Shown piece after piece: positions 1 through 37,589 of a stretch of 37,589 nucleotides of DNA (position 1 is its first letter; each line of letters starts with the position of its first letter). The notes under the pieces are model-generated. The model did not search any database, was not told the origin of the DNA, and saw only the letters and a program-made list of their open reading frames with translations. Made by a program: the position numbers and the translations under genes. This DNA is from Thermotogota bacterium (GTDB lineage Bacteria > Bipolaricaulota > Bipolaricaulia > UBA7950 > UBA9294): contig JBDKUT010000130.1 of assembly GCA_039679545.1 (NCBI GenBank), positions 1 through 37,589 of the forward strand. Direction: 5' to 3'.

Positions 1-238
1 GCAAGCGCGGGAACCACGAGGTGAGGAAGTGCCTGTTCGAGGCGACGTTGTCAGCCGTGCGCTACACCCCAAGCATCCAAGCCATCTACCGCCGACTGAA
101 GGACGAAGGCAAGCCGGACAAGGTTGCGCGGATCGCTGCAGCCAGGAAGCTTCTACTGCTGGCGCATGCCATCTACGAAAGTGGCGAGCCGTTCAGGGCT
201 CCGGCCGAGGCGGTGACTTGACATTCGATACAGCATCT
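1..238 (+). mobile_element. Right-hand part of an IS110-family insertion sequence (truncated by window edge)
   Basis: The transposase C-terminus ends at 221. It is followed by a short right end TTGACATTCGATACAGCATCT with a -35 hexamer (218-223) and terminal CT (237-238), as described for IS110/IS621-type ends. The end position is inferred. Confidence 0.75.
3..221 (+). CDS. IS110-family transposase, C-terminal fragment
   Basis: Open frame from the window edge: KRGNHEVRKCLFEATLSAVRYTPSIQAIYRRLKDEGKPDKVARIAAARKLL. This matches the IS110 C-terminal pattern SKRGN..LR..L..A......Y.RL...GK..KVA..A.ARKL. Confidence 0.88.
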   Translation, partial: KRGNHEVRKCLFEATLSAVRYTPSIQAIYRRLKDEGKPDKVARIAAARKLLLLAHAIYESGEPFRAPAEAVT

Positions 239-484
239 GACCCCGGCGCCCCTGACGAATCGAGTCGGCGGCAATCTCGGACACGCGAACTGAAGATGCG
301 CCCCGGTGCCACGAGCGCGGCTTGCTTGCGGGCTTACGCAGTCGTAGGATGTTGCCCCGAAGCATTGATGTGCAGTTCTAGCGTCATGGAAGAGGTGAGT
401 GGATTTCATGCGCTCCCAAACCAAACGGCGCATCCTAGACTCAGTTGGCGTGTTCAGGATCAGTAATGACTCTGGCGGTGCACG

Positions 485-1351
485 ATGGCATTAGTTCCCC
501 CCGCTTTCATCAATAGCGTTGTGGCTATCGGAACAAGACAAGACGACGGGGCAATTGCCTGGCTCGCGTCGGGCTTCATCTACGGCCATCACCTCTTCGC
601 CGTCAACGAGAAGGAGGGAAGGTATAGGACCTACTTGATCAGCAATCGGCACGTGTTTGAGAACGCCACGAACCTCGTTCTCAGGTTCAACCCAACAGAC
701 GACGGCCCAGCCCGCGAGTTCGCGATGACGTTCAGTGGTGCTGGTGCTGTACAGAGGGTCTTCCATCCGGACGCGACCATCGACCTGGCTGCGGTTCCTA
801 TTAACGTGAACGTCCTGGAGAAGAGCGGTATCAGATTCGACTACTTTCTAGGTGACCTGCACCTCGCCACAAGAGAAGTGGCGAGCTCAGCGGGCTTGTA
901 CGAGGGCGACTTCTGCTTCTTGCTGGGTTTCCCCTTCGGCCTGATCGGTGGCGAGCGCAACTACGTCATAACTCGACACGGGACCATCGCCAGGTTGTCC
1001 GACTTCCTCGACGGCCGCAGCAAGGAGATCATTGTCGATTGCATGAATTTCCCAGGGAATAGCGGCGGCCCGGTGGTCACCAAACCAGAGCTGGTGGCCA
1101 TCCAGGGGACCAAGAGCCAGCAGCAGTCGTACCTCCTCGGGATCGTCAGCGAGTACATCGCCTACAGAGATGTGGCGGTGAGCCGGCAAACCCAGCGCGT
1201 GCGCGTCGTGTTTGAAGAGAATTCTGGATTGGCGAGGGTCGTGCCAGCGCACTTCCTCAGAGAGTGGATGGACGGGCTACCTCAGAACAAGATCACGGAT
1301 GCCGACTGGCTCGATGCTGGACTTCCGGTGCCCGGAGGAGTCGACGGATGA
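485..1351 (+). CDS. Trypsin-like (S1) serine protease
   Basis: Catalytic triad motifs SNRHV (His), IDLAAV (Asp) and FPGNSGGPV (Ser). No signal peptide or PDZ domain. Confidence 0.88.
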   Translation: MALVPPAFINSVVAIGTRQDDGAIAWLASGFIYGHHLFAVNEKEGRYRTYLISNRHVFENATNLVLRFNPTDDGPAREFAMTFSGAGAVQRVFHPDATIDLAAVPINVNVLEKSGIRFDYFLGDLHLATREVASSAGLYEGDFCFLLGFPFGLIGGERNYVITRHGTIARLSDFLDGRSKEIIVDCMNFPGNSGGPVVTKPELVAIQGTKSQQQSYLLGIVSEYIAYRDVAVSRQTQRVRVVFEENSGLARVVPAHFLREWMDGLPQNKITDADWLDAGLPVPGGVDG

Positions 1352-1584
1352 CCAACCTCCCCCGTAGATGCGGGACTGAACCTCGCTCAGGGGGCGAGAT
1401 TGTCGGGCCCCGTGGGGGAGCGTGCTCAGTCAGAGCCAAGTCGAGGAGAGACGAAGCAACAAAGACGATCTAGTAAGCCCGTTCGTTCTGGCAGTCTGGT
1501 GAGGTCATCTGATCCGCTGACGGCTAGGCAGCATTGCGAGCACCGACGCGAGCTGCTTGGTTGCCAGCTGTAGGAGTGAGGTGC

Positions 1585-2340
1585 ATGGAGCTGACGGTCG
1601 TACTTGGTCTTGTGTTTCCCGCTGTCATCGGAGTGCTTGCCGCTATCTGGAAGGCGGTCATCGACTGGCGCAACGAGCAGCGCGCAAGGAACCAGCTTCT
1701 CGAGGCAGAGAGATACGCGTTCAAACCGATTCCAGAAGTTGCCTTCAAGACGACAGTCAAGATGGGTGCTGCACAAGAGAAGCTTGAGCAGCGCACGAGA
1801 GAAATCGCCGACTTGCTCGACAAGGCCCAAGCAACACTCACAGCCGGCGGCCTCCTCGATCTATACAACAAGCAGATAGAGAAATACCAGACAGAGACGC
1901 AGGCGCGTGCGGGTTGGTCGTTCATCTTCGCCATCCTAGCGATGTCGGCAGGACTCGGGTTCGTCATCTGGGGGGGCAGTATCCTGTTCTCAGGCGCCGG
2001 CTGGAAGGAGGTGGCGGCAGGTTCTTCGATCTCCGCAATCGGGGGTGCGGTGAGCGCGTACATCACAAAGACATTCCTCGACGTGCACAGGCTATCACTC
2101 GGGCAGCTCAACCGGTACTTCCGACAGCCGGTCCTTAACGCTCACATCCTTACGGCGCAACGACTTGCTGATCTCCTTGATGAACCTGATGCAAAGCGGA
2201 TGGCGTACTCAAAGATCATTGACAGCGTCATCAGCCTTGTGCGCGAGGGCCCTGAGGAGACGCCGATACCGGATAGCACGGAGACGGCGAGAGGTCACGC
2301 GGCTACGGCCGGGGAGGAGGAGAATGCGACCGAGACCTAG
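1585..2340 (+). CDS. Membrane protein resembling the TRADD-N-associated 2TM domain family
   Basis: ATG 1585 follows an AGGAG/GAGGTG SD. N-terminal TM and a helical stretch precede Y..Q.QARAGWSFIFA-TM-TM-...QLNRYF. The family was recognised by eye only. Confidence 0.6.
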   Translation: MELTVVLGLVFPAVIGVLAAIWKAVIDWRNEQRARNQLLEAERYAFKPIPEVAFKTTVKMGAAQEKLEQRTREIADLLDKAQATLTAGGLLDLYNKQIEKYQTETQARAGWSFIFAILAMSAGLGFVIWGGSILFSGAGWKEVAAGSSISAIGGAVSAYITKTFLDVHRLSLGQLNRYFRQPVLNAHILTAQRLADLLDEPDAKRMAYSKIIDSVISLVREGPEETPIPDSTETARGHAATAGEEENATET

Positions 2341-2436
2341 GAACGTGGCGTCGGTCCCAGGGTCTCCAACCAGCAGGCCGGTGCTCGTACGGAAGTCCAC
2401 TTGCGCACAGCTCTGCCTTTGCGGGAAGCGCACACG

Positions 2437-3402
2437 GTGAGCGAGACAGCGAACCCGCATCGCACCAGCATGCCCAGTCTCCTGCTGCGGCGCATGTGTG
2501 AGTCTGGCAGCGACTCTCGTGCCATGTACGACCTCCTGATGGAAGCGCGCTCGCGCACAAACGACTGGCGCTACTGGCATGTTGGCGAGTTGGCGTTCTC
2601 GTTCTTCATGATCGATTGCCACCTGGATCCACGGAAGCATGTTCGGCTCTGGCACGACGGCGACAGGCTTGTTGGCTACGCGACGCTGAACGATGACCCG
2701 TTCTTCGATTGGCAGGTGCTTCCAGAGTACGAGGGAAGAGGAATCGAGTCCGAGGCGCTGGCGTGGGCCGATGATCTGGTGGCCGAGCTGCGTGCTGAAG
2801 ACGCGGAGCGCTGGAAGGGGCCGATGGTTGTCGGGACACGCATCGACAACGCCGAGCGGATCGCGTTCCTCGAGCAGCACGGGTTCCAGCGCCGCGAGTA
2901 CGTCGAGGTCAACATGCTCCGCTCGCTTTGCGATCCAATCGGCGAGCAGGCGTTGCCTCCCGGCTACGAGATCCGCTCCGTGTCTCTGAACGCAGACGAG
3001 GTGCGGAGACGGGCTGAAGCCCAGCGCGAGGTGTGGCATCCGTGGACGGTGGGCGACGTGACGGACGAGCAGTACGCACGCTTCATGCGCATGCCGGGCT
3101 ACGAGCGCGACCTTGACGTGGTCGCCGTCGCGCCGGATGGCGCGATCGCCGCGTACGTGAACGGCTGGCTCGACCCGGTCAACAAGATTGGCGACTTCGG
3201 CCCGGTCGGAGCCCGCGAGGCGTACCGGCGACAGGGTCTGACGCGTGCCGTGCTGCTCGAGTGCATGCGCCGGATGAAGACGCGCGGGATGGATCGCGTC
3301 TGCGTCTCGACCGGCGAGGGCAACGTTGCGGCCCGCGGCCTCTACGAGTCCGTCGGCTTCCGAATCGTGAACCGCTACGTCGAGTACAAGCGGGCTGAGT
3401 GA
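2437..3402 (+). CDS. Tandem GNAT-family N-acetyltransferase
   Basis: Two acetyl-CoA motif-A loops (PEYEGRGIE; EAYRRQGLTRA) and N..A..LYESVGF. Start uncertain (GTG 2437 or ATG 2470). Confidence 0.88.
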   Translation: MSETANPHRTSMPSLLLRRMCESGSDSRAMYDLLMEARSRTNDWRYWHVGELAFSFFMIDCHLDPRKHVRLWHDGDRLVGYATLNDDPFFDWQVLPEYEGRGIESEALAWADDLVAELRAEDAERWKGPMVVGTRIDNAERIAFLEQHGFQRREYVEVNMLRSLCDPIGEQALPPGYEIRSVSLNADEVRRRAEAQREVWHPWTVGDVTDEQYARFMRMPGYERDLDVVAVAPDGAIAAYVNGWLDPVNKIGDFGPVGAREAYRRQGLTRAVLLECMRRMKTRGMDRVCVSTGEGNVAARGLYESVGFRIVNRYVEYKRAE

Positions 3403-3413
3403 CGCGTCCGCCG

Positions 3414-3454
3414 GAACTCAACGAACTCAATGAACCCAACGAACTCGTCGACCC
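3414..3454 (+). repeat. Degenerate 9-nt tandem repeat GAAC(T/C)CAAC, about 4.5 units
   Basis: gaactcaac gaactcaat gaacccaac gaactcgtc gaccc, just after the GNAT stop. Confidence 0.8.
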
Positions 3455-3523
3455 GTGCTCGGAGAGACACCCAACCCCGGACCGCGAACCGCGCACTCGT
3501 AGGTCCGCTTGTTGTCGTCGAAC

Positions 3524-3859
3524 CTACGGCTTGCGCGCGACGAACTTGACGTCCGCCATGCGCACTTCGACGAGCGAGATCGGGAGCGTGGTTTCCTTTC
3601 CGTGGTTCTTCCACACGATCTCGGCGGCGCCCGACTTGATCGTCGCCATCGCCTCCGCCTTGTCCGGCGTGAACGTCCCGCGGATGTCGGAAGGCCGGAA
3701 CTTGGTCGAAGACGACACGGGCGCGAAGCCCGCGGACGCCGGAACCTCGACGTAGAGCGTTCCGCACATCAAGGCTTTGCCGGCGAGTTTCTTCTTCCCA
3801 ACGATCAATGTTGCAGGCCCCATGAAGTTGACCGGCTGCCCCGCGAATATCGATGTCAT
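3524..3859 (-). CDS. Hypothetical small protein (111 aa), probably leaderless
   Basis: Lys-rich globular composition with GC3-biased codons. TAGAAT lies 6 nt upstream of the ATG. Fills the gap between two plus-strand genes. Confidence 0.65.
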   Translation of the reverse strand: MTSIFAGQPVNFMGPATLIVGKKKLAGKALMCGTLYVEVPASAGFAPVSSSTKFRPSDIRGTFTPDKAEAMATIKSGAAEIVWKNHGKETTLPISLVEVRMADVKFVARKP

Positions 3860-3985
3860 GGCCCCATTCTAGCAGCGCTGGAGACAACGGCCAAAGCGGA
3901 CTCGAGGCGGCGCGCTCGGCAGCGCCCAGGGGGCGGGTAGGTGCGCACCCTGGCCTGTGTGCGACCTGTGGCGGACAATCCGCGC

Positions 3986-5047
3986 ATGACGAGGCACCAG
4001 AACGATCAGGTTGGCGGTTCCTCAGGACTGACGTTCCGGCCGTTCCGCGAAGATGCCGACTACGCCCGCATGCAGAGGATCGTGCTCGAGAGCGCGCGAG
4101 CGGACCACGACGACTGGGGTCCGACTCTCGACGAGATCAGAACGTGGTGTGCTCCGACGGCGCGGTTCGATCCGACGAAACAGCTTGTGTTTGCGTCGGC
4201 GATGGACGAGAACGGCGCTCCCATCGACGTAGGTGTCAGCCGCGTGAGCTGGTACACGGCCCGCGACGAGGCGCGTGTCTATCCTCAGGCAAGCTTCCTC
4301 CTTCCCGGATGGCGGAAGCCCGGCGTCTGGCCGGCGCTGGTTCGAGAGGGCGACCGGCGCGTCCGAGCGATGGCGGCCGGCCATCCCCCACTTCGTGAAC
4401 GCCACTTCCAGGGTTGGGCGACCGAAAGCCAAGTGGAGTGGATCGCTGCACTCAAGGCCGAGGGCTACCGGGCGGTGCGGCACTTCCGAAACATGGTGCG
4501 TCCGCTGGAGAGCGTTCCGGAAGCCGAAGGCGCGACGTTGCCGCCAGGCCTCAAGGTTCGGCCTGCGGAAGCCGAGCACATGCGCGCGATCTGGGAAGCC
4601 CAGAAGGAGGTCAACCAGGAGCTGTTCGAGTACGTGGCCGAGCAGTGGGCGGAGGAGCAGTATCCGGACTGGTTGGCCGATGCGTCGCACACGCCGCAGC
4701 TCTGGCAAGTGGCGTGGGACGGGGATCAACTGGCCGGCATGGTCCTGCCCCGCATTGATGAAGAAGTGAATCGGGGGCGAACTCGGAAGAGGGGCTACAC
4801 GGAGCACGTCTTTGTGCGCCGGCCGTGGCGCAAGCGGGGACTGGCGAAGGCCTTGCTCTGCCGCAGCCTGCGGGTCCTCAGGCAACAGGGCATGGACGAA
4901 GCGGAACTCGGCGTCGATTCGGAGAACGACAGCGGGGCCTACGGCTTCTACGAGCGGATGGGCTACGTGACCGAGACGACCGACATCTGGTTCCGCAAGC
5001 CGCTCGACGCGAACCCCCGCGAGCCGGGTCACTGCCTGCGCGCATAA
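3986..5047 (+). CDS. Tandem GNAT-family N-acetyltransferase
   Basis: PGWRKPGV and VRRPWRKRGLAKAL motif-A loops; LGVDSENDSGAYGFYERMGY C-terminus. Confidence 0.9.
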   Translation: MTRHQNDQVGGSSGLTFRPFREDADYARMQRIVLESARADHDDWGPTLDEIRTWCAPTARFDPTKQLVFASAMDENGAPIDVGVSRVSWYTARDEARVYPQASFLLPGWRKPGVWPALVREGDRRVRAMAAGHPPLRERHFQGWATESQVEWIAALKAEGYRAVRHFRNMVRPLESVPEAEGATLPPGLKVRPAEAEHMRAIWEAQKEVNQELFEYVAEQWAEEQYPDWLADASHTPQLWQVAWDGDQLAGMVLPRIDEEVNRGRTRKRGYTEHVFVRRPWRKRGLAKALLCRSLRVLRQQGMDEAELGVDSENDSGAYGFYERMGYVTETTDIWFRKPLDANPREPGHCLRA

Positions 5048-5109
5048 CTTGGCAGACCACGTAGTAGTCCTCGCTGTCCGAATCTGCGGGGAGGGGGAGG
5101 CAGGTTCCG

Positions 5110-5613
5110 TTGCAGTTCACGTTGCGCGAGTACCAGGCAGGCGACGCGGCCGCCGTGCTGCGGCTGAACGCCGAGTCGGTGACCGTCCTGAGCCCGATGG
5201 ACGCTGACAGGCTGCGGCTTCTCTCCGGGATGTGCAGCCTCAACCTCGTGGCCGTCGGGCCGGACGGCGTCATCGGTTTCGTGATGGGATTCGCGGATGG
5301 GGCTGCGTACGACAGCGTCAACTACCGCTGGTTCGCCACCCGCTACGAGCGCTTCTTGTACCTCGACCGGATGGTTGTCGCGCCTTCCTTCCGCGGGTGC
5401 GGGGTGGGCGGCGCGTTCCACGCCGCCGCTCTGGAGTACGCCATCGCGTCCGGCCTCGACTGGCTGGTCGGCGAGATCGACGTCGATCCACCGAACCCTG
5501 TGTCGCTCGCGTACCACGAGCGCCTTGGGTTCGTCGAGGTCGGCCGGCAGACTCTCGCCTCGGGCAAGGTCGTGTCCATGCGGGCTCGACGCGTGGGCCA
5601 GCCGCGAGGCTAG
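5110..5613 (+). CDS. GNAT-family acetyltransferase (COG3818-like)
   Basis: YDSVNYRWF...FLYLDRMVV...RGCGVG...PPNPVSLAYHERLGF. TTG start after GGAGG. Confidence 0.88.
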   Translation: MQFTLREYQAGDAAAVLRLNAESVTVLSPMDADRLRLLSGMCSLNLVAVGPDGVIGFVMGFADGAAYDSVNYRWFATRYERFLYLDRMVVAPSFRGCGVGGAFHAAALEYAIASGLDWLVGEIDVDPPNPVSLAYHERLGFVEVGRQTLASGKVVSMRARRVGQPRG

Positions 5614-5673
5614 GCGCGTGGTCGGCTGCACTGCGCTCCGCGAACTGCGGTCCAGTCCGCCGCTCAGCCGTTG

Positions 5674-5706
5674 CCCAACGAACTCGACGAACCCAACGAC
5701 CTCAAA
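5674..5706 (+). repeat. Second copy of the 9-nt GAAC(T/C)C(A/G)AC tandem repeat
   Basis: cccaac gaactcgac gaacccaac gacctcaaa, downstream of the GNAT at 5110-5613. Confidence 0.7.
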
Positions 5707-5848
5707 CCCGGACACGAGCCAGAGCTGCTGCCTCCAGTCGAAGCCTTCTAGCGTAGTAGACACTTGGCAACTCCCTAGCTGCTGAGCAGCAAAGACCGCT
5801 CAGCAGCCACGGACAGCGGATAGCAGTACGATTGGCGTGGAGGGTGTC

Positions 5849-6211
5849 ATGCGGAAATACGGGATCGAGTTCGAGATCTACCAGGGAAAGGGCGGACGGC
5901 CTCGCGCCGATGGAACGCACCCGGACCTCGTCAAGGAAGGGATCTGCGCCTGGATGTACAACGAGTACGAGGTCGGGCAGAAGTTTCGTTACCCCGAGGA
6001 CCTTGGCCTCCTCTGCCCATGGCTGATCGACAGCTTGACGGGCTTCGTTCGCGCACTCGAGAACGGCGCAACGCTCCCTTGGACGAACCGCGGAACGCCG
6101 TACGAGAAGGAGATCGATCCGGACGGTGTGACGACCGAATTCATCCGCTGTCCCGACCCAACGGCGTCGGGCATCGTCGTCAAAATCACGCGGACGGCTC
6201 TGCCGGAGTAG
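5849..6211 (+). CDS. TIGR04076-like small Cys-containing protein
   Basis: Pattern C...YEVGQKF...LCPW...L..G...PW...CPDP...IVVKITR; GGAGGG SD. Confidence 0.75.
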   Translation: MRKYGIEFEIYQGKGGRPRADGTHPDLVKEGICAWMYNEYEVGQKFRYPEDLGLLCPWLIDSLTGFVRALENGATLPWTNRGTPYEKEIDPDGVTTEFIRCPDPTASGIVVKITRTALPE

Positions 6212-6267
6212 GTTGGGTGGATCCAACGCGGGGAGCTGGTCGCGGCAGTTCCGGCGAGGAGGCCGTC

Positions 6268-6780
6268 ATGGCCGCCGAGTTCACCGCGCTCGGGGACGAG
6301 AGGCCCGGCACGATCGCGGGCCTTCTGCGCGCGAGCTACACGGATCTGCTCAAGCTCGATCCGCGCTGGGGGGACGAAGCGACGAACTGGGGCGAGTACG
6401 ATCGCGATGTGTTCGCGAACCCCGGCACCGTCGGCGCTTGCCTCTTCCTCACTCGCCTGGGCGGACGCGTCGTCGGGTTCGCTTCGTGGGATCCTCGGCA
6501 GCGCCCTTCGTACGGGATCGTCGGGCACAACTGCATTCTTCCTCCGTTCCGAGGACGAGGGCTGGGGCGGCGGCAGATCGAGGAAGTCCTCCGCCGGTTC
6601 GAAGCCCTGAAGATCAGGGCGGCAAGGGTCTCGACGATCGATCACTGGTTCTTCGTTCCGGCGCAGCGGATGTACGTCGCCTGCGGGTTCCGCGAGGTGC
6701 GGCGGGTCGCTTGGGATCGAGACCCGAGCCTGACGGTTATCGAGTACGAGAAGGACATCGGCCTGCCGGCAGACCCGTGA
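6268..6780 (+). CDS. GNAT-family N-acetyltransferase
   Basis: ILPPFRGRGLGRR motif A; PAQRMYVACGF; AGGAGG SD before ATG 6268. Confidence 0.88.
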   Translation: MAAEFTALGDERPGTIAGLLRASYTDLLKLDPRWGDEATNWGEYDRDVFANPGTVGACLFLTRLGGRVVGFASWDPRQRPSYGIVGHNCILPPFRGRGLGRRQIEEVLRRFEALKIRAARVSTIDHWFFVPAQRMYVACGFREVRRVAWDRDPSLTVIEYEKDIGLPADP

Positions 6781-6790
6781 CGCCGGCCGC

Positions 6791-7846
6791 CTAGCTCTCG
6801 CGGACGCGGTCGAGCCAGTCGAGTTCGGGATAGGCGCCGCCGGCGACTTCACGAAGGATCCGGGCGATGACTCGATGCCCGTTCTCGCCGTTCGTCAGGA
6901 TAGCGATCCCGCAGCCCTCGCTCGGATACGCGATCGCAAAGGCCCTGTAGCACCCGTTGTTCCCCCAATGCCAGAACGACGTCCCGGCGGGCCCGGCCCC
7001 GAGCCCCCAACCGAGTCCCCAACTCACGTGCTCGTCGATCGCGCAGCTCTCGAGAGCCGCGTCGCGATCCCAAGGGCGGTCGTTCACAGAGACCTGCCTT
7101 GTCAGCATGTCCCGAGCAATCGCCGGGTCGTTCATGACCTGGCAGAGGAACGCGGCGACGTCGCGCGCGGTTGTGTGCAGGCTGGCGGCCACCTCCACCT
7201 TGGGCCAGAGCGCCTTCCTCACGACCGTTCCGTCTGCTCGTTGTCCGAACGCAACCGGTTGGGTCTCCGTGCCCTCCCACACGAAGGCGCTGTCGAACAT
7301 GCCTGCAGGCTCGAACGCGCGTGCCGTCAGGAATGCGGCTGGCGATTGCTTGGTCAGTTGCTCGACGACGTGCTGGAGAACCATGAAGGCCTCGCCGGAG
7401 TAGAGGAACCGCTCGCCGGGCTCGAAATGAGTGGAGAGCGCTTCTCCCGTCCGCCTCCAGTTCGGGAGCCCTGTCGTGTGGCTGAGCACGCGGCGGGTCG
7501 TGATCCGGGACGACCGAGGGTCCCCGGGAACACAGGGGGAGGCGAGGTAGTCATCGAGCGGCGTGTCGAGGTCGAGCACTCCCTCGTTGCAGAGCTGGAG
7601 GGCGGTGTAGGCGAACACCGGTTTCCCGAGAGATCCCGCCTCGAGAATCGTGTTGGGGGTGACGGGGTCGCTCGCGTCGGAGCGGCGCACTCCGAAGGCG
7701 CCGTCCCACGTCGCTCGCCCGTCGCGTACGAGAGAGAGCGCCAGGCCGGGCACGGCCTCCGCCTGAAGGAGCCGCGGAACGCTCTCTTCGAGCTTTCTGC
7801 GAAAGGCCTTCTCCGCTCGGTAGCCGCGTAGCGCATCGATGATCAT
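6791..7846 (-). CDS. Serine hydrolase, beta-lactamase class C/AmpC-like family
   Basis: SxxK (SLGK), LSHTTGL, PGERFLYSG and FWHWG motifs. Confidence 0.88.
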   Translation of the reverse strand: MIIDALRGYRAEKAFRRKLEESVPRLLQAEAVPGLALSLVRDGRATWDGAFGVRRSDASDPVTPNTILEAGSLGKPVFAYTALQLCNEGVLDLDTPLDDYLASPCVPGDPRSSRITTRRVLSHTTGLPNWRRTGEALSTHFEPGERFLYSGEAFMVLQHVVEQLTKQSPAAFLTARAFEPAGMFDSAFVWEGTETQPVAFGQRADGTVVRKALWPKVEVAASLHTTARDVAAFLCQVMNDPAIARDMLTRQVSVNDRPWDRDAALESCAIDEHVSWGLGWGLGAGPAGTSFWHWGNNGCYRAFAIAYPSEGCGIAILTNGENGHRVIARILREVAGGAYPELDWLDRVRES

Positions 7847-7865
7847 CGGAGGTCCTTCGCGGGCG

Positions 7866-8807
7866 TCAGACGGCCAGTCCCCACGCGGGCTCCGGCGCCC
7901 AGGGCGGGACGGCGTACCCCTTCGGCATCCGCAGGCGCGGGTGGCTCTCGGCGAGGGAGAGCGCTTCCGACAGAGCAGCGGGGTCGTTCTGGTCGATCCC
8001 GCGGACGAGAGCGATCATCCGATCGAGGAGCGCGTCGTCACCGGCCTCCGCGCTGTCCGGCGTCCCGATTCCCCACCAGGCGTGAACCGGAAGCTCTGTG
8101 CCCGTCACGCCGACGAAGTCGGCGAACAGCTTGTTGCGGCCGTACGTCAGACCGGCGTTCGCCGGCGGGAAGCCGACTCTCTCGGGGTTGGCGATGCGGC
8201 CGGAACGAAGCGCGTCGAGCAGCCGCCAGCCGGTGAGAAAGAGACCGGGGTCGAGGTCGGTCGTGTCGAGCGAGATCCGCATGGCGCTGCGTTGCACGTC
8301 GTCAATCTGCGCGTCGGCCATCTGCCAACGGCCTTCGGCCGCGTTCCACAGCTCGGCTACGTAGTGGTCTTCGGGGCAGCTCGGGTTGAGGTAGAGGGCG
8401 ACGCCCGTGCGGACGCGTGCGGGGATGCCCTTGTGCCGTAGGATCGAGACCAGCATGAGCGCGAAGTCGCGGCAGCACCCGACGCTTCGGTGCGCCGGGG
8501 TTCGCGGCTCCGTCAGCGGCGCATCCTGGAGCTGCACGATGTCGCGCAACCGCTCCTCGGCCGTGGAGTAGCCGAACTCGGTGCACAGCCTCCGTCCGGC
8601 TGCCTTCAGTCCCCCGAGGGTGATTCCGTACGTCGCCTCCCGAATCCAGAAGAGATGGATGAGCGTGTTTTGAACCATGCGACAGAGTCGGGACACATCG
8701 TCCGGGACGGCATCGTAGAGCGGTGCGAGGGTCCCCGGATTGCTGTTCGTCGAGTGCTGACGGTAGTAGGCGAGCAGATCGTCAGTGGTCGTCATCGCGC
8801 AGTGCAT
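7866..8807 (-). CDS. Transglutaminase-like domain protein
   Basis: GCCRDFALMLVSILRHKGIPARVRTG...DHYVAE...DAQ Cys-His-Asp pattern; AGGAGG SD before ATG 8807. Confidence 0.85.
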   Translation of the reverse strand: MHCAMTTTDDLLAYYRQHSTNSNPGTLAPLYDAVPDDVSRLCRMVQNTLIHLFWIREATYGITLGGLKAAGRRLCTEFGYSTAEERLRDIVQLQDAPLTEPRTPAHRSVGCCRDFALMLVSILRHKGIPARVRTGVALYLNPSCPEDHYVAELWNAAEGRWQMADAQIDDVQRSAMRISLDTTDLDPGLFLTGWRLLDALRSGRIANPERVGFPPANAGLTYGRNKLFADFVGVTGTELPVHAWWGIGTPDSAEAGDDALLDRMIALVRGIDQNDPAALSEALSLAESHPRLRMPKGYAVPPWAPEPAWGLAV

Positions 8808-9100
8808 CGGAACCTCCTGCCTCGTGAGACTAGAGCCCGTTTTCGCCGATGCAAGGTCGCGTTTTTCACGTCGCGCAAACGTCGTCCGAGACGGCGGTAC
8901 AGCAACTCCGCCGATGAGATGTCTGACGCCGTCGGACGTAGAGGCGAGTCGCTTCTCGGCGAGCCCTTCTGGCTCAGTGGGTTCGGCGTCTGGGCGCGTC
9001 GGAGATGCCGGCCTTAGGCAGCGTTTGCCGCGGGTACCGCGTGGCTGTAGCCTTGAGGTGGCGGCGAACCGCTCGGGCGCCGACGACAAAGGAGAACGCA

Positions 9101-9505
9101 ATGACCACCAAAGTGGGCCTGTGGATCGACCACAAGAAGGCCATCGTCGTGGCCATCACGGACAAGGGCGAAGAGACAACCCACGTGATCTCGAGCGTCG
9201 AGAAACAGCTTCGCCGCTCCGGTGATTCGCCGCTCCAGGGTTCGTTTGAGGCGCGGCGAGTGCCGGCCGACAACACCCGCCAAAGAGCGCTCACCGGGCA
9301 TCTCAACACCTACTACGACGCGGTGATCGCGGCCGTCGGCGGCGCTGAGGCTATCTTCATCTTCGGGCCCGGAGAGGCGAAGGGCGAGCTGAAGAAGCGG
9401 CTTGAGAAGAGCAAATTGGGGGGGCGCGTCGCGGCGGTTGAGGCGGTCGACAAGATGACGGACCGCCAGATCGCGGCGAAGGTCCGTGAGCACTTCGCCA
9501 AGTAG
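9101..9505 (+). CDS. Small eRF1-domain-2/host-attachment-like protein
   Basis: VGLWIDHKKA N-terminus, IFIFGPGEAKGEL and DKMTDRQIAAKVR; AAGGAG SD. Confidence 0.75.
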   Translation: MTTKVGLWIDHKKAIVVAITDKGEETTHVISSVEKQLRRSGDSPLQGSFEARRVPADNTRQRALTGHLNTYYDAVIAAVGGAEAIFIFGPGEAKGELKKRLEKSKLGGRVAAVEAVDKMTDRQIAAKVREHFAK

Positions 9506-9556
9506 TACCCAACGCTTGAACCACGGCGGTGCTGAGAGCCCGAGAGGCGGCGAGCG

Positions 9557-9931
9557 ATGAAACGGACCCGGCGAACTGATGACGAATCCTTGGAGTCCTC
9601 TGCATTCGTTGCGCAGGAGAAGGATGTTCCGATCCTCGTCGAGGTCCAGCTTCTGATGTCGGAGAAGAGGACGGCTCTGTCGATCATGCGCACGGGGATC
9701 GCCATCCTCGCGCTGCCGCTCTCCGTGCTCTCCGTCCTCATTGCGACGTCCAGGTACTACGACGTCGGCCGCATCGTCCACTTGTACATCGCCGTCCTCG
9801 CCCTTTGCGGCATTCTTGTCGGGTTGTCCGTCTGGCTCGTCGTCCGAGCCATCCTACGGATCCGGGATCTTGATCGCGTGATCCGACGCGTCAGAACGAA
9901 GTTCCCCAACCTGGCGGATGTGATTCGCTGA
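9557..9931 (+). CDS. DUF202/YidH-like small membrane protein
   Basis: LMSEKRTALSIMRTGIA motif followed by two TM segments. Confidence 0.75.
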   Translation: MKRTRRTDDESLESSAFVAQEKDVPILVEVQLLMSEKRTALSIMRTGIAILALPLSVLSVLIATSRYYDVGRIVHLYIAVLALCGILVGLSVWLVVRAILRIRDLDRVIRRVRTKFPNLADVIR

Positions 9932-10042
9932 GCGCATCCGTGCCTTGTGCGGCGTTGTGGCGGGCGGCGCGGGAACGAAGACTATGGCGGCCGGGCCGTC
10001 CCTCAGTGGGCGATGAAGGTGTGCCTGTGGTAGTCTCGCCGC

Positions 10043-11224
10043 ATGCCGAGTGTTGGAGGATATGATCTCTCGCTCATCCTGATCGAGCTCGGAGCCGTCG
10101 TGATCGGTCTCGCCGTCCTCACGCGGCTTGCGAACCGGTTCGCCTTCTCCGCGATTCCTCTCTATCTCCTCGCGGGCCTCGCCTTGGGCCAAGGCGGCCC
10201 ACTCCCGGTCGCGCTGAGCGAAAACCTCGTTCATCTTGGCTCGGAGATCGGCGTGCTTCTGCTTCTCTTCATGCTTGGCCTCGAGTACTCGGGCGAGCAG
10301 CTTCGCGCGAACCTGCGCTCCGGGCTCCCTGCGGGACTCGTAGACCTGGCGCTCAACTTCCCTCCCGGCCTTGTGGCCGGCCTCCTCCTTGGCTGGGGTC
10401 CCCTCGCGGCGGTGATGCTTGGCGGGGTCACGTACATCTCAAGCTCAGGCGTTGCCGCCGGCGTGCTGAGGGATCTCGGGCGAATATCGAACCCCGAGAC
10501 TCCGGCGGTTGTGTCGATCCTCGTCCTGGAGGACCTGGCGATGGCCCTGTTCCTGCCGCTTGTGGGAGTGCTTCTGATCGGGCAGAGTACCGCCCAGGGT
10601 GCGGTTGCGATTCTCATCGCGCTCGCCGCCGTGGGCGCCGTCCTGTTCATCGCGATTCGCTACGGACGAGCCGTGAGCCGACTGGTCTCCCACCGCTCGG
10701 AGGAAGCGACGATGTTCGGGGTCCTCGGCCTTGTGCTCCTCGTCGCCGGTTTGGCGCAGCGGCTGCAGGTGTCGGCGGGCATCGGCGCGTTCCTGGTCGG
10801 AATCGCCGTCTCCGGCCCTCTGGTCCGTCGGGCGCGGCAGCAGCTCGGCCCGTTCCGCGACCTTCTGGCTGCCGTCTTCTTCCTCTTCTTCGGACTGCAG
10901 ATCGACCCGACGATGCTCTCCCCCGTGCTTGTCCCCGCTGCGGGTCTTGGTGCGGCCGCGGCTGTCACGAAGCTCGTCGCCGGGTGGTGGGCGACACAGC
11001 GCGCGGGCGTGCGTCCCCTCGGTCGGCTGCGCGCAGGCGCCGTCTTGATTGCACGCGGCGAGTTCTCGATCGTCATTGCCGGGCTGGCGGTGGCGGCCGG
11101 CGTCGAGCCGAGCTTCGGCCCGCTGGCCGCTGCGTTCATCCTGTTCTCGGCCCTCCTCGGCCCGGTCCTCGCCCACCTCGTCGAGCCGCTGGGCCGTTCG
11201 TTTCTCGCCCGTAAGCGCGCCTGA
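10043..11224 (+). CDS. Cation:proton antiporter, CPA2 (KhtU/YhaU-like)
   Basis: Many TM helices; IGVLLLLFMLGLEY, YISSSG, LVLEDL and ARGEFSIVIA motifs. Confidence 0.9.
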   Translation: MPSVGGYDLSLILIELGAVVIGLAVLTRLANRFAFSAIPLYLLAGLALGQGGPLPVALSENLVHLGSEIGVLLLLFMLGLEYSGEQLRANLRSGLPAGLVDLALNFPPGLVAGLLLGWGPLAAVMLGGVTYISSSGVAAGVLRDLGRISNPETPAVVSILVLEDLAMALFLPLVGVLLIGQSTAQGAVAILIALAAVGAVLFIAIRYGRAVSRLVSHRSEEATMFGVLGLVLLVAGLAQRLQVSAGIGAFLVGIAVSGPLVRRARQQLGPFRDLLAAVFFLFFGLQIDPTMLSPVLVPAAGLGAAAAVTKLVAGWWATQRAGVRPLGRLRAGAVLIARGEFSIVIAGLAVAAGVEPSFGPLAAAFILFSALLGPVLAHLVEPLGRSFLARKRA

Positions 11225-11376
11225 TTCGTGAGCACCCTGTAACGACTCGCTTGGAGCACAGCCTGTGTGGATGTAGGATGAACGACGCACCCTCGGGGAA
11301 GGAGATGGTCTTTCCGTGCTCTCATGAGGATGCGAGCGGGCTTCCGGGTTGGCGGGTCGCGAGAGACGATGGTGAA

Positions 11377-11928
11377 ATGTACAAGGCAGTGGTGTGGCTG
11401 ATCGGGCTTGGCCTGGCCTTTCAGACCCTGGGCGTCGTGCTGGCGGTGTGGCATGGCGACATCCCGGTGATCCGCGAGATCACGGAGGGGCCCTACGCGC
11501 ACGCCACGGAGGGGCTGAAGGTCCTTCGTTCCACCGGCAGGCTGAGTCTCGGGGACGTCGGGTTTCGCGAACTCGCGACAGCGTTTGTCGAGCGCGGGCG
11601 CGGCCTCACCGAAGGAGGCGCCGACCGCCGTGTCGTAGGATTGTCGTGGCGGCGAGCCCCGTATGAAGCCGAGTCCTACGTCGCGCCACGCTACGCCTAC
11701 CCAATCGTTGCGGCGTTCTCCGACGGGTGGACGGACGCCATGGACCCCAGGAACATGGTCTCTTACGTGGACAGCCTACCAACGCGGTTGGACGCTCTGT
11801 GGCCGGGGCTGTTCTTTCTGGGAGCCGTCTTGGGGGTCGTCGGCGGTGGCCTGCAGAGACGCTGGCAAAGGGAGCATCCGGCGGAGGTGGTTTCGCGCGA
11901 GAAGCCGCTGCTTCCTTGGTGGCGCTGA
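11377..11928 (+). CDS. Hypothetical membrane protein (N- and C-terminal TM)
   Basis: Hydrophobic segments at both ends. Start chosen at ATG 11377. Confidence 0.55.
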   Translation: MYKAVVWLIGLGLAFQTLGVVLAVWHGDIPVIREITEGPYAHATEGLKVLRSTGRLSLGDVGFRELATAFVERGRGLTEGGADRRVVGLSWRRAPYEAESYVAPRYAYPIVAAFSDGWTDAMDPRNMVSYVDSLPTRLDALWPGLFFLGAVLGVVGGGLQRRWQREHPAEVVSREKPLLPWWR

Positions 11929-11968
11929 GTACAGCAAAGTGCGTGACGGCGCCATTCGGCGGTGCCGG

Positions 11969-12274
11969 GTGAAGCGCACCGAGCTGGAGGCTACGTCCGG
12001 CTTCGGCGCGGGGATCGTCGAGCTAGATTCGGGGGATCTCCTCGTCTGCGGTACGGGGGCGACGAACGGCCCGACGGAGACGGACGCGCTCTTCATGCGC
12101 CTTGACCCGACAGGCAAGGCGCTGTGGGCGGAGGTCTTGGGCGATCCTGCAGGGCGGGAGCGGATCGAGGGCATGTGCCGGCTGGAGACGGGCGTGGTCG
12201 GCCCCACAAAGTCGATTGCCGGCGGGAGTCAGGGCGTCCTCGTGCTGTTCGTTGACCCGGCCGCGTTGCCCTGA
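11969..12274 (+). pseudogene. Probable remnant of a beta-propeller/secreted repeat protein
   Basis: Repeat-like segments GDLLVCG...DALFMRLDPTGKALW...GGSQGVLVL. Only about 100 aa with no clear SD. Confidence 0.4.
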
Positions 12275-12350
12275 CGCCTCCAGCCTCCGCGGACTGGCGG
12301 CTGAGGCCGGTTCCCTTGCGCAGGACGCGCCCTGTGGGAGAATCGTTCCC

Positions 12351-12908
12351 ATGCGTGACATCGTGCTCGAGCACCAACGGCGCTACCCGTGCTGGAAGCT
12401 CGACGATCTGTACAAGCTCGTCCACCAGGCGGCTCTCGGCAGTGAGCACACGGTGACGGACGAGGCCCGCGCTCGTGCGTGGCTCACCCAGGAGATGGCC
12501 AAGATGGGACTGGGACCGCACGAGCCGCTGATCGAGCCGATCTCTCCGGACGGAGAGGTTGTACGCGTCCACCTGCGTCCCTACCTGCGGAGAAGGCTCG
12601 ATCCGGAACTCCTTCTTGAGGCGTTCGTGCGGACCGCGGAGGAGTTTCGTGGCCTACATGGCCGGATCGACGCCGGCCTCGCAGAAGCGGGACGACTGGC
12701 TCGGGAGGGCCGGCTCCCGTTCACCGAAACTGACATCGCCTTACTATCCGCACGCATGCGGGCGGAGGGCTTCCCAGCCGTCCACCACTCGGACGTCTAC
12801 GTCGCCGAGTACCACCCGGCATACCGTGTGATCTCCCGAGCGTCAATGGCCAAGGAGCTGCAGGAGCTGTCTGATGGAGGAGAAGCAACCAGTGAACGTT
12901 CTTCCTGA
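12351..12908 (+). CDS. Conserved hypothetical protein
   Basis: H..RYP....DLYKL.HQA.LG.EH and VHHS..Y...Y.PAYRVI motifs of a recurrent uncharacterised domain. Confidence 0.75.
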   Translation: MRDIVLEHQRRYPCWKLDDLYKLVHQAALGSEHTVTDEARARAWLTQEMAKMGLGPHEPLIEPISPDGEVVRVHLRPYLRRRLDPELLLEAFVRTAEEFRGLHGRIDAGLAEAGRLAREGRLPFTETDIALLSARMRAEGFPAVHHSDVYVAEYHPAYRVISRASMAKELQELSDGGEATSERSS

Positions 12909-13632
12909 GTTTCGTGGACTGTGTGAGGAGTTCGTCGCCGGCGTTCGGAGCGTCCTGGGGGAGAAGCTTTACGCCGTCTACATCTACGGCGCGGTGACGT
13001 TCCCCGAGACGAAGGGCACGGGCGACGTCGACTTCCATGCCATTCTCACCGCGCCGCCGGCCGACAGCGAGCGAGAGGCTCTGCTCGAGCTTCACCGGCA
13101 TCTGGAGCGGGAGGTTCCGCCGCTTGGGACGGATCTCGATGGGCACTACATCCTTCTCGTGGACGCACGCCAGGCTGCTCCACCCAGGCACCTGCTCTTC
13201 CCTGAGATCGTCGACGAGTCGTGGGCCCTCCATCGAGCTCACATGCTGGCCGGACGTGTTGCCGTGCTCCACGGCCCGGACCCAAGGACGATCCTCGCGC
13301 CCCCAACGCGCGAGGAACTCGACGAGGCGCTCAACGGCGAGCTCAACTACGTGACACAACACCTCGCGGACTACCCCGGTTACTGCGTCCTCAATCTGTG
13401 CCGGCTCCTGTACAGCTGGGAGACAGGCGATGTCGTGATCTCCAAGGCCGCCGCGGCTGCTTGGGCGTCACGGCGCTTCCCATCGTGGCGGGAGTTCGTG
13501 GCGTTGGCTTCCGACTCGTACGCGAAGCCGGCGACGGCCGTGGACCTTGAAGTTCTGGCGAATGGGCTGCCGAAGTTCTACTCGTTCGCCCAAGGTGAGA
13601 TCGAATCGCTCCGTCCGCGGCGCGATTCGTAG
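12874..13632 (+). CDS. Nucleotidyltransferase with AadA C-terminal (DUF4111)-like domain
   Basis: Pol-beta NTase motif YIYGA....GDVDF and C-terminal YCVLNLCR...ISK..AA.WA. Start may be GTG 12892. Confidence 0.82.
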   Translation: MEEKQPVNVLPEFRGLCEEFVAGVRSVLGEKLYAVYIYGAVTFPETKGTGDVDFHAILTAPPADSEREALLELHRHLEREVPPLGTDLDGHYILLVDARQAAPPRHLLFPEIVDESWALHRAHMLAGRVAVLHGPDPRTILAPPTREELDEALNGELNYVTQHLADYPGYCVLNLCRLLYSWETGDVVISKAAAAAWASRRFPSWREFVALASDSYAKPATAVDLEVLANGLPKFYSFAQGEIESLRPRRDS

Positions 13633-13656
13633 GCGTAGAGCGGGCTCGACGCCGCG

Positions 13657-15300
13657 TCAGTTAGGGAGCAGCTTCTGCGCCATCAGCTTCGGCGGGAGCG
13701 ATCCACAGGCGAGGATCGCGTCGTGGATCTCGCGCAGCGGCACCCCCGGGCGCTTCGCCTTGTAGGCGTCGATCAGCTTTAGGATCTCAAGCTTCCCAAT
13801 CAAGTAGCTCATCGGTTGCGTCGGACTTTGCGTGTAGCGGTGGACCTCGGCCTTGGCGTCTCCGGGTTCGAGCCCCACGCGATCGACGAGGAAGGCGATG
13901 GCCTCCTCGACCGTCATGCCGCGCGTGTGCAGGGAGACGTCCAGGATAATCCGGGCCGCACGCCACAGCTGGTCCTTGCGGCGAGCGAGAGGCTGGACGG
14001 GGTCGCTGAGGAACCCGAGCTCCTCCATCAGCTCCTCGCAGTAGAAGGCCCACCCCTCGACGAACAGGCTTGACAGGGCCGACGCCAGCTTCCGCGGCAG
14101 CGTGGCAGTGCGGTTCGCGTGAACGAGTTGCAGGTGGTGTCCCGGGTATCCCTCATGGAGTGCGGTGATCGGGAGCTTGGCGGTGTTGTGGCCGCGCAGC
14201 TTGATCTCCTGGGCCTCGGCGGAGGCGCGCTTGGATACGGGAGTCACGAGGAAGACGCCCTCCTGCCGCGGCTCGAGAAGTCCGGGTGGCATGTACGCCG
14301 CGTACGGAAGGACGCCGCGCAAGTAGGCGGGGGTGGGTCGTACCCGCAGGGTCTCGCCTTCCGGTATCGTCGCGATTCCGCGTTCAACGACGAACGCGCG
14401 GGCCCTGGCGACCTCCTGCTTGTAGGTGTCGAGCAAATCCGTTGCGTCAGGGTGGCGTTTCTTCGCTTCGTCGAGGATCTGGCGCGCCGTCTTCGTCGGA
14501 GAGAGTTTGCGTGCCAGATCGTCCATCGACCGCTGTGTGTCATCGAACAGACGGTGCCCAATCTTCAGGAGCTCGTCGGCCGACACGTCGAGGAGGTGTT
14601 GGTCATGAAGCATTTCTTCGAACACGGCCTTGCCCACGGCGAAGTCGCCCTTCGCCCGCGGTGCGACGTCCGTGCGCAGGAACCGGGCGTAGTCGTCGAG
14701 CGCGGCGGCGGCGCGTCGGGACGCAGTTAGGATCTGTGGGAAGAGCCACGGTGTGCGTAGGGCGAGCAGAGGAACGAGGACGGTGAACAGCCCACGCCCC
14801 TGCGTCGCGCTGTCGATCGCCATCTCTACCCACACGGGTGGAACTTCCTCGGGGACGAGGTTCTGCTTCGCCTCGGCGAGGACGCGGGGCACCTCGGTCA
14901 GGCGGCCGAGCACGGACCGCATGCGCGTCCTGAACGGCGCGAAGTCGCGAATCAGAAGGAGGAAGACACCGCCCAGGCACTCCTCGACGCACGCGCCCGG
15001 GGAGCGTTTCTCCGAGCGCAAGGGATCGAAGTCGCGGAGGAACGCGCGAACGAGGCGAACCATCACGGTGTGGTCGATGGTCGCGTCCGGTCCGAAACCG
15101 GCGGTGTCCGTCGTCTCGAGACGTTTCAGGGCCTCGCGTAGGTGAGCCTCTTGGTGTCGTAGCGCATCGGGGGTGTGGTCGCCGAGGAACCGGTCGAATC
15201 GATGATCTCCGAGCTCGGTGGCGGCGATCGGCGACTCGCTCAGGAACTCGTCAACAAACGTTTCGACAGCTGAGTAGAACGCAGCTTCCTTCGGATTCAC
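13657..15300 (-). CDS. DUF885 family putative metallopeptidase
   Basis: HEGYPGHHLQ, FVEGWAFYCE, WRAARIILD and PTQPMSYLIG motifs; GAGGAGG SD. Confidence 0.92.
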   Translation of the reverse strand: MNPKEAAFYSAVETFVDEFLSESPIAATELGDHRFDRFLGDHTPDALRHQEAHLREALKRLETTDTAGFGPDATIDHTVMVRLVRAFLRDFDPLRSEKRSPGACVEECLGGVFLLLIRDFAPFRTRMRSVLGRLTEVPRVLAEAKQNLVPEEVPPVWVEMAIDSATQGRGLFTVLVPLLALRTPWLFPQILTASRRAAAALDDYARFLRTDVAPRAKGDFAVGKAVFEEMLHDQHLLDVSADELLKIGHRLFDDTQRSMDDLARKLSPTKTARQILDEAKKRHPDATDLLDTYKQEVARARAFVVERGIATIPEGETLRVRPTPAYLRGVLPYAAYMPPGLLEPRQEGVFLVTPVSKRASAEAQEIKLRGHNTAKLPITALHEGYPGHHLQLVHANRTATLPRKLASALSSLFVEGWAFYCEELMEELGFLSDPVQPLARRKDQLWRAARIILDVSLHTRGMTVEEAIAFLVDRVGLEPGDAKAEVHRYTQSPTQPMSYLIGKLEILKLIDAYKAKRPGVPLREIHDAILACGSLPPKLMAQKLLPN

Positions 15301-15421
15301 GATCCTCCTCTCGCGTCGTCCGGCGAAACCCTTGGTATCACATCGCCCGCGCCGGAGCGCGTCGGCCCGATTCTACCTGACCGGTGACTCCCTTGAGAAT
15401 CAGGCTGCGCAGATTCCGCCG

Positions 15422-15450
15422 TTGACCGGTGTCAGGAGTCTTGTTATGTT
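15422..15450 (+). promoter_or_regulatory. Putative sigma70 promoter of the prsW-like gene
   Basis: TTGACC-17nt-TATGTT with a TG extension. Confidence 0.55.
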
Positions 15451-15506
15451 GAGATCCGATTCAACCCAGGGGAGGTGAGGCTCGGCGGACTCGCCGGGCG
15501 GAGAAC

Positions 15507-16451
15507 GTGGAGGGGATCCGGGTCGCTGCAACTGTCATCTTTACCGTACTGCCGATCGTGCTTCTGCTGGGCTACTTCTACACGCGGGACGTGCGCCGCG
15601 AGCCCCGCGCCACGCTCGCCGCGACGTTTCTCCTCGGAGTCGCCATCGCGCTTCCCGCTGTCTTCCTGTCGCTCATGCTGCTGGTGATTCCGGGACGGTC
15701 GCTGGGGCTCTTCGATGGAGCGCTGTACGATGCGTTCGTCGTCGCGGCAATTCCTGAGGAGCTTCTGAAGCTCGCGGTGATTGCGTGGTTCTGCGCACGC
15801 CGTCGAACCTTCGATGAGGCCATGGATGGGATCGTGTACGGCGCGACGGCCGCGCTCGGCTTCGCCGCGATCGAGAACGTCCTGTACGTGGCCCAAGGGG
15901 GGTGGATCGTCGCCCTGATGCGGAGCGTGACGGCGGTCCCCATGCACGCGGCCATGGGCGCAATCCTTGGGTACTACGTCGCCCAGCAGCGGCTCCTCCT
16001 TCGCCGCGGTGCTATGTGGAGCGGCCTTGCGATCGCCGTGCTTGTCCACGGCTGGTACGACTTCGGCCCGATGGTTCTCGTGCGGCTGGGAGCCGATGAG
16101 GAATCGCCTGCGGAAATGGGCTTCCTCTCGCTCGGCCTTGTCGTGCTGTTCCTGGCGGTCGTTGTGACGACGCTCCTCGCCGTGAGGCGTCTCGTGAGGC
16201 GTCTTCGCTCGGAGCAGCTCGTGCCCTGCGCATCCGGACCGCGTGACGTCTCGGGGTCCCGGCTGGCCGACTCTAGCGATCCGCTCGTCGCTCATCTCTT
16301 GGAGCGGCGAGCGCAGGACGCGGAAGCGAGCGGCGCCACAGACGGAGTGTGCGCCACCGGAGAGGCCGATGCGGGGAGGGCTCCCCGCTCCGAGGGACTA
16401 CCGAGCGGCGACCCACTCTCCCCGCACGACGGTGACCGCTTGGCCGCCTAG
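15507..16451 (+). CDS. prsW: PrsW-family intramembrane glutamic/metalloprotease
   Basis: PEELLK, DGIVYG, LGFAAIEN, PMHA and VHGWYD motifs, with a disordered C-terminal tail. Confidence 0.85.
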   Translation: MEGIRVAATVIFTVLPIVLLLGYFYTRDVRREPRATLAATFLLGVAIALPAVFLSLMLLVIPGRSLGLFDGALYDAFVVAAIPEELLKLAVIAWFCARRRTFDEAMDGIVYGATAALGFAAIENVLYVAQGGWIVALMRSVTAVPMHAAMGAILGYYVAQQRLLLRRGAMWSGLAIAVLVHGWYDFGPMVLVRLGADEESPAEMGFLSLGLVVLFLAVVVTTLLAVRRLVRRLRSEQLVPCASGPRDVSGSRLADSSDPLVAHLLERRAQDAEASGATDGVCATGEADAGRAPRSEGLPSGDPLSPHDGDRLAA

Positions 16452-17198
16452 GTGGACGCGGTCGCCGGCCACAGTGCAGCGCACGACACCTCCGCGCGCC
16501 GAGACCTGGTGTCCGATCAGCGGGTTCTTCCCGAGCTTCGCAGCCCAGTACGGGGCGAGGGCGCAGTGGGCGGATCCGGTGACCGGATCCTCGTCGATGC
16601 CCACTCCAGGCGCGAAGAAGCGAGACACGAAGTCAAATCCCGGCGCTGTAGAGCGAGCGGTGATCATGACGCCGCGAACGCCCAGCTGGCGCAGCCTGCC
16701 GAAGTCAGGGGCGGCCCGGCGGACGGCGTCCTCGCTCTCGACCTCGACGAAGTAGTCGAAGCGCGTCTGCCCCACGTAGTGGCCGCTGAGGTCCAGCGCC
16801 TCGAGAAGCCCGCCGGGAGCGGCGACGGGGTGTGGAGGATTGGCCGGGAAGTCAAGCTCGATCCAGTCCCCCCGCTTGGTCGCCGTCAACGGGCCGCTCA
16901 GCGTGTGAAACGTGATCGCCTTCTTGGATTCGACACCGCCCAACTCCCAGAGCGTGTGCGCCGTCGCGAGCGTTCCATGCCCGCACAGCGCCACCTCGGC
17001 CGCTGGCGTGAACCAGCGGAGGTCGTAGTCTCCGCTCGAACGGCGAACTGGGAACGCGGTCTCCGAGAAGCCGAGCTCTGCTGCGACGTGCTGCATCCAC
17101 TCGGCGGGCGCTTCTTCCGTCAGAACGCACACCCCCGCAGGGTTCCCAGCGAAGGGCCGGTCGGTGAACGCATCGACGTGCTGAAATCGAATCGTCAT
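16398..17198 (-). CDS. PhzF-family epimerase/isomerase
   Basis: VDAFTDRPFAGNPAGV, SETAF, EVALCGHGTLA and EDPVTGSAHC motifs. Confidence 0.93.
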   Translation of the reverse strand: MTIRFQHVDAFTDRPFAGNPAGVCVLTEEAPAEWMQHVAAELGFSETAFPVRRSSGDYDLRWFTPAAEVALCGHGTLATAHTLWELGGVESKKAITFHTLSGPLTATKRGDWIELDFPANPPHPVAAPGGLLEALDLSGHYVGQTRFDYFVEVESEDAVRRAAPDFGRLRQLGVRGVMITARSTAPGFDFVSRFFAPGVGIDEDPVTGSAHCALAPYWAAKLGKNPLIGHQVSARGGVVRCTVAGDRVHLGGQAVTVVRGEWVAAR

Positions 17199-17231
17199 GG
17201 TCGACCTCCTGGCGCAACGGCCGCCGGCAGT

Positions 17232-17909
17232 CTACTTGGTCCAGATACTCCGCTGGCCCTTGCGTTCCGGGTTCTCTGGGGAGGCGAACAGCGCGACTGC
17301 TCGCACCGGGGAGCCTTCTGCGCCTTCGAGTCTCAGCGGGAACACAGCGAACCAGAACGCCACGGGCTCTTCTCGGATCCGGTCGAGGTTGCAGAGCCCC
17401 TCGACGATCGGGATCCCGGCGCCGAGAAGGATGTGGTGGGCGGGGCACTCCAGGGCGGAGTCCGCGGGATCGGCGCTCGGTGAGTCGATGCCGACGAGGG
17501 CCACGCCACGGTGGACCAACTCCGCGGCGAGCTCTGGCGAGAGGTGCGGGAATCCCTCGAAGTACGCCGGCGACTCCGCGTCGATCGTCCACCCCGTCTC
17601 GAAGAGGACCGCGCAGTCCCGGAGCGATTGAGTGGGCAAGACGCTCAGGGGGACCGCCCGCTCGCGCGTTCGGACGACGACGGCGGGGCGAAGGGCCAGT
17701 TCGAGGGACGCCACGTCCAGGCCGCCAGGAATGAAGTGCAGCGGCGCGTCGATGTGCGTTCCGAGGTGCATGTCGAGGTGGGTAAGGTGAGTAACCCGGA
17801 CATTCGGGGTGCCGGCATCGGCCGTGACAGCCGCGACGCCGACCCGGTCGCCCGGATATGACAGGCTCCTACGGGTCAACGGCCGTGTGAGGTCGACGAT
17901 CGCGAACAT
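17232..17909 (-). CDS. Cyclase-family metallohydrolase (kynurenine formamidase-like)
   Basis: HLGTHIDAPLHF, GIDSPS, IVEGL and GAEGSPVRA motifs. Confidence 0.9.
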   Translation of the reverse strand: MFAIVDLTRPLTRRSLSYPGDRVGVAAVTADAGTPNVRVTHLTHLDMHLGTHIDAPLHFIPGGLDVASLELALRPAVVVRTRERAVPLSVLPTQSLRDCAVLFETGWTIDAESPAYFEGFPHLSPELAAELVHRGVALVGIDSPSADPADSALECPAHHILLGAGIPIVEGLCNLDRIREEPVAFWFAVFPLRLEGAEGSPVRAVALFASPENPERKGQRSIWTK

Positions 17910-18226
17910 GATCTCCTTGACTCAGGGGCTCGACGTCCCGTCATCCGTGACACTCTCGCCGAAAGCGCCGCTCGCGGCAACGTTCCCCGACGTGCAGCAT
18001 CGGCGCTTCGACTCACGCCGGCCGACTTCCCCGAAGAGGCCCTTCGGGTCTACGACACGGCCGCTGCATCGTCCGCGACTCTGCATGGGCCTCGGTCCTC
18101 CGCGAAGGGTTCGTGACCTTGTGGCGGCGAGACGGCCGAATCTGCCGGGAAGAACGCGCGAAGACGACGCCGTACAATTCGCCCACGCGGGCCGGGCGCG
18201 GTCCCGTAGGAAGGAGACGTGGGGCG

Positions 18227-19009
18227 ATGTCCGATCTCATGAACAGCAGGCGCGACTTTATGAAGGGGTATCCGATGGCGTTCGGGGACGATCCCCGCAA
18301 CCCCGAACTCTCTTCCGACCAGCGGAAGGGCATGCCGGCGCCCCCCTTGGAGAAGCCGTACGATCGAGCCGCAGCGCGCCTCGTCGCGCTACCGACGCCC
18401 ATGAGGGAGGTTCTCGTCAAGGCGAACGTGATGGACGTGCTGGCACAACGTCAGAGCCGCCGCAGCTACCTTGGCTCCGCGCTGTCTCAAGCCGAGCTCT
18501 CACTTCTCCTCTGGGCGACGCAAGGAGTTCGCACGGTGGACCGCGACAAGAACTCGAGCCGGCGCACGGTCCCGTCAGCCGGATCGCGCCATCCCTACGA
18601 GACGTACCTGCGCGTGGCGCGCGTGGAGGGAATCGAGCCCGGTCTGTATCGCTATCTCCCGCTCACGCATCAGCTCCTGTTCCTTGACGATCGTCCAAGC
18701 CTTCGCGAGGAGCTGTACGTCCTCACCGACCGCGAGGATTGGGCCGCGGACGCCCCGGTGTTCTTCCTGTGGAGCTGCATTCCCTATCGGGGCGAGTGGC
18801 GCTACCACACCATGGCTCACAAGTCGATGCTGCTCGACGCGGGACACATCGCCCAGAACCTGTACCTTGCCGCGGAAGCCATGGGCTGCGGAGCGTGCAC
18901 GCTAGGGGGATACTGGCAGGAGGGCGCCGACCGCTTCTGCGGTGTGGACGGTGAAGACGAGTACGTCGTGTACCTCGCGGCCGTGGGACGCATCGGAGAA
19001 CCGAACTAG
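18227..19009 (+). CDS. SagB/ThcOx-family FMN-dependent nitroreductase/dehydrogenase
   Basis: RQSRRSY, RTVPSAGSRHPYE and LDAGHIAQNLYLAAEA motifs; AAGGAG SD. Confidence 0.9.
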   Translation: MSDLMNSRRDFMKGYPMAFGDDPRNPELSSDQRKGMPAPPLEKPYDRAAARLVALPTPMREVLVKANVMDVLAQRQSRRSYLGSALSQAELSLLLWATQGVRTVDRDKNSSRRTVPSAGSRHPYETYLRVARVEGIEPGLYRYLPLTHQLLFLDDRPSLREELYVLTDREDWAADAPVFFLWSCIPYRGEWRYHTMAHKSMLLDAGHIAQNLYLAAEAMGCGACTLGGYWQEGADRFCGVDGEDEYVVYLAAVGRIGEPN

Positions 19010-19023
19010 GCAAGGAGCAGGCG

Positions 19024-20022
19024 ATGCGCGGATTCGAGAAGTACCTTCCGGTGTGGGTGGCGCTGTGCATCGGGCTCGGTCTGCTCCTTTCGCAGACAGT
19101 GCCCGGCGTGAGCCAGTCTATCAACTCGCTGCAGGTGCACGGGGTGTCGATCCCGATTGGCGTCTGCCTCTTCCTGATGATGTACCCGGCGATGCTCAAT
19201 CTGCAGTGGGCCGAGCTGCGAAAGCTGCGCCAGAACCCCAAACCGATCCTTCTCACGATCTTCTCGAACTGGATCCTTGCGCCCCTCGTTGCCGCGGGGC
19301 TCGCTTCTCTCTTCTTGCGCGGCAACCCGCAACTGATCGTGGCGGTCATCCTCCTCGGTGCGAGTCCGTGCACGGCGATGGTTCTCGTCTGGGGCAAGCT
19401 CGCGGACGGGAACCAAGAGCAGAACGTCGTCAACACGAGCCTCAACACGCTCACGATCATGGTCCTCTACGTGCCGATCGTGTCGCTGCTCACGGGGATC
19501 CAGAACATCCCCCTCGACCGCGCCCTCCTTGCAATCTCCGCTGGGATCTTCATCGGCGCTCCGCTCCTGCTCGGGATCCTGACCAAGGGGCTCATCGTGC
19601 GCGCGAAGGGCGAGGACTGGTTTGCGCGCGTCTACCGGCCCGTCGTCGGCAACGTCGCGATCGTCGCCTTGCTCGTGACGCTGGTCGTGCTGTTCGCGTT
19701 GAACGGGGAGGTCCTGCTCCATCACTTCGATCAGCTCTTGCTCGTCTCCGTACCGCTCCTGATCGGCTTCGCCATTGTCGTGGGTTTCAACCTGCTCGCG
19801 ACGCGCCTGCTCAGGTTCGCCTATCGGGAGGCCATCATCGCAACGATCATCGGCTCGTCGAGCCATTTCGAGATCGCCATTGCTGCAGCCGTGACGATGT
19901 ATGGCGTCGGCTCGTACGCGGCCCTCGGGACGACGATGGGCCTCTTCTGGGAAGTACCGATCATGCTTTCTCTCGTGTACGTCGGAAAGGCTCTTCGGAA
20001 GCGCGGATTCTGGAAAGACTAG
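19024..20022 (+). CDS. acr3: Acr3-family arsenite efflux transporter
   Basis: MMYPAM, NWILAP, GASPCTAMVLVW, SSHFEIAIA and EVPIML motifs. Confidence 0.92.
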   Translation: MRGFEKYLPVWVALCIGLGLLLSQTVPGVSQSINSLQVHGVSIPIGVCLFLMMYPAMLNLQWAELRKLRQNPKPILLTIFSNWILAPLVAAGLASLFLRGNPQLIVAVILLGASPCTAMVLVWGKLADGNQEQNVVNTSLNTLTIMVLYVPIVSLLTGIQNIPLDRALLAISAGIFIGAPLLLGILTKGLIVRAKGEDWFARVYRPVVGNVAIVALLVTLVVLFALNGEVLLHHFDQLLLVSVPLLIGFAIVVGFNLLATRLLRFAYREAIIATIIGSSSHFEIAIAAAVTMYGVGSYAALGTTMGLFWEVPIMLSLVYVGKALRKRGFWKD

Positions 20023-20029
20023 GAAGCTC

Positions 20030-20623
20030 ATGGGAGCGCTGGACGTGACCACGGTGGAGGTCTGCCCGGCATCCTGGCCGGTCGTCGAGACGCTGTTCGG
20101 AGCGAACGGCGCGTGCGGCGGCTGTTGGTGTCAGGCGTGGAGGATCGAGGAGGGCGAGCCCTGGACCGACGTCAAGGGGGCTACGGCAAAGGAGAGACTA
20201 CGTCGGGGAATCCTCGACGGGTCGACGCATGGGATCCTCGCGTTCGCCGGGCAGGCGCCCGTCGGCTGGTGCACGTTCGGACCGCGGGAGTCATTTCCGC
20301 GCCTGAATCGTGCCAGGAGCCTGCGTTGTGACGATGCCGACAAGGTCTGGTCCGTGCCCTGCTTCTATGTCCGGCGGGATGCTCGCGGGAAAGGAGTGGC
20401 AAGGGCCCTTCTCGATCACGCGCTCCGGGCGATGTGGGAACGCGGCGTGACGACGGTCGAGGGATACCCGGCGGCTCCGAATCGTGATGGCTCCTACATT
20501 GCAGCGTTCTCGTGGACGGGAACGCTGTCGCTCTTCGAGAAGGCCGGCTTCGTGGTTGTCGGAAATCCGGACGGAAGCAAGCGGCGGGTCCGGAAGGACC
20601 TTGACACGAGCGGGGTGACATGA
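20030..20623 (+). CDS. GNAT-family acetyltransferase with CxxCWC motif
   Basis: GACGGCWC, PVGWC, WSVPCFYV and RGKGVARALL motifs. Confidence 0.88.
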   Translation: MGALDVTTVEVCPASWPVVETLFGANGACGGCWCQAWRIEEGEPWTDVKGATAKERLRRGILDGSTHGILAFAGQAPVGWCTFGPRESFPRLNRARSLRCDDADKVWSVPCFYVRRDARGKGVARALLDHALRAMWERGVTTVEGYPAAPNRDGSYIAAFSWTGTLSLFEKAGFVVVGNPDGSKRRVRKDLDTSGVT

Positions 20624-21690
20624 TTCGAACGATGGAGGAGCTATCGATGAACGCCTGGCCGGCGCTGCAGACGATCGTGTTCGACGGATGGATCCTGAGG
20701 TTCTCCGACGGATACACCCGGCGTGCGAACGGGATTTATCCCCTCTACCCTTCGAGCCGTTCGCTCGAGGGGAAGATCGCGTTGTGCGAGAGTCTGTACC
20801 GGGGGCGAGGCCTGTCGACGATCTTCAAGCTCACGGAAGCGAGCGAGCCTCGGGATCTCGAGCGTGTGCTCGTGGGGCACGGCTACGTCGCCGAGGCGCG
20901 TACAAGCGTTCAGGTCGCCGATCTCAAGCCACGGGCCCGCGGTGTTGGGATCGAGGTCGTGAACGAATGGGAGCGAACGGACGAGTGGCGAGACGCGTTC
21001 CACCGCATGAACCACGTCGCGCTCGAGCGTCAACCCATTCACGACCGAATCCTCGCGTCGATCTTGCTGCCAACGTGCTTCGCCTCCGTCCGGCAAGATG
21101 GGCAGATTGCCGGGTGCGCGCTCGGCGTCGTGCAAGACGGCTGGCTCGGAATCTTCGACGTGGTCGTCGACGAGGGTCAGCGGCGTCAAGGCCTGGGCGG
21201 ACGGCTGATGCAGGGGCTCCTCGCGTGGGGGCGAGAGATCGGCGCCGAGAGGGCCTACCTCCAGGTGATGCTGTCGAACGCGCCGGCTCTTTCCCTGTAC
21301 GAGAAGCTCGGCTTCCGCGAAGCGTACCAGTACTGGTACCGCGTGGACCATCCTGCGGAAGACGCCGGCCATGGATCTCCGATGACCGAATCGGGCCGCG
21401 AGAGACCGTCGAAGATGGAAGAGGGCGCTAAGGTCAACTCCGTTCAGCCCGGCATCGGCTACGGGTTCTCGTATCAGGCGACGCGGGGAGGTGCCGTCCT
21501 GATCCAACGGTCCGGCCGTATTGTGACGCACCTGCGGCACGAAACGGCGCGAGCCTTTCTTGCCGAGGTCGATGGAGTCGACGAAGCGGACGCGCAGGAG
21601 ACGATGGCCCGATACACCGGAAACTACAGGCGCGGGAACGAACGGCTGGCCGATCAGCACCCGCGCCATCAGACCCCCCGCGACGCCTAG
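20620..21690 (+). CDS. GNAT-family acetyltransferase with extra C-terminal domain
   Basis: NAWPA...GWILRF..GYTRRAN N-domain and RRQGLG...AYLQV...N.PA..LYEKLGF GNAT, plus an about 110-aa extension. ATGA overlap with the upstream gene. Confidence 0.85.
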   Translation: MIRTMEELSMNAWPALQTIVFDGWILRFSDGYTRRANGIYPLYPSSRSLEGKIALCESLYRGRGLSTIFKLTEASEPRDLERVLVGHGYVAEARTSVQVADLKPRARGVGIEVVNEWERTDEWRDAFHRMNHVALERQPIHDRILASILLPTCFASVRQDGQIAGCALGVVQDGWLGIFDVVVDEGQRRQGLGGRLMQGLLAWGREIGAERAYLQVMLSNAPALSLYEKLGFREAYQYWYRVDHPAEDAGHGSPMTESGRERPSKMEEGAKVNSVQPGIGYGFSYQATRGGAVLIQRSGRIVTHLRHETARAFLAEVDGVDEADAQETMARYTGNYRRGNERLADQHPRHQTPRDA

Positions 21691-21756
21691 GCCCCAAGCG
21701 AGCGGAGCCGTAGCGCCTCTAGGCTGTAGGGGCGCGTCGCCGCTATTCTTGGGGCC

Positions 21757-22407
21757 ATGGTCCTGAACGACAGCCAACAGGCAAAGCTCTTCGACAGGTG
21801 GGCGGACCGCTACGACGAGAGGGTTCGTTCCAGTGTCGGGTTTCCGTTTGCCGGGTACGAAGCGACCCTCGATCGTGTGGCGGACCTCGCCACAGCAGGG
21901 CCGGGCTCACGCGTTCTGGATGTCGGGATCGGCACGGGAAACCTTGCCCGGCGCTTCGTCGTCCTTGGGTGCCAGGTGTGGGGCGTCGACATCTCGTCCA
22001 AGATGCTGGCGTTCGCGCGAGCGAAGCTCCCGACGGTTCGCCTGGTTCGGGGTGACATCACAGGCGAATGGCCCTCCGAGCTTCTCGGACGATTCGACAG
22101 CATCGTTTCAGCCTATGTGTTTCATCACTTCGACCTCTCCGAGAAGATCAATCTCCTCGTCCGGCTCCTTCAAGACCGCTGCACGCCGGGCGGCCGGATC
22201 GTGCTGGGGGACGTCTCCGTCCCGACGGCGACTGCGCTGGACGACGTGAGGCGCGAGTGGGGAAGGCAGATGGACGAGGAGGAGCACTACTGGATTGCTG
22301 ACGAGGCGATTGCCGCGTGCAAGCAGTGTGGCATTCGAACTTCGTACGAACAGGTCTCTGCGTTTGCGGGCGTCTTCGTCTTTGAGGCCGACTGCCTCGA
22401 AGCCTAG
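21757..22407 (+). CDS. Class I SAM-dependent methyltransferase
   Basis: VLDVGIGTG motif I, GVDISSKM and FDSIVSAYVFHH. Confidence 0.92.
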   Translation: MVLNDSQQAKLFDRWADRYDERVRSSVGFPFAGYEATLDRVADLATAGPGSRVLDVGIGTGNLARRFVVLGCQVWGVDISSKMLAFARAKLPTVRLVRGDITGEWPSELLGRFDSIVSAYVFHHFDLSEKINLLVRLLQDRCTPGGRIVLGDVSVPTATALDDVRREWGRQMDEEEHYWIADEAIAACKQCGIRTSYEQVSAFAGVFVFEADCLEA

Positions 22408-22525
22408 TTGCTGCTGCGCATGGCCGGGATGGAGGGCTGGCGGTAGAATCGGCCGGTCCTGAGCGGGACGGGGCGCCAAGCGGACGGAGTGGCGTCGCTT
22501 GCGACACATGCGGGAGGCGGTCAAC

Positions 22526-23278
22526 GTGAAGCGAGTCCTGTTCGCTGGGTGCATGCTGCTACTGGTTCTCGGTGCGATGCACGTCGTTCCTGTCGCGGCT
22601 GAAGGAACACCAGGCGTCGTGCTGGAGTACATCGGTCACTCGTGCTTCCTGCTCACATCTCCGGGCGGGGCGAGCGTTCTGATGGATCCGTACTTCTACT
22701 CCCCGGGCGGCCTCCGGCCGATGCCCACGGACCTTGCCCCTTCCGCCGTCACCGTGAGCCACGATCATGCGGACCACGACTACGTTGCCTGCGTTCCCGC
22801 CACGACGGCGGTGCTGCGCACGGCGGGAACGTACGCAGTCGGTGATATCACGGTGACGGGGTACGCGTGGCGCGAGGGATCGCCGTTCGGCCCGTACGGG
22901 ATCCCGAACGTGATCTTCGTCTTTGAGGTTGCGGGGACGAAGATCGTTCACCTTGGGGATTCGGGTTTGGTCACGGATCCTGCGATTCTTCAGGCCATCT
23001 CGGATGCGGACGTCGTCATCGTGAACATCGACGGGTACGTTATTCCCTCGACCAAGATCCTTCCGTTTATGAATGAAACCCGGGCCAGGACAGTGATCAT
23101 CGCCCACTACACGGTCAGGGCCTCCATCCCATTCGGAAGCGCGCCGACCGTTGAGCAGTTCTTCGCACGCCTTCCCGAGAGCGTTGTGAGGGTCGCGTCG
23201 GCGGAGAGCACACTCGTGGTCACTCCCGGCATGCCGACGCAGATTCTGGCGATGACGCCCAGCACGCTCATCAAGTAG
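22526..23278 (+). CDS. Secreted MBL-fold metallo-hydrolase
   Basis: Signal peptide, GHSCF, DP, SHDHADH and HLGD motifs; GGGAGG SD before GTG 22526. Confidence 0.85.
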   Translation: MKRVLFAGCMLLLVLGAMHVVPVAAEGTPGVVLEYIGHSCFLLTSPGGASVLMDPYFYSPGGLRPMPTDLAPSAVTVSHDHADHDYVACVPATTAVLRTAGTYAVGDITVTGYAWREGSPFGPYGIPNVIFVFEVAGTKIVHLGDSGLVTDPAILQAISDADVVIVNIDGYVIPSTKILPFMNETRARTVIIAHYTVRASIPFGSAPTVEQFFARLPESVVRVASAESTLVVTPGMPTQILAMTPSTLIK

Positions 23279-23281
23279 CGA

Positions 23282-24007
23282 CTATCGCGCGTGGACGAAG
23301 AACTCGACGTTGCCCTTCTCGCCTTCGATCGGTGAGAGCATGTCGTCGACCACGCGCCATCGGGTCTCGTTGTCGATGAACCGGGTAACGTCCTGGAGCG
23401 CCCGCGCCTGAAGCGCGGCGTCCTTGACGACGCCGCCATCGGGAAGGGCGTCCTTCCCTACTTCAAACTGCGGCTTGACGAGAACGACGAGATCGCCGCC
23501 CGGAGCGAGAATGTCGGCGAGCGCGGGCAGGACGAGCTTGAGCGGGATGAACGAGACGTCGACCACGACGAGGTCGATCGGCTCTCCGACGTCCTTCGGC
23601 TCGAGGTAGCGAGCGTTCAGTCCCTCCCGGACGATGACGCGAGGGTCGCTCCGTAGTTTGGGATGCAACTGGTCGTGGCCGACATCGATGGCGTAGACCT
23701 TCGCTGCTCCATGCTGAAGCAGGCAATCCGTGAATCCGCCCGTCGAAGCCCCCACGTCGAGGCAGACAAGACCCTTGGGATCGATTCGGAACTGCTCCAG
23801 CGAGGCCTCGAGCTTTTCGCCTCCGCGGCTGACGTAGGCCTCGTAGCCTACAATCTCGATCTCGGCGTCCGAGTCGATCGGGTGCCCGGGGCGATTGACG
23901 ATCTGGCCGTTCACCTTCACACGGCCGGCTTCAATCATGCGCTGAGCGCGCGAGCGGCTTCGAATGAGTCGACGTCCTTTGATGATCTTGTCGAGGCGTT
24001 CCTTCAT
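23282..24007 (-). CDS. tlyA: TlyA-family rRNA (cytidine-2'-O)-methyltransferase
   Basis: S4 N-terminus (KERLD...SRSRA), YVSRGGEKL, LDVGASTGGFTD, DVSFI, VKPQFE and GNVEF motifs. Confidence 0.95.
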   Translation of the reverse strand: MKERLDKIIKGRRLIRSRSRAQRMIEAGRVKVNGQIVNRPGHPIDSDAEIEIVGYEAYVSRGGEKLEASLEQFRIDPKGLVCLDVGASTGGFTDCLLQHGAAKVYAIDVGHDQLHPKLRSDPRVIVREGLNARYLEPKDVGEPIDLVVVDVSFIPLKLVLPALADILAPGGDLVVLVKPQFEVGKDALPDGGVVKDAALQARALQDVTRFIDNETRWRVVDDMLSPIEGEKGNVEFFVHAR

Positions 24008-24045
24008 CGCGCTCGGGACAAAGCCGCTGCCATGAGCTGTTTCAC
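24004..24045 (-). CDS. Mini-ORF 3, MKQLMAAALSRAR
   Basis: GTG overlaps the stop of mini-ORF 2 (GTGA). Its TGA overlaps the tlyA ATG (ATGA). Confidence 0.55.
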   Translation of the reverse strand: MKQLMAAALSRAR

Positions 24046-24083
24046 CGCGCCCGCGATAAGGCCGTTGCCAGGAGTTGTGTCAT
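24042..24083 (-). CDS. Mini-ORF 2, MTQLLATALSRAR
   Basis: ATGA overlap with mini-ORF 1 and GTGA overlap with mini-ORF 3. Confidence 0.55.
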   Translation of the reverse strand: MTQLLATALSRAR

Positions 24084-24121
24084 CGCGCCACGATAAGGGC
24101 CGTTGCCAGGAGCTGTTTCAT
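24080..24121 (-). CDS. Mini-ORF 1, MKQLLATALIVAR
   Basis: ATG overlaps the aminotransferase TGA (ATGA). Its TGA overlaps the ATG of mini-ORF 2. Confidence 0.55.
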   Translation of the reverse strand: MKQLLATALIVAR

Positions 24122-25338
24122 CGCGCCACGACACCCGCCTTCTCCTCGACGTAGGCGGCCAGGCCGGCTTTGAGAACTTCGACAGCCCGGACGAGCTTGG
24201 GCTCTTCGAGAACGTAGGCGACGCGAACCTCGTTCGTTCCGCGGTCGGGTGTCGCGTAAAAGTCTGCGCCCGGGGCGACCATCACGGTCTCGCCATCCGC
24301 CTGGAAGTCCGTGAGCAAGTACTTGGCGAACGCCTCGGAGTCGTCGATCTGGGGGAACTGAACAAAGATGTAGAAGGCACCTTCGGGCTTCCGGCAGACG
24401 ACGCCGGGAATCGTCTGAAGTGCATCGAACAGCACGTCGCGCCGCTTGTGGAACTTGTCGACGATGACGCCGATGTCGCGCTTGTGATCCTTGCTTTTCA
24501 GGAACGCGACGAGCCCGAGCTGCTCGAACGTCGGGGGTGAGAGACGAATCTGGCACAGCTTGTTCACGGCCGCGAGGACATCCTTGTTCCGCGTCGCAAG
24601 GCAGCCGATGCGGGCTCCGCAGGCCGAAAGACGCTTGGAGATTGAATCGACGAGGATCGCGTTCTGAGCGACCTCGGGGAACGACATGATGCTGACAGCT
24701 GCGCCTTCGTACATCAGCTCGCGGTACGGCTCGTCGGAGATAACGAACAGGTCGTGCTTGAGCGCTAGCCGGGCGAGTCCCTCGATCTCGGCGCGCGTGT
24801 ACCCGACGCCCGTCGGGTTGGCGGGGTTCGAGAAGAGGATGGCCCGTGTCCGCGGGGTGATGAGTCGCTCGATGTCCGCCATCGGCGGGAGGTGAAAGCC
24901 GTCCTCGATGCGAGTCGGGATCGGCACGATCCGGTTCCCGTTCATGGTCGAGTGGCCGGCGTAGTTGGGGTAGAACGGCTCGGGGATCAGCACCTCGTCG
25001 CCGGGGTTGCACGTGGCCTGAAGGGCGAAGCAGAAAGATTCGCTTCCACCGATCGTCACGATGACTTCCTCGCGCGCCAGAGAGATGCCCAGCTCGGCGT
25101 AGTACCCCAGCATGGCGTCGATCGTCTCCGGGATGCCCATCGCGGGGCTGTAGGAGAGGACGTCGACCTTCGCGTTGCGGACGCCCTCCATAAAGGCGAC
25201 CGGCGTCGGGATGTCCGGTTGGCCGATGTTCAGGTGATAGACGTGAATGCCGCGTTTCTTCGCGGCGTTGGCCAGAGGAACCAGTCGGCGAATCGGAGAA
25301 CCCTTCAGGGACTTCACACGGTCGGAAACGTTAAGCAT
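24118..25338 (-). CDS. PLP-dependent aminotransferase class I/II (aspartate aminotransferase-like)
   Basis: LNIGQPD, NPANPTG, ISDEPY, DSISKRLSACGARIG (PLP Lys) and EVRVAY motifs. ATG 25338 overlaps the upstream MBL gene by 8 nt. Confidence 0.93.
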   Translation of the reverse strand: MLNVSDRVKSLKGSPIRRLVPLANAAKKRGIHVYHLNIGQPDIPTPVAFMEGVRNAKVDVLSYSPAMGIPETIDAMLGYYAELGISLAREEVIVTIGGSESFCFALQATCNPGDEVLIPEPFYPNYAGHSTMNGNRIVPIPTRIEDGFHLPPMADIERLITPRTRAILFSNPANPTGVGYTRAEIEGLARLALKHDLFVISDEPYRELMYEGAAVSIMSFPEVAQNAILVDSISKRLSACGARIGCLATRNKDVLAAVNKLCQIRLSPPTFEQLGLVAFLKSKDHKRDIGVIVDKFHKRRDVLFDALQTIPGVVCRKPEGAFYIFVQFPQIDDSEAFAKYLLTDFQADGETVMVAPGADFYATPDRGTNEVRVAYVLEEPKLVRAVEVLKAGLAAYVEEKAGVVAR

Positions 25339-25975
25339 GGTCGAGAACCCACACCTCCAGAGCTTCGGGCAGCGTCGTTCGATCCAGAACAACGCTCGAG
25401 CTTCCGATGTGGCGAACATTGTCCATGGTTCGCAGGAAGTCGTCCACCGGAGTGATCGGCCAATCGGCGATCAGCTCCGTCCGGTAGTGCATGGGAAGCA
25501 CGACGCGCACCGTGGGCAGCGAGCGGGCAAGTGCCGCCGCTTGCTTGGCGTCGATCGTGTAGTAGCCCCCGACAGGGGCCATCAAGACATCGACGTGCGC
25601 GAGGGCCTTGCGCTGCTCGTCCGTGAGAGGCACCCCGAGGTCGCCGAGGTGGACGAGCACCAGGCTCTCGGCCTCGATGAGGAAGATGAGGTTCGATCCG
25701 CGGCGGGATCCCCCGGCGTCGTCGTGGAACGATGGAATCCCCGTGATGCGGAGTCCCTTGACAGCCTCGTGCTCTCCGGCGGTCTGGAGGACCGTGGGGT
25801 GTCCGCCCACACGGTCCGCCGCGTTGTGATCGTCGTGTCCGTGGCTCACCGTGACAACGTCGGCCGCGAGGCGCGGGAACTTGTACGGAACCTTCTTGAT
25901 GAAGGGGTCGGTGACGACAACCCCGTTGCCCGTCTGGATCTCGAAACAGGAGTGACCGATCCATGTGATCTTCAT
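25331..25975 (-). CDS. MBL-fold metallo-hydrolase (cytoplasmic)
   Basis: MKITWIGHSCF, TDPF, SHGHDDH, SFHD, HLGDLG and PMHY motifs. ATGA overlap with the ddl-like stop. Confidence 0.92.
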   Translation of the reverse strand: MKITWIGHSCFEIQTGNGVVVTDPFIKKVPYKFPRLAADVVTVSHGHDDHNAADRVGGHPTVLQTAGEHEAVKGLRITGIPSFHDDAGGSRRGSNLIFLIEAESLVLVHLGDLGVPLTDEQRKALAHVDVLMAPVGGYYTIDAKQAAALARSLPTVRVVLPMHYRTELIADWPITPVDDFLRTMDNVRHIGSSSVVLDRTTLPEALEVWVLDHA

Positions 25976-26970
25976 TTCCTGTCCTCCTCCCCGCCTGTGA
26001 CCTCGACATCTCCCGAGGCTCGATCGGCTCCACATCGAGCGGTAGCGAGCATCGCTTCGACGAGAGCCGGGTAGTCATACCCACCCGCGGCGGCGCCCCG
26101 AGGCAGGTCGCTCCCCGGGGTCATCCCCGGAAGGGCATTGAGCTCCAACACGCGCAGCTTCCCTTCTGCGTCGAGGCGCATGTCGACCCGCGAATAGCCG
26201 ACGCACCCGAGGGCCTGATACGCCCGCAAGGCGAGCGCGTGCGCCTGCTTCGCCAGGGCCGCCGGAATCTTGGCGGGACAGTCGAATGTACAGCCGACCT
26301 TGGTCTCCTTGGCGTCGTGGTCGAACAACGGGCTCTCATGGATGACCTCGACGACGGGCAACGGGACCGGTTCTCCGTCGACCTCGAGGATCCCGATCGT
26401 GAACTCACGACCCGGAATCAGCTCCTCGACAAGAAGGTTGCCGAACTTCGCTACGTGGCCCGGCACCATCTCCCGCAGCTCCTCGGCGCTCTGGGCGACG
26501 CGCACACCGACGCTCGAGCCGAGGTTGGCAGGTTTGACGACGACCGGGAACTCAAGGCCGGCGATCGCCTGTTCAACGCCGCGGTCCGGGGTTGCCGTCT
26601 CGATCGGAAACCCCGTGGGAATCGGGATCCTGTTCTGTGCGAAGCAGCGGCGTGCGACCAGCTTGTCCATCGCGCGGTGGCAGGCAAGCGGTCCGGGTCC
26701 CGTGTACGGGATCCCGAGAACCTCGAGCAAGAGCTGTATCGTGCCGTCTTCGCCCGCTCCGCCGTGAAGGCAGAGGAAGGCGACGTCGGTCTCGGCGAGC
26801 CCGGGAACGAGGTCGTCGAGCGTTTCGACAACAAGCAGTCTGGCGTTGTGCCCGCGCTCAAGAAGCGCCCGGTAGGCGGTCTCTCCTGAGATCAGAGAGA
26901 CGTCGCGTTCAGGCGAGTCTCCGCCTGCGAGAACGGTGATTCGCGGTCTTGCCTTTCTTCGGTCGAGCAT
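25972..26970 (-). CDS. ddl: D-alanine--D-alanine ligase family ATP-grasp enzyme
   Basis: GGDSPERDVS, LHGGAGEDG, GIPYTG, AMDK, VKP..GSSVG, SRVD and ELN.LPGMT motifs. Second-subsite residues are atypical (see findings). Confidence 0.88.
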   Translation of the reverse strand: MLDRRKARPRITVLAGGDSPERDVSLISGETAYRALLERGHNARLLVVETLDDLVPGLAETDVAFLCLHGGAGEDGTIQLLLEVLGIPYTGPGPLACHRAMDKLVARRCFAQNRIPIPTGFPIETATPDRGVEQAIAGLEFPVVVKPANLGSSVGVRVAQSAEELREMVPGHVAKFGNLLVEELIPGREFTIGILEVDGEPVPLPVVEVIHESPLFDHDAKETKVGCTFDCPAKIPAALAKQAHALALRAYQALGCVGYSRVDMRLDAEGKLRVLELNALPGMTPGSDLPRGAAAGGYDYPALVEAMLATARCGADRASGDVEVTGGEEDRK

Positions 26971-27054
26971 GAGGAAGAGTATACTCGTGTGCCGGGAGGG
27001 TCCTAGCCGAAGAATCCCGTTGGGAACGGACATCCGACCCACGGCGGAGCTTCC

Positions 27055-27083
27055 TTGACAGCCCCAAGAGGCGAGGGTACACT
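27055..27083 (+). promoter_or_regulatory. sigma70 promoter of the 16S rRNA gene
   Basis: TTGACA-17nt-TACACT, followed by a boxA-like TGGTCCTTGAAAA (27096-27108). Confidence 0.85.
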
Positions 27084-27102
27084 TCCCGCTGCTGTTGGTC
27101 CT

Positions 27103-27121
27103 TGAAAAGTGGATAGCGTGG
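27103..27121 (+). other. 5' arm of the 16S processing stem
   Basis: TGAAAAGTGGATAGCGTGG is complementary (1-nt bulge) to CCACGCTATCCCTTTTCA at 28779-28796. Confidence 0.8.
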
Positions 27122-27178
27122 AAACGTGTTCGTAAGAACACCCTGATCACCTAGAGATCAACTCGAATCAGAAGATTA

Positions 27179-28741
<1,563 letters not shown>

Positions 28742-28778
28742 AGGGAGCAAATTGTAGGACCCAGCACCGGTGTCAGGA

Positions 28779-28796
28779 CCACGCTATCCCTTTTCA
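28779..28796 (+). other. 3' arm of the 16S processing stem
   Basis: Reverse complement of the leader segment 27103-27121. Confidence 0.8.
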
Positions 28797-28938
28797 TCCC
28801 ATTTCTCGTCGTAGTTCACCTCTTCACAGGACGCTTGTACCGTTTCGTGAGCGAGAATCTTCCCCTTCTCTACCGTAGGTTTCCTGCTGGGACCGCCGTC
28901 CGCGAGCTAGCCTCTTCATGCTGGACAAGGGAGGGCGG

Positions 28939-29613
28939 ATGCTATCGACTGCCAATGACAAAGTGAGCTTCGCGCGGATGCTGGCGGAGCTTGGAGACCT
29001 ACTCCACGCCGACCGCGGGGAGACGATCTACCATCCCGGCACTCCGAGCACATCGGTCTTCCTCATAGAGACGGGACGTGTGAAGCTGGCCTACCTCGAC
29101 GAAAGCGGGAAGAAGCTGACCCTCTCGATCCTGAACGAGGGTGAGATCTTCGGTGAGATGTGCCTTGTTGGGGAGAAGTTCCGCCGGCATCTGGCGACGG
29201 CCATCGAGGATACCGTACTGCGCTGCATCTCCAAGAAAGCGTTCTCCGACGCCGTGGGGGGCGACATGGAAGCGCTGCAGCATCTGCTGAGGCACTTCGC
29301 CCGCCGCCTGAAGGAGTACGAGGAGACGCTGGAGGACCTCGCGTTCCGCGACATCCAGGCGCGGCTGTCGCGCCAGCTTCTGAAGCTGTCCGACGAGTAC
29401 GGCGTCGCGACGACGGAGGGGATCCTCATCGGCTTCCCGGTGACGCACAAAGAGCTCGCGGACATGATCGGCTCGGCGCGGGAGAACACAACGCTTGCGC
29501 TCAACCGTTTCGAGCGCGAGGGGATTCTCGACAAGAGTCGCTATCGAATCGTCATCAAGAACGAGGCCGGCCTGCGGTTGAAGATGCAGGAACCGGGCCG
29601 AATCGCGCTCTAG
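28939..29613 (+). CDS. Crp/Fnr-family transcriptional regulator
   Basis: cNMP-binding domain (GRVKL...GEIFGE) and HTH THKELADMIGSARENTT; GGGAGGG SD. Confidence 0.93.
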   Translation: MLSTANDKVSFARMLAELGDLLHADRGETIYHPGTPSTSVFLIETGRVKLAYLDESGKKLTLSILNEGEIFGEMCLVGEKFRRHLATAIEDTVLRCISKKAFSDAVGGDMEALQHLLRHFARRLKEYEETLEDLAFRDIQARLSRQLLKLSDEYGVATTEGILIGFPVTHKELADMIGSARENTTLALNRFEREGILDKSRYRIVIKNEAGLRLKMQEPGRIAL

Positions 29614-29890
29614 CGCGATTCGACAGAGGGCGGCTTCGAAGCGCCGAAGCCGCTCGGGAGAACGCACGGCTCGGAAGGTGCGTTCTCCTTTCTCGTTGCA
29701 CTGCTCGCGAGGACGCAGCGCCCTTTCTCTTTCTCGCGCTCGCGACGCCAACTAGTTGGGGAGAACGCTGCGGCTTGTGAGGCGCGTTCTCCTGACCTAC
29801 TCGATCGGGGAAGTTCCTCGTTCCCTCTTCCGTTCCGCCCGCCGGCAGTGCCCTTTCTCTTTCTTCTGTCGGCCTCGTGAGGCTTGTGTT
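29599..29890. repeat. Cluster of hairpins with a duplicated GGAGAACGC...GCGTTCTCC stem and CAGYGCCCTTTCTCTTTCT tract
   Basis: Stems at 29599-29622, 29630-29653, 29657-29688 and 29760-29792. Pyrimidine tracts at 29716-29734 and 29846-29864. Confidence 0.7.
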
Positions 29891-29999
29891 CCTCGCTATC
29901 CCAGAGAGACGATCGCGCGATGGCACGGCGTTCGGTAGACTCGATTCGCCGCGGGGGACGGCCGCCGGCATGAACAGACGAGTCCGTGAAGGAGGCGGA

Positions 30000-31046
30000 A
30001 TGCGGACAAGCAAGGGCGTGTCGCGGTTGGCGCTGGGGGTGAGTCTGTTGGCGGCGGGATGTTGGGGCGGGTTGACGCCGCCGTGCATGGGCGCTGAGTC
30101 GCTGTTTGCTTTTCAGCGAATCACGATCGAGAACGCCGGCCGGGTCCGCCTCCTCCGGAAGCTTGAGATTCCGGACTACCAACGCGGAGCGCTCAGTCAG
30201 TGCAGCGTCGCGTTCAGTCCCGACGGGCGCCTCCTCGTCGCGGCAAGCGGCAAGAACCCTGTGCCAATCTGGGACGTCCAGAGCGGCTCTGTCGTGCGTC
30301 GGCTCTACGAGGGGGCTCCTACGCAGATCGTCGCTTGCGCCTTCTCTCCAGACGGCGCGACGCTCGCCTGCGGTGGCTTCGACAAAGCGATCTCCTTGTG
30401 GAGCCTTGCCACGAGTGAACGCCTGGCGAGTTGGCCCGCGCACTCCACGCCGGTGTGGGAGCTTGCGTGGAGTTCCGACGGCGCGATCCTGGCCTCGTGC
30501 GGCCTGTCGAGCGACATCCGCCTCTGGAACGTCTTGACGGGCGACCAGGTCTGGAGCTACGCCGGGGCGCACGGCTACCTGTCCGTGGCCTTCAACCCAG
30601 CGGGCGGCGTGCTTGCCTACGGGGGCCGCCGGGACGGCGCGGGCACCCTTGACGTGGAGACGGGAAAACCAGTCACCAAGCTGTCTCAACCTCAGAACCC
30701 GGTCGGCGATGTTGCGTACAGTCCCCTCGGCGACCTTCTCGCCGCAGGGACCGACGACAACGTGATCTACGTTTGGAACGCGACGGACTACTCCCTCGTC
30801 GCGTCGCTTGCTGGTCACTCAGACTACGTGAACGGGATCGTCTTCAGTCCCGACGGAACCCTCCTTGCGTCGGGCAGCCACGACAAGACCATCGGCATCT
30901 GGGATGTGGCTGGGCAGCGACGGCTGGCAACGCTCGAGGGTCACACGGCCGAGGTTCTGCGGGTTGCCTTCAGCCCGGACGAGACGCTGATCGCGTCGAC
31001 GAGCTGGGACGGCACCGTGTGCCTGTGGGGCGTGCCCAGCGACTAG
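30000..31046 (+). CDS. Exported WD40-repeat beta-propeller protein (possible lipoprotein)
   Basis: About 7 WD40 repeats (GH...V..V.FSPDG..LASGS.D.T..IWD); signal peptide ending LLAAGC; AAGGAGG SD. Confidence 0.9.
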   Translation: MRTSKGVSRLALGVSLLAAGCWGGLTPPCMGAESLFAFQRITIENAGRVRLLRKLEIPDYQRGALSQCSVAFSPDGRLLVAASGKNPVPIWDVQSGSVVRRLYEGAPTQIVACAFSPDGATLACGGFDKAISLWSLATSERLASWPAHSTPVWELAWSSDGAILASCGLSSDIRLWNVLTGDQVWSYAGAHGYLSVAFNPAGGVLAYGGRRDGAGTLDVETGKPVTKLSQPQNPVGDVAYSPLGDLLAAGTDDNVIYVWNATDYSLVASLAGHSDYVNGIVFSPDGTLLASGSHDKTIGIWDVAGQRRLATLEGHTAEVLRVAFSPDETLIASTSWDGTVCLWGVPSD

Positions 31047-31085
31047 CGTCTGCCCAACGTCGTTCGAGATCGTGCTCTTGTATGG

Positions 31086-31117
31086 GTGTTGACAAATGTC
31101 AACACGCCCGATAGAGT
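31086..31117 (+). promoter_or_regulatory. sigma70 promoter upstream of pruA overlapped by a palindromic operator
   Basis: TTGACA(31089-94)-17nt-TAGAGT(31112-17). Inverted repeat GTGTTGACA-AA-TGTCAACAC at 31086-31105. Confidence 0.7.
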
Positions 31118-31331
31118 CTCCTTGTCATGAGCGACAGGTGCGAAGGCGCTATCCGTCCTGCGGGGCGGACTTCCCCTTCCTTGTTCCGGAGCGGCGACGA
31201 GGGGCCGGCCGCCCTCGAATCCGGCCGCGTCGCCCTCCGGGACCGCTCACGACGGCACCCCGCGCCGGTGTAGTTGAGGCCTCCTGATCTGGTCTCTCCG
31301 GCGTACTTATCCACACTGGAGGATGACTCGC

Positions 31332-32963
31332 ATGTCGAACGGCCTGTTTCGTGTACCCACACCCCACAACGAACCTATTCGTGACTACGCTCCAGGAAGT
31401 CCCGAACGTCAGGAGCTGAAGGCCAAACTGGGCGAGATGCTCCGCCGGACGGTCGAGATGCCTGCTGTCGTCGGCGGGAATCGCATCCGGACGGGGAACC
31501 TCGGTGAATGCCGGTGTCCCCACGATCACGCGCACGTCCTGGGTCGATATCACAAGGCCGACGAGACCACGGTTCGGAAGGCGATCGACGCGGCGCTTGC
31601 TGCCCGCCGCGGATGGGCAGCGCTGCCGTGGGAAGAGCGGGCCGCCATCTTCCTCAAGGCTGCCGAACGCCTGTCCGGGTCGTGGCGGGCGACGATGAAC
31701 GCCGCAACGATGTTGAACCTGAGCAAGACGGCCTACCAGGCGGAGATCGACGCGGCCTGCGAGCTGACGGACTTCTTGCGCTTCGGCGTCGCCAACATGG
31801 AGGAAATCTATCGCGCGCAGCCGACTTCGTCGGCCGGCTGCTGGAACCGCATCGAACAGCGACCGCTCGAAGGGTTTGTGTACGCTGTTAGCCCGTTCAA
31901 CTTTGCGGCCCTTGCGGGGAACCTCCCGGTTGCTCCAGCTTTGATGGGGAACGTTGTCGTCTGGAAGCCGGCGTCCTCGGCCGTGTACGTCGCACACCAT
32001 GTTCTCTCGCTGCTCGAGGAAGCTGGACTCCCCGACGGCGTGATCAACATGGTTCCCGGCGCGGGAGCCACGGTCAGCGGGCCCGTCCTCGCGAGTCCGC
32101 ACCTCGCCGGGATCCACTTCACGGTTTCCACGACTGTGTTCCAGTCGCTCTGGCGGAGCGTGGGCGAGCGGATCGACACGTACCGCACGTACCCGCGCCT
32201 GGTGGGGGAGACCGGTGGCAAGGACTTCATCTTCGCGCACCCGTCCGCCGACCTGGAAGAGCTGTCGACGGCCATCGTCCGCGGGGCGTTCGAGTTCCAG
32301 GGCCAGAAGTGCTCGGCCGCGTCGCGCGCGTACATTCCTGCTTCGCTGTGGGAACAGCTGCGCGGGATGCTCGTGGACGTCGTAAGGCAGATCCGCGTGG
32401 GGCCACCGACCGACTTCACCAACTTCGTGACCGCGGTCATCGACAAGGCCGCATTCGACTCGATCGCCGGGTACTTGGACTACGCGCGTAGCGCGCCGGA
32501 CGCAGAGTTCGTGACCGGCGGCGGCTACGACGATTCCACTGGCTACTTCATCGAGCCGACGATCATCCTGACAACGAACCCCAGGTTCCGAACAATGCAG
32601 GAGGAGATCTTCGGTCCGGTGATGACCGTCTTCGTCTACCCCGACGACAAGTACTCCGAGACGCTTCGTCTCTGCGACGAGACGTCGCCGTACGCTCTAA
32701 CCGGTGCCATCTTTGCCAGGGACCGCCGGGTGATCGCCGAAGCAACGGAAACCCTCGTGCATGCGGCCGGCAACTTCTACGTCAACGACAAGCCTACGGG
32801 GGCCGTCGTCGGACAGCAGCCGTTCGGCGGGTCCCGCGCTTCGGGAACGAACGACAAGGCTGGCAGCACGATCAACCTGATGAAATGGGTGAGCCCACGC
32901 ACCATCAAGGAGAACTTCGTCGCGCCCCGCGGCTTCCGGTATCCCTTCATGGCTGGTCAATGA
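31332..32963 (+). CDS. pruA: L-glutamate gamma-semialdehyde (1-pyrroline-5-carboxylate) dehydrogenase
   Basis: NEP...YAPGSPER, AEIDAACE, SPFNF, GETGGKDF, FQGQKCSAASR, EEIFGP and QQPFGGSRASGTNDKAGS motifs; GGAGG SD. Confidence 0.95.
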   Translation: MSNGLFRVPTPHNEPIRDYAPGSPERQELKAKLGEMLRRTVEMPAVVGGNRIRTGNLGECRCPHDHAHVLGRYHKADETTVRKAIDAALAARRGWAALPWEERAAIFLKAAERLSGSWRATMNAATMLNLSKTAYQAEIDAACELTDFLRFGVANMEEIYRAQPTSSAGCWNRIEQRPLEGFVYAVSPFNFAALAGNLPVAPALMGNVVVWKPASSAVYVAHHVLSLLEEAGLPDGVINMVPGAGATVSGPVLASPHLAGIHFTVSTTVFQSLWRSVGERIDTYRTYPRLVGETGGKDFIFAHPSADLEELSTAIVRGAFEFQGQKCSAASRAYIPASLWEQLRGMLVDVVRQIRVGPPTDFTNFVTAVIDKAAFDSIAGYLDYARSAPDAEFVTGGGYDDSTGYFIEPTIILTTNPRFRTMQEEIFGPVMTVFVYPDDKYSETLRLCDETSPYALTGAIFARDRRVIAEATETLVHAAGNFYVNDKPTGAVVGQQPFGGSRASGTNDKAGSTINLMKWVSPRTIKENFVAPRGFRYPFMAGQ

Positions 32964-33219
32964 GGCGGACCGGGCTCGCGGGCTCACGGTACAACACCGT
33001 GCCCGGGCTTCCCGTTGCGAGGGGTGCGCTCTGCGCACCCCTCATGCTTGGGGCTCCGACGGCGTCAACGCACGGTGACACGTGCGCGAGACGCGACCGA
33101 AACGCACGTTCGGTCATTCTCGATGGGGTGGGCGTCAGCCGGGCGGCCGGAGCGTCGCTCGGAAGGAGGACGGCTCACTCGATCGGAGGAAGGAAGCCGC
33201 CTAGACGGAGGTCAGGAAA

Positions 33220-33669
33220 ATGGAAGAGCTCGCGGCGAAGGTCTACGTGTGCGAGACCCGACAACAGCTCGAGGAGAGCGAGGCACTCCTCGGCGCGATC
33301 TACGAAGGACTCGGACAGAACATCCTCGAACACTGTGGCCCGATCGAGCTCGGGACGATCGTACGGGTCTTCTTGCGCGATTCGGACGGAAAGGTCGTCG
33401 GAGGTATCGACGGGCTCGCCTTCGGAGGCTGGGTCTACATCAAGGTCATGTGGGTCGCTCCGGCGCTGAGGAGCCGGGGCCACGGCGGCCGGCTCCTCGC
33501 CCAATTGGAGACAGAGGCCGTTCGCCTCGGCTGCCGAAACGCGCACGTCGATACCTACAGCTTTGAAGCGCGCCCGTTCTACGAGAAGCACGGCTACGAG
33601 ACCTTTGCTGTGCTCGACGAGTTCCCGCCGGGACACAAGAAGCACTTCCTGCGGAAGAGGCTTGCCTGA
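33220..33669 (+). CDS. GNAT-family N-acetyltransferase
   Basis: MWVAPALRSRGHG and DTYSFEARPFYEKHGY motifs. Confidence 0.9.
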   Translation: MEELAAKVYVCETRQQLEESEALLGAIYEGLGQNILEHCGPIELGTIVRVFLRDSDGKVVGGIDGLAFGGWVYIKVMWVAPALRSRGHGGRLLAQLETEAVRLGCRNAHVDTYSFEARPFYEKHGYETFAVLDEFPPGHKKHFLRKRLA

Positions 33670-33741
33670 CGACCCTCGTCGAGGGGGCGGAAAGCTCCAC
33701 GGTGGGGTAGTATTGCCGCCTTGCAGCACGGAGGGCAGGCA

Positions 33742-34266
33742 ATGCGGTTCGATCTAGGGGATTTCAATCTCGATGTGCGAGCGGCGACGGTTGCGGACGT
33801 CCCGCTCTTGATGTCCTTCATCCGCTCGATGGCCGAGTTCGAAAACCTCGATCTCACGGCGACGGAGGAAGACCTGCGCGACGCGCTGTTCGGGAAACGC
33901 CCTGCGGCAAAGGCACTTCTTGCGTTTGTCGGCGAGAAACCCGCAGCGTACGTCGTCTACTTCCCAACGTTCGCCACGATGACCGGGCGACGCGGACTAT
34001 GGCTTGACGACATCTACGTGAAGCCGGAGTACCGCGGCAAGGGGATTGCCAAGGCACTCCTGACCTACCTTGCCGACGTTGCGGTGCGGGAAGGCTGCGG
34101 GCGCTTCGAGTGGATCGTCCTCGACTGGAACCGGAATGCGATCGAGTTGTACGAAGGCCTTGGGGCGACGGTGTTTGACGAGTGGCGACTCTGCCGTCTC
34201 ACGGGAGAGAGCCTCGAGAGCCTAGCGCGGCAGCGCCCGGATGTAGAGGACGGTGCGCAGCCCTAG
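33742..34266 (+). CDS. GNAT acetyltransferase, diamine/SSAT-like
   Basis: LWLDDIYVKPEYRGKGIAKALL and EWIVLDWNRNAIELY motifs. Confidence 0.9.
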   Translation: MRFDLGDFNLDVRAATVADVPLLMSFIRSMAEFENLDLTATEEDLRDALFGKRPAAKALLAFVGEKPAAYVVYFPTFATMTGRRGLWLDDIYVKPEYRGKGIAKALLTYLADVAVREGCGRFEWIVLDWNRNAIELYEGLGATVFDEWRLCRLTGESLESLARQRPDVEDGAQP

Positions 34267-34286
34267 ATTCGGCCCAGAATGGAAGC

Positions 34287-34310
34287 TGGAGGGGGTCGTC
34301 ACCCCCTCCA
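34287..34310. terminator. Hairpin between convergent genes (possible bidirectional terminator)
   Basis: TGGAGGGGGT-CGTC-ACCCCCTCCA perfect 10-bp stem. No U-tract. Confidence 0.45.
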
Positions 34311-34321
34311 ACTCCGTCGGG

Positions 34322-34522
34322 CTACTTCCCCATGTCCTTCAGGTGCTCTTCGACGCCGGTCAGTTCCTTCTTGAGCTCCTCGCGATACGCTTCCAGCGAC
34401 TCGCGCCGCTCCTCCTTCGTCATGAACTGACGGGTCATGCCGCAGCACCCGCCGGCTCCTGAGGTGCAGCAATTGGCCTCCTGGCCGTCGCCGCAGCCCT
34501 GCTCGATGCGCACGATCTTCAT
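34322..34522 (-). CDS. Small Cys-rich protein with C-terminal coiled coil (DUF5320-like)
   Basis: Strong AAGGAGGTG SD. C..CC..CC N-terminus followed by RQFMTKEERRESLEAYREELKKEL..VEE.L. Confidence 0.8.
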   Translation of the reverse strand: MKIVRIEQGCGDGQEANCCTSGAGGCCGMTRQFMTKEERRESLEAYREELKKELTGVEEHLKDMGK

Positions 34523-34615
34523 CGGTTAGTCACCTCCTTCTTCGTTCTCTCGTCGACGGACACCGTTTCGGTGTTCACTGGTTGCGCAAGTACTTACCAG
34601 CCTGGTCAAAAAAAA

Positions 34616-35026
34616 CTAAACCTCCTCCCCGCGAAGCGTAGAAAGCTCCTTCTCCACTCGCTCGAGCTCGCGAAGCAGAACCTCTCGCTCGCGTACGAGC
34701 GCAGCGTTCTCGGTCTCGTTGCACGCCGGCTCGGCGTCCTCGCTCGGCCCCGGGCACGCACAAACGCGGACGATCATCCCGCAGCAGTCGGAGAGCGCGT
34801 GCGCGTCGACGGCGTAGGGAACGAAGTAGCCCTGGCGCTCGGACTGAACGAGGCCCGCTTGGCGCAGAACCTTCAGGTGCTGCGAGACAGCGGGGGACGT
34901 CATGTCGAGGGTTTCGGCGATCGTCTTCACCGGCAGCGGCCCGCTCGACTTCAAGAGCAGGAGGATCTGCATCCGGCTCGGTACGCTGAGCGCTCGGAAG
35001 ACCTCCGCCGCGCGGTTCTCGTTCAC
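34616..35026 (-). CDS. ArsR/SmtB-family metalloregulator with C-terminal Cys cluster and coiled coil
   Basis: VFRALSVPSRMQIL...SPAVSQHLKVLRQAGLV wHTH and DCCGMIVRVCAC. GGAGGT SD before GTG 35026. Confidence 0.9.
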   Translation of the reverse strand: MNENRAAEVFRALSVPSRMQILLLLKSSGPLPVKTIAETLDMTSPAVSQHLKVLRQAGLVQSERQGYFVPYAVDAHALSDCCGMIVRVCACPGPSEDAEPACNETENAALVREREVLLRELERVEKELSTLRGEEV

Positions 35027-35042
35027 CCTGACCTCCGACGAG

Positions 35043-35084
35043 ATTAAGCGCATACTTAATAACTCATTCGCACGCTTCTGTCAA
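35043..35084 (-). promoter_or_regulatory. ArsR promoter/operator
   Basis: TTGACA (35084-35079) lies 17 nt from TATTAA. The perfect inverted repeat ATTAAG-CGCATA-CTTAAT (35043-35060) overlaps the -10/+1 region. Confidence 0.7.
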
Positions 35085-35187
35085 GACCTCACCCCTGTCA
35101 GGCGTTCGTCTCCCGGACACCCATGCAAAGGAAGGAGACTGGCCCTATGAGCCGACGATGCAATAGGGGAAGGAACTTGTCTAGAGC

Positions 35188-35655
35188 CTAGAGTCCGCGG
35201 CACATAAGGGGAATGTTGCTCTTCGACTTCACCTGGTCAAGCAGCAGATGTGAGAGATAGCCAGTCATGACGCCGAGGACAGCTCCAGAAAGCATGTATG
35301 CTGCTGCCCCGCCGACTAGATAGGCCAGCCACAGCAGAGGTCTATCCTCAGACTCAGCAAGCACGGCGAACAGCTGATTGCCCTGATCACGTAGGGCATA
35401 CCTGATCTCATGCCCCTCGGTTGCCAGCAACGCAAGCAGACCGGAGCCAATCGTCACCGAATGTGCGAAACTCCAGTGATCGATGCGGTTTGCGGGCTCA
35501 AGGACATCCGGCAAAGATGATCCCACGCCGCTCAGGAGTACGGCTCCCGCAACTTCGAGGGCCGCTTTCGCTGGGGGCAAGTCGTACGCGGCAGCGCCTG
35601 CAACCCCCGCTGTAATCAGCGCCCCGGTACGCAGGTGTTCTGGCCTTCTTGGCAC
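35188..35655 (-). CDS. YdjM/DUF457-like membrane metal-dependent hydrolase
   Basis: N-terminal His, GSSLPD, HWSFAHS and GYLSHLLLD motifs. Confidence 0.8.
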   Translation of the reverse strand: MPRRPEHLRTGALITAGVAGAAAYDLPPAKAALEVAGAVLLSGVGSSLPDVLEPANRIDHWSFAHSVTIGSGLLALLATEGHEIRYALRDQGNQLFAVLAESEDRPLLWLAYLVGGAAAYMLSGAVLGVMTGYLSHLLLDQVKSKSNIPLMCRGL

Positions 35656-35722
35656 GATTCATCACCACCCATGCCCTAGCATACAACACCTCGAGCAAGA
35701 TGTGGAACAGATGAGGATTGGA

Positions 35723-35770
35723 GGACACATACCGTATCTGGAATGAAAGATGTGGTTTGTGTCCCCGAGC
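35723..35770. repeat. REP-like inverted repeat, copy A
   Basis: GGACACATACCGTATCT-8nt-AGATGTGGTTTGTGTCC, followed by CCGAGC. Confidence 0.75.
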
Positions 35771-35960
35771 TCTGCCCCGAACTCCCCAGGGCCACCCAGC
35801 ACTCCGGACCGTCGGTGCCTCGGTTCGCACTGCAGTTGTGGCTGTTGTAGGCTGTCATATGCACTGACAGGTGGGATAGTATGACTGCGCGGCTACATGC
35901 CGTAGTAATCGTGACTTGTCGCGGCTGCTGTTGAATGCCTCCAGCGCGAAGGAGCGAACG

Positions 35961-36239
35961 ATGGAACGTAGGGAGTTGCGAGCGATAGTCGATACTGAGT
36001 TGAAGCACATTCCGAAGGCACCGGGTGAGTATCAAGGTCCGCTTCGAGCAGCGTACAACATGGCACGGATGCATAGCCTGGGACGGCGGGCCGCCAAGAA
36101 GCAGACGGCCTTCGAGGTTCTACAGGACTGCATCAGGGTTCTCAAGAAGCTGTGTCCCGGCGCTTGCTTCTGCTATGACGACGGTTTCTTCAAGGGGAGA
36201 AGGGATGAGAGCCGTACCCCATGGGCTGTAGACGGTTAG
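35961..36239 (+). CDS. Hypothetical protein (92 aa)
   Basis: AAGGAG SD before ATG 35961; plausible helical protein with no recognised family. Confidence 0.6.
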   Translation: MERRELRAIVDTELKHIPKAPGEYQGPLRAAYNMARMHSLGRRAAKKQTAFEVLQDCIRVLKKLCPGACFCYDDGFFKGRRDESRTPWAVDG

Positions 36240-36398
36240 GTCAAGCGTTGGTGGTCCGCAACCTGGCGATAGGAGACAATCCCCCGTGAGGTCCCGACTG
36301 CAGGCTGGTGCCGCACACTCAAGTACCTGAACGAACCAGGCACCCGAGCACGGATGTGTGGTCTGCCACTCCCATTACATCAAACGGCGTGACGCCGA

Positions 36399-36447
36399 GG
36401 GGGATACCGTATCTTCACCCGGAGATACGGTGTGTGCCCCCCCGAGC
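36399..36447. repeat. REP-like inverted repeat, copy B
   Basis: GGGGGATACCGTATCT-8nt-AGATACGGTGTGTGCCCC, followed by CCCGAGC. Same orientation as copy A. Confidence 0.75.
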
Positions 36448-36457
36448 CATTGGCAGA

Positions 36458-37294
36458 CTACTGGTACAGAAACACGATGGCGGTTCCGGCCCAGCCATTG
36501 CGGCAGTAGACGGTCACCATGTGGGCAGATTCGGGTGTCAGAAACTGGGTCTGAAGGGCTCCGCACACGACGTACGTGCCCTCGCCACCGGAGCCCAAGC
36601 GCACAGAATCCACATCCGTGTAGCTGCCGTAGTAGTCCACGCTCGCAGCACGGTGGGACCACGAAGCTTCGTAGAGGTTCAGCCCTGACGGGATAGTGTA
36701 CGTGAATGTGTCAGTACCTGTGGTCGTGTCGACTGCGACTAGTAGCCTGGTGGCGTTGGGGTACTGGAAGTGATAGTACCCCATCGAGGAGATCACCGCG
36801 GCAGTGCTGAGGCCGATCTTCTGCGTTGCCTGGACCAGTGCATCGCGAAGCGTCGTGGTTGTCATGTCGCCTTGTTGATAACCTACCCACTGGACAACCC
36901 GGCTTGTCGGGTCTGTTCTCGGGTAGTAGGCCATCATCCACCCGTCCCGGCTGATGTAGAGGTGCGGCCACATGTGCTCGGGCAGATTGGGAAGCTCGAC
37001 AGTTCCGATCATGTACTCAAGCTCGGACGCCTCGACTCCGCTGAACACGGGCCCGCTTCGTGTGAGATCGATGGCCTGCTTCATGTCGACGTAGGCGCAG
37101 ATCCCGGCTTCGCTGTATGGAAACTCATCCACTTTCGCAGCTTGAGCGAACGCCGGAAACGACAGTGCGAGAAGGCCCGGCGTGCTCTCCTCGTGAGGCA
37201 TACTCGGCCACAGACTGCCGGGGTGCCAGCCAAGTGCAAGCGCGAACGCAAGCACTCCTGCGACTGCAATTGCTCTTCCTATTCGTCCGAACAT
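36458..37294 (-). CDS. Secreted/membrane-anchored hypothetical protein
   Basis: GGAGGG SD before ATG 37294; N-terminal hydrophobic signal; Tyr/Thr-rich beta-type mature region. Confidence 0.75.
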   Translation of the reverse strand: MFGRIGRAIAVAGVLAFALALGWHPGSLWPSMPHEESTPGLLALSFPAFAQAAKVDEFPYSEAGICAYVDMKQAIDLTRSGPVFSGVEASELEYMIGTVELPNLPEHMWPHLYISRDGWMMAYYPRTDPTSRVVQWVGYQQGDMTTTTLRDALVQATQKIGLSTAAVISSMGYYHFQYPNATRLLVAVDTTTGTDTFTYTIPSGLNLYEASWSHRAASVDYYGSYTDVDSVRLGSGGEGTYVVCGALQTQFLTPESAHMVTVYCRNGWAGTAIVFLYQ

Positions 37295-37589
37295 GCGCCC
37301 TCCAAATCCAATCTCTCGTATTGCCTTTCCAGGTCGCTCGTTCCACGCCCTCTGCGTGGTCTCTCCACGTGGGTTTGGCCGCACTCTCCAAGCCCAACGC
37401 CCAGCATCTCAAGGCCCCGGACTTCGGAGGTCGACCAACTGCGTCGTCAGCGCTCCCTCCACAACAACGTGTGCGCGCGTCGGCTGCGACGTATCATCAT
37501 CTGGAGGCGCCAACTGCAATGGCTCTACAGCGGCTGCTCCCTCGGTGAGCACCCGTGGACTGCTTGTGACTTCGCCCGGCTTCGGGTCC

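Follow-up and report, generated by a model that had tools for sequence, protein, structure and literature searches.

Short coupled reading frames in a tandem array before tlyA: a probable termination-reinitiation relay, likely grown from a duplicated gene junction

The window (the whole stretch of 37,589 nucleotides analysed here, from the draft genome G000, which is 93.6% complete) carries on its minus strand an operon in the order ddl, metallo-beta-lactamase-fold gene, aminotransferase gene, array of short repeats and tlyA, with every junction overlapping (Table 1). A first-pass annotation, made by reading the sequence, had claimed that the upstream genes of the operon overlap each other, and they do so at both junctions. 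The true start of ddl probably lies downstream of 27150. The NCBIfam score of the aminotransferase was computed on a longer ORF from 25419; the 406-residue form is present in the protein collection. TlyA methylates rRNA at the subunit interface. The operon points away from a divergent 16S rRNA gene (27179-28739, plus strand), and there is no 23S gene directly after it, because the next ORF (Crp/Fnr-like) begins at 28918. Also on the plus strand, positions 29877-31046 encode a WD40 beta-propeller protein with strong Pfam WD40 matches.

Table 1. Genes, repeat units and RNA-level features of the operon (positions in the window; kcal/mol values and hairpins are predictions)
Feature	Position	Strand	Details
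D-Ala-D-Ala ligase (ddl) ORF	25972..27150	-	ATGA overlap with the metallo-beta-lactamase-fold gene
Metallo-beta-lactamase-fold gene	25331..25975	-	PF13483; overlaps the aminotransferase start by 8 nt
PLP-dependent aminotransferase (PRK07568 subfamily), 406 aa	24118..25338	-	NCBIfam 536 bits, cut-off 389
SD-like stretch, aminotransferase tail before unit 1	24125..24141	-	-7.3 kcal/mol
Unit 1 / mini-ORF 1	24080..24121	-	38 nt, 13 codons; TRF and ORF reading
Imperfect palindrome, junction 1/2	24080..24096	-	7-bp hairpin, -5.0 kcal/mol, covers the start codon
Unit 2 / mini-ORF 2	24042..24083	-	38 nt, 13 codons; TRF and ORF reading
Imperfect palindrome, junction 2/3	24042..24059	-	7-bp hairpin, -7.4 kcal/mol
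Unit 3 / mini-ORF 3	24004..24045	-	38 nt, 13 codons, GTG start; TGA overlaps the tlyA ATG
Degenerate palindrome, last junction	24004..24021	-	5 Watson-Crick and 2 G-U of 8 pairs; tlyA start predicted more open
tlyA family rRNA (cytidine-2'-O)-methyltransferase, 241 aa, S4 and FtsJ domains	23282..24007	-	TIGR00478 240.9 bits, cut-off 185.8; Pfam; no SD

The space between the aminotransferase gene and tlyA (24121-24008) is filled by three 38-nt units. Tandem Repeats Finder (TRF) gives the array a period of 38, 3.3 copies, 81% matches and a score of 164; the runner-up among the 22 rows for the window scores 52. The aminotransferase TGA overlaps the ATG of unit 1, and from that stop to the tlyA start the junctions read ATGA, ATGA, GTGA and ATGA, so that all four are stop/start overlaps as defined here (-4 or -1 nt). 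The layout and the three encoded peptides are exactly as the first-pass annotation gave them, including a +1/-1 indel pair between units 1 and 2. Its comparison of units 2 and 3 (six synonymous differences against three amino-acid differences) is correctly counted by eye, but the pattern is not general across units, and one of the six synonymous changes is not independent, being the A/G position of the following start codon. The window DNA may come from run X1 or X2, and contigs of both runs cross the array with 0 differences. In run X7, from another study, a 191-nt contig (depth 2) is identical to the window over 23869-24059 and takes in two thirds of the array; since these contigs agree with the window sequence, an assembly artefact is unlikely. 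Neither a promoter nor a terminator was found at the array (one promoter-like and three terminator-like sites in 23000-28900 all lie elsewhere).

In this SD-rich genome the earlier observation that tlyA has no visible SD was confirmed: the anti-SD pairing of its start region reaches just -2.2 kcal/mol, whereas the 158 -4-overlapped ATG genes among rough gene calls have a median of -8.5 and pair as weakly in only 9% of cases. An SD-like stretch precedes unit 1, and no SD was found before units 2 and 3 (predicted pairing -1.7 and -2.6 kcal/mol). The duplication places a TCATC-like sequence derived from tlyA opposite the junction GATGA and so forms a GC-rich imperfect palindrome over each internal start. 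Across species, the predicted probability that a start codon is unpaired averages 0.18 at internal starts (n=20) and 0.70 at the tlyA start (n=9), and Watson-Crick pairs number 6.5 of 8 in 18 internal junctions versus 5.0 in 8 terminal ones (p=0.009). Cross-species identity is 67% for internal units (nt 5-22) and 86% for the palindrome arms; fourfold sites of tlyA average 55%. Selection on phase alone does not fully account for this conservation of internal units and arms. Two causes would fit: selection for gating of the internal starts, or palindromic units being re-duplicated preferentially.

The array is shared by close relatives. Within the genus, four of the five other genomes have tlyA, and all four carry an array; in the fifth (G001) the contig stops inside the aminotransferase gene, and no tlyA was detected. 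A metagenome scan added 11 loci, 10 of them with both genes, and a wider contig scan returned only distant TlyA relatives (identity <=58%), whose 80 loci were left out of the analysis. In a quick protein tree this genus and genus g12 form one clade (22 rows, support 100) with nine distinct arrays of two to five units of 33-38 nt. Their unit lengths are 38,38,38 (G000), 38 five times (L146; G002 is identical but for an assembly gap), 37,37,38,38 (G003), 37,38,38 (L145), 36,35 (G005), 38,38,35 (G004), 33,36,35 (G065), 33,36,37,37 (L143) and 37,37 (G064). Four clade loci (L142, L147, L150 and L151) have zero units and a direct ATGA overlap, with zero-unit relatives at a dS of 0.22 from an array carrier, and four clade genomes (G032, G061, G062 and G063) have decayed spacers. 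Alignment of the interval across relatives, as the first-pass annotation had proposed, thus yields a copy number of 0-5 and a chain of A/GTGA junctions kept in all nine arrays; the 38-nt length and the peptides are not kept. One pair is particularly close: the tlyA genes of L003 and L145 differ at 3 of 720 nt, and their arrays have four and three units, encode unlike peptides and reach the same end point, although an assembly collapse may explain the copy difference.

Beyond the clade, the aminotransferase gene and tlyA usually meet directly. They overlap by -4 at 15 of the 24 outgroup loci (L007-L030), as they do in 12 of another 14 family genomes. Of 20 more distant loci, 18 have both genes, with starts that mostly lie within about 25 nt of the stop. 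Repeats at the junction are confined to the clade among the family loci given to TRF, a set without the 20 distant loci. In another genus, a single 12-codon ORF of unrelated-looking sequence (L124; G095:C224) spans from the aminotransferase stop (GTGA) to an N-terminally extended TlyA (ATGA) and is possibly an independent relay. At L030, L153 and L154 (G030, G074 and G013), tlyA has no in-frame ATG, GTG or TTG between the preceding stop and the conserved N-terminus, which suggests a non-standard start right after a TAA.

The sequence of the unit points to the origin of the array. Each of the three 35-nt units can be aligned with a composite of two gene ends, 27 nt from the start of tlyA and then the 8 nt that precede the aminotransferase stop (matches at 24, 22 and 20 of 35 positions), which gives a likeness to tlyA's first nine codons and the aminotransferase's last three. 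Unit 3 of L115 reads MKQKLNTVIAAR; in the clade TlyA mostly starts MKERLDKVI and the aminotransferase mostly ends AAR. Over nt 5-24, 20 of 29 unit rows (a set that includes repeats of some units, from L145 and L143) resemble tlyA starts more closely than do 95% of 5,000 genomic windows that begin with ATGA and were drawn at random, and the best match is again L115 unit 3 (p=0.0006). Given direct overlap in most other members of the family and its resemblance to both gene ends, the unit likely arose by tandem duplication of the aminotransferase/tlyA junction. Empty sites with a single ATGA occur within the clade, but the resemblance of the unit to its flanks points to local duplication. Slippage-type duplication, raised in the first-pass annotation, is borne out as the origin by this likeness of the unit to its own flanks. 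As 35 = 3n-1, the duplicate would form at once a closed mini-ORF with overlaps on both sides; the longer types (36, 37 and 38 nt) carry small insertions near the 3' end. The unit tree (38 columns, 0 starred branches) is mostly unresolved, so no duplication order is drawn from it. Microhomology at the duplication ends (5/6 nt in L142, 4/6 in L150, 0-3/6 in the remaining 14 loci) was given no weight, because it is weak in those 14 and the L142 tail may derive from a lost unit.

Hand-over of the reading frame was followed with a model of a ribosome walk in which restart is allowed solely at -4 overlaps. The walk ends on the tlyA start in all nine distinct arrays. In six of them some units are read through, in or out of frame, giving peptides of 10-48 codons that are partly unrelated. 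Frame-breaking units in relatives, which the first-pass annotation had held to speak against selection on the ORFs, therefore exist but are compensated before tlyA, and the only premature stop, in L003 unit 3, doubles as a GTGA restart. Fused or out-of-frame ends are absent from the arrays, though 36- and 37-nt units are common. The layout is self-correcting: after an indel of 1-2 nt in an early unit, later units restore the phase, and since they rephase the ribosome the constraint falls mainly on the last one or two units. Reassembly of the 25 distinct real units yields coupled arrays in about 52% of trials, in-frame fusions in 29% and out-of-frame ends in 18%. The all-coupled outcome for seven lineages has P=0.0098 against reshuffling (P=0.24 once in-frame fusion to TlyA counts as working), and all 27 junctions that the ribosome would reach in stop phase are unbroken, versus 8 of 11 for junctions passed through (Fisher p=0.02; 0.037 without L145 and L143; the three broken junctions are two events); all of these p-values overstate the case, because the lineages are kin and share units and the tests ignore kinship. 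On these comparisons, selection probably acts on frame hand-over and not on the peptides.

Hand-over by the chain seems dispensable in some relatives. G061 has an intact tlyA 29 nt after a TAA and G032 has one 19 nt after a TAG, in both cases with neither chain nor SD, and in G062 and G063 the chain and the tlyA ATG are lost, leaving a TTG inside the aminotransferase tail as the only in-frame standard start. The zero-unit close relatives and the two lineages whose chain is broken speak against a strict need for the chain. At L118, L119, L144 and L148 (G063, G062 and metagenome loci) an ACG stands at the usual ATG position of tlyA; translation would begin either at this ACG or at a TTG located 11 nt ahead of the aminotransferase stop, which is the only in-frame start of standard type.

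Of the two forms of selection on the ORFs that the first-pass annotation had offered, a termination-reinitiation chain is supported by the relatives and functional small peptides are not. Selection on the peptides was assessed with 11 units of 38 nt from four species (unit 1 of G000 was excluded for its indel pair), whose minimum spanning tree holds 23.5 synonymous and 40.5 replacement changes. The pooled pN/pS is 0.64 (binomial p=0.045, uncorrected for transition bias), and codons 2-8 of 23 units give 0.74 (p=0.12). Changes are spread flat over the codon positions (20/20/26 in the 11 units), and tlyA of the same species has a dN/dS of 0.07-0.14 (about 0.09). The best case for functional peptides, apart from the nominally low pooled ratio, is unit 3 of G000 against unit 1 of G004, which encode the same peptide bar the start codon with four synonymous and no replacement differences. 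On the other side, the peptides are frameshifted or fused in six of the nine arrays (L003, L145, L004, L115, L143 and L117) and absent from four close loci. Purifying selection and a conserved frame, expected of a functional small protein family, were not found in these units; peptide selection is not supported by the substitution pattern, and functional peptides were rejected as an explanation that we consider very improbable.

An explanation of much the same low probability takes the repeats as DNA or RNA binding sites (palindromic operators) or as copies of a small mobile element, with the ORFs a by-product. The conserved palindrome at each internal junction would suit it, but the palindrome's centre varies between 1 and 2 nt, and the unit resembles its own flanks. 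No further copy of the unit was found by nhmmer in G000 (best outside match E=0.63) or in the genomes of five relatives (E=0.19), the palindrome pattern is not interspersed in 74 family genomes, and at gathering score the 16S rRNA gene is the sole Rfam match within the window, with none at the array.

The reading that we consider probable is that the array is a tandem expansion, likely of a 35-nt junction duplication, and that its mini-ORFs likely form a termination-reinitiation relay kept in phase for the SD-less tlyA, the peptides likely being functionless. Ribosomes that finish the aminotransferase would reinitiate at unit 1, melt each hairpin as they translate it, terminate and reinitiate at every ATGA or GTGA overlap and so be delivered to the tlyA start; arrays that drop the ribosome out of frame would be purged by selection. 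In the available part of one study, reinitiation at three E. coli gene pairs falls by 80-100% at a 38-nt gap (PMC10666635), so an unbridged gap of 110 nt should cost most of the coupling. The accessible part of another reports that SD motifs matter for reinitiation in four of five E. coli pairs (PMC6728339), a result that counts against the relay because the internal junctions have no SD; the same part describes RNA structure predicted over coupled starts.

Two rivals to the relay concern the selection involved rather than the layout. Selection on the chain could be dispensed with if a neutral slippage array, born in phase, stayed coupled through inheritance and its self-correcting layout. About half of the random reassemblies are indeed coupled (about 82% coupled or fused), and the clade includes both loci without any units left and chains that have decayed; yet stop-phase junctions are never mutated where others are, and fused or out-of-frame ends are missing despite the common 36- and 37-nt units, which makes neutrality distinctly unlikely. 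Conversely, selection might act on more than phase: the SD-less, hairpin-covered junctions could each lower reinitiation, with a copy number of 0-5 setting a TlyA level that is itself selected and perhaps responsive to ribosome state. Internal starts predicted to be buried beside an open tlyA start, the stronger pairing and high identity of the internal palindromes, and the persistence of the array across a clade with dS near 1 would agree with such dose control, and copy number at one MIRU-VNTR locus is reported to alter expression of the downstream lpdA, as cited in the available part of PMC4803746. Against it, only one two-sided compensatory change occurs among 18 internal junctions, the whole G000 region folds no more stably than shuffles (z=0.27), and there are zero-unit relatives close to an array carrier. 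Terminal units of tandem arrays are generally the most diverged, and a palindrome can persist through preferential re-duplication or template switching. Dose tuning by the array is thus possible as a model, and dose control under selection seems unlikely as the main explanation. A related proposal, a translational rheostat in which each junction would pass a fraction of the ribosomes and gain or loss of a unit of 35-38 nt would step TlyA output down or up, is in our judgement rather improbable; its chain could feed ribosome state back on TlyA, which is conceivable because hand-over depends on subunit recycling and the enzyme's target lies at the subunit interface.

The closest parallel to the proposed relay is the mycobacterial MIRU, whose ORFs couple at -4; the available part of PMC12548453 names MIRUs in its account of short ORFs that serve just to deliver ribosomes. 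Like a MIRU, the array is a short intergenic repeat inside an operon with a variable tandem copy number, a small ORF at -4 (ATGA/GTGA) spacing to its neighbours and a GC-rich internal inverted repeat, and it is read as leaving downstream translation intact. Sites with and without the repeat occur too; in MIRUs a tetranucleotide direct repeat at such sites suggests insertion, whereas the likeness of the unit to its flanks points to local duplication. The size, dispersal and inverted repeats of MIRUs are given in PMC3184786, in the part available as about 40-100 bp and about 40-50 copies per genome. By comparison, the array occupies one locus in G000 and five relatives, its units of 33-38 nt fall just below that range, its sequence comes from local gene ends and not from an inserted element, and it belongs to a different phylum. 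It works like a MIRU-VNTR but is not one, being single-locus, shorter and locally derived. Such a MIRU-like expansion at a single locus would be tolerated since selection keeps tlyA translationally coupled. Likenesses to ATGA termination-reinitiation coupling, as far as the available parts of PMC6728339, PMC10666635 and PMC12548453 describe it, are the -4 overlaps, steep distance dependence, structure predicted over coupled starts and, in the last, a short ORF whose sole role is ribosome delivery; the array differs in iterating the junction two to five times, in internal junctions without SD and in compensating frameshifts between species. Integron ORF-11 and the short ORFs of attC hairpins also encode non-functional peptides and carry ribosomes across a spacer or hairpin to a gene without its own initiation region, as reported in the accessible part of PMC8876359, but they lie within recombination sites, and ORF-11 possesses an SD of its own; the array locus showed no integron context. 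In the literature covered, which takes in few subscription papers, no publication was found on this locus or on tlyA with translational coupling.

The relay principle is thus already known from MIRUs and -4 coupling, and what is new is an iterated, locally derived junction at a single locus with an informative allelic series. That series (0, 2, 3, 4 and 5 units, in-frame unit fusions, compensating frameshifts and decayed chains, all at one junction) separates selection on frame hand-over from selection on the peptide, suggests a route from plain junction duplication to a MIRU-like relay, and offers ready-made alleles for measuring per-step reinitiation efficiency without SD motifs. If the relay alone is true, the biology is modest, a tolerated repeat; copy number setting TlyA levels, if true, would be of much greater importance.

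In a genome-wide survey of G000 with a rough gene caller of our own (2,163 genes, 1,463 co-directional pairs), 228 -4 overlaps were called and 60 gene pairs had a possible chain, most of them probably by chance; by these rough calls the aminotransferase/tlyA chain was the sole one recognised as built of repeat units. Another array in the genome was considered as a second relay and rejected. It is a GC-rich, hairpin-like tandem array of 43-nt units (G000:C132:5003-5239; L152:2004-2240, plus strand; 5.4 copies, 93% identity) between an ABC permease-like gene and an NAD kinase-looking gene (a label from reading the sequence), with TGATG in every unit and a last ORF that ends on the downstream ATGA, but it begins about 70 nt past the upstream stop and so does not form a relay from the gene upstream. 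At G000:C21:27358-27633, C91:299-434 and C133:15164-15607 there are tandem repeats (61, 58 and 159 nt, respectively) that, by eye, have tRNA-like ends adjoining or inside them.
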